From: Gemmatimonadales bacterium
GTDB taxonomy: Bacteria; Gemmatimonadota; Gemmatimonadetes; Gemmatimonadales; GWC2-71-9
Length of the DNA: 64,000 nucleotides
Assembly: GCA_035577025.1 (NCBI GenBank)
Contig: DATLVU010000058.1
Span: 129,866 to 193,865 of the forward strand
Reading direction: 5' to 3'
Shown: piece by piece, positions 1 through 64,000 of the stretch
How positions within the stretch are numbered: the first letter of the stretch is position 1
Layout of the letters: each line of letters starts with the position of its first letter
Notes under the pieces: generated by a model
What the model was told of the DNA's origin: nothing
The model's database searches: none
What the model saw: only the letters and a program-made list of their open reading frames with translations
Translations under genes and position numbers: made by a program

Positions 1-1
1 G

Positions 2-757
2 AGCCTGCAGGGGGCGTTCGCGGGTGCCTACGGCGCCTACTGCGTCACCTTCTTCTGGGCGCACTTCTCACCCAAGAAGGAAATCGCCGAGGCCCGCGCC
101 ATGGCCCACGCGGCGAAGCACGCCGGACTCCAGCACGTCATCTGGTCCACCTTTGAGGACACCCGGAAGTGGGTGCCCCTCAGCGACAACCGCATGCCCA
201 CGCTGCAGGGCAAGTACAAGGTCGCGCACTTCGACGGCAAGGCCGAAGCCAACACGGCGTTCACCGAGCTCGGCGTGCCGACGACGTTCCTGCTGACGTC
301 GTTCTATTGGGACAACCTCATTTACTTCGGCGCCGGTCCCAAGAAGGGTCCCGACGGCAAGCTGGCGATCACATTCCCCATGGGCGACAAGAAGCTCCCG
401 GGGATCGCCGCCGAGGACATCGGCAAGTGCGCCTACGGCATCTTCAAGCGGGGCCGCGAGTTCATCGGGAAGACTGTGGGTGTCGCCGGCGAGCATCTGA
501 CCGGCGCCCAGATGGCTGCCGCGCTGACCAAGGCGTTGGGGCAGGAGGTGCGCTACAACGAGGTGTCGCCCGACGTCTATCGGAGCTTCGGGTTCCCGGG
601 CGCCGATGATCTGGGTAACATGTTCCAGTTCAAGCGCGACTTCGAGAAGGACTACTGCGGCGCGCGCAATCTGGAACTATCCCGGTCTCTCAACCCGGAG
701 CTGCAGACGTTCGCCCAGTGGCTCGCCCAGAACAAAGATCGGATCCCGCTCGACTAG
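2..757 (+). CDS. NmrA-family NAD(P)-binding oxidoreductase/regulator (5' end outside window)
   Basis: The frame is open from nt 2 with no upstream stop. NmrA-like blocks are present (HVIWSTFEDT, LLTSFYWDNLIYFG, GDKKLPGIAAEDIG). GC3 is high. Confidence 0.85.
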   Translation, partial: SLQGAFAGAYGAYCVTFFWAHFSPKKEIAEARAMAHAAKHAGLQHVIWSTFEDTRKWVPLSDNRMPTLQGKYKVAHFDGKAEANTAFTELGVPTTFLLTSFYWDNLIYFGAGPKKGPDGKLAITFPMGDKKLPGIAAEDIGKCAYGIFKRGREFIGKTVGVAGEHLTGAQMAAALTKALGQEVRYNEVSPDVYRSFGFPGADDLGNMFQFKRDFEKDYCGARNLELSRSLNPELQTFAQWLAQNKDRIPLD

Positions 758-1473
758 CGCGGCGGCCCCACGTTGCTCCGCAGACTCTCGAGAAACGGCT
801 GTACCAGCGCCGGTCCCCCGGTTCCGGCGACCCGGAGCAGGCCGGCCACGTCCCCCGCCCGGGTCTCGCCGTACACCGCCCGGTTCGCTTTCGAGTCGAT
901 CTCCCACTTGGTCCCCGCGAGGTCGATCCCCGCGAACAGCCCTTTGGTCTTCGAGTAGGAATAGATTTCGGCGTTGAGCTTGTAGTCAGTCTCGGCCGAG
1001 AGGTTGCGCCCCACCGGTCCCGCCGCGACGGAGGCTTGGCCGCCGAGATCGAACGATGTCGACGCGATGAGGCGCGGGGCATTCTTGTTGAGGAAGACCA
1101 GCACCACGTCCGCCGCCTGCCCGCCGACCTGCAGCCCGAACGTGCCGCCCTTCAGAGCCACGAACGTCGGCAGGCTCCAGCCGGTGGGCGTGCGGCAGCT
1201 CGCCAGACCGAAGCCGACCTTGCCCCCGATCGCCAGTCCGACCTGCACGACCTCAGGCACCGCCGCCACGCAGGTCGCCTTGTTCAAGAGCGACTGAGGC
1301 GGAGCGTGGTCGGGCTCGCGCACCAGCTCAGTCACGATTTCCCCGGCGCGCGTGGCGCGGTCCGCCAGTTTCGCGTCGGGTCGGGACTGCGCGAAGACCG
1401 CCGCGGGGAGCAGCGTCAAGAGGGTAGGAAAGACGACGCCGAGCGCGATGGGTCGTGAGCACGGTAGCGACAT
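754..1473 (-). CDS. SYLF/Ysc84 (DUF500) lipid-binding domain protein, secreted
   Basis: I chose the internal Met (MSLPCSRPIALGVVFPTLLTLLPAAVFAQ), which reads as a signal peptide. The G-rich SYLF core is present (GGKVGFGLASC, FDLGGQASVAAGPVG, KGLFAGIDLAGT). The 5' extension of the 272-aa track ORF is not supported. Confidence 0.8.
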   Translation of the reverse strand: MSLPCSRPIALGVVFPTLLTLLPAAVFAQSRPDAKLADRATRAGEIVTELVREPDHAPPQSLLNKATCVAAVPEVVQVGLAIGGKVGFGLASCRTPTGWSLPTFVALKGGTFGLQVGGQAADVVLVFLNKNAPRLIASTSFDLGGQASVAAGPVGRNLSAETDYKLNAEIYSYSKTKGLFAGIDLAGTKWEIDSKANRAVYGETRAGDVAGLLRVAGTGGPALVQPFLESLRSNVGPPR

Positions 1474-1537
1474 GGGCTTAGCCCCCGGATCAACGTTGAA
1501 CTTGGGCGTTGTGTGACGATGCGGTCCATAAGTATGC

Positions 1538-4279
1538 TCAGCGAAGGACGGCCTGCAGCTGGCGCAGCACATCGCCCAGCTGGGACAGCGCTTCGCCGTA
1601 ACGGGCCCAGTCGCCGCTGCGCTGCGCCTCGACGGCGCGCTGATACAATTCGGCCGCCCGGCGGGCGAGATCCGAGGCGGGCCCGTTGCCAGGACGGGCG
1701 GCGCCGAGTGGCGCGGCGGCAGCCGCGTTCGGCCCGGCCTGGCCGCCGAACAGGCGTGCCAACCCGGCCTCGAGCGTCTCTTCCATGACCACCTGGTTCT
1801 GGTAGGCCACGACGACGCGCTTCATCTCCGGGATCCGCCCGCCCTCGGCTCGCAGGTAGAGCGGCTGCACGTAGATGAGCGACTCCTCGATCGGGATGAC
1901 CAGCAGGTTGCCGCGGATCACCTCCGAGCCGCGCTGGTCCCACAGCGAGATCTGGCGGGAGATGTCGGTATCCTGATTGATCCGGTTGACGATCTGGGTC
2001 GGGCCATAGACCAGGCTCTGCTTGGGAAGGCGATACAGTACCAGTTGGCCGTAGTGCTCCCCGTCGTTCCGCGCCACCATCCACGACGCCAGGTTGTCCT
2101 TGCCGCGCGGCGTGAACGGCACCATCAGGATGTACTCCGCCTGCCGCTCCTCCGGCAGCCGCATCACGATGTGGCGCAGGAAGGGATCCGGCCGCTCACC
2201 CGGCCGCGACAGCACCGGCTTCTGCCACTGGTCCTCCCGATGGTAGAAGACGTCCGGCTCGGCCATGTGGTACGTGGCATACAGGTCGGTCTGCACGTGG
2301 AACAGGTCCTCGGGATAGCGCAGATGCGCCCGCAGATCCTTAGACATCGCGTCGAGCGGCTGGAAGATCCCGGGGAACACCTTCGCCAGGGTGAGCACCA
2401 GCGGGTCGTGCGGATCGGCCACGTAGGCCGTGACGGTGCCGTCGAAGGCGTCGATCACGACCTTCACGCTGTTGCGCATATAGTTGGTGCCGTCGTCGAG
2501 CGGCTGCGCGTAGGGGTAGCGGCTCGTCGCGGTGTATGCGTCGAGGATCCAGCGGAGCCGGCCCGAATCGGTGACGACGAGGTAAGGGTCGTTGTCGAAC
2601 GACAAGAACGGCAGCGCCTTGCGCGCCCGCACCCGGATGTTTCGGAAGTACATCGCACGGCTGTCGCTCGTGATGTCGCTCGACAACAGCACCTTCAGGG
2701 AGCCGAGGTAGGTCGCCAGCACGAGGCGACGCAGGAACGAGCCGACCCGCACGCCTCCAGTTCCCGCATAGGAGGTGAAGATGTTCTCCTCCCCCGAGGG
2801 GTAGTCGAACTCCTTTTGCGCGGTCCGGGCGAACACCCACGAATCGGTGAGCTCGCCGAAGTAGAGCTCCGGGCGTGTCACCCGCAGCGACACGCTGGAC
2901 GCGGGCGGCAGATTCTTGATGAAGAGGACCGGCAGTCCCTCTTGCGTCACTTGGTTCACCGGCCCGAGCGTGAGTCCCATCCCGTGCGTGAAGGTGAGCC
3001 GCTCGTTGATGAACGTGCGCGTGGGGAGCGAAGCCGCGTTCAGCTCGCGTGGCGAGAGCAGCACCTGACGGTATTGGCCGTCGATCCAGTAGCGGTCGTC
3101 GTCCACCGAGACGAAGTCGTAGTAGGTACGGATCTCTTGCAGCTGTCCGAACGTCTGCAGCAGCGGGTCGCGGTCCCACAGTCGGATGTTGTCGATCGTC
3201 GGCCGGTTGGCCCGGATGTCCCGCTCCGTGAGCCCGGCCTCGCCCGAAAGGTCGCGGGTCACGACGCTGTCCAGCCCCCAGGCCCGCCGCGTCGCCGCGA
3301 TGTGCGAGGCGAGCTGCGGCGTCTCCTTCACCAACTCGTTCGGCGCCACGATGAGTCGCTGGACAATCGTGGGGTAGAGGGCGACGCCGAGCAGCGACAC
3401 GCCGAAGTAGAGCCCGACCGCGAGCACGGTGTTGCGGGCCAGACGCTGGCTGCGGGCTCCCCACAGGACGAGCGCTCCGCTTGCCACGGCCGAGAGCCCG
3501 GCGAGCCGCAGGCCGGTGAGCTGGGCGTGGAGATCGGCGTAGCTCGCCCCCACGAGCGGCCCGGTAGTCGAGTACAACAATCCCGGAAGCCGGACGAAGT
3601 ACACCCGCAACGCTACCAGCACGAAGAGCAGGGCGATCAGCACCGCCACGTGGAGGCGGGCCGACGGCTCCACCGTGACCTGCCGGCGGAACACGACGAT
3701 GTCCCGGCGCACCCAGTACAGCATGATGGTCGCGAGCAGCGTGAGCGTTGTGACGGCGATGGCGAGACCGATCGCGCCCGCGATCACCGGCACCGTGAAC
3801 ACGTAATAGCCCACGTCGCGGTCGAACACGGGATCCGTCACGCCGAACGGCGTCCGGTGCAGGAATTGGAGCACGCCAAGCCAGCCGCCGGCGGCGCCCA
3901 CGCTGAACAGCAGCGCCAGGCCGAGCGCCGTCGGCAGGGCCAAGCGGCGCAACAACCGGGTCACGTCCACGGCGCCAGCCCCGGAGCTGACCTGGACGAC
4001 CAGCGGGTTCGGCACGAGGCCGCGCTGGGCGATCCGCAGGTTGACATAGAGGAACGCGAATACGAGGCCGCCGACCCCCACGCCGAGCGCCGCCTCGGCC
4101 ACGAGGCGGGTCGTGAACACGCGCTCGTATCCCAGAGCCTGGAACCAGAGCCATTCGGCGGCGAGCGGGACCAGATTGAAGAGAAGCAGCAAGAGGGCGA
4201 ACAGGACGACCAGCACGATCAGGCCCAGGCGACGCCGTCGACGAGGCGGCAGACGGACCACGCTTGGTCGAGCGGTCAT
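1538..4279 (-). CDS. UPF0182-family large membrane protein
   Basis: 913-aa ORF with an N-terminal polytopic hydrophobic region followed by a large soluble part. UPF0182-like blocks are present (YYDFVSVDDDRYWIDG, LWDQRGSEVIRGNLLVIPI, IYVQPLYLRAE). Confidence 0.85.
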   Translation of the reverse strand: MTARPSVVRLPPRRRRRLGLIVLVVLFALLLLLFNLVPLAAEWLWFQALGYERVFTTRLVAEAALGVGVGGLVFAFLYVNLRIAQRGLVPNPLVVQVSSGAGAVDVTRLLRRLALPTALGLALLFSVGAAGGWLGVLQFLHRTPFGVTDPVFDRDVGYYVFTVPVIAGAIGLAIAVTTLTLLATIMLYWVRRDIVVFRRQVTVEPSARLHVAVLIALLFVLVALRVYFVRLPGLLYSTTGPLVGASYADLHAQLTGLRLAGLSAVASGALVLWGARSQRLARNTVLAVGLYFGVSLLGVALYPTIVQRLIVAPNELVKETPQLASHIAATRRAWGLDSVVTRDLSGEAGLTERDIRANRPTIDNIRLWDRDPLLQTFGQLQEIRTYYDFVSVDDDRYWIDGQYRQVLLSPRELNAASLPTRTFINERLTFTHGMGLTLGPVNQVTQEGLPVLFIKNLPPASSVSLRVTRPELYFGELTDSWVFARTAQKEFDYPSGEENIFTSYAGTGGVRVGSFLRRLVLATYLGSLKVLLSSDITSDSRAMYFRNIRVRARKALPFLSFDNDPYLVVTDSGRLRWILDAYTATSRYPYAQPLDDGTNYMRNSVKVVIDAFDGTVTAYVADPHDPLVLTLAKVFPGIFQPLDAMSKDLRAHLRYPEDLFHVQTDLYATYHMAEPDVFYHREDQWQKPVLSRPGERPDPFLRHIVMRLPEERQAEYILMVPFTPRGKDNLASWMVARNDGEHYGQLVLYRLPKQSLVYGPTQIVNRINQDTDISRQISLWDQRGSEVIRGNLLVIPIEESLIYVQPLYLRAEGGRIPEMKRVVVAYQNQVVMEETLEAGLARLFGGQAGPNAAAAAPLGAARPGNGPASDLARRAAELYQRAVEAQRSGDWARYGEALSQLGDVLRQLQAVLR

Positions 4280-4319
4280 GAAGCTAAAGTAACACAGGAG
4301 CGGGGGTGCGAGTCGCGTC

Positions 4320-4829
4320 TCACCCCGCCAGATACTTCGTCATCGGATCCCAGTAGTTGGTCTTCCACCCCGCCGCGAGATGCTCGGCCTGGCCCACGGG
4401 GAAGCCGGTGTGGTCGAAGGCGATCTTCGTGCCGGTCCCTTGCGCCAGCAGCTCGAACCGCACGAGCGAATACACGCCGGGATCCCAGCCTTCGGAACGC
4501 CACGCCTGCACGATGCGCTGATTGGGCACGAGCTCGATGTTGCGTGCTTTGATCCGCGCGCCGAACAGCGACAGCGCGCCGCCCGGCGCGCGATCGATGG
4601 TCGTGGGCTGGCCCGTCATCTTGCCGAACCGCTTCTCGTCCAGGAGCGCTTCGTACACGCGCTCGCGGCTCGCCGCAAACACTACGTCCTGATGGATCGC
4701 CTCGGCGGTGCGCGAGATGCCATCGCCCTGTGTGAGCGCACCGAGCCGCGGCCGGACGAACGCCAGCGCAGGCACGAGACCTGCGAGTCGAACAGAGAAC
4801 GCCCTGCGGGACAGCTGTTGCGTGGTCAT
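4320..4829 (-). CDS. SRPBCC/AHSA1-like domain protein with Tat-type signal
   Basis: ATG at 4829 is preceded by GAGGGG. The N-terminus MTTQQLSRRAFSVRLAG looks like a twin-arginine signal. The C-terminal part resembles Activator-of-Hsp90-ATPase-homolog/SRPBCC proteins. Confidence 0.8.
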   Translation of the reverse strand: MTTQQLSRRAFSVRLAGLVPALAFVRPRLGALTQGDGISRTAEAIHQDVVFAASRERVYEALLDEKRFGKMTGQPTTIDRAPGGALSLFGARIKARNIELVPNQRIVQAWRSEGWDPGVYSLVRFELLAQGTGTKIAFDHTGFPVGQAEHLAAGWKTNYWDPMTKYLAG

Positions 4830-4845
4830 AACCGCCCCTCTGGAT

Positions 4846-4869
4846 ATATTAAACACTATTGTTTAATAT
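4846..4869. promoter_or_regulatory. AT-rich perfect 10-4-10 palindrome (ATATTAAACA ctat TGTTTAATAT), candidate ArsR-family operator
   Basis: It lies in the 65-bp divergent intergenic region between the SRPBCC gene (start 4829, -) and the ArsR gene (start 4895, +). It is by far the most AT-rich stretch locally. Confidence 0.5.
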
Positions 4870-4894
4870 CATTTGAGTCTACCGGAGGGGAAGC

Positions 4895-5254
4895 ATGGTG
4901 TCAAGCAGGACCGCCGATCGGCGGCTCGACCTGGTGTTCCGCGCGCTGGGTGACCGCACCCGCCGAGCCCTGCTGGCGCGCCTCGCCGAGCGGCCCGCCA
5001 TGGTTACGGAGCTGGCGCGGCCGTTCGCCATGTCCCTGCCCGCCGTGTCGCGGCACATCCGCGTACTGGAGCGCGCCCGCCTCGTGAAGCGGACGGTGGA
5101 CGGCCGGGTGCATCGGTGCGCGCTGGACCTCGCGCCGCTCGAGACGGCGGATGCGTGGCTGCGGCATTACCGGCATTTCTGGCAGGAAAGTCTCGACGCC
5201 CTGGCACGCTACGTCGCCCGAGAGGAGAAACCGCGTGGCCGATCGCACCGGTGA
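4895..5254 (+). CDS. ArsR/SmtB-family HTH transcriptional regulator
   Basis: GGAGGGG Shine-Dalgarno sequence lies before the ATG. The winged-HTH block LGDRTRRALLARLAERPAMVTELARPFAMSLPAVSRHIRVLERARLV is present. Confidence 0.9.
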   Translation: MVSSRTADRRLDLVFRALGDRTRRALLARLAERPAMVTELARPFAMSLPAVSRHIRVLERARLVKRTVDGRVHRCALDLAPLETADAWLRHYRHFWQESLDALARYVAREEKPRGRSHR

Positions 5255-5678
5255 CGCACTCGTCGTCCGCAAAACGATCCGGGCGACGCCCGAGCGTCTG
5301 TTTAAGGCGTGGACCACGCCGGCGCAGCTGCAGCAGTGGTGGGGTCCCGCGGGCGTGACCTGCGTCGATCCCACGGTCGATCTGCGCGTCGGCGGGCGCT
5401 ATCGCATCGGCAATCGCCTGCCCGAGGGCACGGTCTTGTGGATCGGCGGCGCGTTCGAGGTGATCGATGCGCCGCGTCGGCTCACCTACACGTGGCAGCT
5501 GGAAGGCGGCACCGGCGCGGTCGAGCGTGTAACGGTGCGGTTCGAGCCGCGCGGCGCCGCGACCAGCGTCGTCGTCACGCACGAGCGCATTGCCGACCGC
5601 GCGCTGCGCGACCAGCACGAGCAGGGCTGGCGCGGTTGCCTCGACGGTCTCGTGGCGTACGTCGCGCGCACGTCGTGA
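5235..5678 (+). CDS. SRPBCC/AHSA1-like domain protein
   Basis: GTG at 5235 overlaps the end of the ArsR gene. The block VRKTIRATPERLFKAWTTPAQLQQWWGP is typical of ArsR-linked AHSA1-like proteins. Confidence 0.8.
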   Translation: MADRTGDALVVRKTIRATPERLFKAWTTPAQLQQWWGPAGVTCVDPTVDLRVGGRYRIGNRLPEGTVLWIGGAFEVIDAPRRLTYTWQLEGGTGAVERVTVRFEPRGAATSVVVTHERIADRALRDQHEQGWRGCLDGLVAYVARTS

Positions 5679-5749
5679 GCCCCGACGGCAATGTCCCTTC
5701 GGCCTGCGTCGCGGCGAACCGCAGCGACGCGATGCGACGACGCGAATTC

Positions 5750-5830
5750 GCGCCCTAAGAGGGCGCGCTCGGCGCGTGGTGCGCCCTTAGAGGGCGCACT
5801 CTAGGCCGAGCCCGGGCTATCAGCGCGGGG
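5750..5830 (+). repeat. Three-hairpin GC-rich intergenic repeat, copy 1
   Basis: Hairpins are GCGCCCTaagAGGGCGC, GCGCCCTTagaGGGCGC and GCCGAGCCCGGGCTatcaGCGCGGGG. The element is collinear with the copies at 33185-33266 and 46957-47040. Confidence 0.7.
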
Positions 5831-5931
5831 ATGAAATGACGTCGTGCGCAAGGATTCGATACCGGCCGCCAGGGGGACGGCTATTACCCTCGCCTGATGG
5901 CTTGCCCCCGCCGGCCGAGGAGCCCGACATT

Positions 5932-6498
5932 ATGGCCATGCCCCCACGCGAGACCGCTGTCACCACCATCGAGGAGCTTCTGGCTCTCCCGGACGACGGC
6001 AAGCGCCACGAGCTGCTCGACGGGGTGCACGTCGTGACCCCGGCCCCGGAATACCCGCACCAGGGCGTCCTGGGGGAGTTCTCCCTCGCCCTCGGCAAGG
6101 CGCTCGAGGGACAGGACGAGCTGCGGCTCCTCAGGAGTCCGGCCGACATCGTCCTCTCGCCACGCACGCTCGTCCAGCCGGACTTGTTCGTCGTCCGGAA
6201 GCAGCCGGGACAGATCCTCAAGCAGTGGAGCGAGGTCGGCGTCCCCGTTCTCGCGATCGAGTTCCTCTCGCCGAGCACTGCCGCCCGTGACCGCGGCGCC
6301 AAGCGCCGGATCTACCAGGGCGCCGGCGTCGTTGAATACTGGATCGTGGACTTGGACGCGCGACTGGTCGAGCGGTGGCGGCCGGGCGACGCACGACCGG
6401 AGGTGGTGAGCGAGGAGCTGGTGTGGGAGCCCCTTCCCGCGATCGCCGCACGCGTGGACCTGCCGACCCTGTTCACCCGGGTGCTGGGCACGGCTTGA
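5932..6498 (+). CDS. Uma2-family (DUF820) PD-(D/E)XK-like endonuclease
   Basis: The start is placed at MAMPPRETAVTT. Uma2 blocks are present (HELLDGVHVVTPAP, VQPDLFVV, LAIEFLSPST, KRRIYQGAGVVEYWIVD). Confidence 0.85.
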   Translation: MAMPPRETAVTTIEELLALPDDGKRHELLDGVHVVTPAPEYPHQGVLGEFSLALGKALEGQDELRLLRSPADIVLSPRTLVQPDLFVVRKQPGQILKQWSEVGVPVLAIEFLSPSTAARDRGAKRRIYQGAGVVEYWIVDLDARLVERWRPGDARPEVVSEELVWEPLPAIAARVDLPTLFTRVLGTA

Positions 6499-6502
6499 CC
6501 CG

Positions 6503-8410
6503 CTACGTCTGGTCCAGCACCTCCCGTATTTTGCGCCCCAGCACGCCCGGCGTGAACGGTTTCTGCAGGAACGCGACCCCCGCCTCGAGCACTCCGCGAC
6601 GAAGGACGGCATCGTTCGTATAGCCGGAGAGATAAAGCACTCGAGTGTCGGTGCGCGTAGTGACCAAGCGCCGAGCTACCTCTGGCCCACTCAGCCCCGG
6701 GAGAACGACATCGGTTATGAGCAGATGGATCCGCCCGCGGTGCTGTCCCGCCACTCGCTCGGCCTCATCGCCGTTGGCTGCGGCGAGCACCGTGTAGCCG
6801 TTCCCCTTCAGCACCTTCAGGACAAGGTTCCGAATGGTCTCGTCGTCTTCCACGACGAGGATCGTTTCGGATCCCCGCACCGACGTCGGGGGGGCCACGC
6901 TTGCGGTCGCTGGCGCGGTGACCGCTGCCACGCGGGGGAAGTACACCTTGAAGGTCGTGCCATGACCCGGCTCGCTGTAGACCCAGATCCACCCCCCGCT
7001 TTGCTTGACGATGCCGTACACCGTGGCCAGGCCGAGTCCAGTGCCCCGGCCTTTCTCCTTGGTCGTGAAGAAGGGCTCGAAAATGCGCGCTTGGGTCCCC
7101 GCGTCCATGCCCACACCGCTGTCACTCACGGCGAGCATCACATACGGACCGGGCTCCGCCGACAGGTGTCCCTGAACGTACCGCTGATCGAGCTCGATGT
7201 TCTGAGTTTCGATCGTCAACGTGCCGCCGTCGGGCATGGCGTCGCGCGCGTTGACGGCGAGGTTTAGCACGACCTGTTCCAGTTGGCCGGGATCCACCTT
7301 CACCGCTCCGAGATCCGAGGCTAGTGCGGCACGCAGCTCCACATCCTCCCCGAGCAGCCGCCGCAGCATCTTGTCCATCCCGCTGACCACGTCGTTGGGA
7401 TTCAGGACCTTCGGGACGATGACCTGCTGGCGGCTAAAGGCGAGGAGTTGGCGGGTCAAATCCGCCGCGCGCAAGGCCGCCTTGCGGACTTCATCGACCT
7501 CCTCGCGCTCAGGGGCGCCGGCCGGCAGCGTCTCGAGCGCCAACTCGGCGGAGCCGAGAATCGCAGTGAGGAGATTGTTGAAGTCGTGCGCGATCCCGCC
7601 GGCGAGCCGCCCCACCGCCTCCATCTTCTGAGCTTGCACGAGCTCCCGCTGCAAGCGTCGCTGCTCGGTGACATCCCGGACAAAGGTCTCGTACGACACG
7701 ATCGTTCCCGCCGCGTTCCGCACGGCACGACCGATCAATTCCACGTGCAGGGGAGTGCCGTCTTTGCGTTTCCACGTGGCTTCCATCTCGTCGTATTCGC
7801 GATCGGTGTAGGGGTGCTCCTCCAGGAGCCGCTGTCGCTCGGCGGGATCGGCGTAGACGTCGCGGGCCATGTCGAGGTCGATCACCTCCGCGGCCGTGGC
7901 ATAGCCCAGCATGCGCACCAGGGCCGCGTTGACGGACAAGACGTTGCCCTCCCGTGTCGAACGGAAGATCCCGATGGGAGCGTGCTCGACCAGCTTGGCC
8001 AGGCGCATATCCGTTTCGCGCTTTGCAGCGCGTCCCTTCGCCTCGCGCAGCTCCCGCTCGATGGCGGGTAGCAGGCGCTTGAGCTGGCCCTTGGCGAAGT
8101 AATCGCTCGCCCCCGCTTTCATGGCGGCGACGGCCTGGTCTTCGCTGATCGTACCCGAGACAAAAATGAAGGGAATGTCGAGACCGCGATCCCGAACGAG
8201 CGCCAATGCCTCGAGCCCGCCGAAGCCCGGGATGTTGTAGTCGCTGATCACGAGGTCCCAGGTCTCGCGCGCGAGAGTGGCCCTCACCGCGGAGGGAGAG
8301 TCCACGCGTTCATAGGCCGCCTCGTACCCGCCCCGTCGGAGTTCGCGGACGAGGAGCAGCGCGTCCTCCTCGGAGTCTTCGACGATCAGCACCCGCAATG
8401 CGGTCGTCAC
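6503..8410 (-). CDS. Hybrid sensor histidine kinase (REC-PAS-HisKA-HATPase-REC)
   Basis: N-terminal receiver (VLIVEDSEED...DLVISDYNIPG), PAS-like segment, H-box (GGIAHDFNNLL), N/G boxes (NLAVNARDAM, GTGLGLATVYGIV) and C-terminal receiver (ILVVEDDE...LLITDVVLPG). Confidence 0.9.
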   Translation of the reverse strand: MTTALRVLIVEDSEEDALLLVRELRRGGYEAAYERVDSPSAVRATLARETWDLVISDYNIPGFGGLEALALVRDRGLDIPFIFVSGTISEDQAVAAMKAGASDYFAKGQLKRLLPAIERELREAKGRAAKRETDMRLAKLVEHAPIGIFRSTREGNVLSVNAALVRMLGYATAAEVIDLDMARDVYADPAERQRLLEEHPYTDREYDEMEATWKRKDGTPLHVELIGRAVRNAAGTIVSYETFVRDVTEQRRLQRELVQAQKMEAVGRLAGGIAHDFNNLLTAILGSAELALETLPAGAPEREEVDEVRKAALRAADLTRQLLAFSRQQVIVPKVLNPNDVVSGMDKMLRRLLGEDVELRAALASDLGAVKVDPGQLEQVVLNLAVNARDAMPDGGTLTIETQNIELDQRYVQGHLSAEPGPYVMLAVSDSGVGMDAGTQARIFEPFFTTKEKGRGTGLGLATVYGIVKQSGGWIWVYSEPGHGTTFKVYFPRVAAVTAPATASVAPPTSVRGSETILVVEDDETIRNLVLKVLKGNGYTVLAAANGDEAERVAGQHRGRIHLLITDVVLPGLSGPEVARRLVTTRTDTRVLYLSGYTNDAVLRRGVLEAGVAFLQKPFTPGVLGRKIREVLDQT

Positions 8411-8528
8411 GTCGGTACTCCGCTCATTCGCTGATCAGGGTATGTGGAGTCGATCTCGTCGCCGCCTTGAACGGAGGGTCGCCTAACGAACACCTCGACC
8501 CGCTTATGATACGCATCCCCGCCGCGTT

Positions 8529-8717
8529 ATGCTAACCTGCGGTCGGAGGCGTGAGCGCATGGGCTTTCGCCCAGACGCTTGCGAGGCATCCGTTGATGAG
8601 TGGTTGACCCGCCGTCTCAGATTCGCTTGCCATGTGGTTAGGGGATCGGGCCACTGGCTGATGGAAGAGGCGCCTGATCAGGTGATTCCGGCCTTAGTGA
8701 AATTCCTCAACAACTAG
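8529..8717 (+). pseudogene. Remnant of the C-terminus of an alpha/beta-hydrolase gene
   Basis: Only the last ~30 aa (VVRGSGHWLMEEAPDQVIPALVKFLNN) resemble the conserved His-containing C-terminal block of alpha/beta hydrolases. No upstream hydrolase body is present in any frame. Confidence 0.4.
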
Positions 8718-8868
8718 CTCTCGACCGCATCTAGACCCCCCGATCACCGAGCGGGAACCTCCACGACATCGGGACACTTTCGTAGCTGTACCGATGATGG
8801 TCACAGTTCAAACATCGTCTACCGATGTGTGGAGGTTTCCGACATCTCGCTTCACCTCGGAGGGAACT

Positions 8869-9309
8869 ATGTCATCTCATAGGAACGTCGTGCAGGAGCA
8901 CAGCCTGCCCCTTCTCGTCGGCCTCCTTGCGCTCGCCGCCCCGCTCGTCGGTCAGGCGAAACATGGGAGCTTCTATCACTTCAACTATTACCAGGTGCGG
9001 GCCGGGGCGGAGAAGGCGTACGATTCGCTCCTTGTCAACGTCGTGACTCCTGTGTTCGACGAAATGGTGAAGCGCAAGGCCATGGTGTCGTATCTGTTGC
9101 TCACAAAAAGTGCTGGTTCCGGCGAGTACACTCACATCACGATTGTCGAAGTCGCATCACCGTCGTCCGAGGGCGCCTTCCAACGGGAGCTCGAGGGAGC
9201 GTCTCAGGCGGTGTTCCACCGGTCGTGGAGCGACGCGACGACGCGCCTCAATGAGCTGCGCCGATTCCTCCACACCGAGCTGTACACGCCGGCTGGCCAA
9301 GAGCCCTAG
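8869..9309 (+). CDS. Hypothetical secreted protein
   Basis: Internal Met (MSSHRNVVQEHSLPLLVGLLALAAPLVGQA) gives a signal-peptide-like start. I recognise no family. GC is lower than in the surroundings. Confidence 0.5.
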   Translation: MSSHRNVVQEHSLPLLVGLLALAAPLVGQAKHGSFYHFNYYQVRAGAEKAYDSLLVNVVTPVFDEMVKRKAMVSYLLLTKSAGSGEYTHITIVEVASPSSEGAFQRELEGASQAVFHRSWSDATTRLNELRRFLHTELYTPAGQEP

Positions 9310-18019: not shown

Positions 18020-18136
18020 GTCAGCACGACCTGGCTTGCTGAACTTCTGTGAACGGGATACCTGGGGGATGGTGTAGCTGCTCGAAAAACGGAGGAGCTG
18101 GTCAGGGATGGGTAAGCGGGGAAGGGGTCGCCATCC
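18020..18136 (+). repeat. Decayed duplicate of the DUF2779 3' end fused directly to the Smr 5' end
   Basis: 18049-18102 (tgtgaacgggatacctgggggatggtgtagctgctcgaaaaacggaggagctggtc) aligns to 16311-16367 (tgtgagcgggatacgtgggcgatggtgaagctgctggagaagctggaggagctggtc). It is followed immediately by the exact 34-bp Smr-start repeat at 18103-18136. Confidence 0.7.
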
Positions 18137-18156
18137 TGGCTCCCGCGGGCGAGGCC

Positions 18157-19608
18157 TCAGGGCCGTTCGTAAGCGTAAAGCGATGGGACCCTGAGCGCTC
18201 GGTAAAACTGGATGCTTCCCGCCGCCGAACTGACGAGCGCCTCCTGAGCGACGACTGCCCCTGCGCGGTCGACCTCGTCCACCTGCCCCGCGTAGCCGAA
18301 GCCAACCACGGTGTTGCCGTTCGCCAATCGTTGCACCGATCCCATGATGGGACTGACGACCGGGGGACTCGGCTGATATTGCCAGACCAAACGCGCCACC
18401 ATCGCCCGGGTATCGAGTTCATACTCGACGGCGCGCGCATCAGCGGGCGTCGACCGCACGCGATCGTCGAGCAACAGCAGGTGACCATCCTCCAGGACGC
18501 GCACGGAATGCTGGCCCTGAAATCCTCCGAGGAGATCGTTCTCGATCGCGAACTGGTTATGTCGCCCGCCGAAGCGCCACAGGAACGCCCCCGTTCCAGC
18601 GTCGATTTTGGCGATCTCGTCCATCGCCTGTAACGACAGGATGTAATTCCCATCGCGATCGAGCTCGAGGGAGCTCGGGTGGACGAGGTCGCGCGCCGCC
18701 AGTGCCTGGACGGCCGGGGACGGCCAATCGGTGGGCGAGTAGTGATCGCCGGCGTTCCAGACGAACTCGACAGTGCCGGCGGCGCTCTGGCGCTGGATGA
18801 AATGCATCGCCAAGGGGGCGCTCGATGAGCCGCCGAAGGCACTGAGGTCCACTGGCCGGATGTCGTATCCGATCAGGTGCACGGCCGCGATGCCCGTTTC
18901 GCCGAAGTCGAGCAGCATCTCATGCGGATCGGTGTACGACGGGGCGGTCACCTGAAACCGGTGTACTTCCTCACCGCTCGGCGCCAGCTCGACATAGCCG
19001 CCGTACGAGGGCGCCCACCCGTAGGAGCCCCCCACGTACACGGTAAAATTCCCGCTCGGCTGCTGCTTTGCCTCGACTGCCCAGCCTCCCTCGACCTCGC
19101 GATACCAGCGGAGCGCACCTGTCTCGTCGAACGCGAGGACGAATCCGGTGGTCGAATCGGCGCTGAAGCGGACGGGAACGATGAGTGTGTAGCCAGGCGA
19201 CGGCCTGCCGGTGACGGTGAGGTGCAAGGCTTGGATCGCCGTCGGGATCGCGCCCGACGTGCTGGTGACGGTCGCGGACGTCGTGGTGCCGCCGGGACCG
19301 ACCGCGGTGGCGCGCAGCGCGTAGGTCGTCGCGGGCAGCAGGCCGAGGACGACGATTCGCTGCACCTCGCCGCGAACCGGCTGCCACGGAGTGGCTCGCT
19401 CCTGCTCGGTAGCGCTCGAGTAGAGCACCTGGGCGGAGTCGGCGCCGGTGACTCGGAACGTGGCCACCGCCGAGAGGGCGTTGTACGAATTCGCTCCAAC
19501 CGCCAGCTCGGCGATCACTGGTCGAGCGGGCGAAACCGTCAGCTCGTCGCCGGCGCACGCGGTGACCAGCAGCATGAGAGCGGGAAGGGGACGGAGCCGC
19601 GCGCTCAT
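18157..19608 (-). CDS. Arylsulfotransferase (ASST)-like beta-propeller lipoprotein
   Basis: The start at MSARLRPLPALMLLVTACAG contains a lipobox. ASST-like blocks are present (HPSSLELDRDGNYILSLQAMDEIAKID, FQGQHSVRVLEDGHLLLLDD, ANGNTVVGFG). Its start overlaps the upstream gene's stop by 4 nt. Confidence 0.8.
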   Translation of the reverse strand: MSARLRPLPALMLLVTACAGDELTVSPARPVIAELAVGANSYNALSAVATFRVTGADSAQVLYSSATEQERATPWQPVRGEVQRIVVLGLLPATTYALRATAVGPGGTTTSATVTSTSGAIPTAIQALHLTVTGRPSPGYTLIVPVRFSADSTTGFVLAFDETGALRWYREVEGGWAVEAKQQPSGNFTVYVGGSYGWAPSYGGYVELAPSGEEVHRFQVTAPSYTDPHEMLLDFGETGIAAVHLIGYDIRPVDLSAFGGSSSAPLAMHFIQRQSAAGTVEFVWNAGDHYSPTDWPSPAVQALAARDLVHPSSLELDRDGNYILSLQAMDEIAKIDAGTGAFLWRFGGRHNQFAIENDLLGGFQGQHSVRVLEDGHLLLLDDRVRSTPADARAVEYELDTRAMVARLVWQYQPSPPVVSPIMGSVQRLANGNTVVGFGYAGQVDEVDRAGAVVAQEALVSSAAGSIQFYRALRVPSLYAYERP

Positions 19609-21476
19609 GGGGTGCGCCTCCGCGAGGTCACCGCCCCGGCGCGTGGCTTGCTCGGAGCCGGCGAGCTGACGGTCCACAGCTTCGCCCGCGGACGGCCATT
19701 ATCGTTGACGGTGCCCACGATCTGCTGCAGGTCGTTTACGCCGGACGCCGCCCCCGAGGAGACCGAGAGCAAGTCCACGGTGTTAGGGTCCGGCCAGAAG
19801 ACGGGGTGCGAAGTCCACGAAGCAGATCCGGCGATGCCAGCCGCTTGGCCATTCGTGTTGACGGCCCTGGCTACGCCGTAGTATCCCCCCTGCAGGAACG
19901 CGAGCAACTGGAAGGATCCTGCTGCGGACCTCAGGTACGCAGTCGTCGTGACTCCGTTAGCGCCATCTTGCAGGTCACCGACGATGTCACCCCGCGAGTT
20001 GATCGCCACGGCATCGCTGAACGAGCCCAGGTGGAGATCCACGAGGCCGGCCGCCGCGGTCCAGCTGAAGGCGAACGGGATCGATACGACGTCGCAGCCC
20101 GACGTACTGCACTCGGTGGATGAGAAAAATGCGGTGCCCACGACTTGTTCTCCGTCGTTGATCCCGTACGCCTGGGCGGTGTCAGCCCCGAGCTGCTCGA
20201 TGACGCCCGCCGCACTCCAGCGAACCGCGTGGATCGCTCCCGACGCGTCGTCAGAACTGCCGACGACCGTCCCCCCCGCGTTGATCGCGAGTCCCCAGCT
20301 CGACGTCCCGCCAGGAAGGACGCCGAGATCTTGCATGCCTTGCGCGGAGCTCCAGAGGAAGGCGTGTTGAGCACCGCTTGCCGTGGTCGAAGCGCCAGCG
20401 ACTTGACCGACGCCATTGACCGCCAAGGCGACGCTAGAAGCGCCGCCAAGCGTGCCGAGGTCCACCATCCCGTTGCCTACGCTCCATCGGAATGCGTGGT
20501 TGTTGCCCGATGTGGTCGCGCTGGCGCCAACCACGACGCCCGCGTTGGTGATCCCGTAGGCTGCTGCCGTCCCGCCGCCGAGGTCGCCCAGGTCGGTCTC
20601 CGTAGCACGAGCGAGCGCCAAGACGTAAACGGGCCCTTGCCCCGGCGAGAACCGCGTCGCCTCCGCAGTGATGGTCGCCACGCCCCCCGCCACGGCAGTC
20701 ACGAGGCCGGTCATCGGATCGACCGTGGCTGCGCTCGGGTTATCACTGCTCCACGTCACCGCTGGACCGCCGGGAAAGACGTTGCCGTTGAGGTCACGGA
20801 ACTGCACGCGGAGTTGGAGCGTTGCGCCCGGCGCGAGGTCGCCAGGGAGATTGAGAATGTCGATCTGTCCGATGTTTGGCGCCTGCAGCACCGCGATCGC
20901 GGCATTGCCCTGCTTCCCTTCACTCGTCGCGCTGACGGTGACCCTGCCGATGCCAACGCCCTTCACCAGGCCCGCGGCCGACACCGTGGCCACGTTGGGC
21001 GCGCTCGTGCTCCAAACAACCGACCGCCCGCTCAGCGTGTCGCCGACCGCGTCCCGGGGGATCGCTTGCAGCTGCAGCGAATCACCCTGCGACACCGATG
21101 CCGCGCCAGGCACGACTGTGAGCGATACCAGTGGCCCCGTGCTCACGGTAATCGTCGCCGAGCCGCTCTTCTGCTCACTCGTCGCAGTGATTGTGGCCCT
21201 GCCCGCCGTCACCGCGGCCACAACGCCTTTGCCCGAGACCGTGGCGACGGCGCCGTCACTGCTCTGCCACGCGACGGCACGGCCAGGCAACGAGTTGCCC
21301 GAGGCATCTTCGGGTGTCGCAGTCAGCTGCATGGTCCCGGCCATCGCGAGCGTCGCCGAATCCGGAGTGACGCGCACGACGGCTACGGGCGTTAGCGCCG
21401 CGGGGTTCGAACACGCCTCGGTCCGAAGTGCCGCGGCGACTAGGACCAATCCGACCAAGCGGAAGCACCTCTTCAT
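19605..21476 (-). CDS. Lipoprotein with three Big_2 Ig-like domains and C-terminal HAF-family extracellular repeats
   Basis: Lipobox LRTEAC. Three units of the type V.P....L..G.T.QL.A...D..G......V.W.SS...VATVS..G.V.A...G.A.I.A. About six HAF-type repeats are present (NHAFRWS..GMVDLGTLGG, QHAFLWSSAQGMQDLGVLPGG). Confidence 0.8.
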   Translation of the reverse strand: MKRCFRLVGLVLVAAALRTEACSNPAALTPVAVVRVTPDSATLAMAGTMQLTATPEDASGNSLPGRAVAWQSSDGAVATVSGKGVVAAVTAGRATITATSEQKSGSATITVSTGPLVSLTVVPGAASVSQGDSLQLQAIPRDAVGDTLSGRSVVWSTSAPNVATVSAAGLVKGVGIGRVTVSATSEGKQGNAAIAVLQAPNIGQIDILNLPGDLAPGATLQLRVQFRDLNGNVFPGGPAVTWSSDNPSAATVDPMTGLVTAVAGGVATITAEATRFSPGQGPVYVLALARATETDLGDLGGGTAAAYGITNAGVVVGASATTSGNNHAFRWSVGNGMVDLGTLGGASSVALAVNGVGQVAGASTTASGAQHAFLWSSAQGMQDLGVLPGGTSSWGLAINAGGTVVGSSDDASGAIHAVRWSAAGVIEQLGADTAQAYGINDGEQVVGTAFFSSTECSTSGCDVVSIPFAFSWTAAAGLVDLHLGSFSDAVAINSRGDIVGDLQDGANGVTTTAYLRSAAGSFQLLAFLQGGYYGVARAVNTNGQAAGIAGSASWTSHPVFWPDPNTVDLLSVSSGAASGVNDLQQIVGTVNDNGRPRAKLWTVSSPAPSKPRAGAVTSRRRTP

Positions 21477-21612
21477 AGGACCTCCCCGATGTCCTATGGA
21501 ACGGAGACGGGCGGAGCGATTGCGCGGGTGGGAAGAGCGACTCGGGCCTGAAGATCAAACGGCCCTGCGCAGCTAACACTGCGCAGGGCCGTAGATGGAT
21601 TCTCCTAAGTCC

Positions 21613-22983
21613 TCACGGTCGGCGGGCCGCTTTCCAGGTGCCCGTGACGGCCGAGCCCAAACAGGTCGAGATGGTGCCGGTCAACGACGTGGGAGCAAGA
21701 CCCGTGAAGGACGCAAAATAGGAACACCCCGCGGTTCCGAAACTCAACCCACCCCCGTTGCCCGATTGTCCGACAAAGCCGTCCAACACCGGACCTGACC
21801 CGCTGTTGTCGACGGTACCGCTTGGACCAGTGCAGGATCCGACCCAGTTGGCGGACCCGGTGAACCCCCCACCTACCTGCGCAAACACGGAGGTCCCTGT
21901 ATCGGCGCAGCTGACGCCCCCTGAGGTATAGGTGTACGCGTCGGTCCAATCCCACGTCCCGGCGATCCTGACGTTCGTCGGCGGCACCACGCGGATCGGG
22001 TACGCTACCGCCGAGAACCCCGCTACGGTGGCTCTGATCGCATCGACGCCCGACGACGTCCTAGCGGTCACCAAGCCGGTTTGGGACACGCTCAACACCG
22101 CGCCGGTATCGGCCGCCCAGGAAACCGTGCCCGGCAGCGTGACAACGTTGCCGGCCGCGTCTTTGGCCTCCGCGATCAGTTGCAGCGTACCCCCCTCGAG
22201 GATGACGGCATTGCTTGGCACGATGTCGAACGAAGCCACCGCCCCTGGTTGGCTACCGGTTGTGAAGGTCACCCCTGACGCCTGATCCAGCGGGGCCCCG
22301 AGCGTGCTGGTGACAGCAGTCGTGATCACCAGGTTGTACTGGGTAAGGGGCGCGAGCACGGCGGCTGGCTGGAAGGACACCTCGAACCCGTCCGGTGCGA
22401 GCACCGGCGCGCCGGCCACCGCTTGACCATTCTGCAGCAGTTGCACCGTCTGCGCCGTCACGGTGCTCGGCGCCACGGGCTCGCTGAACACGGCGAGAAT
22501 CGACGCATTCAGCGGCACATCGGTCCCACCGGTCGGCTCCGTCCGCACTACCCGGACCGGGCGGATCGCCCGCACAACCTGCGAGGCTGCTTTGGTATTA
22601 CCTGCGCTATCGGTGGCAATGACGATGAGCGTGTCGCCGACGTTGGCGGGGACCGGGACCGGATTAAAGCCTCCATTCGTGAGACTGCCCTGATACAGGC
22701 CGATGCCGGCTCGGTCTTCGATTCTTACGCTGCTGCCCCGCGGCACCGTCCCGGGGAGCATAGAGACGTAGACAACGCTGCCCCCCGACGCGCCGGCGGA
22801 CACGCGTTCGGACCCGGGACTGGTCGCGGTAGGTGCGGGCAGGAGATCCGACACGATGACGCCAGAGGTGTCCGGCGGCGGGGGCGGCGGCTGCACGACG
22901 ATGCGTTCACCACCGCACCCGTCGATCCAGGCGAGCGCACCGAGCGCCGCGAGTGCGAGTCCCGCCTTCAGATTCCTGGTCAT
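21613..22983 (-). CDS. Lipoprotein with SbsA-Ig/Big_5-like and Big_2 Ig-like domains
   Basis: The start at MTRNLKAGLALAALGALAWIDGCGG contains a lipobox. Ig-like segments are present (VVRTEPTGGTDVPLNASILAVFSEPV, FDIVPSNAVILEGGTLQLIAEAKDAAGN). The C-terminal Gly/Thr-rich Cys-containing domain is unassigned. Confidence 0.7.
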   Translation of the reverse strand: MTRNLKAGLALAALGALAWIDGCGGERIVVQPPPPPPDTSGVIVSDLLPAPTATSPGSERVSAGASGGSVVYVSMLPGTVPRGSSVRIEDRAGIGLYQGSLTNGGFNPVPVPANVGDTLIVIATDSAGNTKAASQVVRAIRPVRVVRTEPTGGTDVPLNASILAVFSEPVAPSTVTAQTVQLLQNGQAVAGAPVLAPDGFEVSFQPAAVLAPLTQYNLVITTAVTSTLGAPLDQASGVTFTTGSQPGAVASFDIVPSNAVILEGGTLQLIAEAKDAAGNVVTLPGTVSWAADTGAVLSVSQTGLVTARTSSGVDAIRATVAGFSAVAYPIRVVPPTNVRIAGTWDWTDAYTYTSGGVSCADTGTSVFAQVGGGFTGSANWVGSCTGPSGTVDNSGSGPVLDGFVGQSGNGGGLSFGTAGCSYFASFTGLAPTSLTGTISTCLGSAVTGTWKAARRP

Positions 22984-23029
22984 AGCCACCTCCCGCACCG
23001 TTGTGACGTCAGGTGCACCGCGATAGTCC

Positions 23030-26000
23030 TCATAAGCCGCCGTTCAGCGTCACGCCTCCCCAGTAGAACGGATCGCCGGTACTCGGATTGCGCAGGACCG
23101 CGCGCTGCGCGTCTGCCAGGGCATCAACCTCCGAACGCCCCGCCGCCAGGTCAGCGTAGAAGCGCTCCATCAAGCCGGCCATCGCCCGGTCCTCGACCGG
23201 CCACAGCGTTGCCACGACGTTTGAAGCGCCAGCGAAGAGGAATGCCCGGACGAGTCCCACCCAGTCGTCGCCCGCCGGCACATCGGCCAGCGTACCGGAG
23301 CCGAGCCCGGTCTGACACGCGGACAGCACTACGAGTCGGGCGTTGAGGAGAAGACCGAACACGTCGTGCACCTCCAGCCGACCGTCGTCGGCGCCGTGCG
23401 GGGCGAGCTCGACGAACGAAAACAGGGGGTTGTCTTTGTTGAGCACTCCGAATGTGGCGAGATGCAGGATCGATGCACGCGGCGCCGAAGCAACGAATGC
23501 CAGTCGAGATGCTTCCGGGCCGACCAGCACGTGCGCCCGATCTCCGTAGATTCGGCCAATGGTGGCGACCTCGACCCGCGAGCCCGGCAGCGCATCCGCG
23601 CGGGGGGCGAGGGCCAGAACGCTTCCATCGCCAGACCGAGCTGGCCGCTCCCTCAACCGCAGCCAGACCGAAGCGGATGGCACGGAAGCCAGTCGGTAGC
23701 GCTCCACCAGGAACCGTCTTGGCGGCCCCGGCAGGCGCAGCGCTGCGAACGGGAGATAGTGCAGCTCGCCGTGAGGCGCGATGAGCAACGTCTGCGCCCG
23801 CTTCAGTAGCCCGGTGGCTTCGATCGGCTCGATGAGCGTTCGATACAGGCGCTCGAGCGGTGCCTCCCAGGGGACGGGAGCCCCAGGCGGTGCGGGATGG
23901 GCGAGGACGCCCCGAGCGAAGTCGATGAGACCGTTGAGGGCCCGCCGGTCGATACCGAGGTCGAGGGCAGTAATGGTGTCCGCCGTCACGACGAACACGA
24001 GTGTGGTCGAGTCGCTCACCACGTACTCGAGCAACGCCTCATCGGGGGCAAGTCGCGACGACACATCGCGCCATGACGCGAGCGCGCCACTCACGAGCGA
24101 AGCGTACTCCGGCTTTGCCGTCCGCATGGTGAGCAACAGATCAGCGTAGGCGCCCTGGGCGCTCGCCAATGCCTCCCGGACAGCGCCCGATGCCGGCGCT
24201 GAAAGCGGCGGCCCGCGGAGCCCGGGTGACACTCCCTCGGGCGACTCCAACCGGCGTGTCAGCTCGGTGATACGTCTTCTGAGGTCTTGCTCGCGCTCGG
24301 CGAGCGAGTCGTCGCCTGTGCGCGACCACGCGACGCGTCCGCGCGCGAGCAGGTCCAGCAGCTGCCGCGCCCGCAGTCGCTCGCTCGCCGCAAACGCCGA
24401 GTCTGGATGTCCTCGAGCCCGCTCGACGACCGCGAGCTGGGCGTAGACATCCCATTTGTCGGCGAGATACGTCGAGCGGTACTCTTCGAGCGACAAGCGA
24501 CCGGAGACGCGCTCCGTTTCCGCCACCGCGGCGCGCAACTCGGTTGCCGCTTGGTCGAGTGCGCCTCGACTCCGGAGCGCCTCACCCCAGCCGGCATGCA
24601 GCTGCCAGGCGACGTCCGGCGCCAGGCGATCGCCGATGCGGGCAAGGCCGCGCTGGTAGAGCGACTCCGCGGTCAGCGTCGTGCCGCTCGCGGCCTCGAG
24701 ATCGCCGAGCGCGCCAAGCGCCGCTGCCTCGCCAATGGGATCGTGGACGGCCTGCAGTGAATCAATGGCTGTGATGAGGCTACGTCGTGCCCCCGCGGTA
24801 TCACCCTCCTGCCGCTGGGCGGTGCCGAGCAGTATTCGCGTTACCGCCGCCGACCGCGTGTCGCCGAGCGTGCGCTGAGTGCGCAGGGCGAGCGTGAGGA
24901 GCGCCTGGGCGCCGGCATAATCCTCCCGGGCAAGCCGCAGGTATGCCCGCCCGTGCTGGGCCTCGGCTAGCACGGCCCCATCGCCGGCCCGTCGGGCGAG
25001 TCGCTCGGCACGCCCGTACTGACGATCCGCCTCGGCGAGGTTGTTGAACTCGACGTCGAGATCGGCCCGCGTCAAGGCGAGCTCGGCTTGGAGCGCGAGG
25101 CGTTCCCCCCTCGCCGCCGCGAGCCGCTCGGCGCGCCCCAACTCACTGAGCGCCCCCTGCAGGTTTCCCACGGCCGCGCGGGCATCGACCAGGTCGCGCC
25201 GCACGGCGACCTCCGCGACCAGGGGACCGGTTTCGTGATAGATACGGAGGGCTTCTCCGAGATTTCCGAGCGCGGCGGCGTAATCCCCACGTCGCAGCGC
25301 GAGCCGCCCCAGATCGTGCAGCACCGAGGCCGTTTCCACACGATTGCCACGCCCGCGGTAGATCGTCAGCGCCTCCGCGTACCGCGCGTCCGCGTCGGCA
25401 TAGTCGCCTTCCAGGCTGGCGACGCTCCCGAGATTGACGAGGTTCAGAGCCGCAGGCTCGAGACGCCCATCCCGACGATTGACTACCAAGGCCTCGGAGA
25501 ACGCATGCCGGGCACCGGCCAAGTCGCCGAGCTTCTCGGCGATCAGCCCAAGGTTGTTGCGGTCGGCCGCGGCTCCACGAGCGTCGCCGGTGCGCTCCCG
25601 CAGCTCGCCCGCCCGCGCGTACAGCTTTCGCGCGCGGGCCAAGTCACCGCGGTCCTTGCTGACGCTCGCCAAGTTGCCGATCGCATTGCCCATGGTGCGC
25701 CAATCGCCGATGCGCTCGGCCCAATCCCGCGAGCGGTCGAATTCCACCTCTGCACTATCGAGGCTGCCTTCGTCGTAGAACCCGCGACCCAGGTTACCCA
25801 GTACCGCCGCCGCGCCAGCCGTGTCGCTCGACGCTAACGAGCTGCGCAGGCTCTCGCGCCACAGGCGCATTGCCGCCGCCACGCCCTTCCGGCCCAAGGC
25901 TTCATTTCCAGTGCGGCGCAGGCTGTCCGCCGCGACCTTGGCGCGCCGCTCCGCGGGCGGCAATGACCGGTAACGGGCGACTTGGCGCAGGAGGAAGGAA

Positions 26001-26269
26001 TCGCGCCACGTGACCGCATATGCTCCGGCGAGACGGGTCGCCGCCGCGAGTGACACGGCCTGCAGGGTGTCATGGGAAGGCGGTGCGGCAAGCGCAAATA
26101 GCCGCCGGAGCGCGTCGCGAATGTCGTCCGGCCGCTCCTGGGCCCGCACGACGAGCACACTGTCGGGGGCGTCACGCGCCAGGACCACCAGCGATTCGGC
26201 GCTCGACATCGCAGGCGCCTGCACCGCCATTGCGGCGAGCAACCACAACGGCGAGGCAACGAGCATCAC
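23030..26269 (-). CDS. Secreted TPR-repeat CHAT-domain (caspase-like) protein
   Basis: 1079 aa. Signal-like N-terminus MMLVASPLWLLAAMAVQAPA. More than 12 TPR-like repeats are present (e.g. NLGLIAEKLGDLAGARHAFSEAL). C-terminal CHAT blocks are ILHLATFG...LVVLSACQTG...ATLWPV.D. Confidence 0.85.
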   Translation of the reverse strand: MMLVASPLWLLAAMAVQAPAMSSAESLVVLARDAPDSVLVVRAQERPDDIRDALRRLFALAAPPSHDTLQAVSLAAATRLAGAYAVTWRDSFLLRQVARYRSLPPAERRAKVAADSLRRTGNEALGRKGVAAAMRLWRESLRSSLASSDTAGAAAVLGNLGRGFYDEGSLDSAEVEFDRSRDWAERIGDWRTMGNAIGNLASVSKDRGDLARARKLYARAGELRERTGDARGAAADRNNLGLIAEKLGDLAGARHAFSEALVVNRRDGRLEPAALNLVNLGSVASLEGDYADADARYAEALTIYRGRGNRVETASVLHDLGRLALRRGDYAAALGNLGEALRIYHETGPLVAEVAVRRDLVDARAAVGNLQGALSELGRAERLAAARGERLALQAELALTRADLDVEFNNLAEADRQYGRAERLARRAGDGAVLAEAQHGRAYLRLAREDYAGAQALLTLALRTQRTLGDTRSAAVTRILLGTAQRQEGDTAGARRSLITAIDSLQAVHDPIGEAAALGALGDLEAASGTTLTAESLYQRGLARIGDRLAPDVAWQLHAGWGEALRSRGALDQAATELRAAVAETERVSGRLSLEEYRSTYLADKWDVYAQLAVVERARGHPDSAFAASERLRARQLLDLLARGRVAWSRTGDDSLAEREQDLRRRITELTRRLESPEGVSPGLRGPPLSAPASGAVREALASAQGAYADLLLTMRTAKPEYASLVSGALASWRDVSSRLAPDEALLEYVVSDSTTLVFVVTADTITALDLGIDRRALNGLIDFARGVLAHPAPPGAPVPWEAPLERLYRTLIEPIEATGLLKRAQTLLIAPHGELHYLPFAALRLPGPPRRFLVERYRLASVPSASVWLRLRERPARSGDGSVLALAPRADALPGSRVEVATIGRIYGDRAHVLVGPEASRLAFVASAPRASILHLATFGVLNKDNPLFSFVELAPHGADDGRLEVHDVFGLLLNARLVVLSACQTGLGSGTLADVPAGDDWVGLVRAFLFAGASNVVATLWPVEDRAMAGLMERFYADLAAGRSEVDALADAQRAVLRNPSTGDPFYWGGVTLNGGL

Positions 26270-26862
26270 TTACTCACACTGCGAGTGATCGTGAACGGGG
26301 TCAGGTCCGAGGCCGCCCAGCGATCGAAGCCGGTCCGGGCTTCCACTTTCCAGTAGTAGGCCACGCCCGGGGTCAGCCCCACCGCCCGGGGAGCTGCCGC
26401 GGTGGTGTCCCGCACCTCGGCCTCCCACAGGACCGCCCCGCTGGCATCGAAAAGGCGCACGCGGTAGCGATCCGCTAGCGGTACGCTGGTCCATGCCAGA
26501 CTATGGACGGCGAGCACCGCCCCTCGTGGGGTGATGGGCGTCGGCGCCGCCGCTCGGGTGATCGGAGCTTCGCGGTAGGCGGATCCGGGCAGCGAGTCCA
26601 GGCCCCCCGGCCGGATCACGAAGACCAGGACGGCGGCGGCCGCAGCGGCAATGCCGAGGCCGCCGACCCACCGCCGGCCCGAAGAGCGCCCGCGGAGCAG
26701 GCGCAGCGCGTCAACGATCTCTGAGCGACAGGCGTCGCAGTCGCCGAGATGCGCCTCGATACGAGCCCGCTCCGATTCGGACACGGCTCGATCGAGGTAG
26801 GCTGCGGTGTCCTCGCTCGTCAGATGGGATACGAGATCAGCAGGCCGCACACTTGCCTCCAA
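26266..26862 (-). CDS. Anti-sigma factor (zf-HC2) with single TM and FN3-like periplasmic domain
   Basis: HLGDCDACRSE motif, TM segment WVGGLGIAAAAAAVLVFVI, and a C-terminal beta-rich domain. Its stop overlaps the CHAT gene start by 4 nt. Confidence 0.75.
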   Translation of the reverse strand: MEASVRPADLVSHLTSEDTAAYLDRAVSESERARIEAHLGDCDACRSEIVDALRLLRGRSSGRRWVGGLGIAAAAAAVLVFVIRPGGLDSLPGSAYREAPITRAAAPTPITPRGAVLAVHSLAWTSVPLADRYRVRLFDASGAVLWEAEVRDTTAAAPRAVGLTPGVAYYWKVEARTGFDRWAASDLTPFTITRSVSK

Positions 26863-26920
26863 GGGATGTCATGGAGCCATCGCATAGAATGACACGGACG
26901 CGGGCGACCCTTTTGATCGC

Positions 26921-27580
26921 TCACGGAGCTGCCCCATCGACGCCCCGGCCACGCAGTTTGCCCCGTAGCAGGGTGAACAGGGTGTTCAGCCGCCGGTAGA
27001 CGTGGAATGGCGTCGGGAAGCGCAGCAGGGCGGTGATTTCACGGGCGGACAGGTCGTCCTCGAACCGAAGCTTCAGCAGGAGGGAATCTCGAGGATCGAG
27101 CGTCGCCAGCGCAGCAAGAAGACTCTGCATTCGCTCAGCCACCAGGAGAGCGGCATCGGGGCGGGGATTCGTGGTGTCCGGTATCGTGCCCAGATCAACG
27201 TGCTCGGCGAGCAGATCTACGAGCCGCCGCCTCCCGGCCCGACCCCTCATGTCGTCTCCACTGTCTCCCCGAGGTCGGCCATAGCGGTGGCGGTAGTAGT
27301 CGAGGCACAGCCGCTGCGCCACGACGACCAGCCACGTCGTAAACTTGCTGCGCCCATCGGCAGCGTAGGCGCGGAGGCGATGGTAATCGTCGAAGCGAAG
27401 TTGCTCGAGCAGGTAGGCATAGGCGTCCATCGCCGCGTCGTAGTCGCGGGCGACTGCGCGGGCGACGTGCAGGAGGAGCCGGCTGTGCAGGTTGACAAAC
27501 CCGGCCCACGCCGCCTCGCGCGCGGCAGGGTCAGACGCGCCAAGAAGGCCCGACACTTCAGGGGGGAGCGTCTCGGCCAT
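26921..27580 (-). CDS. ECF-type RNA polymerase sigma factor
   Basis: Region 2-like block (FTTWLVVVAQRLCLDYYRHRY) and region 4-like block (LLLKLRFEDDLSAREITALL). It sits at the head of the co-directional cluster. Confidence 0.8.
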   Translation of the reverse strand: MAETLPPEVSGLLGASDPAAREAAWAGFVNLHSRLLLHVARAVARDYDAAMDAYAYLLEQLRFDDYHRLRAYAADGRSKFTTWLVVVAQRLCLDYYRHRYGRPRGDSGDDMRGRAGRRRLVDLLAEHVDLGTIPDTTNPRPDAALLVAERMQSLLAALATLDPRDSLLLKLRFEDDLSAREITALLRFPTPFHVYRRLNTLFTLLRGKLRGRGVDGAAP

Positions 27581-27737
27581 GCGCGGCCTCTCAGTGTCGC
27601 AAACACTACACCCAAAGCCACACTGCGCCAGAGTCTAGTCGATCCAAGCAGGGCCATCGAATCTGAACGGCTAGATGGGGTCGGCAGAGGCTAAGTACTG
27701 CGGCAAACATTCCTGCAAATCGCCAGCGGGTGTCTAC

Positions 27738-28118
27738 TTAGCCGCTCTTATCGGTAGCTACTCCGAAGCAATGGGAGTAGCCGTCGTCATCCGTGACGAA
27801 GAACTCGGTTTGTCCGTAGTCGCGTTTCACTATCGCAGAGACCGGGTAACCGTGCTTCAACAGTCGCTCTCGGAGCGCTTCGAGGTCGGCCGGCGCCCAG
27901 TAGAGTTGTATGCCATGGTAATTCTCCGGCCTGATCGGAGTACCAGCTCGTTGATTGAGCCAGAAATACAGCCGCTCGTTATGTACCATGCATCCGACGA
28001 GTCGACCGTCCTTCCGCATGGCACGATCCATGGACAGCCCAAGCCCGTCCACCCAGAAGCGCAGACTCTTCTCGAGATCGGCGCTGGGGATGACGGGAAT
28101 GCAGGATTCAACGAGCAT
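27738..28118 (-). CDS. VOC/glyoxalase-bleomycin-resistance family protein
   Basis: 126 aa with IPVIPSADLEKSLRFWVDGLGL and YGQTEFFVTDDDGY blocks. Confidence 0.8.
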   Translation of the reverse strand: MLVESCIPVIPSADLEKSLRFWVDGLGLSMDRAMRKDGRLVGCMVHNERLYFWLNQRAGTPIRPENYHGIQLYWAPADLEALRERLLKHGYPVSAIVKRDYGQTEFFVTDDDGYSHCFGVATDKSG

Positions 28119-28160
28119 CTACGCCTCCGTGTCCAGCCACCGTAATCCCGACGTTCGCAT

Positions 28161-28529
28161 CTACTTGCGTTCGCCGATGTGCCAGCAGACCCCTGCCAGG
28201 TCGATCAGATTGACTTCGCGCCCCCACGGAAAGTCGGTCGGGCCGCTGAGCCGCACACCCGGGTACGCCCGATCGAGACTCTTCTGCGAAATGGCGGTCC
28301 ACCACCGATCGAGATCGTCGACGTTGAGCCGCACCATGAAGTTCTGCGCGAAGTGCTCATCGTCGAACCGTTGAAGAATGAACTCGGCGGCGCCGTTCCG
28401 GAATCCAGCATAGCCGTTGTTCTCCCAGACCTCTTCGAAACCCAGGTCCGCGAAGAGACGGCGGCTGGCCTCGTAATCCTTTCCGCTTGGGACGAACGGG
28501 AGCAACGAGCTGGCCTTTAGGTCTCTCAT
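28161..28529 (-). CDS. VOC/glyoxalase-like family protein
   Basis: The true start is Met at 28529 (MRDLKASSLLPFVPSGKDYEASRRLFADLGF). The tail PWGREVNLIDLAGVCWHI is VOC-like. The 289-aa track ORF is an unsupported upstream extension. Confidence 0.75.
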   Translation of the reverse strand: MRDLKASSLLPFVPSGKDYEASRRLFADLGFEEVWENNGYAGFRNGAAEFILQRFDDEHFAQNFMVRLNVDDLDRWWTAISQKSLDRAYPGVRLSGPTDFPWGREVNLIDLAGVCWHIGERK

Positions 28530-28540
28530 CGCGATGCTCG

Positions 28541-28927
28541 CTACGCCCTCGGTCGCACGCGGGCGAGCGCGGCAGCCGAGGCGAAGGCAACCAGAAAGGC
28601 CGGCAACGCCGTGACCACTGGCCATGCGATCAGCGCGAGGGCCGGGACTCGTGCAGTCGCCGCAAGCGCAAAGGCCCCGAGCGCTACGGCCAGCGATACG
28701 TGTGATGCTGTTGTCCGAGGCGCACTGCGCAACCGAGTGTGTTCGTACCATACTTGCGCCGCGAACACGGCGGCGCTGATGACCCAGGCGGCCAGTCGCC
28801 ACGTTACTCGCATTTGATTCGAGCCGGCCCGATGGGCGAGCGCCGCGAACGTGATACCGGCGACTAGGTACACGACACTTGAGCCGAGAGCAGCTGGAAG
28901 CCAGCGCTGAGGAGCTGAGGAGTTCAC
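28541..28927 (-). CDS. Hypothetical membrane protein (4 TM)
   Basis: It has hydrophobic segments and coherent GC3. I recognise no family. Confidence 0.55.
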   Translation of the reverse strand: MNSSAPQRWLPAALGSSVVYLVAGITFAALAHRAGSNQMRVTWRLAAWVISAAVFAAQVWYEHTRLRSAPRTTASHVSLAVALGAFALAATARVPALALIAWPVVTALPAFLVAFASAAALARVRPRA

Positions 28928-28954
28928 GTGTGCCTCCTAACGAATCGCCATTCC

Positions 28955-29413
28955 TTAGACGCTGTCCGAAGGGCCTCGGCGAGCGAGGGCCAACGTGCCA
29001 ACTGCTGCCACAGCGCCGAGTGCGGCGCACACGGATAGGATCAACGCGAACGGCCCGAACATCTCCGGATCCCGCTCCTGAATGGCGACGACGAGGAGAT
29101 AGATAGCAGGGAGCGCAATCGCCCCAAGCGCTCCCCGCAGTGCGAACCGAGGCATCGAGAGTTCAGAAAGGGCATGTCGCCGTTCGGCAAGCGTGAGGAC
29201 CAAGGCGAAAACGGCTCCGCTAACCGCGCCCCAAACCGTCCAGATGGCTGTGGCTGTAGCGATGATCTGGAACCAGGGGAATGCGATTGGGACGTCAGGA
29301 CGCGACCTGGTCTCGGCTTGGTAGACGCCAAAAGCGAGACCGACCAGAAGCCAAACTGCTGCCCAGAGAAGCGCAGTACCCGCGAGGCCCCGAAGTCGTT
29401 GGAGGAGGTTCAT
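28955..29413 (-). CDS. Hypothetical membrane protein (4 TM)
   Basis: It has hydrophobic segments (LLWAAVWLLVGLAFGVY, FQIIATATAIWTVWGAVSGAVFALVL). I recognise no family. Confidence 0.55.
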   Translation of the reverse strand: MNLLQRLRGLAGTALLWAAVWLLVGLAFGVYQAETRSRPDVPIAFPWFQIIATATAIWTVWGAVSGAVFALVLTLAERRHALSELSMPRFALRGALGAIALPAIYLLVVAIQERDPEMFGPFALILSVCAALGAVAAVGTLALARRGPSDSV

Positions 29414-29528
29414 GCTCTCGTCCGTGACGCGTGGCGGTCTAACGAATCGCGCCTAAGCTGCGGGCGACAGGCCGGCGGGCGCAAGGGACCGGCCCACCCT
29501 GTGGACGCGCGCCGGCGAGCAGCGCGGA

Positions 29529-29831
29529 TCAACGAAAGAAGGCCTCGGCACACAGCAGCGCGATGACCCCGACTAACGCAAGAACGAGGAGGTGTATGGC
29601 CCGACGCTGGCGCCTTGCTGAGAGACCCGGCTCGGCAGCGAGCCGCACGGAACGGACAACATTAAAGGCCCGATAGTAGTCTCGGTCGTTGACTACGAAG
29701 ACGTGTATAGGATTGAAGGGCAGGCCGGCCGCGTTCTCGTTCGTCGTGTGCGCTTCGATCCCTTCGGCTTCCAGCGCGATGAGGAGGCTCTCGACGAGAG
29801 ACAGGTTGGTGGTGCTCAGAATCTCGCGCAA
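29529..29831 (-). CDS. Small DUF2007-like protein with C-terminal TM
   Basis: The block LVESLLIALEAEGIEAH...IHVFVVNDRDYYRA resembles the putative signal-transducing DUF2007 fold, followed by the TM segment AIHLLVLALVGVIALLCAEAF. Confidence 0.5.
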   Translation of the reverse strand: MREILSTTNLSLVESLLIALEAEGIEAHTTNENAAGLPFNPIHVFVVNDRDYYRAFNVVRSVRLAAEPGLSARRQRRAIHLLVLALVGVIALLCAEAFFR

Positions 29832-29845
29832 CGCTTTCCCCGCGC

Positions 29846-30856
29846 TCAGGCCACCTGAATCACCTTGATGACGACCTTGCCTCGCGCACGCCCCGTTTCG
29901 AGGTAAGCCAAAGCCTCCTTGGTCGCGTCGAACGAGAAGATCCGATCCACGACCGGCCGGATGACGCCGGATTCAATGAGGGATGTGATCTTGCTCAACT
30001 GCTCGCCGTTCGCTCGCATGAAAACAAACGAGTAGCTCACGCCGTAGTGCTTGGCCTTCTTCCGGATGCCGAAGCTCAAAAGGCGCATGATCTGTTGCAA
30101 GAACCAGTTCGACCCGTTCTCCTTAGCGAACGCTACATCCGGCGGACCAGAGATCGAAATGAGCGTTCCACCGGGCTTCAACACCTCGAGGGACTTTTCG
30201 AGCGTGTCCTTGCCGAGACTGTTCAGGACGACGTCGTAGCCGCTCAGGACCTTCTCGAAATCGTCTTGCTTGTAGTCGACGACGACATCCGCGCCGAGAC
30301 TCTTGACCAGATCGATATTCGCTGTGCTCGTCGTAGTCGCCACCGTTGCGCCGATGTGCTTTGCCAGTTGAATGGCGAATGTGCCTACTCCACCGGAACC
30401 CGCGTGGATCAGGACTTTTTGGCCCTTCTTCAGATTGGCGCGTTCAATCAATACCTGCCAAGCCGTCAGACCCACCAGAGGGATGGACGCTGCCTCTTCC
30501 ATGGTGAGATTCTTGGGCTTCAACGCCACGTCAGCGTCATTCATGGCGATGAATTGCGCGAACGTACCGATCCGGTCCTGACGCGGCCGTGCATAAACCT
30601 CGTCGCCCGGCTTGAACCGTCGCACGTTGGACCCGACACGGACTACGACCCCGGCCCCGTCATTGCCTAGAATCAGCGGCAAGCGGTAGGGCAGAATGAG
30701 TTTGAACTCGCCGTCCCTAATCTTGGAATCCAGCTGGTTTAAACTGGCTGCGTGGACTTGGACCAGTACATCATCGTCTCGGACTTCCGGTTCCGGCATG
30801 TCGGCGAGACGTACTGCGCTCTTGCTCTTGTAACGATCGACGACGAATGCCTTCAT
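29846..30856 (-). CDS. Zn-independent MDR-family NADPH:quinone oxidoreductase-like dehydrogenase
   Basis: MKAFVVDRYK...VLVQVHAASLNQLD...GNDGAGVVV...VLIHAGSGGVGTFAIQLAK. GC is visibly lower than the neighbourhood. Confidence 0.9.
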   Translation of the reverse strand: MKAFVVDRYKSKSAVRLADMPEPEVRDDDVLVQVHAASLNQLDSKIRDGEFKLILPYRLPLILGNDGAGVVVRVGSNVRRFKPGDEVYARPRQDRIGTFAQFIAMNDADVALKPKNLTMEEAASIPLVGLTAWQVLIERANLKKGQKVLIHAGSGGVGTFAIQLAKHIGATVATTTSTANIDLVKSLGADVVVDYKQDDFEKVLSGYDVVLNSLGKDTLEKSLEVLKPGGTLISISGPPDVAFAKENGSNWFLQQIMRLLSFGIRKKAKHYGVSYSFVFMRANGEQLSKITSLIESGVIRPVVDRIFSFDATKEALAYLETGRARGKVVIKVIQVA

Positions 30857-31590
30857 TTAACCAGGGCTTTGACAGTCGGCGGCAATTCGAAAATGGAATC
30901 GGCGAGTGGCTCGTAGCTCACGGACTTATACGCGAACGTTCGACTGTTCTTGCCTGCACGGGTGGTGTTTCTGGTGGCGATCAAGGGGCCACCAAAATTC
31001 CTATACTCCTCAAAAATGGCGAACGTGAGTGTCTTGGACGAGTCGTCGGACTCGAAGCGATAGCCAACGAGCAGTCCGGTCGCGACATCGTAGAACTGGT
31101 TGTTGTCTTTTCCCCAGTTGGTAGTGCCGTGCAACCAATAGCACCGATGACCCTCAAACTCACTGATGCCGGCGAGTTCGAGCTTGTTGAAATAATCAAA
31201 CTGGTGCAGCGCGTACTGGAGATCTGCATCGCGGCGGATCGCGTCGACCGGAGTCCCTGAGTCGAGTTCCGCACCCTTGGGTGTGATGGTCCAGGACACT
31301 TTCCCGTCGAATCCCGCGGTGATCTGAGTGCCGTCGACGCGGGTGAGTTTGAAGAGCGACTTAAACGGTTTCGCGTAGTAGACGAAGGCGGCTTTGCCGG
31401 TCGTTGCGTTGCTTTCCACTTCGCCGCGTACGGTCATGGATTGAACGTTCGCGATGGCCTGCTCGCCGCCGAGGGCTTGTTTGTAGCGGTCGAGAACCTG
31501 GGGAGCCGTTGTGAGCTGCGCTGCCTGGGCCCAGGCGCACGCCGGGAACAGGAAACCGACAACGGCGGGCTTCAGGAGATGCCTCCACAT
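30853..31590 (-). CDS. Hypothetical secreted protein (LolA/lipoprotein-sorting-like fold suspected)
   Basis: The start at MWRHLLKPAVVGFLFPACAWAQA gives a signal peptide. Its stop overlaps the start of the quinone oxidoreductase (QOR) gene by 4 nt. GC is lower than the neighbourhood. Confidence 0.65.
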   Translation of the reverse strand: MWRHLLKPAVVGFLFPACAWAQAAQLTTAPQVLDRYKQALGGEQAIANVQSMTVRGEVESNATTGKAAFVYYAKPFKSLFKLTRVDGTQITAGFDGKVSWTITPKGAELDSGTPVDAIRRDADLQYALHQFDYFNKLELAGISEFEGHRCYWLHGTTNWGKDNNQFYDVATGLLVGYRFESDDSSKTLTFAIFEEYRNFGGPLIATRNTTRAGKNSRTFAYKSVSYEPLADSIFELPPTVKALVK

Positions 31591-31724
31591 AGTGCCTCGT
31601 TCGCGACCGGGGTACTGAAGGTAGGCGTTTCGGCGACGCTCGGGTGAGACCCGATGTCCGGGGTTGGTCCGCGTCCTGCGACCCTTCGATAGTGCAGCGC
31701 ATCCTATCGCACCAGGAGGTGTCT

Positions 31725-32873
31725 GTGTCACAAACCGCCGTCTGGTGCACCGTACTCACGAGCATGCTGTTGGCCGCGGGCCCGGCGATCGCGCAGCAGC
31801 GAGTATCGGCAAGCGCCTTCGCACCCAGGCGCGTCGATCTCCCGGTCCAGGGCGCGACCGTGCCGCTGCGCCTAATCATGCAGGATCGTGCGACTGTGGA
31901 AGTGATGGTGAACGGTCGCGGGCCTTACGTCTTCGCGATCGAGACGGGAGCGCCGATCGTGCTCGTGACTGAGCGACTCGCGACCGGACTCCATCTCCCT
32001 GCGGATAATCCATTGGTGGACTCTCTCCGCATCGGCGACCTCGTCCTGCGCGATCTTCCCGTAGCCAGAGTCCCGGAGTTCCTGCCCGGAGTCGACGGTC
32101 TGCTTGGCCTGACGGCGTACGGCGACCTGCTCCTGACGGTGGACTACCCCGCGCTCAGCGTCCGTTTCGAACGGGGGGCGCTCGCGGAGCCGAACGGTCG
32201 AGACGTGTTGCCGTTGGTCGAGATGGGTCAGCATCTCGGCGTCGATGTGGAAGTCGGCGGTCATCTCCACCATGCCGTTCTCGACACCCAGAGCTCGGCC
32301 GCGATCGACTGCGCGCCAGAAGTGGCCGATTCGTTGCGCTTCGTTTCTGGTCGTGTGCCGACGGGCTCGGCATCCATCGGCGGCCAGCCCCCCGTGCCGG
32401 TGTTTTCGGCACGGCTGGATGGAGACGTGCGGTTGGGTGCCACGACCATTGAGCGGCCTATCGTGGGCATCGTATCGCCGCCGCCGGGGTTTCCGCGTGA
32501 GTTGCTGCTCGGCGCACGCCTCCTTCGGCATTTCGTCATCACGCTGGATCAGCGGAACAAGCGGATCCGCGTGAACACCCCCGACCGCGTGATTCCGCCC
32601 CCGCCGGGCCTTCGCAGCATCGGGCTGGCGCTTGCGCCGGCGCCGCAAGGAGGAGCGGTGGTGGCGGCGGCTCGGACTGATGGCGCTGCGTACGCATCGG
32701 GGCTGCGCGTGGGCGACGAGGTGCTAATGATCGCCGGGCGGCCGGGGTCGGAGTTCCTCCAGCCTTCCGCGCTGCCGACCGTGGTGCAGAGCGCGGACGT
32801 AGTTCGCTTCGAGGTGCGTCGTAACGGCCAGCCGATGGCCTTTGATGTCGTGCCAAGGGTGCTGATTCCTTAG
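31725..32873 (+). CDS. Retropepsin-like (clan AA) aspartic-protease-fold protein with C-terminal PDZ domain
   Basis: AGGAGG lies 5 nt before GTG 31725. A signal peptide is present. There are two retropepsin-like lobes (FAIETGAPIVLV and AVLDTQSSAAI). PDZ-like block GLRVGDEVLMIAGRP. Confidence 0.75.
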   Translation: MSQTAVWCTVLTSMLLAAGPAIAQQRVSASAFAPRRVDLPVQGATVPLRLIMQDRATVEVMVNGRGPYVFAIETGAPIVLVTERLATGLHLPADNPLVDSLRIGDLVLRDLPVARVPEFLPGVDGLLGLTAYGDLLLTVDYPALSVRFERGALAEPNGRDVLPLVEMGQHLGVDVEVGGHLHHAVLDTQSSAAIDCAPEVADSLRFVSGRVPTGSASIGGQPPVPVFSARLDGDVRLGATTIERPIVGIVSPPPGFPRELLLGARLLRHFVITLDQRNKRIRVNTPDRVIPPPPGLRSIGLALAPAPQGGAVVAAARTDGAAYASGLRVGDEVLMIAGRPGSEFLQPSALPTVVQSADVVRFEVRRNGQPMAFDVVPRVLIP

Positions 32874-32881
32874 GGGGAGTT

Positions 32882-33046
32882 CTAAGGAGCCTTGGTCTCG
32901 AAGTTGTTGGCGATCCGTTCGATCGCGCGCACCAGGCGAGTGGCGAGCGTGAGGAGGTAAACCACTGCCGCCAGCCAGATGAGACCGGCCAGAAACCCAA
33001 GCCCGTCATAGCCCCCGAAGCCACCAAGCCCGTGCACCAAGTACAT
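32882..33046 (-). CDS. Small (54 aa) membrane protein, not in the ORF track
   Basis: My own translation is MYLVHGLGGFGGYDGLGFLAGLIWLAAVVYLLTLATRLVRAIERIANNFETKAP. It has one TM segment and G/C-rich third positions. It falls below the track length cut-off. Confidence 0.35.
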   Translation of the reverse strand: MYLVHGLGGFGGYDGLGFLAGLIWLAAVVYLLTLATRLVRAIERIANNFETKAP

Positions 33047-33184
33047 GAACCGCTCCGGCAAAAGTTGTCTTAGAGTCTGAACAACCCTACCGAGCGGCAG
33101 GCATTCTCAGTTTCACCCTCAGGTAGTCCCCCGGGGATGAGGGAAACAACCGCTCGATCTTCTCGGAGTGTGGGTTCGTGTTCC

Positions 33185-33266
33185 GCACCCTGAAGAGGGC
33201 GCGCTCGGCCCGGGTGCGCCCTTACAGGGCGCCCTCTCAAGCCGAGCCCGGGCTGTCAGCCCGGGT
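33185..33266 (+). repeat. Three-hairpin GC-rich intergenic repeat, copy 2
   Basis: gcaccctgaagagggcgc...GCGCCCTTacaGGGCGC...GCCGAGCCCGGGCTgtcaGCCCGGGT. It is collinear with copies 1 and 3 and lies ~120 nt upstream of the SNF2 gene. Confidence 0.7.
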
Positions 33267-33387
33267 ATCCACGGGGCCGTTCGTGCCGTGACTGAGCCCG
33301 GGGAGCCCGAAGGGAGAGGGGGTAAGGGCGCTGAGGAGCAAAACGCAGAGCGGGTAAGGGGGTGAAGACCAGACTATAGAGGAGGTA

Positions 33388-35586
33388 ATGGGGGTGAGGT
33401 CCCCAGAACGCCCTCCCCGGGGCCCCGATTCCCTATATTGCGTGCCCCGATTCCCGGGTCACCGCGTGACGCTACCCAAACCCCTGCCGGACGACTCCTG
33501 GGCCGTCGACGAGCGCTCCCTCAAAGCGTTCGCCGACCAGCTCAAGCGGCCCCCCGCCGCGCGCGACTGGTACGAGCTGCGGCGCGACGCCGAGCGCATC
33601 GCGCTCGTCCCGGGCTTCGACCGCCTCATCACCCTCGACGCCAACGCCATCAAGGAGCTCCCCCACCAGATCGACGTCGCCCAACGGGTGCTGCGCGACA
33701 TGGGTGGCCGCGCCATCCTCGCGGACGAAGTGGGCCTGGGCAAGACGATCGAGGCGAGCATCATCTACAAGGAGCTCGCCATCCGCGGGCTCGCCCGCCG
33801 CGCCCTGATTCTCACCCCCGCCTCGCTCGTGGGCCAATGGCAGAGTGAGCTCGAAGAGAAATTCTTCGAGCGATTCGAGACTCCCGCCGTTCCTCACGAC
33901 TGGCAACGCATCACCAAAGCGATCGTGTCGCACGACCGCGCACGCTCGCCCCGTCACGCCGCCGAGATCCTACGGCAGCGCTGGGACCTGGTGATCGTGG
34001 ACGAGGCGCACAAGGTGAAGAGCCACAAGAGCGCCACCTACCAGTTCATCGAAAAGATCGAGCGCGACTTCATCCTGCTCCTCACCGCCACGCCGCTCCA
34101 AAACGACCTGCGCGAGCTGTACAACCTCGTCACCCTGCTGCGGCCCGGTCAGTTGGGGACCTGGGACGAGTTCAAGAGCGCCCACCTCATCTCCGGCGAC
34201 CAGCGCCAGCCGCGCGATCCCGAAGCGCTCCGCGCGCTCACCCACGAGGTGATGATCCGCACCCGGCGCTCGAGCGTCGTGGACGACCTCGATCTGCCCC
34301 CGCGCCGGCCGCGCCACCCCGAGGTCCGGCTCACCCCCGCCGAGGCGGACCTGTACGAGCGCACCACCGAGTTCTTGCGCCGCCTCTATAAGGAAGGGTT
34401 CGTCGGGACCGGCGACGCGGAGCCCGAGGAGGACGGCGGCTCGCGCAAGCGACGCACCGGCAAGGGCATGGTGCAGCTCGCGCTGATCCACCTGCGCCAG
34501 CGGCTCTGCTCTTCGGCGCGCGCGCTCGGCGAGTCGCTCGAGCACCTCGGCCAAGCCGAGCGCGTCATCCCCGCGTACCGCGCCATCGCACGCCAGCTCG
34601 CCACCCGCGCGCGGAAGATCAAGACGCACGCCAAGCTCAACGTGCTCGCCAAGCTGCTCAAGGAGACACCCGACCGGGCCGTGGTCTTCAGCGATCACCG
34701 CCCCACGGTCGAGCTGATCGCCGAGCGGGTGAAGCGGCTCGGCAGGAAGCCGATCGTCTATTGGGGCGCGCATTCGACCGCCGAGCGCGACGCGCGCATC
34801 CGTGCGTTCCAACAGGACGAGCGGAGCGTCTTGATCGCCACCCGCGCGGGCAGCGAAGGCAGAAACCTGCAGTTCTGCAACGTGCTGGTGAACTACGACC
34901 TGCCGTGGAACCCGATGGTGGTAGAGCAGCGGATCGGGCGGGTGCATCGCATCGGGCAGAAGCGCGCGGTCCATATCGTGAACCTCGCCGCGGCCGGGAC
35001 GATCGAGGCATACATCCTCCAGCTGCTCGACAAGAAGATCAAGCTGTTCGAGCTGGTGGTAGGCGAGCTGGACGTGATCCTCGGCGAGTTCGGCGGCGCG
35101 GAGCAGTTCGAGGGCCGGCTCGCCGAGCAGTGGCTCAAGGCGGAGAGCGAAGCGGACTTCATCCGCCAGGTCGAAGCGATCGGCACGGACATCGAGCAAA
35201 GCAGCACGGCGGGCCGAGAGCAGGAGCAGCTGAACTCACTGATCGCACCGGACGACAACGCCATGCGGCTCGAGCGGCGCTTCGACACGGTCTCGGTTCC
35301 GGGCCGGCTGCGCCTCGGCCTCGGCACGAACCAGCTGGTCAAGGCGCCCGCCTGGGACAGGAAGCGCCAACGGCTCGGTGTGCACGTCACGGAGATCCTC
35401 GAGGCGCTCGAGTCGATCGAGCCGATCGCCGGCGCTACGCCGCTCGCGCCCGCCGGCAGCCACCCGCAATACGGTGAGCTGGTCAAGCTCACCGGCCTGA
35501 CCAGCGCCGGCCGTGCCATCTCACTCGTGGCGCAGGTGACTCGCCTGCCCATGACGCTCGTCGATATCGCGGTGGACGCGGTATGA
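33388..35586 (+). CDS. SNF2-family (RapA/HepA-like) DEAH-box ATPase
   Basis: GAGGAGG lies upstream (ATG 33388 or GTG 33394). Motifs are LPHQ, DEVGLGKTIEA (I), VIVDEAHKVK (II), LLLTATPLQNDLRELYNL (III), helicase-C block GSEGRNLQ...NYDLPWNP...EQRIGRVHRIGQ. A ~170-aa C-terminal extension is unassigned. Confidence 0.9.
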   Translation: MGVRSPERPPRGPDSLYCVPRFPGHRVTLPKPLPDDSWAVDERSLKAFADQLKRPPAARDWYELRRDAERIALVPGFDRLITLDANAIKELPHQIDVAQRVLRDMGGRAILADEVGLGKTIEASIIYKELAIRGLARRALILTPASLVGQWQSELEEKFFERFETPAVPHDWQRITKAIVSHDRARSPRHAAEILRQRWDLVIVDEAHKVKSHKSATYQFIEKIERDFILLLTATPLQNDLRELYNLVTLLRPGQLGTWDEFKSAHLISGDQRQPRDPEALRALTHEVMIRTRRSSVVDDLDLPPRRPRHPEVRLTPAEADLYERTTEFLRRLYKEGFVGTGDAEPEEDGGSRKRRTGKGMVQLALIHLRQRLCSSARALGESLEHLGQAERVIPAYRAIARQLATRARKIKTHAKLNVLAKLLKETPDRAVVFSDHRPTVELIAERVKRLGRKPIVYWGAHSTAERDARIRAFQQDERSVLIATRAGSEGRNLQFCNVLVNYDLPWNPMVVEQRIGRVHRIGQKRAVHIVNLAAAGTIEAYILQLLDKKIKLFELVVGELDVILGEFGGAEQFEGRLAEQWLKAESEADFIRQVEAIGTDIEQSSTAGREQEQLNSLIAPDDNAMRLERRFDTVSVPGRLRLGLGTNQLVKAPAWDRKRQRLGVHVTEILEALESIEPIAGATPLAPAGSHPQYGELVKLTGLTSAGRAISLVAQVTRLPMTLVDIAVDAV

Positions 35587-37745
35587 AGCGCAAGCCGAGG
35601 CGTAAGCCGCGCGCCAAGCACGCCGCATCGCGGCAAGGCGAGCCGCACGCCGACGCCCATATCGGCCCGCTCGTCGAGCGCTACTGCCGCCTCGCGCGGG
35701 TGAAGCGGGCAGTCTCGGGCGACCTCCATGAGTTGAGCCTGCCTCCGTCCGAACGACGCTTCTTCCGGGATCGCGACCGCTTGCGTGTAGCGTTCTCGCT
35801 CGACGCGCTCGAGCGCCATCCCGAGGCCGAGATCGCGTTGCTCGGCAGCCCCTTCCTCTCCCAGCTGCTCGAGGCGATCCGCGCGCGCGCCACCCGCCTC
35901 TCACTCGGTCTGATCGCGCCCACGTCGCTGCCGGCAAAGAATCGGACGCAGGTCGCGTTGAGCATACCCGTTCGGGACGGGAAGGCCTTGCCCGGGAAGG
36001 CGCGCTCGGCCGTCCACCCGGTGGGGCGACTCATCGCCCGGGTGGTGCTGCGGGCGGGAGCGACCCTCGAGGAGGCGATGGTGGAAAGCGACGTGTGCGA
36101 CCTCTCGAGCGGCGCGCCAGTCGCGCGCGATGTCGCCGAGCTGTTTCACGAGCTCGAAGCCCGCCGGATCGAGCCCGCTGACCCGTCCATTGTTGCGAAG
36201 ACCAAGGTTGTCGCGGCGCGCCGGCCCGAGGACCTCTTGAAGCTGCTCGTCGGCAACCTGCGGGAGAAGTCCGCCGAGCGGGTCGCGGCGCGCCGCGGCG
36301 CGGCGGAGCAGCAGCTCGCGGTCGCGCTCGCCCGCCTCGACCGCTACTTCGCGACGATCCTCGCGGACCAGACCGATGCGGCAGGGGAAGCCGCCGTGAG
36401 GGCGCTCGCGGAACGGCGCCGCACCGAGGAGGTGCGCCGCAACCAGGTGCGCGCAATGGTGCATCCGCTCCAGCTCGTCGAGGCCACCGTCTCGATACAG
36501 CGCGCCGAATGGGAGGTCGAGAGTGGCGGGCATCGCGCGACCTTCAGCGCGCAGCGCTCGGCCGCCGGCGCGGGCGACTGGATCTTCGCGTGTCCCCAGT
36601 GCGGCACCGCGCCCGAGACGCTCGTCGTCTGCAAGCACGACCACTGCGCCTGTACAGCGTGCTCGCACCGCTGCTCGGTATGCGCCGCCGACTTCTGCGT
36701 CGAGCACGGCATTGCCCAGTGCCGCGTGGACGGCGAACCCGCGTGTGCGGAGCACGTGCGGTCGTGCCCCTCGTGCCAACTCCAGTACTGCACGGCGCAC
36801 GAGGGGATCTGTAGCGAAGGTGATCACCCGACGTGCTCGCTGTGCGTCCAGCCGTGCGCGAGCTGCGGCCGCATCGTCTGCAACCGGCACGCCGAACAGA
36901 CCAGTGCCGAAGCGCCGAAAGGCAGCCGCCGGCTCTGCCCGGCGTGCGTGCGGCAGTGCGAGGGCGGGAAGAATGAACCGGTGGGCGTGGATGAAGTGAC
37001 CCAGTGCTCGAGCTGCGGCAAGTCGGTCTGTACCGCCCATCAGGCCGTGTGCGCGGTGGATGGGGAGGCCCATTGCTCGCGTCATCTGCGACGAGCCGAG
37101 GCGTCGCGGCGGTTGGTGTGCGGCCAACACGCGAGCGCTTGTGCCTACGAAGCGGCGATCTTGTTCGCGTCGGATGAGGTCGCGCCGTGCACGTCGTGCG
37201 GCAAGCACGTCTGCGCCAACCACTCCGCGGAATGCGTCACGGATGGGCAGCGACATTGCACCGTCCACCTTGCACAGCTGGCCGACGCCGACGGCGCCTA
37301 TGCCTGCGAGGAGCACCGCAAGCTCTGCCACGTCGATGATCAGGCGTTCACGCCCACCGGCGTGAGCGCGTGCCCAGTCTGCGGCCAGGACGCGTGCACC
37401 GCACATCGAGCGGCGTGTGGGTATTGCGGACGCATCGTGTGTACGGCGGATCTCGGGAAGGTGGAGGCGGGCCGCCCCCGCCCCCGCCGCTGCTCCACCT
37501 GCGCGCGGCTCGCGGTGGACGGCGATGCGCCCGCGGAGGTGATCTCGGCTGCGTTCAAGGCGGCGGGCGAGCAGCGAAAGGGATCTCGCCCGCCCCGATC
37601 GCGCATCGCCCGGGACCACAGCCATTCGGTAGTGGAGCTCGACCTCGGGCTGAGCAGAAAGACGGTCGTCGTGCTGCGGCACGAAGACCTGGTTGCAGAA
37701 AGCGTCCTCAGGCACTCGCTGCTGGGATCGAAGCGGCGGAGCTAA
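35583..37745 (+). CDS. Uncharacterised 720-aa protein: basic N-terminus, unassigned ~330-aa region, then ~300-aa Cys/His-rich multi-zinc-ribbon-like repeat region
   Basis: Its ATG overlaps the SNF2 TGA (GTATGA). GC3 is high. About 45 Cys fall between residues 337 and 640, with 6-7 copies of C-x2-C-x4-C-x2-H. The 604-aa antisense ORF is Arg/Ala/Gly-rich shadow. Confidence 0.8.
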   Translation: MKRKPRRKPRAKHAASRQGEPHADAHIGPLVERYCRLARVKRAVSGDLHELSLPPSERRFFRDRDRLRVAFSLDALERHPEAEIALLGSPFLSQLLEAIRARATRLSLGLIAPTSLPAKNRTQVALSIPVRDGKALPGKARSAVHPVGRLIARVVLRAGATLEEAMVESDVCDLSSGAPVARDVAELFHELEARRIEPADPSIVAKTKVVAARRPEDLLKLLVGNLREKSAERVAARRGAAEQQLAVALARLDRYFATILADQTDAAGEAAVRALAERRRTEEVRRNQVRAMVHPLQLVEATVSIQRAEWEVESGGHRATFSAQRSAAGAGDWIFACPQCGTAPETLVVCKHDHCACTACSHRCSVCAADFCVEHGIAQCRVDGEPACAEHVRSCPSCQLQYCTAHEGICSEGDHPTCSLCVQPCASCGRIVCNRHAEQTSAEAPKGSRRLCPACVRQCEGGKNEPVGVDEVTQCSSCGKSVCTAHQAVCAVDGEAHCSRHLRRAEASRRLVCGQHASACAYEAAILFASDEVAPCTSCGKHVCANHSAECVTDGQRHCTVHLAQLADADGAYACEEHRKLCHVDDQAFTPTGVSACPVCGQDACTAHRAACGYCGRIVCTADLGKVEAGRPRPRRCSTCARLAVDGDAPAEVISAAFKAAGEQRKGSRPPRSRIARDHSHSVVELDLGLSRKTVVVLRHEDLVAESVLRHSLLGSKRRS

Positions 37746-37808
37746 TGCCCCGGAGTGGCGTGAGTCCTGTCACCGTCATGCAGGGCAGCCTGGACGTAGA
37801 CATTGTGC

Positions 37809-38810
37809 ATGACGCACTGGTGTGGAGTCCTGGGAGCGGCGCTCTGGGTCGCAGCCTGCTCGGACTTGAACAGACCTTCGAGCGGGGGCGGAGGAGGCTT
37901 TCTGGCCGACCGCTACCCCTGTGATCGGGGGATCGGCAATGATCCGCAGGTGGTCTGGCACGAAGACTTCGAAGCGGGCTCGGTGCCGGCAGTAACTGCG
38001 CGCTACAACGAATCCCAGAACCCGGCCGGCATGGCGCTCGTCGCCGACAAGCCATCGGCGAGCTGTGGTGCCGCCTCAATGAGGCTCACGTCCGGTGGCC
38101 CAGTCAGCGCCACGGACCTATACAAGAAGCTTCTCAAGCCGGATGGATCCGGCTACGACGAGCTGTTCGTGCGCTGGTACGTCAAGTATCAGGCCGGGGC
38201 TCCGTGGCACCACAGCGGCGTCTGGTTCGGCGGCTACAACCCTCCCACTGACTGGCCCAACCCGCAGGCTGGGACCAGGCCTGTCGGAGACGACCGCGTC
38301 TCCTTCGGTATGGAGCCGGTGTGGGGTATCGGCTCACCCAATCCGCGCTTCGATTTCTACGACTATTGGATGACGATGCACACGTGCTCGAGCTGCGCCG
38401 GCGCCTACTGGGGCAACGCCCTCGTGAGCCGAATTTCGTTCACTGCGAATGACGACCAATGGGCTTGCGTCGAGGTCCACGCCAAGCTCAACACGGATTT
38501 AGCATCGGCGGCAGGGGCCGAGCTCGAGGTGTGGAAGAATGATGCGCTCGTCCAAAGCTTCCCCGAGACTGGAGGGGCGGGGGCGATCGGCGACTGGGTG
38601 CAAGACCACTACTGTCCGGCCGGCGCTGACGGGGCGCAGTGCAACTATTCGCCTACGGCTCCGGGCCCGCTGGGTCTCCAGTTCCGGAGCAGCGCGGCGC
38701 TGCAATTGAACCACCTCTGGCTGCAGAACTACATCACGGACACGAGCACCGGCAGCGTGTGGTTCGACGACGTGGTCGTGGCGACGACCCGGATCGGCTG
38801 TCTCCGCTAG
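37809..38810 (+). CDS. Secreted lipoprotein, concanavalin-like/polysaccharide-lyase-like fold suspected
   Basis: Lipobox GAALWVAAC. Blocks FVRWYVKYQAGAPWHHSGVWFGGY and LNHLWLQNYITD...VWFDDVVVA resemble lectin/lyase jelly-rolls. The family is uncertain. Confidence 0.7.
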   Translation: MTHWCGVLGAALWVAACSDLNRPSSGGGGGFLADRYPCDRGIGNDPQVVWHEDFEAGSVPAVTARYNESQNPAGMALVADKPSASCGAASMRLTSGGPVSATDLYKKLLKPDGSGYDELFVRWYVKYQAGAPWHHSGVWFGGYNPPTDWPNPQAGTRPVGDDRVSFGMEPVWGIGSPNPRFDFYDYWMTMHTCSSCAGAYWGNALVSRISFTANDDQWACVEVHAKLNTDLASAAGAELEVWKNDALVQSFPETGGAGAIGDWVQDHYCPAGADGAQCNYSPTAPGPLGLQFRSSAALQLNHLWLQNYITDTSTGSVWFDDVVVATTRIGCLR

Positions 38811-38861
38811 CACCAATCGTCTAGATTGCGCTGGCTCAGCTCACCATTCACGGAGGCCGTA

Positions 38862-40223
38862 ATGGCGCTCTCGTGTCGCTCTTATCGCCCCCTCTCGCTC
38901 GCGGCAGCCGTGCTCACGCTGGCAGGGTGCGGCGTCACGGCGCCCTCTCAACCGTTTCATCCCCCGGAGCCCGGCCCATCAGCGGCAGAGGCGCCCAGCG
39001 CCTTCGACAACAAGAGCAACGGCCTGGTCGATGACTCGACCCATGCAGCCGACAAGGAAACCTTCGACGAAGTCGAAGAGATCGGCGACGGGTTGGGTCC
39101 GCTGTACAACGCCCAATCCTGCCGCGACTGCCACCAGAACCCTACCTCCGGCGGCCCGAGCCAGATCTCGGAATTGCGCGTGGGCCACCTCGGTCCCGAT
39201 GGGGCGTTTCGGAATGCGGACATTCCGATTGCCCGCGGCCAGGTCGTGATCTCGGGACGCACGCTCGTCAACGACCGCGCCATCTGCCCCAATGCCGCGT
39301 TCCCCGATTCGGAGATTCAAGAGCGGGTGCCGGACACGGAGACGAACCGCACGACGCGACTCTCCCTCAATCTGCTGGGCGACGGCCTAGTGGAAGCGAT
39401 CGCCGACGAAACCCTGATCGGTCTCGCGCGTGAGCAACGTCGGGCCACGAGCGGCCGGATCCACGGACAGGCGCTGCGGGTCCCGATTGTGGAGGCTCCC
39501 GGCCACGCGGGCGTCGGGCGGTTCGGCTGGAAGGATCAGCACGCCAGCCTGCTGTCGTTCGCCGGCGACGCCTACCTGAACGAGATGGGGATCACGAGCC
39601 GCCTGTTCCCCGAGGAGGTCACGGATCTGTGTAACACGGTGGCCGAGCCAAACGACACGCCGGACTCGACGGGGCTCGAGGACATCGACCGCTTTGCCCG
39701 CTTCATGCGGGCCACCAAGGCGCCCGCCCGCGACCGGGAGCTGGCTGCGACCCCGAAGGCCAAGGAAGGGTCCGCGCTATTCGACAGCATTGGATGCGCG
39801 TTGTGCCACGTCCGCACGCTGACGACGGCCCCGGCCGGCACGGCGATCAACGGCGGCACGTTCACGATTCCGCCGGCACTCGGCGACAAGGTGTTCCATC
39901 CGTTCGGAGACTTCCTGTTGCACGACGTCGGCACGGGAGACGGGATCGCGATCGCGATGACGGAGCACTACGGCCGCAAAGTCTATCAAGCGCTCTGGAA
40001 GGAGTTCGTGGCGGACAGCTTCGCACAGGGTCGCAACAAGGTCCGTACCGCTCCCTTGTGGGGCGTGCGCCTGCGCCCGCGGTTGATGCATGATGCGGCG
40101 TCCCTGACGTTCCGCGACGCGATCTTGCGCCACCGCGGCGAGGCGAATGCGGTCACGCGTCGGTTCAGGCACTTGGCGCCGAGCGAGCAGGACGCGATCA
40201 TCGAGTTCCTGAAGTCCTTGTAA
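38862..40223 (+). CDS. DUF1111-family di-haem cytochrome c (thiol oxidoreductase/peroxidase-like) lipoprotein
   Basis: Lipobox LTLAGC. Two CxxCH motifs are present (CRDCH, CALCH). Blocks GRFGWKDQHASLLSFAGDAYLNEMGIT and PLWGVRLRPRLMHD are present. Confidence 0.85.
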   Translation: MALSCRSYRPLSLAAAVLTLAGCGVTAPSQPFHPPEPGPSAAEAPSAFDNKSNGLVDDSTHAADKETFDEVEEIGDGLGPLYNAQSCRDCHQNPTSGGPSQISELRVGHLGPDGAFRNADIPIARGQVVISGRTLVNDRAICPNAAFPDSEIQERVPDTETNRTTRLSLNLLGDGLVEAIADETLIGLAREQRRATSGRIHGQALRVPIVEAPGHAGVGRFGWKDQHASLLSFAGDAYLNEMGITSRLFPEEVTDLCNTVAEPNDTPDSTGLEDIDRFARFMRATKAPARDRELAATPKAKEGSALFDSIGCALCHVRTLTTAPAGTAINGGTFTIPPALGDKVFHPFGDFLLHDVGTGDGIAIAMTEHYGRKVYQALWKEFVADSFAQGRNKVRTAPLWGVRLRPRLMHDAASLTFRDAILRHRGEANAVTRRFRHLAPSEQDAIIEFLKSL

Positions 40224-40231
40224 GCCCGCGC

Positions 40232-41671
40232 TTAGTGTCGCGCCGAGTCCGGAGGCGGTAACGACACTTGCAACCTCACGAAATCCAGGAGTCGCTGCCG
40301 AGCGGCTTGGTCCAGTAGCTGTCCGTCGAGTACAACCGCATTGATCTTCGTCGTGTTGTGAATGTCCGCTAAGGGATCCGCGTCCAGGAGCACGAGGTCT
40401 GCCAGCTTCCCAGTCGCGATGGTGCCGAGCGAATCGGTAGCATTGAGGAAGATGGCCGGATTCCTGGTAGCAGCCTGCAGTGCCTCCATCGGCGTCAATC
40501 CCGCTTCCACCAGCAATGCCAGCTCGTCATGGAGACTGAAGCCGGGAAAGCAATACGGGTTCAGTACGTCGGTCCCGGCGAGTATTGGGACGCCGGCCCG
40601 GTGGAGCAGCCCTACCAGCTCGACTTGCTTCGCATAGATCCGCTTGCTCCGCGTAAAGTCCGCTGCCGTCATGGTCTTGAGCCGGAAGTCATTGTGAGGA
40701 TTCCAACCATCTCGCATTTCACGCGACATGTACTGAAGCCGGGAATCCGAGGTAAAGACGCTGTCATCTAAGGACGCGAACGCGTGGAGCACAGTCAGCG
40801 TCGGCACCTGCCAGGTACTGTCACGCACGAACTGGGCGGCAAGAGCCCGGCACTTGTCGGAACTGTATGAATCGAGCAGCTCTTGCTGCTGTCGGCGCCC
40901 CAGGGCCCGCAACGAGTCACGGGGCTTCTCAAACGCCGCGACGAGGGCCGCTCGGAGAGCATCCTCATGTGTCGAGCAGCTGAGCAGGATGTCGGTCAAA
41001 TGCTCGATGCTCCGCTGACCGGCCTTGGACGCCGCGAACGCTCCAGCGGCAACAGGCACATGCCCGGCGACGGGCATGTGGAGCCCCTTCGCTTCCGCCA
41101 TGATGGCCGTGTAGACTTCGCGAGGCAGCAGGTTGTACACCTTGATGAAGTCAGCACCCGCAGAGTGTAGAGAGTCGACGACGCGCCGGGCTTGTTGCGC
41201 GTTCGAAAGTCCGATGCTGCCCTCCCAGATCGGCGGCAAACCGTCGAGGATTTGTCCGGACGCGACGAAGCGCGGCTCGGTCAGGTGGTGCTCCGCAAGG
41301 CTAATGCGCGCACCCGCCACGACGTCGAGGCTGCCCCACATCTCTCGCACGCCCGTCACGCCGTTGACGAGAAACAGGGGTCCGAAGGTCGGAAGCGTAC
41401 TCGACCACGCCGCGTGTACGTGCATGTCCCACAAGCCGGGGATGAGAAACTTGCCGGTTCCGTCGAATGCAAGCCCGCCTTTCGGAATCCGGACGGCTCG
41501 ACTCGGTCCGAGCGTCGCGATGCGATTCCCGGTCACGACAACGGTCATGTCCGGCCGCGGCGGCGTGCCCGTCATATCGATGACGGTGACGTGGGTGAAA
41601 GCGAAGGTTTGGGCTCGTCCTACCAGGGGAAGAGCGAGCAACGTCATGAAGCAAAGGGCAGGAATGCGCAT
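40232..41671 (-). CDS. Amidohydrolase-superfamily protein, secreted
   Basis: The start at MRIPALCFMTLLALPLVGRAQT gives a signal peptide. Blocks GLWDMHVHA, AGHVP, IEHLTD, LAGTDV and ADLVLLDADPL are present. Confidence 0.85.
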   Translation of the reverse strand: MRIPALCFMTLLALPLVGRAQTFAFTHVTVIDMTGTPPRPDMTVVVTGNRIATLGPSRAVRIPKGGLAFDGTGKFLIPGLWDMHVHAAWSSTLPTFGPLFLVNGVTGVREMWGSLDVVAGARISLAEHHLTEPRFVASGQILDGLPPIWEGSIGLSNAQQARRVVDSLHSAGADFIKVYNLLPREVYTAIMAEAKGLHMPVAGHVPVAAGAFAASKAGQRSIEHLTDILLSCSTHEDALRAALVAAFEKPRDSLRALGRRQQQELLDSYSSDKCRALAAQFVRDSTWQVPTLTVLHAFASLDDSVFTSDSRLQYMSREMRDGWNPHNDFRLKTMTAADFTRSKRIYAKQVELVGLLHRAGVPILAGTDVLNPYCFPGFSLHDELALLVEAGLTPMEALQAATRNPAIFLNATDSLGTIATGKLADLVLLDADPLADIHNTTKINAVVLDGQLLDQAARQRLLDFVRLQVSLPPPDSARH

Positions 41672-41983
41672 GATGGGATCCAGAGGCGATTCCGTGAGCG
41701 TACGTCTCACCGACATGTTGCGCAACCACGGGGGTGATCGGCTCTTGGGAGATTGGGGCGTCGTTTGACGGTTACAAATCGAGGGGAGCCCCACGTGGCT
41801 CGTGGGCCCCACGCTCAAGCGGAACGACGGGCTGGGCACCTGGGGTAGTAACCCTTAATAGGCTCTAGCAGGACCCGGTAGGTAGTCCGGGGTGGGTATG
41901 TGTTCGCGAGCGGCCGCAGCCCCGGACGGGGGGTGTGCGGCCGCTCTCGTTTACGGTGCTCGAATGCCGGAGAGGAGGGTGTC

Positions 41984-42316
41984 ATGAGTCCAGCAGACAA
42001 AGCCTTGCTGACAACCGCATTTGAAGCGTTGGGACCCGAGCGGGTGACACGCGGCCTGAAAGCGAGGGGGCACAGTTGGAGCGACTGCTTCTTCGCTTTC
42101 GCGATATCGGGAGAGCCCGACAGCTTCGCGCGTGAGCTGCGGAAACGGTGGCGCAAGGAGCACGCGGTCAGCACGCTCCTTGGAGTACGTGTGCAGACGG
42201 TGACCCACGTCGTGAGTGCGTGGGACCACGACGAGGCGGCGTTTCGGGCGCTCGCCGCCGAATGGTTGGAGCTGAACCGCGTGACCCGACGCACCGAGTC
42301 GATCGTCGGCGCGTAA
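41984..42316 (+). CDS. Hypothetical protein (110 aa)
   Basis: GGAGAGGAGGG lies before the ATG and GC3 is high. I recognise no family. Confidence 0.6.
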   Translation: MSPADKALLTTAFEALGPERVTRGLKARGHSWSDCFFAFAISGEPDSFARELRKRWRKEHAVSTLLGVRVQTVTHVVSAWDHDEAAFRALAAEWLELNRVTRRTESIVGA

Positions 42317-42346
42317 GAAACGAAGTCGAAACAACTGGAGGCACAT

Positions 42347-42739
42347 ATGGAAGCCGGCATCACTTTGCAGTCACAGTCCTTTCGCCTCAGGGAGAGGATG
42401 CAAGAGGCGAGCATATCTCACGGCCAGGAAATCAGGGCCGATCTGCCGAACATCAGGGTGGTCGCGCTTGCGGGAGGCGGACAGGGTCAGGCCCTGTTCT
42501 GCACCATGGGCCCGATTCGTGTGAGAGAGACGCTGAATCGAGGCGACGGTGGCCCACTGCCGACCGACGTCACGTTAGAGGGCCTGCGAGTCGCCAGTCC
42601 GGGAACGTATGACATCCTCAATGCCTTGGTCAGCTCGAACGGTAACCTCCGTCTCGTAGTGGACGAGCAGGCGAGCGTGGTGGCCGGAGCCAAAGTGGTC
42701 GGCGCGACCGAAGGGTCGACTCCGGTCTCATGGCCATGA
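42347..42739 (+). CDS. Hypothetical protein (130 aa)
   Basis: TGGAGG lies before the ATG. It starts 30 nt after the preceding ORF and is followed by a strong terminator hairpin. I recognise no family. Confidence 0.6.
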   Translation: MEAGITLQSQSFRLRERMQEASISHGQEIRADLPNIRVVALAGGGQGQALFCTMGPIRVRETLNRGDGGPLPTDVTLEGLRVASPGTYDILNALVSSNGNLRLVVDEQASVVAGAKVVGATEGSTPVSWP

Positions 42740-42760
42740 CACCCGAGGGGTGCATAAAAG

Positions 42761-42797
42761 GAACCCGCGGCTCGAATCGGGCCGCGGGTTCTCTTAC
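42761..42797 (+). terminator. Rho-independent terminator candidate
   Basis: Perfect 11-bp stem GAACCCGCGGC / GCCGCGGGTTC with a 9-nt loop, then TCTTAC. Confidence 0.6.
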
Positions 42798-42928
42798 ATA
42801 CGCCACCGGCTGACATTCCGGCCTCTAGAAAGACGGATCACACAGGGCCGTCTGGCCCCACGTCCCCCCGGCCCGTATGATGGGGTCGTCCCCACATGAG
42901 TGGCCGTTCTTACGCCCGTCATCGCGGT

Positions 42929-45193
42929 ATGAGCGATCTGCTCGCCCACCTCCAGGACGCGCTCGCCGAGCGCTATAGGCTCGAGCGCGAGATCGGCCGC
43001 GGGGGCATGGCTACCGTCTATTTGGCCGAGGATCTGAAACACCGCCGGCCGGTCGCTCTCAAGGTGCTCAGCCCGGACCTGGCTGCGAGCCTGGGCACCG
43101 ATCGGTTCCTGCGCGAAATCGAGATCGCGGCTCGGCTCGCCCATCCGCACATCCTGTCACTCCATGACTCCGGCGAAGCCGACGGCCTGTTGTACTACGT
43201 GATGCCCTACGTGGAGGGGGAGTCGCTGCGTGGCCGCTTGAACCGTGAGCGCCAGCTTCCGCTTGGCGACGCCCTGCGCATCAGCCGCGAGGTGGCGGAT
43301 GCCCTGGACTACGCCCACGGCCGCGACGTCGTGCATCGCGACATCAAGCCGGAGAACATCCTTTTCCAAGCCGGTCATGCGGTCGTGAGCGACTTCGGGA
43401 TCGCGCGGGCGATCCGCGTGGCGGGCGTGAAGCGGGTCACCGGGATGGGCATCGCCGTCGGCACCCCCGGGTACATGAGCCCGGAGCAAGCAGGCGGCAG
43501 CGAGCAGCTCGATGGCCGCAGCGATCTCTATAGCCTCGCTTGTGTGCTCTACGAGATGCTGGCGGGTGACCCTCCCTATACGGGCTGGTCGGCCCAGGCG
43601 ATTCTGGCCCGCCAAGCGGTCGAGCCCGTCCCACGCCTTCGCACCGTGCGAGACACGGTGCCCGAGTGGCTCGAGCAGGTGGTGACGAAAGCGCTTGGGA
43701 AGGCGCCCGCGGATCGGTTCGCCACGGCCGCCGATTTCATCGCGGCGCTGGCCCAACACGGCCCGCTGGCGGTCACGTCGCCGGCCCTTCCGCTCGTCCA
43801 GGCCCCAGCCGCCGCGGCGAACTCGATCGCCGTTCTGCCGTTTCTGAACATGAGCGCCGAACCCGAGAACGAGTATTTCAGCGACGGGATCACCGAAGAA
43901 ATCATCAACGCGTTGAGCGCCGTGGGCTCACTGCGAGTGGCGTCGCGGACTTCGTCGTTCGCGTTCAAAGGGGCGACGCAGGATATCCGGGCGATCGCGG
44001 AGAAACTGCAGGTGAGCGCGGTGCTCGAGGGCAGCGTCCGCCGGGCGGACACCAAGCTGCGGGTCACTGCCCAGCTCATCAGCGCCGCGGACGGCTTTCA
44101 CCTTTGGTCCGCCACTTACGAGCGGGAGATGAAGGACGTCTTCGCGATCCAGGACGAAATCGCCCGGGCCATCGTGAACGCGTTGAAAGTGAAGCTGACG
44201 AGCGAGCCCAGACTCGCGCTGGTCGAGCCACATACGGACAACGTAGAGGCCTATGCGCTCTATCTGAAGGCGCGCTACTTCTGGAGACGGAAATCGGCCA
44301 GCGGCTTGAAGAAAGGCATCGAGTACTTCGAGCAAGCGATCGCCCTCGACCCACGCTACTCGCTGGCATACGCCGGGCTAGCCGACTCCTACACCGCGCT
44401 CGGGTACTACAACTACCTTCCCCCGAAACAAGTGTTTCCTCGGGCGAGGGAGGCTGCCGATAGGGCTTTGGCGATCGACGACGGTCGGGCCGAGGCGCAT
44501 ACGGCGCGCGCGTGTGTGAGCCTGCTCTACGACTGGGACTGGACGGGCGCGGAACAAGGCTTCCAGCGGGCGATCCAGCTCAAAGAACTCTACCCAACCG
44601 CGCATTTCTGGTACGCATGCTGCTTATGGGCGATGGGCCGAACCGCGGACAGCGTCGAGCAAGCATCGCGCGCGAAGGCCCTGGCCCCGCTGTCGCTCGT
44701 GGCCAATGCGAATTTGGGCTGGGCGCTCTACTTCGCACGACAATATGACGAAGCCATCACCCAATGCCGGATAGTGCTGGACCTCGATACGCACTACTTG
44801 TTGACGTACGTCGTGCTCGGTCAAGTGCACCTGGCGGCGTGCCGATACGACGAAGCCATCAGCGCGCTGCAGAGCGCCGTCAGCGTTTCCGAGGGGCTCG
44901 CGTTCACGAGCGCGGTACTCGGCCACGCGTATGCAAGGGCAGGGAGGCGGCGCGAAGCGAAGAAAGTCTTGGAGAATCTCGAGCAGCGCGCGCGCGCCGG
45001 GTATGTGTCGCCGTTTTGCGGGGCGTTGGTATATGCCGGGCTCGGCGACCCGGATCACGCATTCGCCTCGCTCGAGCAGGCCTATGAAGAGCGCTCCAAT
45101 TGGCTGGCCTACCTCAAGGCATGGCCCCTAATGGACGACCTGCGCGCGGACGCGAGGTTCACGGCGCTCCTCGGCAAAGTTGGGTTGGGATAA
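42929..45193 (+). CDS. Ser/Thr protein kinase with C-terminal TolB-N-like and TPR domains
   Basis: Hanks kinase motifs are present (GRGGMATVY, VALK, HRDIKPENIL, DFGIA, GTPGYMSPEQ), followed by the IAVLPFLNMS block and TPR repeats. Confidence 0.9.
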   Translation: MSDLLAHLQDALAERYRLEREIGRGGMATVYLAEDLKHRRPVALKVLSPDLAASLGTDRFLREIEIAARLAHPHILSLHDSGEADGLLYYVMPYVEGESLRGRLNRERQLPLGDALRISREVADALDYAHGRDVVHRDIKPENILFQAGHAVVSDFGIARAIRVAGVKRVTGMGIAVGTPGYMSPEQAGGSEQLDGRSDLYSLACVLYEMLAGDPPYTGWSAQAILARQAVEPVPRLRTVRDTVPEWLEQVVTKALGKAPADRFATAADFIAALAQHGPLAVTSPALPLVQAPAAAANSIAVLPFLNMSAEPENEYFSDGITEEIINALSAVGSLRVASRTSSFAFKGATQDIRAIAEKLQVSAVLEGSVRRADTKLRVTAQLISAADGFHLWSATYEREMKDVFAIQDEIARAIVNALKVKLTSEPRLALVEPHTDNVEAYALYLKARYFWRRKSASGLKKGIEYFEQAIALDPRYSLAYAGLADSYTALGYYNYLPPKQVFPRAREAADRALAIDDGRAEAHTARACVSLLYDWDWTGAEQGFQRAIQLKELYPTAHFWYACCLWAMGRTADSVEQASRAKALAPLSLVANANLGWALYFARQYDEAITQCRIVLDLDTHYLLTYVVLGQVHLAACRYDEAISALQSAVSVSEGLAFTSAVLGHAYARAGRRREAKKVLENLEQRARAGYVSPFCGALVYAGLGDPDHAFASLEQAYEERSNWLAYLKAWPLMDDLRADARFTALLGKVGLG

Positions 45194-45329
45194 ATGGGGT
45201 GAGGGCGCGTAGTCCCCCGTCTGACACCCGATCTCCCGAAAGACTGACCCGCCAAACACCAAGGGCCCGACTGCCTGGTACATTCTGAAACGGTATCCTG
45301 CTCGCAGTCCTCGAACCCGGAATGACTCG

Positions 45330-46361
45330 ATGCGCCCGTCAGTTCTCCAGGCTACGCTCGCCCTGCTCCTCGCTTTCGCGGCCGGTTGCGGCACTGACGC
45401 CGCGAAGTCGGTGGTGCCGCCCCCGCCCCCGCCCACTGCGGCGCAGGACGGACTCTGGGTCGTGAGCGGGAATCCTCCTGGCATTCTGCGTCTCGATCCG
45501 ACGCAGCTGACGGACACCGGACAGCGCGTCCCGGCCACCATCCTGACCACGCCGAGCGGCGGCCTCAGGACGCTGTCTGGAGTCGCGTTCGATAACGCCG
45601 GCAACCTGTGGGTGGCGAGTGACGACGACTCGTTGCTGCTCGGTTTCGATCCCGGCGCGCTCGCGAACTCTGGGTTCAAGGCTGCGAGAACCGTGGTTAC
45701 TCCGGCACACGGCTCGCTCAGCGGGCCCATCGGACTCGCGTTCGACTCGCAGCAGCGCCTGTGGGTCGTCAACCACCTGAGTGGCACGCTGGTCCGTTTC
45801 GATCCCGCGCAGCTCGCGGCTGGCGGCGCTCAGGCGCCGGCGGTGACCCTGTCCGTACCGGGCAATCCAGTGGCCATTGCCTTCGATGCCGCCGGTTCGC
45901 TCTGGGTGTCCGACAACGATTCCCGCGTGATCTATAAGTACACGGCCGCGCAGCTCGCCGCGTCCGGATCGCCGCCCCCGGCGTTCGTCCTCACCGCCGC
46001 GGACTCGCTCGTGAATCCGACCGGCATTGCATTCGACGCCGCGGGGAACCTCTGGGTCGCGAACAACGGAAGAAGCAACCTGCTCGCGTTCACTCCGGCC
46101 CAGTTGGCCGGCGCTGGGCCCCTGGAGCCGAACGTCGTGATCACCTCGTCCGGCTCTCTCGGCATTCCGATCGGTCTGGCATTCGAGGAGGACGGCAGCC
46201 TGTGGGTCGTGGGCGGCACCGGGCTCCTGGCCAAGTTCGCACCGTCGAGCCTCGGCGCGAGCGGGGCCGTGACACCGATCGCCCGGCTCAAGATCACCGG
46301 CCATGTGTTGTTCTGGAGCGGGGCCTTATGGCCCAAGCCTATTGGGCTACCTCTGAACTGA
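45330..46361 (+). CDS. NHL/SMP-30-like six-bladed beta-propeller lipoprotein
   Basis: Lipobox LAFAAGCG. There are six repeats of the type P.G.AFD.AGNLWV....S.L..F.P.QLA..G. Confidence 0.75.
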   Translation: MRPSVLQATLALLLAFAAGCGTDAAKSVVPPPPPPTAAQDGLWVVSGNPPGILRLDPTQLTDTGQRVPATILTTPSGGLRTLSGVAFDNAGNLWVASDDDSLLLGFDPGALANSGFKAARTVVTPAHGSLSGPIGLAFDSQQRLWVVNHLSGTLVRFDPAQLAAGGAQAPAVTLSVPGNPVAIAFDAAGSLWVSDNDSRVIYKYTAAQLAASGSPPPAFVLTAADSLVNPTGIAFDAAGNLWVANNGRSNLLAFTPAQLAGAGPLEPNVVITSSGSLGIPIGLAFEEDGSLWVVGGTGLLAKFAPSSLGASGAVTPIARLKITGHVLFWSGALWPKPIGLPLN

Positions 46362-46400
46362 TTCCGGAAGTCCTAACACTTGCTCAAGGAGGATTCTGCC

Positions 46401-46880
46401 ATGCATGCCCGTTTCACGACGCCTTCGCTCGCGGTGCTCGCGCTGCTTGTCATGCCCGCCGTGACTTACGCGCAGTCACACGCACCCGCGCTCAAGTGGG
46501 GTCCAGCTCCGGCGGTCTTCCCCGCCGGCGCCAAGATGGCGGTGCTCCAGGGCGACCCGAGTAAGCCGGGACTGTTCACCGTCCGGCTCGAGCTGCCGGA
46601 CGGCTACCGCGTCCAGCCGCACCTCCACCCCACGGACGAGAGCCTCACGATCATCAGCGGGACGTTCCTCCTCGGCATGGGCGACACGCTCGACGCGGCG
46701 CGCGCCACCGTGCTCAAGACCGGCGAGTTCGGCTTCGTGGAAGCGAACATGCACCACTATGCCATCGCCCGGGGCCGCACCGTTGTACAGGTGCACGCGA
46801 TGGGACCGTTCGTGTTGACGTACGTACGTGCTGAAGACGATCCGCGGAACGCGCGCGGGTCAGGTGATGCGTCGTATTAA
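46401..46880 (+). CDS. Secreted cupin-domain protein
   Basis: AGGAGG lies before the ATG and a signal peptide is present. Cupin motifs are present (PHLHPTDESLTIISG...H.Y). Confidence 0.8.
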   Translation: MHARFTTPSLAVLALLVMPAVTYAQSHAPALKWGPAPAVFPAGAKMAVLQGDPSKPGLFTVRLELPDGYRVQPHLHPTDESLTIISGTFLLGMGDTLDAARATVLKTGEFGFVEANMHHYAIARGRTVVQVHAMGPFVLTYVRAEDDPRNARGSGDASY

Positions 46881-46890
46881 GCTCGTCTCG

Positions 46891-46920
46891 TGACTGACCC
46901 CGGGCGTGAGCCCGGGGATC
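46891..46920. repeat. TGACTGACCCCGGG-type hairpin repeat
   Basis: tgactgaCCCCGGGCgtgaGCCCGGGGatc directly follows the cupin stop codon. Related copies lie at 49386-49413 and 33289-33309. Confidence 0.6.
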
Positions 46921-46956
46921 AGTCCTCCATCTCTTCTGAGTCTGGATTTGGTGTTC

Positions 46957-47040
46957 GACGCCCTGAAGGGCGCGCTCGGCCCGGTGTGCGCCCTTACAGG
47001 GCGCCCCCTCGAGTCGAGCCCGGGCTCTCAGCCCGGGTAC
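46957..47040 (+). repeat. Three-hairpin GC-rich intergenic repeat, copy 3
   Basis: GACGCCCTgaAGGGCGC...GCGCCCTTacaGGGCGC...GTCGAGCCCGGGCTctcaGCCCGGGTAC. Confidence 0.7.
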
Positions 47041-47241
47041 TCCCCGGGGGATTCACGAGTCGAGTTTTGTCGCAAATCCCAGGAAACTACAAAACACAAA
47101 AAAGCCGGAGCTCCCCCGCGTGACCGATCTCACGGATACGCGGGCCAGTTGTGTGCATGTTGTGCGGGACGGAATCGGCGGTTCCCGCCGTACCACGCTC
47201 CCCCTCCGAACTCCCTACGCCCTAGAGGAGAAGGAAGGCCT

Positions 47242-47769
47242 ATGAAGGCCGCTCGTTGTTTAGTGGTCGCGCTCGTCGTGTGCGCGCTCGTGTTTTCTTC
47301 CGGCTGCGGCGATCGCTCGCTCACCGCGCCTCAAGTCCCGGCACCTTCGGCAGATCTCATCGGCTCGCTGCTCGGCGCGACGGGACTCTTAAAGTGCTCG
47401 AACCTGCCCTACGCTTCGACGACGAAAACGATCGGGGGCGGGGGCGGAACCCTGAGCGCCGGGCCCCACACGCTCGTGATCCCGGCGGGCGCCCTCGCCC
47501 AGGCGACGACGATCACGATGACCCTGCCCACCGGGCTGGGCGTGAACGCCGTGCAGTTCCAGCCGGCCGGGCTCCGGTTCCAGAAGCCCGCCGCGCTCAC
47601 GATGAGCTATGCGAACTGCAATCTGCTCGGAAAGCTGCTGCCGAAGCAGATCGCGTACACGACGGACAACCTGCAAATCCTCTCTTACCTGCTGTCGCTC
47701 GACAATCTGCTCAGCAAGAACGTCACCGGGCAGGTCAACCACTTTTCGACCTACGTGGTCGCGTGGTGA
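47242..47769 (+). CDS. Hypothetical lipoprotein
   Basis: GGAGAAGGAAGG lies before the ATG. The N-terminus MKAARCLVVALVVCALVFSSGC contains a lipobox. The 287-aa track ORF is an unsupported extension through the repeat region. Confidence 0.65.
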   Translation: MKAARCLVVALVVCALVFSSGCGDRSLTAPQVPAPSADLIGSLLGATGLLKCSNLPYASTTKTIGGGGGTLSAGPHTLVIPAGALAQATTITMTLPTGLGVNAVQFQPAGLRFQKPAALTMSYANCNLLGKLLPKQIAYTTDNLQILSYLLSLDNLLSKNVTGQVNHFSTYVVAW

Positions 47770-47776
47770 CGGCGAC

Positions 47777-49388
47777 GTGACGGCCGTTTCTACTCCGCAG
47801 GCCGGTCCGCGGGTCGCCTCGCGCCCCGCCGCGGAGCTGTTGCACGACGCGCGGGCCCAGGAGCGAGCCGCGTGCATTCCTGAAGCGATCCGCTGTTACG
47901 AAGCGACGATCGCCACCGCTGACCGCACGGGGGAGCGGACGGTGCTGGCGGAGGCGTTGCGGCGCGTGGCCGTGATGCGCCATCACCGCAACGAGTCGGA
48001 CGCGGCGCGTGAGCTGTGTCGCCGCAGTTACACCGTGGCGTGTGAAGCCGGCAACGACCTGCTCGCCGCGGAAGCACTGAACACGCTAGGCGGGCTGGAC
48101 TTGAAGACGGGAGCGATCGAGGACGCGCGCAGGAACTTCCTGCACGCGCTGGAGCGAGGGGGCCAGATCCGCGAGTTGAGCGCGCGGGTCGAGCAGAACC
48201 TCGGTATCCTCGCGAACATCCAGGGGAATCTGGCCGAGGCCGTCGCGCACTACGAGGGCTCCCTCGAGGCGTACCGGGCCTCGAACGACGAGCACGGCTG
48301 CGCGATTGCGTTCGCCAACCTGGGCATCGCGCACACCGACCTGCGGCAGTACGACCAGGCGGACCGCTACTTCCGGCAGAGTTACGAGATCGCGGAGCGG
48401 GCGGGCGATGCGCACCTGCAGGGGATGTGTCTGGTGAATCACGCCGAGGTGCACGTCGTGCGGGGGCGCTACGAGGAAGCCCGCCGCAACGCCGAGGCCG
48501 CCCTCGCCATCTTCGACCAGCTCGACGCCCGGAGCGACAAGTCCGAAGCCTACCGGATCATCGGCATGGTGTATCGCGAGACCGGTCGGGCCGCGCTCGC
48601 CGAATCGCGTCTCCGCTCGGCGATCGAGCTGGCGGTGAACGCCGGCTCGGTCCTGAACCAGGCGGAGGCGTCGTACGAGCTGGCCCTGGTATATCAGGCG
48701 ATGGGGCGGAATCAGGAAGCGCTCACGTTGCTGAACGCCGCCCACCGGCTCTTTGGTCGGCTCGACGCGCGCGTCGACCTCGTGTACGTCGGCGGCAAGG
48801 TGTCCGAGCTCGAAACCACCTACTTCGCGGTGGTACGCGAGTGGGGGCAGTCGATCGAGTCCACCGATAGCTACACCTTCGGCCATTGCGAGCGGGTAGC
48901 GCAGCACGCGATGGCCGTGGCGCGCGTCCTCACGCTCGACGAGACCAGCCAGACCACGATCCGCCTCGGCGCGTACCTCCACGACCTGGGCAAGGTGCGG
49001 GTCCCGCACGAGATCCCTGAACAAGCCCGGCCCGCTCACGCACGCCGAGTTCGAGGTGGTGCAGATGCACCCGATCTGGGGCCTCGAGCTGCTTGCGGCT
49101 GTCGAATTCCCGTGGGACTTGAAGCCGATCATCCGCTGGCATCACGAGCGCTACGATGGCACGGGCTACCCCGACCGCCTGCGCGGCGACGAGATCCCGA
49201 CCTCGGCGCAGATCGTCGGAGTCGTGGACGTGTATGACGCGCTCACGACCGCGCGCCCGTATCGGCCCGCGCTCTCGCGTGAGGCGGCCTTCACGGAGAT
49301 CGAGAAGTGCCGTGGTTGGTGGTCGGAATCGGTGTACCGCGCTTTCCTACAGTCGCTGGACGAACTGGGTCGAACCAGGGCCGCCTGA
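47777..49388 (+). pseudogene. TPR-repeat HD-GYP domain protein (c-di-GMP phosphodiesterase type), interrupted by a +1 frameshift near 49015-49017
   Basis: Frame A reads ...GHCERVA...LHDLGKVRVPHEI and then turns to nonsense. Frame B (49056-49388 ORF and upstream) continues LNKPGPLTHAEFEVVQMHPIWG...RWHHERYDGTGYP. Removing one C from the CCC run at 49015-49017 restores HEILNKPG. Confidence 0.75.
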
Positions 49389-49583
49389 CTGACCCCGGGC
49401 GCAACCCCGGGTTACCCCACGACCGCGGCCGGCGCCGTGCGTCGCTGACCCGGGCGGGCAGGGTTCTCGAGCTCGACGTCGACGCGGAACCTTCCCATAT
49501 CGTTCGCCATAGTACGTCCTCGAGCCACGCCGAGTAGTACCATGGCGTTGCAGACGGTGTCAATGCTGTGCATCCAAATGCCG

Positions 49584-50309
49584 TCACCAGGGAATGCCGC
49601 GCCGATCCCTGAAGAATCCTCCCGTCGGGCCATTCTCCGGCAGGGTGGCGAGCCACACAGCCGTGTCCGCGCCCTGCTCGACCGACCGGGGCGCTGACTT
49701 GCCGCCCATGTCGGTGCGGACCCATCCCGGATCGACCGCGTTGACGAGCACGCCCTTGCCCTGATAGGTCGCCGCGAGGACGCGGGTGAGCGCGTTGAGC
49801 GCCGCCTTCGAGATCGAGTACGCCGGCGCGTAGGTGGACAGGCGAGCGAACTGTCCCACGCCCGACGACAGGTTGACGACACGCCCGTAACCGCGTTCGG
49901 CCATGGGCGGCACGAACACACGGCACACCTCGATCGCGCCGAACACATTGGTGTCGAACGTGGCGCGAAACCCGTCTCGAGGGATCGAGAGCAGGTCGTC
50001 GCTCTCGTGGATGAGCACCGCGGCGTTGTTGACGACGACGTCCACCGGGCCGAGCCGCTCTTCGGTCGTGCGTCGGGCGGCGGCGATGCTCGCGGGGTCC
50101 GTGACGTCGAGCCGCACGGCGAGCGCGTTCTTGCCAGCCGCGCCGAGGGCCTCGAGGGCGCGGCGCGTGGCGGCCTCGTCGCGGCCGGTCAGCACGACGC
50201 GCAAGCCTCGGGCGAGCAATTGGCGGGCGATCTCGAAGCCCAGGCCGCGATTCGCGCCGGTGACGAGGGCGATCGAGCCTGCCTTTTCCCTGTGCTTCGT
50301 GGTCTTCAA
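49584..50309 (-). CDS. Short-chain dehydrogenase/reductase (SDR, carbonyl-reductase-like)
   Basis: TGANRGLG, NNAAV and S...Y..SK motifs are present. Its start overlaps the stop of the GGDEF gene by 4 nt. Confidence 0.9.
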   Translation of the reverse strand: MKTTKHREKAGSIALVTGANRGLGFEIARQLLARGLRVVLTGRDEAATRRALEALGAAGKNALAVRLDVTDPASIAAARRTTEERLGPVDVVVNNAAVLIHESDDLLSIPRDGFRATFDTNVFGAIEVCRVFVPPMAERGYGRVVNLSSGVGQFARLSTYAPAYSISKAALNALTRVLAATYQGKGVLVNAVDPGWVRTDMGGKSAPRSVEQGADTAVWLATLPENGPTGGFFRDRRGIPW

Positions 50310-50922
50310 CAGGCCAACGGCATCTGGCCCTGCGCGCGCGGGGATGGCGGAGCCGCAAGCACTCGATGCCCGGCTCGGTTCTTGCCCGCCCGTTTCGCGG
50401 CGTAGAGGAGTTGATCGGCCGCGCTGACCAGCGCCTGAACGGTGTCCGGAGCCTCGAGACAGGTCACCGCCCCGAAGCTGACCGTCATTCGCCGGCCGTT
50501 CACCTGCCGAGGCGTTGGATGGCCATTCGCAGCTTCCGGATCACCGTTTCGGAGGCCGCGGGCGTCGTTTCGTGGAGGAGGATCGCGAATTCGTCGCCGC
50601 CGAGCCGAGCGACCGCGTCGCTCGCTCGAATGGTCCGCTTCGCGGTGTCCGCGGCGAGGCGTAGCACCGCGTCCCCAGCCGCGTGGCCGTACCGATCGTT
50701 CACCGCCTTGAAGTCATCGATGTCGAAGCAGGCAACAGTGAACGCCTTCCCGTAGCGCGCCAGCTCTCGCTCGCGTCGCAACGCACGTCGCAGCGCGAGC
50801 AAGGTGAACGCGAGGGCCAAGACGAGGCCCACGCTAAAGGCGTCATTCCAGTACGTAGCCACGATGTTGCTCAGCGGACTACCTCGACCGTTGGTAGTTA
50901 ACAAACGGTTGACCTGCTGCAA
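50306..50922 (-). pseudogene. Membrane-anchored GGDEF diguanylate-cyclase gene split by a frameshift near 50500-50506
   Basis: The 140-aa ORF carries DIDDFKAVNDRYGHAAGD and RLGGDEFAILL and stops at IQRLGR*. The overlapping 65-aa ORF continues the domain (VNGRRMTVSFGAVT...ADQLLYAAKRAGKNR) in another frame. Confidence 0.7.
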
Positions 50923-50943
50923 CTTATGGTGATGTACTTTTAT

Positions 50944-51004
50944 TTGTCAAGTTTATCAGAGACTGGCCAAAGTGGACTCTACTAGTTAACTTCTTGTGTC
51001 AAGT
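50944..51004. promoter_or_regulatory. TTGTCAAGT (50944-50952) and GTGTCAAGT (50996-51004) boxes, plus two TAGTTAAC boxes, in an AT-rich divergent region
   Basis: This is the intergenic region between the GGDEF gene (-) and the XRE gene (+). The same 9-mer recurs at 52975-52983 and, inverted, at 53006-53014. Confidence 0.45.
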
Positions 51005-51024
51005 CAACGTACAAGAGGACGCCC

Positions 51025-51882
51025 GTGGATGTCTCCCTGGTAATCAAGCGCCGGTTAGAGGAATTCGGCCTGGAGCAGCGTGATCTCGCCCAGGCCGCCC
51101 AAGTCACTGAGTCTTACGTGTCTCAGCTGCTCTCGGGGAAGCGAACGCCCCCGGCGCCGAACCGCACCGACATTTATGACAAGATGGACAAGTTCCTGAA
51201 GCTGCCGAGCGGGGAGCTCGCGCGGCTGGCGGACCACCAGCGCAAGGAGCAGCTGAAACGGGAGCTGGGGGACGAGCCCGCGCCGCTGTTTCGGGAGGTC
51301 CGTGCGTTGATCCTCCGCAAGTGCAACGCCGCCACCGCACGACACGTCCGCGCGGTGTTCGAAAAGCAGCCCTTCGGCGAGCTCGAGCGTCTCGTTACCC
51401 AGAAGCTGCTGGACGTCGTCAAGGGACTTGCCCAGCAGGAACTGGAGAACGCGGCGTGGCTGCGGAGCGTGGCGGAGCTCGGCGGCCGCAGCTACGAGGC
51501 GATGCGCGTGAGCGTGCTCGAGTTCCTCGATCAGGACATCTTCCATGTGTCCGCTGAAGACTGCGTTTCGTTCCTGGATCCGCTGATTGCATCCTGGAAC
51601 ATCGACCTAGCGACGTTTGCGCTGGAAATCGTCCTCAACGACCGACTGGTCGCCGGGAACGTGAAGAAGTTCGAGTTCATCGAGCTGGAATCCGAACAGC
51701 ACTTCGTCGAGGAGCCTGGGTTCAAGGCGTTTCTTCAGGATCGGTCCCTGAGCGCCACGGCAACCGCGGAGGAAGTCGAGTTTCTCAAGCGGCTGAAGTT
51801 CAAGGGCAAGCGACCGACACCGCTCTACTATTACCGCGAGTTACAGAACTTGAGAGACCCGCTCCATTTTCACACCGCGTAG
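51025..51882 (+). CDS. XRE-family HTH protein with ~210-aa uncharacterised C-terminal domain
   Basis: GTG start. HTH_3-like block IKRRLEEFGLEQRDLAQAAQVTESYVSQLLSGKR. I cannot assign the remainder. Confidence 0.75.
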   Translation: MDVSLVIKRRLEEFGLEQRDLAQAAQVTESYVSQLLSGKRTPPAPNRTDIYDKMDKFLKLPSGELARLADHQRKEQLKRELGDEPAPLFREVRALILRKCNAATARHVRAVFEKQPFGELERLVTQKLLDVVKGLAQQELENAAWLRSVAELGGRSYEAMRVSVLEFLDQDIFHVSAEDCVSFLDPLIASWNIDLATFALEIVLNDRLVAGNVKKFEFIELESEQHFVEEPGFKAFLQDRSLSATATAEEVEFLKRLKFKGKRPTPLYYYRELQNLRDPLHFHTA

Positions 51883-51903
51883 TCAGGCATACTGAGGCGT
51901 GGG

Positions 51904-52197
51904 ATGACCTTCGAGCTCAACGACTTTCAGAGTCGACTGCGCGTCTTGCTGGGACTGCGGGGCGCGGTTTTGACGGACAAGGAGCTGTCCCACACGGCGG
52001 ACTGTTACGCCCGGAGCCCAGGGAAGGGACAGTGGGACGTGCGTGAGTACGCCGGGCGCACCGGGGTTGGCGCGCGCGAATACCGGGTAGTGCGGGGCAG
52101 CAGCACCAACGATGTGTACCGCAGCACGGAGCGGGCGCAGGCGGCCGCCGTCGGGACCGCGCTGAACGAGCTCGAGTCCAGTGGGACTAGCGGGTAA
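51904..52197 (+). CDS. Hypothetical protein (97 aa)
   Basis: GC3 bias is good. It starts 21 nt after the XRE gene stop. The overlapping 116-aa minus ORF is Pro/Arg-rich shadow. Confidence 0.55.
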   Translation: MTFELNDFQSRLRVLLGLRGAVLTDKELSHTADCYARSPGKGQWDVREYAGRTGVGAREYRVVRGSSTNDVYRSTERAQAAAVGTALNELESSGTSG

Positions 52198-52219
52198 GCG
52201 GCGCTTGGGACGTGGTCGG

Positions 52220-52465
52220 TTACGCCAGCCCAAGCCGGTTTTGCAGGTGCTCCTTCACGGGAGCCGTGATCACTCCCCGCTGGAGCGCGTCCGCGAGCGC
52301 TGCTGTGGCGGCGGCCCGATCAGGATCGAAGCCTCGCTCCCGCAGCTCTCGGAGCATTCGGGCGAGCCGGCCGTCGTAATCCTGCAATTTGAGCGTTCCC
52401 GCGTCTGCCTCCTGCTTCATCTTGTCCAGCTCCTCTACGAAGCGCTGGAGTGTGATCGGTGCCAT
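52220..52465 (-). CDS. Hypothetical small helical protein (81 aa)
   Basis: The composition is coherent and charged/helical (FVEELDKMKQEADAGTLKLQDYDGRLARMLRELRERGF). Confidence 0.6.
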   Translation of the reverse strand: MAPITLQRFVEELDKMKQEADAGTLKLQDYDGRLARMLRELRERGFDPDRAAATAALADALQRGVITAPVKEHLQNRLGLA

Positions 52466-52577
52466 GCGACTCCTCCTTCTTCTTGCGCGTCATTGCAGAC
52501 GCCGAGAAAAGGGCGGGCGGACTCGGCCGCCCCCCTCCTCGGAACAGACCGCTGACTCTCGCTGAGCCCAGGCGGTC

Positions 52578-52892
52578 CTAGTTGCGCGCGGCGATCTTGT
52601 GGAAAGTCGAGTTGGCAACCTCGTAGTTCTCAACCTCAGGCGTTCCCTCGACGACCTTCTCCAGAGTCTTCAGCACGGCGGGATACGTGTTGCGGCTATA
52701 GGTATCCGCGTTCTCTTTGCGATCCCACAGGCTGATCGCCACCGCTTCGGCGCCGTCGGAGGCGACGAACGTGATCTCGTCCTTAAAGCCGTTCTGCTTG
52801 CGCATGATCGGCAGGACGTCCGTTTCGAGCGTCCGGGTGAACTCTGGGGCCGCATTGGCCTTGAGGTGGAGCGTGACGTTGCGTGCGTACAT
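52578..52892 (-). CDS. ABM/Dabb-like (antibiotic biosynthesis monooxygenase fold) protein
   Basis: 104 aa. The block ITFVASDGAEAVAISLWDRKENADTY is typical of the ferredoxin-like ABM fold. Confidence 0.75.
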   Translation of the reverse strand: MYARNVTLHLKANAAPEFTRTLETDVLPIMRKQNGFKDEITFVASDGAEAVAISLWDRKENADTYSRNTYPAVLKTLEKVVEGTPEVENYEVANSTFHKIAARN

Positions 52893-52974
52893 ATCGACTC
52901 CTTGGCAACCAACATGAACCTGCGCTGCTACCGGTGCTTCTTGACTGGGTCAAGGTTACGCTACTTTACTAAGT

Positions 52975-53014
52975 TTGTCAAGTATGTACGCCTTCGAAAA
53001 GTGCAACTTGACAA
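52975..53014. promoter_or_regulatory. Inverted pair of TTGTCAAGT boxes (TTGTCAAGT-22 nt-ACTTGACAA) containing back-to-back TTGACA -35-like hexamers
   Basis: It lies between the ABM gene (-) and ORF 53115 (+). On the plus strand, TTGACA (53008-53013), 17 nt, then TACGCT. On the minus strand, TTGACA, 17 nt, then TAACCT. Confidence 0.5.
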
Positions 53015-53114
53015 CAATGGTACATTGGAGTACGCTGTTGGAACGGCGACCTGCCGGCGCTGAAACGCAACGCCGGCGGACAAACATGCATGACGTCAAC
53101 TGGAGGGCTGGAAC

Positions 53115-53333
53115 GTGCTCGACATTCATTGCCACAGCTGCGGGGGCTTCATAAGTGACCCCGGCCCGATATCGTATCGGTTACCGCCAGAATTGGCACG
53201 CCCGGCAATCCCGCACAGCGGGTTGTGTGCGTGCACGCCGCCGATCGTGTACGGGCCTCCGCCGGGGTACCTGTCGTCGCCGGGCATGCCGAGTGCCGAT
53301 CACTCCTTTGACTTCCCCCGTGCATCGGACTAG
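53115..53333 (+). CDS. Small Cys/Pro-rich hypothetical protein (72 aa)
   Basis: GGAGGG lies 7 nt before the GTG. A CxxC motif is near the N-terminus. A terminator-like hairpin lies downstream. Support is weak. Confidence 0.35.
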   Translation: MLDIHCHSCGGFISDPGPISYRLPPELARPAIPHSGLCACTPPIVYGPPPGYLSSPGMPSADHSFDFPRASD

Positions 53334-53385
53334 CCTTGCAGGACGTTCGACACGCCCTCTGCGTGCCGGCACCAGCAAACGTCAA

Positions 53386-53426
53386 GGCGGGACTTGGCCA
53401 ATGCGCGGGTCCCGCCTTTGCTTTGG
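53386..53426 (+). terminator. Terminator/attenuator-like hairpin just upstream of infA
   Basis: GGCGGGAC, 15-nt loop, GTCCCGCC, then TTTGCTTTGG. It ends 28 nt before the infA ATG. Confidence 0.45.
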
Positions 53427-53453
53427 CGACGTCCTTCGTGTCAAGGAGTACTG

Positions 53454-53672
53454 ATGTCAAAGGAAGAAGCGATCGAAATCGACGGCGTCGTACAGACCGT
53501 GCTGCCCAACACCACGTTTCGCGTCCTCCTGACGAACGGGCACTACGTGCTCGCCACCATTGCGGGCAAGATGCGGCGCTTCCGCATCCGCGTGCTCGCG
53601 GGCGACCGCGTCACGCTCGCCGTGTCTCCCTATGACCTGACTCGCGGGCGCATCACCTTCCGGTATAAGTGA
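53454..53672 (+). CDS. infA: Translation initiation factor IF-1
   Basis: AAGGAG Shine-Dalgarno sequence. The 72-aa product [72 protein letters not shown] matches IF-1 over its full length. Confidence 0.95.
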
Positions 53673-53704
53673 ACCGGTCGCGGCAGAGACTGGGACGAGC
53701 CGGG

Positions 53705-53884
53705 ATGGTGACCGACGGCGGTGCGCCACGCTGTGGCGATTGCGGCCAGCCCCTCCAGTTCGGCACCGACCGCCAGGGCCGGACGACGGAATCCTGCGAC
53801 TGCGGATACCGTGGGTACCTCAAGACGCGATCGTCGCCGGCCTCGGTCGTCACCACCGTGCCACCAAGCGCCGGGCGCCGCTAG
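53705..53884 (+). CDS. Small zinc-ribbon-like hypothetical protein (59 aa)
   Basis: MVTDGGAPRCGDCGQPLQFG...ESCDCGYRGY (CxxC...CxC). GC3 is high. It is followed by a CCCCGGGG hairpin. Support is weak. Confidence 0.35.
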   Translation: MVTDGGAPRCGDCGQPLQFGTDRQGRTTESCDCGYRGYLKTRSSPASVVTTVPPSAGRR

Positions 53885-53930
53885 AGCGGCTAACCCCGGG
53901 GCGGCGCCCCGGGCTGATCCACAACGCTCC

Positions 53931-54218
53931 TCAGGGTTGAATCGCACGCCACGCGCAGGGGAACACCCGCTTACGGTCCACCTCGATCTGATACGTCATG
54001 GCGTCCACCGCACAGTAGTGGATGCGTTCCTCGTCAATCAGCACGCGATACGGGCCGAAGAACGGTGCCCAAGGCCGGTCGATGAAGTTGTGGGGAACGA
54101 GGGACACGTCCGCCCACTGCATGCCACCCGTCACGCGAAGCGCGTTCGACGGAGCCGGGCCGGGGACGTAGCACCCGGCGACCGCTGCAGCAACGAGAAC
54201 ACCGATTGAGGGCTTCAT
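53931..54218 (-). CDS. Hypothetical lipoprotein
   Basis: MKPSIGVLVAAAVAGC contains a lipobox. I recognise no family. Confidence 0.55.
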   Translation of the reverse strand: MKPSIGVLVAAAVAGCYVPGPAPSNALRVTGGMQWADVSLVPHNFIDRPWAPFFGPYRVLIDEERIHYCAVDAMTYQIEVDRKRVFPCAWRAIQP

Positions 54219-54327
54219 GCCCATGTCAGATGGCAAAGGGAGCTATTCGGTTGCTCGCCATCTGTGGGGTTCACGTCAGGGAACGGCCGGGCTAGCTTAC
54301 TGGTCCGTCAACCTCCGCTGCTGACGC

Positions 54328-55041
54328 ATGCCGCCAACCCTCAACCCCGCGGCGCTGGCCTTCTTCCGCGGCCTCGCCCGCAACAACGCGAAGCCCTGGT
54401 TCGAGGCACACCGCGCGGATTACGAAGCGCAGGTCGTCGCGCCGATGCGTGCCCTCATCGAGGAGCTCGACGTACGCTTGGCGGGCTTCGCGCCCGAGAT
54501 CACTGGGGACCCCAAGCGCTCACTGTTCCGGATCTATCGGGACGTGCGGTTCTCCAAAGACAAGTCGCCCTATAAGACGCACGCCGCGTGCTGGTTCTGG
54601 CATCGCGACGCCGACCCGCGCGTCGGGGACAAGGCGGACGCGGGAGGCGCGGGTTACTACTTCCATCTCCAACCCGGCAAGTCGTTCGTCGGCGGCGGGA
54701 TGTGGATGCCACCGCGTCCAATCCTCGACAAGTTGCGCGAGGCCATCGCGGAGGATCTCAAGGGCTTCGAGCGGGTGGTCACGGATCGCGGCTTCGTGCG
54801 CCGGTTCGGCAAGTTCGATGACGAGTCAAAGTTGAAACGAATGCCGCGCGGCTACGACGAGTCCCACGCCGCTGCGCGCTGGCTCAAGTTTCAGTCCTTC
54901 GTCACCGGCCGCCCCATGAGCGACCGCGAGACCACGAGCCCACGGCTCCCGGCGCTCCTCGCGGCAGACTTCGAGCGGATGCTGCCGCTCGTGCGCTGGC
55001 TGAACGGCACGCTCGGTCATGCCGCGGCGAAACAACGATGA
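54328..55041 (+). CDS. DUF2461 (TIGR02453) family protein
   Basis: FFRGLARNNAKPWFEAHRADYE, FRIYRDVRFSKDKSPYKTH and GYYFHL.PG.SFVGGGMW blocks are present. Confidence 0.85.
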   Translation: MPPTLNPAALAFFRGLARNNAKPWFEAHRADYEAQVVAPMRALIEELDVRLAGFAPEITGDPKRSLFRIYRDVRFSKDKSPYKTHAACWFWHRDADPRVGDKADAGGAGYYFHLQPGKSFVGGGMWMPPRPILDKLREAIAEDLKGFERVVTDRGFVRRFGKFDDESKLKRMPRGYDESHAAARWLKFQSFVTGRPMSDRETTSPRLPALLAADFERMLPLVRWLNGTLGHAAAKQR

Positions 55042-56609
55042 GCGGGAGCGAACCCACTCGTCGTGGCTTTTGGTACGCGGTCGCGCTCCTCGCAGTTGCC
55101 GCGCCCCCACACCTCGCCGCCCAGACCATCGATACGATCATCGTCGTCCGGCACAACGTGTACGATCGCAAGCGCGACGCGCCGCGGGTCGTCGCGGGTG
55201 TGGGCAATGCCCTGCACATCACGACGCACGCGTGGGTGGTCCGCCGGGCGCTGCTCATCAAGCCGGGAGACGCCTACGACTCCGCCAAGGTGGCCGAGAG
55301 CGAGCGGGCGCTGCGAGCGCTTACGATCTTTCGCGCGGTGGCCATCGACACCGAGCGCGTGAACGGGCGTCTCGCGCTGCGCGTGGAGACGGACGACGCC
55401 TGGAGCACCATTCCCGACTTCGACTATTCGTCCGTAGCGGGCGACGTCTTGTGGGCTGTGGCGTTCACGGAAGGAAACCTGCTCGGCACCGGCACGGCGC
55501 TGACGGGGCGCTACGAGAAGACTCCCGACCGTCACAGCGTCAGCGTGGGATACAACAGCACCGGCGTGCTCGGTCGCCGAACGGTGCTGGCCGGCGAATA
55601 CAAGGCCATCTCGGACGGCGACTCGGGCTCCTGGTCCCTCGGCGTGCCCTTCTACGAGACCGTCGCGCCACGTTCCCTCGTGACGAACGGCGCCGCGGCG
55701 AAAGAGCGCGTGCTGCAGTTTCGCGACGGCGTCCTGGCGGACAGCGTGCAGCACCGTGTGCTCATGTTGGGCCTCTCCGGCGGTGTGGCGCTCCAGACGA
55801 CGCGCGCCAGCTACGCCCGCCTCTGGTTCGGGGCGAGCTGGCGTCGGGAGGATTTCGACTCGGCCACGGCCGTGCCGTTCCCCCGCTCGCAATTCGGGAC
55901 CGTTGGCGCAGGGATCGAGTTGAAGCAGGTGCGCTTTCAGGTGCTCGAGAACTTCAATGCCTTCGCGCACCAGGAGGACGTGGACCTCTCGCAGATCCTG
56001 CGGCTCGGGGTCTGGGTGGCGCCGCGCGCCTGGGGCTACAAGCCCGACAGTGCGGGCGTGGGTCCCGAGGCGAGCGGCCAACTCTCCGCCATCTGGCACA
56101 ACGGGTTCGCCGTGGTGCGCGGTCAGGCGGACGGCGTACTCACCGGGGCGGGGGTGGACTCGGGGCGCGTGTTCGGCAGCATGACCGTCGCGAGTCAGAA
56201 CCTGACCCGCCAGACACTCGTCTTCCATTTGGAGGGCGGGGCGCTGCGCGGCCCCAAGCCCGGGGACGAGTTCGATCTGTGGCGCGATTCGAAGGGCCCG
56301 CGGCTGTTCGGCGCGCACGCCTTCACCGGCACGCGTGAGGCGTGGGTCGCGCTCGAGGACCGTGTGGTAGTGAAGGACGAGGTATGGGGGCTGTTCGGCG
56401 TCGGCCTGGCACCGTACTTCGACTACGGCGGCGCCTGGTACGCCGACGAGCCGACGCGACTCGGCGGGGACGCCGGTCTAGCCCTCCGACTCGGCCCCAC
56501 GCGATTGACCATCACCGACGTGGGGCAGTTCGCGCTGGGCTATCGCTTCGGCAAGGGCTTCACCGGCCGGCACTGGGCGTTCACGGCGACCGGGAATATC
56601 CTGTACTAA
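55038..56609 (+). CDS. POTRA-containing BamA/TamA-like outer-membrane beta-barrel protein
   Basis: A signal peptide is present. POTRA-like block IDTIIVVRHNVYD...LLIKPGDAYDSAKVAESERALRAL. The C-terminal part has an alternating beta-strand pattern and ends in an aromatic residue (NILY). Its ATG overlaps the upstream stop. Confidence 0.75.
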   Translation: MSGSEPTRRGFWYAVALLAVAAPPHLAAQTIDTIIVVRHNVYDRKRDAPRVVAGVGNALHITTHAWVVRRALLIKPGDAYDSAKVAESERALRALTIFRAVAIDTERVNGRLALRVETDDAWSTIPDFDYSSVAGDVLWAVAFTEGNLLGTGTALTGRYEKTPDRHSVSVGYNSTGVLGRRTVLAGEYKAISDGDSGSWSLGVPFYETVAPRSLVTNGAAAKERVLQFRDGVLADSVQHRVLMLGLSGGVALQTTRASYARLWFGASWRREDFDSATAVPFPRSQFGTVGAGIELKQVRFQVLENFNAFAHQEDVDLSQILRLGVWVAPRAWGYKPDSAGVGPEASGQLSAIWHNGFAVVRGQADGVLTGAGVDSGRVFGSMTVASQNLTRQTLVFHLEGGALRGPKPGDEFDLWRDSKGPRLFGAHAFTGTREAWVALEDRVVVKDEVWGLFGVGLAPYFDYGGAWYADEPTRLGGDAGLALRLGPTRLTITDVGQFALGYRFGKGFTGRHWAFTATGNILY

Positions 56610-56641
56610 CCGGACACCGGACACCGGACACCGAACACCGG
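56610..56641. repeat. Heptanucleotide tandem repeat (CCGGACA)x3 + CCGAACA + CCGG
   Basis: I read it directly. It fills almost the entire 36-nt gap between two convergent stop codons. Confidence 0.85.
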
Positions 56642-56645
56642 CCTT

Positions 56646-59297
56646 TCACAACCCGATCCAGTAGGTCGCCTTCACCGCGAGCACGTTGTTCGCCTGAGCA
56701 TTGAGCAGCCCCGACAGGTCTCGACTCAGCCGGAAGTCGCCCACGCCCACCTGGTCCTCCAGGGCCGGCTGCCACACCACGAACAGCGTCGACCCCGGCC
56801 GCCATTCCCAGCGCAGCACCGCGTTGGCGCGGAGCGAGCGGAAATTGAAGTCCTGATTCCCGATGAAGAACGTCGCCCCGCCGTCCCCGGGGTGAATGCT
56901 GTCTCCCTCCGCCGTCGGAACCACGCTGCCGCGATCCCGGCCGTACACCACGAAGTCGAACGTCCGGGGCCGGGCCAGCTCCTTCAGGTCGCTGAAACGA
57001 GCCGCGGCGATAAGCGGCTGCAGGAACAGCTGAAGCGAGAGCCGCGGCGTGAAGGTCCAGTCGAGGCGTGCCAAGATCGCGAGCTGGGTCTGGTCGAGCG
57101 TCGCGAACACATACCGATGTCGGTAGGTCGCCGCGGCGAAGGTGTCGGCGATCGTCGTGACGTACTGGCCCAGCGAATGGATCTTGCTGAAGCTCGGACC
57201 GATGTTGATGTGGGCCGCGGCGGTGGGGCGCAGGTCCACCGTGAGGCTGTACTGCACGTTCCGTTGCCCTGCCCGGTCCCATTGGTAAAACGCGCTCCCC
57301 GACAGCCGGGTGGTGCGCCGCGAATCGGACGTGAACGTGATCGAAGCGTCCTCAGAGCGCGGAACCTCAGCGAGCGGCCCACCGCGCGTGAGCCGGTCGT
57401 CCAACGCCGTCACCGCGAAGTCGTGGCGAAGCTCGACGTTCCAGAAGTTCGCGAAGTTGTAGTTGTTGAGGAGCCCGAAGCCTCCGAACACGAGATCCCC
57501 ATCGAAGTTCCAAGCATGGTTCTCGTATGGGACGAGAAACCAGTTGCGCACCACCGCATGAGGGTGGTTGTCCTGGTAGCCGAACAGGGTCGAGAGCGCC
57601 CGCCGGTCCGCCCCGGTCTGGAAGCCCAGGTCGTTCGACTCGAACCCCGGTCCCGTCTCCTGATACGCGATCGAGCCGAGCCAGTGCTCGGCGGAGTTCC
57701 GCGAGAGGGCCACCTGCCACGCGAGGCCGTCGAGCGAGGTGCGCGACGGATCGTACGCGAGGGTGCGCGCGTCCGGGCGCTGGTAATACCGCGCGCTCGA
57801 GCGCTGGGTGAGGGCGATGCTCGAATCCGTGCCCGCGACGTGGCTCAGGACCACCGCGCCGTCGAGCGACCAGGATCTATTCGACCAGCCGTGGGTGAAA
57901 TCGATGCCCGTCACGTACGCCTGAGCGTGCTCCAGGCTGGCGAGCACGCTGTCGGAGAGCCGCCGATTGACGGCGGTCACGATGGCGCCGATGGTCGAGT
58001 TCCCCGCATCGAGGTCTTTTCTCACCCGTCCCACGAAATAGTTCGTCAGCGGCTCGACGGTGGTCAGGTGTTCGCGGCCGCTCAGGTCCTGCCATTGGGT
58101 CTCTTCGGTGGCGGTGACGGCGTCGAGCACGCCGACGGACCACCCGCCGCGCGTGTGACCGGTGAGCTTCGCCGCGGTGCGGATCGCGGTCTGCGTCGGC
58201 GGGTCCGCGAACTTCACGCTGTCGCCATCGACCGTGCGCTCGGGCACGCGGCCGATACGGCGTGAGAAGAAGAACTGGGGGAAGTTGAACAGGTTGTGGG
58301 CACGGACATTGCCGAACTGGAACAGCCCGCCGCCTTCGACGAAGAAGGGCCGCTTCTCCGGGAAGAACGTCTCGAACGCGCTCAGGTTCACGACGGCCGA
58401 GTCGACCTCGACCTGGCCGAAGTCGGGATTGACGGTCGCGTCGAGCGTGAGGTCGCTCGTGACTCCGTACTTCACGTCGGCCCCCCCGCTGCCGAAATAG
58501 TCATGACCGCTCCGGAATGGGTCGCCCGCGGGCTGGTGGGTGTACTCGGCGCGGGTAACGCCGTAGGGCACGACCTCGAGGCGCCGCGCTGCGGGCACCC
58601 GGCCCAGGCCGGTCAGATGGCCGTAGCGATTTACGCCCGCGTGCTCGCGCTTCGGCGTGAAGGCGAAAAAGTCGTCCTCACCTTTGCGAAGGATGTAGCG
58701 CTCGAACTGGATGCCCCAGCGGGCATCGGCCTGGGAGTTGTATCGCAGCTGGGAGAGCGGAATCCTGAGCTCGACCGTCCAAGCGACTGAGTCCACACGT
58801 GCGGCGTACTCCCACACGGGATCCCAGGAGACGTCGTCCGAGCCGCTCTGGTTGTCGACCAACGCATCCTGGATCGCGCCGCCCGGTGTAATGCGGAAGC
58901 GGGCGGCCGTCAAATGATCGTGATACGAGTCGATGAAGACCTGGAAGTAGTCGGAGGTGACGGCGTCGTCGCGCCGGGCGAGCACCGACCTGATCGAGCG
59001 AGGCGCGGAGTCGAACAGGCGGGCGCCGATGTAGAGCGCGTCGGACCCGATGAGCACGCGTACCTCGGTGCGCTCCGTTGCCGGTTGCCCCGGCTGAGGA
59101 TCGAGCTGGGTGAACGTGGTGACCGGGGTCGCGCCCGCCCAGGCAGGCTCGTCGAGCCGGCCGTCGATCTTCATATCGCCCGACGCCCGTCCGGCTCGAA
59201 CTTCTGGCGCGGCATCATGGACGTAGGGCAAGGCTGAGGAGGTTGTATCACGCGACTGGGCGACCGCGAACAGGAGGAAACCCGCTACGAACGGCAT
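56646..59297 (-). CDS. DUF5916 / CBM9-like outer-membrane protein
   Basis: A signal peptide is present. The N-terminal block IDGRLDEPAWAGATPVTTFTQLDPQPGQPATERTEVRVLIGSDALYIGARLFDS is present. The rest is a large beta-rich C-terminal region. Confidence 0.8.
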   Translation of the reverse strand: MPFVAGFLLFAVAQSRDTTSSALPYVHDAAPEVRAGRASGDMKIDGRLDEPAWAGATPVTTFTQLDPQPGQPATERTEVRVLIGSDALYIGARLFDSAPRSIRSVLARRDDAVTSDYFQVFIDSYHDHLTAARFRITPGGAIQDALVDNQSGSDDVSWDPVWEYAARVDSVAWTVELRIPLSQLRYNSQADARWGIQFERYILRKGEDDFFAFTPKREHAGVNRYGHLTGLGRVPAARRLEVVPYGVTRAEYTHQPAGDPFRSGHDYFGSGGADVKYGVTSDLTLDATVNPDFGQVEVDSAVVNLSAFETFFPEKRPFFVEGGGLFQFGNVRAHNLFNFPQFFFSRRIGRVPERTVDGDSVKFADPPTQTAIRTAAKLTGHTRGGWSVGVLDAVTATEETQWQDLSGREHLTTVEPLTNYFVGRVRKDLDAGNSTIGAIVTAVNRRLSDSVLASLEHAQAYVTGIDFTHGWSNRSWSLDGAVVLSHVAGTDSSIALTQRSSARYYQRPDARTLAYDPSRTSLDGLAWQVALSRNSAEHWLGSIAYQETGPGFESNDLGFQTGADRRALSTLFGYQDNHPHAVVRNWFLVPYENHAWNFDGDLVFGGFGLLNNYNFANFWNVELRHDFAVTALDDRLTRGGPLAEVPRSEDASITFTSDSRRTTRLSGSAFYQWDRAGQRNVQYSLTVDLRPTAAAHINIGPSFSKIHSLGQYVTTIADTFAAATYRHRYVFATLDQTQLAILARLDWTFTPRLSLQLFLQPLIAAARFSDLKELARPRTFDFVVYGRDRGSVVPTAEGDSIHPGDGGATFFIGNQDFNFRSLRANAVLRWEWRPGSTLFVVWQPALEDQVGVGDFRLSRDLSGLLNAQANNVLAVKATYWIGL

Positions 59298-59468
59298 CGG
59301 GAGACCCTCGGCGCGAAGGTGGAGACGGTCTACTAGGCTGACGCCGGACGAGGGCGAATGGTTGCATCCGCGCTACGGTTCACAAAAGGCTGACAAACCG
59401 GGCGTCGCCTCTCGCAACAGGAGCCGCGGGCGTCGCGTATCCAGCGAAAGACGCGGAGGGCCGCACCA

Positions 59469-59945
59469 ATGTTTCGGATCACGAGTCTCGGGCTCGTTGC
59501 CCTGGCCATCACCTTCCCACTATCATCGGCGGCGGCGCAGGCGGGACCTCAAGGCTGCACCTACGTACGCTGCTTCCTCAGTCTGCAACGCCACCCACCC
59601 CGCCTGGTACAGGGCGCGGGCGCCACGCCGGTGGCCGACTTTGGGCTGTTCGCCCCGCGCATCGATCTCCTGTCGGGTAGCTCGGACACCGCGCGGCTGC
59701 ACTACCAGGCGTTTCGCGGCGACTACAATCGGGCGGGCGCTTTCAAGGTGATCAGCATCTTAACCGACGCCTCCGCTCTGATCGTGCTCGCGGGCAATCC
59801 ACGGTCGAATTACCCGTACTCGCTCGGCTTGTTCGCCGTGGGCGTGCCGACCGCCATCGGCGCGCTCGTCTTTAGCGCCAAGGCGCAAGGGCAGCTCGAG
59901 CAGTCGATCGCCGATTACAACCGGTCGCTGCCGGACACACGGTAG
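59469..59945 (+). CDS. Hypothetical secreted/membrane protein
   Basis: It has a signal peptide MFRITSLGLVALAITFPLSSAAAQA and two C-terminal hydrophobic segments. I recognise no family. Confidence 0.55.
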   Translation: MFRITSLGLVALAITFPLSSAAAQAGPQGCTYVRCFLSLQRHPPRLVQGAGATPVADFGLFAPRIDLLSGSSDTARLHYQAFRGDYNRAGAFKVISILTDASALIVLAGNPRSNYPYSLGLFAVGVPTAIGALVFSAKAQGQLEQSIADYNRSLPDTR

Positions 59946-59957
59946 AAGAGGGAAAGG

Positions 59958-59995
59958 GGAGCAGGGAGCAGGGAGCAGGAGCGAGGAGCGGAGGG
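59958..59995. repeat. Degenerate heptanucleotide tandem repeat (GCAGGGA-like, ~5 units)
   Basis: gga gcaggga gcaggga gcagga gcgagga gcgga ggg. It fills the 51-nt gap between convergent stop codons. Confidence 0.6.
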
Positions 59996-59996
59996 C

Positions 59997-60509
59997 CTAT
60001 TGCATCAGGGGGATGAGTTCGCCCAAGGGCCGGTCCAATAGTGGGACGCTCCGGATCACCACCTCGATGGCGTCGTCGGGGAAGCCCGACTCGAGCGTGA
60101 ACGTGAATCCCGCGAACAGATCCCGGTTCTGATCGAGGGCCCAGTGGAGGAAGCTCTGGTCCGCGTCCCGCAGCAGCCGTTCCATGAACACAGTGCGGCG
60201 GCGGACTCGGTCGAGATTGATGTGGGCGCCATGCCACCGCGGATATACGCGAAAGCCAATCGTGCGCTGGCGCGAGACGTTGACGATGATCTCGAACCTC
60301 GAGACATACATCATTGGCTTATCGAAGACGCCTACGATGTCGAAGGGCTGGTCGGCACTCCGCTGGAATCGCATCTCTCGGGCCGGACCGTAGGTGGAGA
60401 GCAAAGTCTCTAACTGGCGACAGGTCGAGTCGCGGACAGCGTTGGTATCGGTCTGAGCGCCGAGGCCCCCGACGGCGCACATGCTCAAGATCGCCCACAG
60501 TCCGCGCAC
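59997..60509 (-). CDS. Secreted hypothetical protein, paralog A (YbjN/T3SS-chaperone-like fold suspected)
   Basis: A signal peptide is present. It aligns along its length with the upstream paralog (shared RFEI..NVSRQ.TI.FR.YP, ..F..WA.D.NRD.FAG.TFTLESGFP..AI..V..S.PLLD...GEL). Confidence 0.6.
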   Translation of the reverse strand: MRGLWAILSMCAVGGLGAQTDTNAVRDSTCRQLETLLSTYGPAREMRFQRSADQPFDIVGVFDKPMMYVSRFEIIVNVSRQRTIGFRVYPRWHGAHINLDRVRRRTVFMERLLRDADQSFLHWALDQNRDLFAGFTFTLESGFPDDAIEVVIRSVPLLDRPLGELIPLMQ

Positions 60510-60514
60510 GCCCG

Positions 60515-64000: not shown

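Follow-up and report, generated by a model that had tools for sequence, protein, structure and literature searches.

What kind of machine is encoded by an SNF2 ATPase gene and the Cys-rich gene that overlaps its end in a Gemmatimonadales bacterium? The window, i.e., the whole 64-kb stretch of DNA that was analyzed, contains at this locus two open reading frames (ORFs), which lie on the plus strand, as do all window features given with coordinates below. The upstream ORF (33388–35586) specifies a 732-aa SNF2 ATPase and the downstream one (35583–37745) a 720-aa Cys/His-rich protein, hereafter the partner; ORF calling agrees with the original prediction on both. At the junction (GGT ATG A), the ATG of the partner at 35583 overlaps the SNF2 TGA at 35584–35586, exactly as had been predicted. 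As read from the sequence, this ATGA start/stop overlap (35583–35586) implies that translation of the two genes is coupled.

The pair had been proposed to be one unit, and a neighborhood survey bears this out. Directly upstream of the partner gene and in the same orientation, every one of the 59 testable Gemmatimonadota loci, i.e., those having upstream DNA, has an SNF2 orthologue. Such an orthologue also adjoins the partner upstream in all eight loci of distant homologues (L006, L007, L008, L009, L010, L011, L012, and L091), in which the partners show 20–30% identity and three of which are named or inferred as belonging to phyla other than Gemmatimonadota. The linked SNF2 proteins are mutually orthologous, with 39–41% identity over about 550 aa. 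The spacing is tight: the 4-nt overlap recurs in L001–L005 and L010, L008 has a 1-nt overlap, and gaps of 3–4 nt are found in L006, L011, and L012, so that 10 of the 11 loci with gene calls show an overlap of 1 or 4 nt or a gap of at most 4 nt. In one case (P0155), the two proteins form an apparent natural in-frame fusion. The linkage is not due to chance, and conservation of the pair extends over an entire bacterial phylum, the Gemmatimonadota. Species-representative genomes contain the pair in at least 74 loci, and its SNF2 protein shows at least 79% identity over the best 120 clusters. Two diverged copies are present in some MAGs, and no relatives were found on viral contigs.

The product of the first gene is a complete SNF2-family ATPase, as predicted, with Pfam matches to SNF2-rel_dom (2.6e-33) and Helicase_C (1.2e-21). 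The N-terminal ATPase lobe (PF00176; aa 109–330, 33712–34377) contains motif I DEVGLGKT (aa 113–120, 33724–33747), motif II DEAH (aa 205–208, 34000–34011), and motif III TATP. The second lobe (PF00271; aa 416–523, 34633–34956) has invariant columns, and motif VI QRIGRVHRIGQ (aa 514–524, 34927–34959) ends 3 nt beyond it. Motifs I, II, III, and VI (QRIGRxHRxGQ) are invariant in a 10-sequence alignment covering several phyla, and judged by their residues all catalytic motifs are intact. A C-terminal extension (aa ~620–732, 35245–35583) is specific to, and conserved within, Gemmatimonadota; it is missing from the 595–643-aa SNF2 proteins linked to distant partners. The start at 33388 is uncertain because most orthologues have 705–712 aa, versus 732 aa in the window, and because a GGAGG box is located 2 nt before this ATG and 8 nt before a GTG at 33394; the real start may be GTG 33394 or lie ~25 codons downstream. 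Among solved structures, the SNF2 core matches a Sulfolobus Rad54-like core first and RapA chains next (2e-35), and its best PADLOC matches are DrmD (6.7e-70) and BrxHI/HII (7.6e-69, 231 bits). The scores nevertheless stay below the curated equivalog cut-offs for RapA (202 vs. 576 bits), DrmD of DISARM (237 vs. 950), DpdE (231 vs. 500), and ZorD of Zorya (91 vs. 1500); membership in DISARM or Zorya, both of which had been mentioned, thus fails at these cut-offs.

The partner, of which about 330 aa had been left without a family, indeed matches no Pfam, NCBIfam, PADLOC, or PHROG model. A word-indexed search found at least 414 homologues, and a set of 1.84 billion proteins yields 246 representatives of the family when clustered at 50% identity; partner lengths range from 658 to 1610 aa. 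Since these many homologues include low-GC members and the AlphaFold2 model is confident (pLDDT 88.4), the partner ORF (35583–37745) is a genuine gene rather than an artefact of high GC content.

The N-terminal ~330 aa of the partner, originally regarded as unplaceable, can now be placed as a RapA/BrxHII post-helicase module, based on the AlphaFold model, Foldseek, and weak collinear alignments. At the significance threshold (E ≤ 0.001), the model matches nothing in the PDB but four RapA entries (E 1.4e-5 to 1.7e-4, probability 1.0, 311–318 aligned columns), one of which is an N-terminally truncated RapA; the TM-scores, normalized to the 720-aa query, are low (0.17–0.19), with an rmsd of about 10 Å. 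Partner residues 24–99 align with RapA 712–791 in hhalign (E 0.0037, probability 9%), and residues 123–245 align with RapA 796–923 in hmmsearch (E of ~0.8 when the complete PDB set is searched). These matches are collinear but weak, with a coiled-coil helix as the segment that aligns best. In a shuffle test, RapA ranked first with 12.1 bits, versus at most 9.3 bits for all 2000 shuffled copies. Neither Pfam nor NCBIfam profiles find the C-terminal part of RapA in the partner at E ≤ 1.

In RapA and BrxHII, the post-helicase module consists of a degenerate REase-like domain followed by a β-sheet with a two-helix coiled-coil insert (PMC12839542), and the topology of the partner model fits the C-terminal domain described there. 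A small α/β domain (aa 27–111, 35661–35915) is proposed to correspond to the RapA Spacer, which has a degenerate REase-like fold. The following region (aa 122–326, 35946–36560), modelled as four strands, two long helices (215–261 and 266–286), and a long hairpin in this order, would be the counterpart of the α+β domain at the C-terminus of RapA/BrxHII. A model of the SNF2 protein fused to the partner N-terminal module is of low confidence (pLDDT 43). The SNF2 proteins of distant partners stop ~60 aa past Helicase_C and are therefore without a post-helicase module of their own. Because the N-terminal ~330 aa of the partner match such a module in the structural model, the pair very probably represents an SNF2 enzyme of the RapA/BrxHII class that is divided between two chains.

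The remainder of the partner is extremely rich in cysteine, in agreement with the original prediction: aa 331–650 contain 45 Cys and 19 His, versus 2 Cys in aa 1–330. A putative zinc-knuckle array (aa 337–640, 36591–37502) is apparent from the Cys spacing and from lag-15/30/45 autocorrelation across the family. Its unit has 15 residues, C-x2-[C/D]-x4-C-x2-[H/C/D]-x3, of which the window protein has ~20 and homologues about 10 to more than 25 in tandem, and a 61-aa super-repeat is duplicated within the array (aa 475–535 and 536–596). Among the 35 invariant columns of a 55-sequence partner alignment, 33 are Cys or His. The C-x2-[C/D]-x4-C-x2-[H/C/D] pattern is a new 15-residue repeat of zinc-knuckle type, and we infer that it binds zinc. 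Profile matches of the repeats are weak (MID1 B-box1, E 0.006; TRIM32 B-box, 0.0085; FYVE domains, 0.008–0.05), and SWIM, RING, and HIRAN domains have no Pfam match in the pair (E ≤ 1), so the comparison with SWIM or with the RING of Rad5/HLTF is not supported. Of the proposed split SNF2-plus-zinc-finger analogue, the two-gene unit stands, but the pair looks more like a RapA/BrxHII enzyme cut in two with zinc repeats added. The partner ends in a small β domain (aa ~650–720, 37530–37742) with five strands in the model; this domain can be aligned throughout the family, and its strictly conserved columns are few (A676, D678, V683, V695, H700, and H711).

Upstream of the pair, a GC-rich, REP-like hairpin cluster (33188–33310) has a minimum free energy (MFE) of −80.4 kcal/mol versus −68.7 for shuffles (z = −2.6), and its central palindrome, GCCCGGGCTGNCAGCCCGGG, has 3 sites in the window versus 0.2 expected. 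The REP-like element originally noticed here is therefore partly confirmed, by its folding beyond shuffles and its recurring palindrome; it is probably an intergenic feature rather than a part of the module. The upstream neighbor is an aspartyl-protease-like ORF, and a family-less lipoprotein-like ORF, in line with the original description, a DHOR protein, and an amidohydrolase are found downstream. As predicted, no known defence partner flanks the pair in the window, where methyltransferase, nuclease, and PLD genes are absent from the flanks. Across Gemmatimonadota, the flanking genes are metabolic, differ between lineages, and include no defence or mobile-element genes. The neighbors of distant homologues comprise type I restriction-modification fragments (L007), NERD/UvrD and PemK genes (L008), VWA, FHA, kinase, and PLD genes (L009), and a WYL regulator with GAP1-N2 and DO-GTPase (L011), and two distant loci carry Pkinase::SNF2 fusions (Ser/Thr kinase). 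None of the loci examined contains BrxC, PglZ, DUF499, or the BrxXI methyltransferase, or repair genes linked to the pair.

These features would be explained if the two genes encode two chains of one RapA/BrxHII-class SNF2 DNA translocase. The first chain would be the ATP-driven motor, with two RecA-like lobes and SNF2 inserts. The second would supply in trans the region that follows the helicase core covalently in RapA and BrxHII, i.e., a degenerate REase-like α/β domain and then a β-sheet domain with a two-helix coiled-coil insert, and would add ~20 tandem 15-residue zinc knuckles and the small terminal β domain. Since the ATGA overlap is predicted to couple translation, the chains would be made together and would presumably assemble 1:1. 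The complex would move on duplex DNA using ATP and thereby remodel or evict a DNA-bound protein complex. RapA clears post-termination complexes of RNA polymerase, and by this analogy RNA polymerase would be the leading candidate target, albeit a tentative one; the architecture is not specific to it, because it is common to BrxHII and related defence helicases. The Tudor-like N-domain of RapA pulls the β′ zinc-binding domain, which opens the clamp (bioRxiv 10.1101/2024.09.28.614012). No Tudor-like N-domain was detected in the pair, and the zinc array might serve in its place as a targeting or regulatory arm. A chromosomal housekeeping role in Gemmatimonadota is most likely, given the number of loci, the SNF2 identity, the metabolic neighbors, and the search of viral contigs, which found no relatives. 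The whole explanation, a split RapA-like motor that acts as a housekeeping remodeller, has about an even chance of being correct. Distant homologues located beside defence-type genes or fused to a kinase, and one SNF2 orthologue with no partner downstream (L097), are points against this explanation.

A stand-alone anti-phage or anti-plasmid module is rather unlikely. In such a module, a BrxHII/DrmD-like SNF2 translocase would scan DNA, and the degenerate REase-like domain and zinc rod of the partner would detect a phage protein or nucleic acid of foreign origin, leading to eviction, stalling, or signalling, in some lineages via the fused Ser/Thr kinase. The iREase has been proposed as a sensor in BrxHII and BREX-related helicases, to which the iREase plus C-terminal α+β architecture is common (PMC12839542). 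DrmD and BrxHI/HII as the best PADLOC matches, the defence-type genes near L007, L008, L009, and L011, the two kinase fusions, the sparse distribution outside Gemmatimonadota (only 246 representatives at 50% identity), the widely varying repeat number reflected in partner length, and the two diverged copies in some MAGs point in the same direction. However, no locus examined has a methyltransferase, nuclease, PglZ, BrxC, or DUF499 partner, the DrmD, DpdE, and ZorD cut-offs are missed by a wide margin, and the partner has no PADLOC or PHROG match. Moreover, the Gemmatimonadota pair is phylum-wide, lies among metabolic genes, and has an unusually conserved SNF2 protein, and none was found on viral contigs.

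An SNF2 motor combined with many zinc-type motifs and weak B-box, RING, and FYVE matches (E 0.006–0.05) would also suit a DNA-repair or replication-fork remodeller like Rad5/HLTF/SHPRH, with the zinc array in the RING or zinc-finger role. This is improbable: Pfam gives no match to RING, HIRAN, or SWIM (E ≤ 1), the repeat unit is a knuckle of 15 residues instead of a cross-brace RING, the motor is closest, among solved structures, to the Sulfolobus Rad54-like core and RapA rather than to the Rad5 class, and no locus has linked repair genes. Similarly improbable is a larger machine with an AAA+ unfoldase, DUF1257, and DUF2997, whose other parts would in Gemmatimonadota be encoded elsewhere in the genome. 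L006, L007, and L012, which differ widely in sequence, do have the genes arranged as AAA–SNF2–partner–DUF2997/DUF1257, a radical SAM gene being present or absent, and L091 shows AAA–SNF2–partner up to the contig end. Yet, SNF2 is present in only 3 of the best 80 metagenomic loci of this AAA subfamily, which indicates that the AAA module is independent and far more widespread, and ~40 of these 80 have DUF1257, DUF2997, or radical SAM without SNF2. Neither the AAA protein nor DUF1257, DUF2997, or radical SAM has a homologue in the window, and L008, L010, and L011 have the pair without those genes. Finally, two unrelated genes overlapping by chance is scarcely credible, because the comparative data contradict it: adjacency in every locus of both surveys and across phyla, co-divergence, tight spacing, and one apparent fusion.

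The preferred reading, a RapA-like motor split into two chains, can be set against known systems. RapA (HepA, the E. coli RNA-polymerase-associated SNF2 ATPase) and the motor described here have SNF2 cores that fall in one broad clade, and RapA is the only significant structural match of the N-terminal ~310 aa of the partner, collinear with RapA residues about 712–923 (Spacer and CTD). However, RapA is a single chain, whereas two polypeptides without a detected Tudor N-domain are encoded here, the second of which also carries a zinc-knuckle array of ~300 aa and, at its end, a β domain. BrxHII of type 3 BREX and the DUF499-centred BREX-related helicases have the same post-helicase architecture (PMC12839542), but here the module is on a separate chain that matches no PADLOC model, BrxC, PglZ, BrxXI methyltransferase, and DUF499 genes are absent, and the zinc array is lacking in BrxHII as described. 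DrmD (DISARM), DpdE (Dpd), and ZorD (Zorya) have homologous SNF2 cores (91–237 bits), but the scores fall 2- to 16-fold short of their cut-offs, and DrmA/B/C, dpd, and zorABC genes are lacking in the vicinity. Bacterial SNF2 genes are also paired with SWIM zinc-finger proteins, and eukaryotic Rad5/HLTF combine SNF2 with RING, so that a motor is likewise joined to a Cys/His zinc-type module. In the present pair, a long array of 15-residue knuckles takes the place of SWIM, RING, or HIRAN signatures and adjoins the RapA-type module rather than the motor chain. The Cys/His spacing of the repeats is compatible with zinc knuckles, but their matches to B-box and FYVE fingers are below usual significance, and the array has a strict 15-residue period and no Pfam family. 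If the preferred reading is correct, tail domains that in RapA are fused to the motor would here be located on a separate chain, together with tandem zinc units.

The SNF2 ATPase gene (33388..35586, 732 aa) and the partner gene (35583..37745, 720 aa) lie on the same strand and share a start/stop overlap. The upstream frame ends in ...GCG GTA TGA, and the partner begins with the ATG at 35583, giving the overlap ATGA. No convincing terminator was found between the two genes, no sigma-70-like promoter was found, and the region 30–40 kb of the window contains no Rfam family. The SNF2 start is ambiguous (33388–33470): a GGAGG box lies 2 nt before the ATG at 33388, the spacing is better for the GTG at 33394, and SNF2 orthologues are mostly 705–712 aa long, i.e., about 25 residues shorter than the window ORF. 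Antisense ORFs of great length are frequent in this high-GC DNA. One of 604 aa (35901–37715, minus strand) covers nearly the entire partner gene and another, of 409 aa, is located antisense inside the SNF2 gene; both are typical high-GC shadow ORFs and a likely source of mis-annotation. That the partner ORF is genuine is shown by its hundreds of homologues, including low-GC ones, and by its confident AlphaFold2 model (mean pLDDT 88.4). A 20-nt GC-rich palindrome, GCCCGGGCTGNCAGCCCGGG, is present at window positions 5810–5830, 33246–33266, and 47018–47038 (three sites, where shuffled sequence predicts 0.2) and resembles a dispersed hairpin element of REP type; one copy, at 33246, falls in the 514 intergenic nucleotides that precede the SNF2 gene.

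The upstream gene encodes a complete SNF2 family ATPase, as originally predicted. Both lobes score above their Pfam gathering cut-offs (SNF2-rel_dom PF00176, E = 2.6e-33, 115.8 bits against 24.9; Helicase_C PF00271, E = 1.2e-21, 77.5 bits against 23.5), and motifs I, II, III, and VI are intact and invariant among orthologues of several phyla. The nearest solved structures of the core are the Sulfolobus Rad54-like core and RapA, the E. coli RNA-polymerase-associated SNF2 ATPase. Against the NCBIfam RapA equivalog NF003426, the window protein reaches 202.4 bits and a distant orthologue (locus L006) 198.2 bits, the curated cut-off being 576. The best PADLOC names are DrmD and BrxH. Membership of DISARM (DrmD) or Zorya (ZorD), two systems that the original prediction had mentioned, is not borne out: the scores are 236.8 bits against a cut-off of 950 (NF038318) and 197 against 610 (NF038317) for DrmD, and 91.3 against 1500 (NF041790) for ZorD. 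The DpdE model NF041062 likewise gives 230.8 bits against 500. No drmA/B/C, DISARM methyltransferase, dpd cluster, or zorABC is found near the pair in the window, and no BrxC/DUF499 ATPase, N6-methyltransferase, PglZ, or other BREX gene in the window or in the related loci L001–L012. Since all curated cut-offs are missed and the BREX, DISARM, Dpd, and Zorya companion genes are absent from the window and related loci, the protein is a distinct subfamily of the RapA-like clade and is assigned here to no named system. About 90 aa precede the ATPase core, fewer if the start lies downstream, and Pfam detects no tandem Tudor-like N-domain, the domain that in RapA engages the β' zinc-binding domain, at E ≤ 1. 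The SNF2 proteins linked to distant partners (595–643 aa) stop about 60 residues past Helicase_C and thus lack a post-helicase module; the Gemmatimonadota SNF2 proteins carry an additional tail of about 110 aa.

The linkage of the two genes was surveyed with a 10-sequence alignment of the closer partner relatives against one genome per GTDB species, a design that biases the phyletic picture to Gemmatimonadota. The scan returned 74 loci, nearly all from Gemmatimonadales/Gemmatimonadota MAGs; a few short contigs carrying other-phylum labels are probably mis-binned. Fifteen of the 74 loci begin at a contig edge. In each of the 59 with upstream sequence, an SNF2 tblastn match (54–96% identity to the window protein) is located upstream on the same strand and ends at most 184 nt from the first aligned partner residue. 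An exhaustive representative search added distant partner members with 20–30% identity, including those of Candidatus Amarolinea (Chloroflexota), an Eremiobacterota MAG, and a low-GC contig, among others; a strongly acidic one may be a halophile protein, judging by its composition. The SNF2 gene is directly upstream in all eight distant-homologue loci examined, and the encoded proteins share 39–41% identity with the window SNF2 over about 550 residues, which indicates that the two genes have co-diverged. Where genes had been called, the two overlap by 4 nt or 1 nt or are 3–4 nt apart (10 of 11 loci), and in one metagenomic protein, P0155, the SNF2 C-terminus runs in frame into the partner N-terminus, apparently as a genuine fusion. 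The association is beyond chance; together with the ATGA overlap, the presence of SNF2 upstream in every testable locus upholds the earlier claim that the two genes form one unit.

Three further proteins considered as fusions, P0184, P0139, and P0171, are ORFs called out of frame across the SNF2 3' end. Separately, an SNF2 orthologue at L097:2960–4744 adjoins an AAA gene, with an oppositely oriented ORF between them and no partner downstream; it is 64% identical (tblastn) to one SNF2 of L006, L007, or L012. This may be a decayed locus or a sign that the motor can exist alone.

The partner matches no family in Pfam, PADLOC, NCBIfam, or PHROGs, permissive thresholds included, and sequence profiles detect no post-helicase module in it. 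The AlphaFold2 model comprises a disordered basic tail (residues 1–21), a small α/β domain (about 27–111), a β-rich domain with four strands (122–168), two very long helices (215–261 and 266–286) and a long hairpin (290–326), about 22 short β elements (347–620), and a five-stranded terminal domain (673–719). A Foldseek search of the PDB with this model gave four matches at E ≤ 0.001, all of them E. coli RapA, one N-terminally truncated (E = 1.4e-5 to 1.7e-4, probability 1.0, 311–318 columns aligned). The match must concern the N-terminal module, because the zinc region could not match RapA and the aligned length equals the non-zinc part. Thus, the N-terminal 330 or so residues, originally thought unplaceable in any family, resemble the RapA post-helicase module. 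When the family profile was compared with 177,635 PDB sequences, RapA was the top non-zinc-finger match (partner 123–245 to RapA 796–923), with an E-value of about 0.8, i.e., about 5e-6 per comparison. Furthermore, hhalign aligned partner residues 24–99 with RapA 712–791 (pairwise E = 0.0037, probability just 9%), and an HMM of the N-terminal module gave RapA 12.1 bits, as against a maximum of 9.3 among 2000 shuffled copies of RapA, by aligning the helix that bears the EKSA...AEL-RL motif. These three tests are weak alone, but they agree on a collinear RapA placement and serve only to corroborate the structural match.

In RapA, BrxHII (the type 3 BREX helicase), and BREX-related helicases, the SNF2 core is followed by a degenerate REase-like α+β domain, the RapA "Spacer", and then by a second domain, a β-sheet into which a two-helix coiled coil is inserted, for which no homologue was found outside this group (2026 comparative study, PMC12839542). 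The element order in the partner model fits that description: the RapA Spacer and the CTD with its coiled-coil insert are both recognizable, on the partner chain. Judging from the predicted fold, the pair is very probably a RapA/BrxHII-class enzyme whose post-helicase module resides on a second, translationally coupled chain. An AlphaFold model of SNF2 fused to partner residues 1–335 had a pLDDT of 43, too low to judge docking.

Only two Cys occur in the first 330 residues of the partner, whereas residues 331–650 contain 45 Cys and 19 His, in line with the Cys-rich region first described. Cys autocorrelation peaks at lags of 15, 30, and 45 in every family member tested except the 1610-aa form, in which lag 30 dominates. 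The repeat unit is C-x2-[C/D]-x4-C-x2-[H/C/D]-x3, and the window partner has 10 strict copies within about 20 units spanning C337–C640; the second Cys is replaced by Asp in alternate units, e.g., CAVDGEAHCSRH. A 55-sequence family alignment has 35 invariant columns, 33 of them Cys or His. Given this strictly conserved spacing, the array is inferred to bind zinc. A 61-residue super-repeat of about four zinc units is present twice (residues 475–535 and 536–596; window 37005–37370), and one copy is missing in many relatives of about 670–680 aa, such as the short-form homologue P0094, which shows that units were gained or lost within the phylum; other members reach 1051 and 1610 aa. A comparison with the SNF2-plus-SWIM or Rad5-type RING arrangements cited in the original prediction found no support: at E ≤ 1, Pfam matches no SWIM or RING in the partner and no SWIM, RING, or B-box in residues 337–640; PDB comparison of the zinc region gave only weak matches to B-box, RING, and FYVE chains (E = 0.006–0.05). 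Among viral models, Foldseek matched the partner, with low TM-scores, only to uncharacterised giant-virus and phage proteins and to adenovirus fibre shafts. These viral matches suggest an elongated rod but carry no information on function.

Within Gemmatimonadota, the flanking genes are metabolic and vary by lineage (the window and three other Gemmatimonadales contexts), and synteny with the window is limited to its closest relative, L003. SNF2 identity is at least 79% over the best 120 clusters, as against 55–93% for the partner. No relatives of the pair were found on viral contigs, and no second copy is present in the window. Collectively, the metabolic, lineage-specific flanks, the SNF2 conservation, and the lack of viral relatives and of a second window copy give a housekeeping-like pattern, suggestive of a chromosomal function that is inherited vertically and held under selective constraint. 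Two diverged complete pairs, each partner with its own upstream SNF2, occur in MAG SMAG_U11526 (L037 and L045), and two diverged partner copies per MAG are also found in L049/L074 and L056/L076; such duplicates in Gemmatimonadales MAGs reflect either paralogy or bin contamination. The window also encodes a kinase-TPR protein (42896–45193) 5 kb downstream of the pair, which may be a coincidence; Ser/Thr kinases of the kinase-TPR type are abundant in Gemmatimonadota. About 7 kb upstream, on the opposite strand to the pair, lies a 1079-aa TPR and CHAT-domain protein (23030–26269, minus strand; CHAT E = 1.9e-60), a caspase-like protease architecture of a kind seen in prokaryotic conflict systems.

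The neighbourhoods of the distant homologues differ from this picture. At L008:5284–8001 and L011:3111–5918, an N-terminal Ser/Thr kinase is fused to the partner-linked SNF2 (905 and 935 aa, respectively). Near L008 there are, in addition, a NERD/UvrD gene and a PemK toxin, and a second kinase-TPR gene follows the partner; L011 adjoins a WYL regulator and GAP1-N2/DO-GTPase genes; a search for BREX-type genes around L007 found only the type I restriction-modification fragments that adjoin it; and VWA, FHA, kinase, and PLD genes are near L009. In L006, L007, and L012, the pair sits between a classical AAA+ ATPase (L006:4559–6049, L007:4464–5969, L012:1388–2929) and DUF1257/DUF2997 genes. The AAA+ proteins are about 500 aa long and share the N-terminal motif ARYPLLYIVT-EE; the subfamily counts at least 439 metagenomic relatives, exemplified by loci L088–L167, and often clusters with genes for DUF1257 (Ycf35-like) and DUF2997 proteins and for a small radical SAM protein of NrdG/PflA type. 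At the locus of the acidic 1051-aa partner, two further ORFs of 324 and 298 aa (L010:10049–11916), linked by stop/start overlaps, come after the partner; neither matches a family in Pfam, NCBIfam, or PADLOC, and they are possible extra subunits.

An obligatory role of the AAA, DUF1257, DUF2997, and radical SAM genes was rejected after the metagenome survey. SNF2 is present in only 3 of the 80 best metagenomic AAA-subfamily loci, where the usual companions are DUF1257, DUF2997, or radical SAM genes without SNF2, and none of the four has a homologue in the 64-kb window. This set seems to form an uncharacterised module of its own. Since it mostly occurs without SNF2 and is absent from the window, the SNF2–partner pair behaves as a self-contained cassette, at times inserted in other modules.

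The analysis shows that the SNF2 motor is intact, that the partner carries an adaptor module of RapA type, and that the genes are tightly coupled. The two chains would, by inference, assemble 1:1 into a complex that translocates along duplex DNA and remodels a DNA-bound protein complex. In RapA, lobes 1A and 2A bind the RNA polymerase flap-tip helix and the Spacer contacts the β' zinc-binding domain (PMC8501970); binding of nucleotide makes the N-domain pull open the clamp, with the Spacer driven as a wedge into the cleft (bioRxiv 10.1101/2024.09.28.614012). By analogy, and because the Gemmatimonadota pairs show a housekeeping-like pattern, the leading candidate target is, tentatively, RNA polymerase. 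In that case, the zinc rod and the terminal domain would act as a targeting or regulatory arm in place of the undetected N-domain. The architecture, being common to RapA and BrxHII, cannot discriminate between this target and a BrxHII-like role in defence or surveillance. The latter is the main rival, judged only slightly less likely than RNA polymerase as the target and, like it, at less than even odds: the defence-type surroundings and kinase fusions of the distant homologues speak for it, but the vertical, constrained chromosomal pattern and the lack of viral relatives in Gemmatimonadota speak against it. A broader interpretation, which we hold to be about as likely as this rival, is a new two-chain remodelling system of at least four or five phyla, with the RapA-type adaptor detached from the SNF2 motor and fused to a zinc-knuckle rod. 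The rod, rigid and length-variable (10 to more than 25 knuckles), would gate the motor as a ruler or sensor of a DNA-bound complex, foreign nucleic acid, or redox/zinc status, and the cassette would in some lineages be wired to Ser/Thr kinases or set in an AAA+/DUF1257/DUF2997 module. If true, this would be a new modular surveillance device, beyond a plain RapA orthologue.

Among bacterial proteins, the chief relatives of chromatin remodellers are the SNF2 ATPases of RapA type; Gemmatimonadota is a major, poorly studied soil phylum. A RapA-like SNF2 remodeller is already known as a kind of enzyme, and no description of the partner family was found in open-access papers or bioRxiv. Three features are new: the division of an enzyme of RapA/BrxHII type between a motor chain and an adaptor chain; the tandem array of 15-residue zinc knuckles, whose copy number differs widely among homologues; and the conservation of the pair throughout Gemmatimonadota, with relatives in other lineages that are fused to kinases. 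The analysis assigns a structural identity to several hundred "hypothetical" proteins and likely identifies a phylum-wide remodeller of Gemmatimonadota. The post-helicase domains have lately been reported as unique to RapA and BREX-type helicases (PMC12839542). If the split is real, such a module can work as a separate subunit, and the pair offers a natural dissection of motor and adaptor that is open to experimental use. The kinase-fused and defence-adjacent relatives provide a testable route to distinguish transcription quality control from immunity.

RapA is a single polypeptide, whereas the present enzyme is encoded by two ORFs with an ATGA overlap, a split kept in all loci except for the apparent fusion P0155. 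For BrxHII and BREX-related helicases, the described order is a Tudor domain, the SNF2 core, an inactive REase, and an α+β domain at the C-terminus; set against that description, the pair has an SNF2 core and putative counterparts of the last two, spread over two chains, and no Tudor domain was detected.

Follow-up and report, generated by a model that had tools for sequence, protein, structure and literature searches.

A chain of about 19 short cysteine-rich repeats, whose neighboring units are predicted to share zinc ligands, lies within a 720-aa protein encoded directly behind an SNF2-family ATPase gene in a Gemmatimonadales bacterium. Sequence patterns, conserved gene order, structural modelling, and analogy with known zinc fingers make it moderately probable that this is a ligand-sharing zinc chain within a dedicated partner of the SNF2 ATPase, a protein that would form a complex with the ATPase and act as a scaffold. 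The window, meaning the whole 64,000-nt stretch of DNA that was analyzed, carries the two genes with the following features (residue numbers refer to the Cys-array protein).

33388–35586, + strand: SNF2-family ATPase gene, 732 aa, the conserved upstream partner (Pfam SNF2-rel_dom, 2.6e-33; Helicase_C, 1.2e-21)
35583–35586, + strand: ATGA overlap of 4 nt between the Cys-array start codon and the SNF2 stop codon, reading gcggtATGAagcgc
35583–37745, + strand: Cys-array protein gene, 720 aa (ORF list)
35583–36224, + strand: N-terminal domain, residues 1–214, with a basic tail at residues 1–30; conserved, poorly modelled
36225–36458, + strand: two long helices, residues 215–261 and 266–292 (AlphaFold2 [AF2] secondary structure, pLDDT 80–91)
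36591–36671, + strand: array head, residues 337–363, C337-x2-C340-x9-C350-x3-H354-x2-C357-x2-C360 (direct reading and register parse)
36672–36899, + strand: five regular 15-aa units, residues 364–439, starting at 364, 380, 395, 410, and 425 (register parse)
36900–37004, + strand: degenerate stretch, residues 440–474, with C452-x2-C455-x3-C459 remaining (register parse)
37005–37187, + strand: 61-aa module 1, residues 475–535, with two full units, C513-x2-H516-x3-C520, and a conserved DEV motif (pLDDT ~90)
37188–37370, + strand: 61-aa module 2, residues 536–596, paralogous to module 1 (identity; presence and absence in the alignment)
37371–37502, + strand: last units, residues 597–640, ending in C637-x2-C640 (direct reading and register parse)
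37533–37718, + strand: small C-terminal α+β domain, residues 651–712, with one helix and four strands (AF2 pLDDT 82–87)

Coupling of the array to an ATPase, as claimed in an initial annotation of this DNA, is borne out by the upstream SNF2 gene and the 4-nt overlap. The identical overlap is present at loci L001–L003, L005, and L009, and we infer that the two genes are translationally coupled. Among species-representative genome assemblies, the SNF2 gene lies immediately 5′ of the Cys-array gene in all 49 Gemmatimonadales loci with upstream DNA, and it is also immediately upstream in distant relatives (20–35% identity), including those of Chloroflexota and Planctomycetota. The other neighbors in the Gemmatimonadales loci differ from locus to locus and are housekeeping in appearance; a promoter and terminator scan gave nothing informative. 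The solved structures closest to the SNF2 partner are SSO1653 (1z63), RapA, and DDM1, with DDM1 and HELLS among the nearer relatives (E 6e-31 and 3e-26), and its score for the NCBIfam RapA equivalog is below the cut-off (202 versus 576 bits). Little is understood about bacterial SNF2 ATPases apart from RapA. The one studied here is accompanied by an obligate and conserved partner, described in no database, across three or more named phyla (Gemmatimonadota, Chloroflexota, and Planctomycetota).

All 414 homologs of the Cys-array protein are annotated as hypothetical, and a truncated homolog was also found in Gaiellales (Actinomycetota). Scans of Pfam, NCBIfam, PADLOC, and PHROGs returned no match to the Cys-array protein, in agreement with the expectation that the array belongs to no curated family: hmmscan against Pfam-A assigned the window protein to no family, whether E was allowed up to 1 or up to 10, and PADLOC-DB 2.0 found none for the window protein or for the homolog at locus L005. 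A literature search on yqhG/yqhH, the motif strings, and SNF2 combined with cysteine-rich or treble-clef proteins yielded no description of the family. Neither a signal peptide nor a transmembrane segment was found, and the absence of any hydrophobic segment upholds the predicted cytoplasmic location. A secreted, disulfide-rich protein was rejected on the same grounds and because the gene is coupled to that of a cytoplasmic ATPase. The 604-aa antisense ORF at 35901–37715 (− strand) was judged to be a high-GC artefact.

The array occupies residues 337–640, corresponding exactly to nucleotides 36591–37502, and these 304 residues hold 45 of the 47 cysteines of the product, matching the earlier estimate of about 45 in about 300 residues. 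Cysteine accounts for 14.8% of the array (the median among the window's long ORFs is 1.1%), and all array cysteines are invariant across 38 homologs (55–93% identity). The motif C-x2-C-x4-C-x2-[HD] occurs seven times (residues 364, 395, 425, 475, 536, 597, and 612), every one of the seven strings quoted in the initial annotation being present, compared with a mean of 0.09 and a maximum of 2 copies in 20,000 composition-preserving, Cys-rich shuffles of residues 331–650. A second string, C-x2-DG-x3-C-x2-H, had been said usually to follow each unit; it does exist (residues 380, 490, and 551) but accompanies only three of the seven. Register and consensus, based on 183 distinct regular units taken from 35 proteins, replace the two separate motifs with a single 15-aa repeat, C-x2-[CD]-G-x3-C-x2-[HCD]-x3 (consensus C-[AP]-[VS]-C-G-[RK]-x-V-C-x-x-H-x3), of which C-x2-DG-x3-C-x2-H is the version with Asp in place of Cys. 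The six or seven units counted from the motif strings thereby become about 19 in the window protein, and relatives have up to about 27. In distant relatives the 4/3/4/3 spacing is perfectly regular, and as many as 50 ligand pairs were counted in the homolog P0241. Within the array head, C337, C340, C350, H354, and C360 are invariant throughout the superfamily and C357 is almost so.

Each 15-aa unit contains two ligand pairs: pair A, a C-x2-[C/D] knuckle predicted at the tip of a β-hairpin, and, four residues on, pair B, a C-x2-[H/C/D] turn, followed by three residues. The proposed arrangement is that each metal ion would be coordinated jointly by two consecutive units, with pair A coming from unit i and pair B from unit i+1, and each unit would therefore share ligands with both of its neighbors, continuing the cross-brace of FYVE, PHD, and RING fingers without a break along the array. 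Such an interleaved chain would provide about 16 metal sites in the 304 residues, three further sites having apparently been cleanly lost in evolution. That each zinc is shared between a knuckle and the C-x2-H one unit further on is suggested by sequence patterns and by analogy, because ligand pairs are lost together, the two ends of the array are complementary, and Foldseek finds FYVE-type fingers. A C-x2-C and the C-x2-H four residues on most likely bind different metal ions.

It is unlikely, in our view, that each C-x2-C-x4-C-x2-H instead forms an independent knuckle with one zinc ion, like the retroviral CCHC knuckle. In favor of that reading, the string, with its four ligands contiguous, is found seven times, and the retroviral C-x2-C-x4-H-x4-C knuckles are four-ligand sites within 12–14 residues. 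The pattern of ligand loss nevertheless points to interleaving. Among 496 interior units of 33 proteins, pair A was completely lost in 49, and pair B of the next unit was degraded (at most one ligand left) in 47 of these 49, at about five distinct array positions in various lineages, many of the events being inherited rather than independent. Pair B of the same unit was kept in 48 cases and degraded in one, and that of the previous unit was degraded in two; the baseline of degraded B pairs was 77/496, and none of 5,000 permutations reached the observed co-loss count. The degenerate stretch at residues 440–474 is such a case, where a knuckle and the C-x2-H of the unit after it are both gone. 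The ends of the array also argue against self-contained units: the first unit has no C-x2-H after its knuckle, and the last has C637-x2-C640 at the B position but lacks a knuckle. Across 34 parsed rows, in which the window protein was entered twice, the array begins with pair A only in 23 and ends with a degraded A pair and at least one B ligand in 24. Association of ligand types (Asp versus His) did not separate the interleaved from the independent arrangement, shared ancestry being a confounder. Taken with the structural matches, which are to cross-braced fingers where the same core is split between two ions, and with an AF2 model that places the third Cys at the far end of the strand leaving the knuckle, the knuckle-loss pattern indicates that C-x2-C-x4-C-x2-H is probably not a self-contained finger.

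The AF2 model reaches pLDDT 80–94 over residues 380–620, with lower values in the array head (58–72), and repeats with period 15 a pattern of strand, CxxCGx knuckle, strand, and xxH turn; this regularity supports the prediction of small, treble-clef-like, metal-binding modules. Confidence in the overall shape, a rod or a chain folded back, is low (pTM only 0.39–0.41). When the array-only model was searched with Foldseek, the best local folds were FYVE and rabphilin cross-braced fingers (1joc, 2yw8, 2yqm, 1zbd_B, 1vfy, and 1y02), with probability 0.93–1.00, 54–61 aligned columns, rmsd 2.6–4.8 Å, 21–29% identity, and E of at least 0.09. Every Foldseek E-value was at least 0.007, and with the full-length model no match fell below E 0.9; the top-ranked matches of the array-only model, to megalin, were judged to be repeat artefacts (rmsd ~30 Å). 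A profile search of PDB sequences produced only a weak match near the array end, to the ASC-1 zinc finger (8alz_A, E 0.22).

FYVE domains share with the array the core C-x2-C-G-x3-C-x2-C, present here in many copies, and similar spacing between ligand pairs (about 11–12, 4, and then 11–16 residues). The FYVE knuckle and the Cys pair after it coordinate separate zinc ions. A FYVE domain, however, is a closed two-zinc structure with the lipid-binding motifs WxxD, R(R/K)HHCR, and RVC, which are absent from the Cys-array sequence, whereas in the array the cross-brace would run through about 19 units, the loops of one site supplying ligands to the next. No FYVE (PF01363) or PHD Pfam match was found at E up to 10. 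B-box2, AN1, and ASC-1 (zf-C2HC5) fingers contain C-x2-[C/D]-x4-C-x2-[C/H] within a two-zinc cross-brace, and in B-box2 an Asp can be a knuckle ligand, but these are single two-zinc domains with other flanking spacings and had no Pfam match here. Profiles for B-box (PF00643), RING (C3HC4), AN1, HIT, MYND, and the DnaJ CXXCXGXG motif matched none of 17 superfamily members. The SWIM motif C-x-C-x(n)-C-x-H is absent, as is any Pfam SWIM match, and the sole C-x-C of the protein (C355-A-C357) is not conserved beyond close relatives. The spacing had been said to differ from that of SWIM, RING, B-box, and DUF1998 motifs; no SWIM, RING, or B-box profile matches, but the unit core is not unique, being common to FYVE, B-box2, and AN1 fingers. 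Siva (CD27-binding protein, PF05458) is the sole Pfam family with matches in at least two superfamily members (two of 17, with a best E of 0.009); neither match was above the gathering score, and the window protein had none. The Cys-rich C-terminus of Siva has two or three consecutive C-x2-C-x4-C-x2-C-x3 units; the protein differs in being eukaryotic and short, with an unrelated N-terminus. Pirh2/RCHY1, in which several consecutive zinc-binding β-hairpins form a repeat, appeared among the Foldseek matches through its CHY-CTCHY region (2dkt, E 0.44, probability 0.13, nonsignificant) and differs in having few sites and another spacing.

The density of cysteine, the capacity of Cys4 and Cys3His sites to bind Fe, and radical-SAM genes near the operon at two distant loci could point to rubredoxin-like or Fe-S iron binding, or to a redox- or zinc-sensing switch on the SNF2 motor rather than a passive scaffold. 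We regard this as decidedly improbable, given that direct reading shows no ferredoxin-type C-x2-C-x2-C-x3-C-P spacing, His or Asp is frequently the fourth ligand, and the fold resembles zinc fingers. A role as an E3 or RING-like module for ubiquitin-like conjugation, which would make the protein a bacterial counterpart of the SNF2-RING proteins Rad5 and HLTF, appears very unlikely, even though a module homologous to the array head is present four times in P0282, fused to an E2 domain (UQ_con), and the head aligns in register with these modules (BLASTP E 8e-4). The operon of that E2-fusion gene holds YukD-like Ubl, ThiF E1, JAB, and Prok-RING_1 genes, and the head, read as C-x2-C-x9-C-x3-H-x2-C-x2-C-x3-C-x2-C, is almost a RING-HC. 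Against the RING-HC pattern C-x2-C-x(9-39)-C-x(1-3)-H-x(2-3)-C-x2-C-x(4-48)-C-x2-C, residues 337–367 fit except in the last gap, which is 3 rather than at least 4; moreover, no RING, IBR, or other Pfam match was obtained at E up to 10, and no E1, E2, or Ubl gene adjoins the SNF2 operons examined.

The pair might alternatively be the core of a mobile anti-phage defense system, since the best-scoring models for the SNF2 protein are DrmD, BrxH, and DpdE, certain distant versions also carry a radical-SAM gene, DUF1257, DUF2997, and an AAA+ ATPase weakly similar to IetA, and one distant locus with added genes adjoins type I R-M genes. This too we consider improbable: the SNF2 scores are far under the family cut-offs (DrmD_b, 237 versus 950 bits; DpdE, 231 versus 500; ZorD, 91 versus 1500), and the Cys-array protein has no PADLOC match. 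In Gemmatimonadales the pair is conserved (54–93% identity), stands among varied, housekeeping-like neighbors, and has no accessory genes within 64 kb, and it therefore looks vertically inherited.

The favored reading, a zinc-repeat chain with shared ligands in an SNF2 partner, takes in the remainder of the protein as well. Residues 1–336 carry a net charge of +16, of which the tail contributes +7. The N-terminal domain is kept across the superfamily (G88, for example, is invariant), although its AF2 pLDDT is mostly below 50; a profile search with it listed only close relatives, and YqhG (PF11079) matched weakly in 1 of 17 members (P0211, E 0.13, 11.7 bits against a cut-off of 25). The two long helices are a probable coiled-coil hairpin in the AF2 model, and this helical segment is enlarged by ~150 aa in P0258 and P0264. 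In the C-terminal domain W673 is almost invariant superfamily-wide; fold matches were nonsignificant (e.g., RelE, E 0.9), and a catalytic role was rejected because its polar residues are conserved among close relatives only.

The protein combines a basic N-terminal domain, a probable coiled-coil hairpin, the array, and a small C-terminal β domain, and it is probably produced along with the SNF2 ATPase, whose gene overlaps its own. The two proteins may form a complex in which the N-terminal part would contact the motor, nucleic acid, or both, and the zinc chain would be a rigid scaffold or adaptor arm that places the DNA translocase on a protein–DNA substrate. Most likely, the Cys-array protein serves the SNF2 translocase as a dedicated subunit with a structural or adaptor role. 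The initial annotation had proposed a multivalent nucleic acid-binding platform, which the charge distribution does not favor: the array has a net charge of −5 against the basic N-terminal part and, being slightly acidic, is therefore unlike a polybasic DNA-binding platform.

Pairing of an SNF2 gene with a small partner gene is a theme in bacteria, as in SWIM proteins beside SNF2 helicases and B. subtilis yqhG-yqhH, but the Cys-array protein differs in having no SWIM motif and a YqhG match in a single member. CDCA7 (zf-4CXXC_R1) is a separate Cys-rich zinc protein that is reported to be an activator or adaptor of the SNF2 remodeller HELLS/DDM1 (10.1101/2023.12.19.572350). The likeness is an analogy of organization only, since no sequence relation was found, the zinc domain is another one, and CDCA7-HELLS acts on eukaryotic chromatin. 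More tentatively, and with appreciable doubt, the array could represent a metalloprotein repeat of a class not described before, an open-ended cross-brace, daisy-chained through shared ligands, that would bind one zinc for every 15 residues (16 to ~27 ions per chain); it might provide SNF2 with a rigid lever arm, ruler, or adaptor rod and may be a prokaryotic relative of FYVE/PHD/RING fingers and of the Rad5/HLTF and CDCA7-HELLS partnerships. If the interleaved model is true, the protein would exceed every known cross-braced zinc structure in unbroken length and would be a natural metal-stapled repeat rod, relevant to zinc-finger evolution and protein design. Testable predictions follow from the 15-residue unit with its ligand logic and from the strict pairing of the genes; they concern how many zinc ions are bound, whether a complex forms, and what site-specific mutations do.

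Part of the array was probably duplicated internally. Module 2 (residues 536–596) is missing from about half of the family and shares 18 of 61 residues with module 1. At the DNA level, the modules at 37005 and 37188 are 45% identical over 183 nt and 59% identical over the first 90 nt, relative to an in-frame baseline of 31 ± 3.6%. The DNA similarity between the fourth and fifth units that had been reported is accordingly real and above baseline, but it is weak and carries no sign of recent duplication; it is what would be expected of an old duplication within the array that the codons for the ligands have preserved.

The Cys-rich array is a genuine, nontrivial feature of a protein family without prior description, and in the window it belongs to the first of these features:

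35583–37745 (+): Cys-array ORF, 720 aa
37188–37370 (residues 536–596): 61-aa module of two full units and one bridging site, variably present among close relatives
37533–37718 (residues 651–712): small C-terminal α+β domain, well predicted

Residues 337–640, exactly nucleotides 36591–37502, contain 45 of the 47 Cys of the protein and 19 His, with Cys accounting for 14.8% of the array versus 1.1% of the window's median long ORF. All seven C-x2-C-x4-C-x2-[HD] strings quoted in the initial annotation were found (residues 364, 395, 425, 475, 536, 597, and 612), as were its three C-x2-DG-x3-C-x2-H strings (residues 380, 490, and 551). The seven motif copies compare with a mean of 0.09 and a maximum of 2 in 20,000 shuffles of residues 331–650 that preserved the extreme Cys content, which confirms the original observation. 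No hydrophobic segment or signal peptide was found in the protein sequence. A 604-aa antisense ORF lies opposite the gene (35901–37715, −), with more long overlapping ORFs around it; these were rejected as genes, being typical artefacts of ~70% GC DNA.

The protein matched no model in Pfam-A, NCBIfam, PADLOC, or PHROGs. Homologs numbered 414 at E ≤ 1e-3; the best 120 of these are 55–93% identical, come mostly from Gemmatimonadales metagenome-assembled genomes (MAGs), and, where named, are called "hypothetical protein." Every array Cys is invariant in an alignment of 38 of the best homologs, and the 61-residue module is missing from about half of them. Shorter forms of about 570–590 aa also occur, and array length therefore changes by whole modules. 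When 1.84 billion representatives were searched exhaustively with a profile, 339 proteins were returned (101 at E ≤ 1e-30), including full-length relatives at only 20–35% identity that keep the layout of N-terminal domain, coiled coil, Cys array, and small C-terminal domain; named sources of distant relatives are Anaerolineae/Candidatus Amarolinea dominans, Planctomycetes, and Gaiellales. When 17 diverse members were scanned at E ≤ 10, Siva was the sole Pfam family with repeated matches (two members, best E 0.009), and YqhG was matched weakly by one member (E 0.13). The C-terminal domain motif, W-R-x-A-R-D-x-S-H...E-x-D, is conserved in close relatives only, and the sole fold matches of this domain, RelE- and monellin-like, were nonsignificant.

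In distant relatives, the spacing of ligand pairs alternates very regularly as 4, 3, 4, 3 (the homolog P0241 has 50 such pairs), and the repeat is therefore 15 residues long. The consensus from 183 distinct regular units is C-x2-[C 87%/D 12%]-G-[R/K]-x-V-C-x2-[H 73%/C 20%/D 5%]-x3, so that the C-x2-DG-x3-C-x2-H string initially described as usually following each unit is the same 15-aa unit, its second knuckle ligand being Asp. The unit boundaries first proposed are thus probably wrong, as probably is the count of six to seven: a register-aware parse of the window protein gives 20 units, counting a half unit at either end and several degenerate ones. The duplication of units, also suggested initially, was judged to be probably not a recent one.

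Each unit supplies two ligand pairs, the knuckle C-x2-[CD] (A) and C-x2-[HCD] (B), which could share a metal within the initially proposed unit, A(i)+B(i); sequentially, B(i)+A(i+1); or in interleaved fashion, A(i)+B(i+1). The window protein has three degenerate places (units starting at residues 443/459, 505/520, and 567/582), each lacking the A of one unit together with the B of its successor and retaining lone C-x2-[HC]-x3-C doublets between gaps of 11–19 residues. Among 496 interior units of 33 proteins (the window protein and 50%-identity representatives of at least 450 aa), A was wholly lost in 49, and in 47 of these the B of the next unit was degraded (at most one ligand kept), against a background of 77 degraded B pairs in all 496. 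The partner under A(i)+B(i), B of the same unit, was degraded in 1 of the 49, and the partner under sequential pairing, B of the previous unit, in 2. None of 5,000 within-protein permutations matched the observed co-loss, many instances of which are inherited rather than independent. Co-loss occupies five or more positions in the array across lineages, among them units 8/9, 12/13, and 16/17 in the window type, 4/5 in homologs P0236 and P0255, and 6/7 in homolog P0245, and it holds in five of five cases among the 11 most divergent proteins. The array usually begins with an A lacking B and finishes with a B lacking a complete A. A test of ligand-type association did not separate the models. Only interleaved pairing would make each co-loss one clean loss of a metal site, and from these sequence patterns we infer that the sites interleave; the window protein would then have 16 sites with at least three ligands (13 with four) and three empty sites. 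The Cys, His, and Asp ligands presumably bind zinc.

The local structure of this conserved, cytoplasmic Cys/His/Asp-rich repeat is confidently predicted. AlphaFold2 with the 38-sequence alignment gave a mean pLDDT of 66, rising to 80–94 over residues 380–620, where secondary structure follows a strict period of 15: a 3-residue strand, a 6-residue CxxCGx loop, a 3-residue strand ending in the third Cys, and a 3-residue xxH turn. An array-only model shows the same pattern in its C-terminal half. Because pTM is about 0.4, the global shape is undefined. With Foldseek, the full-length model had no significant match in the PDB, and the high-probability local matches of the array model were FYVE domains and the rabphilin-3A finger (1joc, 2yw8, 2yqm, 1z2q, 1vfy, 1y02, and 1zbd_B; probability 0.93–1.00, 54–61 columns, rmsd 2.6–4.8 Å, 21–29% identity, E 0.09–0.6), followed by PZP, tandem PHD, and tandem LIM structures. 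Megalin, top-ranked for the array model, was dismissed as a match between generic Cys-rich repeats (rmsd about 30 Å). FYVE fingers contain C-R-x-C-G-x3-C-x2-C, shared out between two cross-braced zinc ions. The same core is that of the array unit, so the spacing is probably not unique as initially supposed, and its division between two zincs would, by analogy, be an independent fit with interleaved pairing. The array would extend zinc binding of a known kind, namely the cross-braced treble clef, into an open-ended repeat.

The Cys-array gene co-occurs strictly with an SNF2 ATPase gene. Its ATG overlaps the TGA of the upstream gene (gtATGAag), making translational coupling probable; that gene encodes a 732-aa SNF2-family ATPase (SNF2-rel_dom 2.6e-33, Helicase_C 1.2e-21), and the initial view of an unusual array of putative zinc modules coupled to an ATPase was right. 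The nearest solved relatives of the ATPase are Sulfolobus SSO1653, RapA, and DDM1, and its scores against RapA, DrmD, DpdE, and ZorD models fell far under the cutoffs. Scanning a single genome from each species found 58 Cys-array loci, all in soil or sediment MAGs and mostly Gemmatimonadales, and in all 49 loci with upstream DNA the Cys-array gene comes right after an SNF2 gene. The adjacency recurs in the 20–35%-identity relatives of other lineages (loci L004, L005, L006, L009, and L068). Flanking genes in Gemmatimonadales vary by locus and look like housekeeping genes, base composition is unremarkable, and the window neighbors show no evident connection with the SNF2 operon:

29846–30856 (−): zinc-type alcohol dehydrogenase
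31644–32873 (+): aspartyl-protease-like protein
38826–40223 (+): di-haem oxidoreductase (DHOR)
40232–41839 (−): amidohydrolase

In some non-Gemmatimonadales relatives, the pair lies inside a larger conserved cluster:

L004: 3853–11549
L068: 3464–11571
L005: 1728–7921
L009: 3231–9542

All four have a classical-clade (Cdc48/PAN/FtsH-like) AAA+ ATPase gene and an unknown gene upstream of SNF2. L004 and L068 add radical-SAM, DUF1257, and DUF2997 genes downstream of the array gene; their AAA proteins are 59% and their DUF2997 proteins 51% identical, and the L068 cluster adjoins type I restriction-modification genes. The 64-kb window contains none of these accessory genes.

The homolog P0282 has an N-terminal E2 (UQ_con) domain followed by four modules, each a head plus about three units. 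Its operon (L007, 552–8216, and L008) also encodes a YukD-like ubiquitin-like protein, a ThiF E1, a JAB peptidase, an FHA protein, and a Prok-RING_1 protein, and is a prokaryotic ubiquitin-like conjugation system using the same zinc module. When the window head (residues 337–363, a first knuckle with no C-x2-H after it) is aligned with the P0282 modules, every ligand column stays in register (BLASTP E 8e-4 with compositional adjustment). Its presence in a ubiquitin-like operon indicates that the module is mobile, and it may serve protein interactions; it could also have an E3-like role, though one unsupported for the SNF2 operons.

The array has a net charge of −5 and the N-terminal 336 residues, including a Lys/Arg-rich tail, +16. 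Any nucleic-acid contact would more plausibly fall to the N-terminal part, and for the array a role as rigid scaffold, spacer, or protein-binding arm is more likely. The Cys-array protein and the SNF2 ATPase may well form a complex, which might act in transcription, repair, or conflict with mobile elements. The closest analogy to the pair in organization is with CDCA7, a Cys-rich zinc protein reported to activate and target the SNF2 ATPase HELLS/DDM1 (10.1101/2023.12.19.572350).

Two Gemmatimonadales MAGs each carry two diverged Cys-array genes, SMAG_U11526 (L035 and L045) and SMAG_U4496 (L049 and L062). An SNF2 gene is directly upstream in three of these four loci, L062 ending at a contig edge, which suggests paralogous SNF2/array pairs or mixed bins. 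A few of the 58 loci, at about 64% identity, carry labels of other phyla, probably a product of misbinning. Copies at L012, L014, L016, L020, L026, L046, and L063 are 61–65% identical to the Gemmatimonadales protein (best tblastn segment) in bins assigned to Planctomycetia, Burkholderiales, Betaproteobacteria, Rokubacteria, Streptosporangiaceae, and Actinoplanes; here too, misbinning is probably the explanation rather than horizontal transfer.
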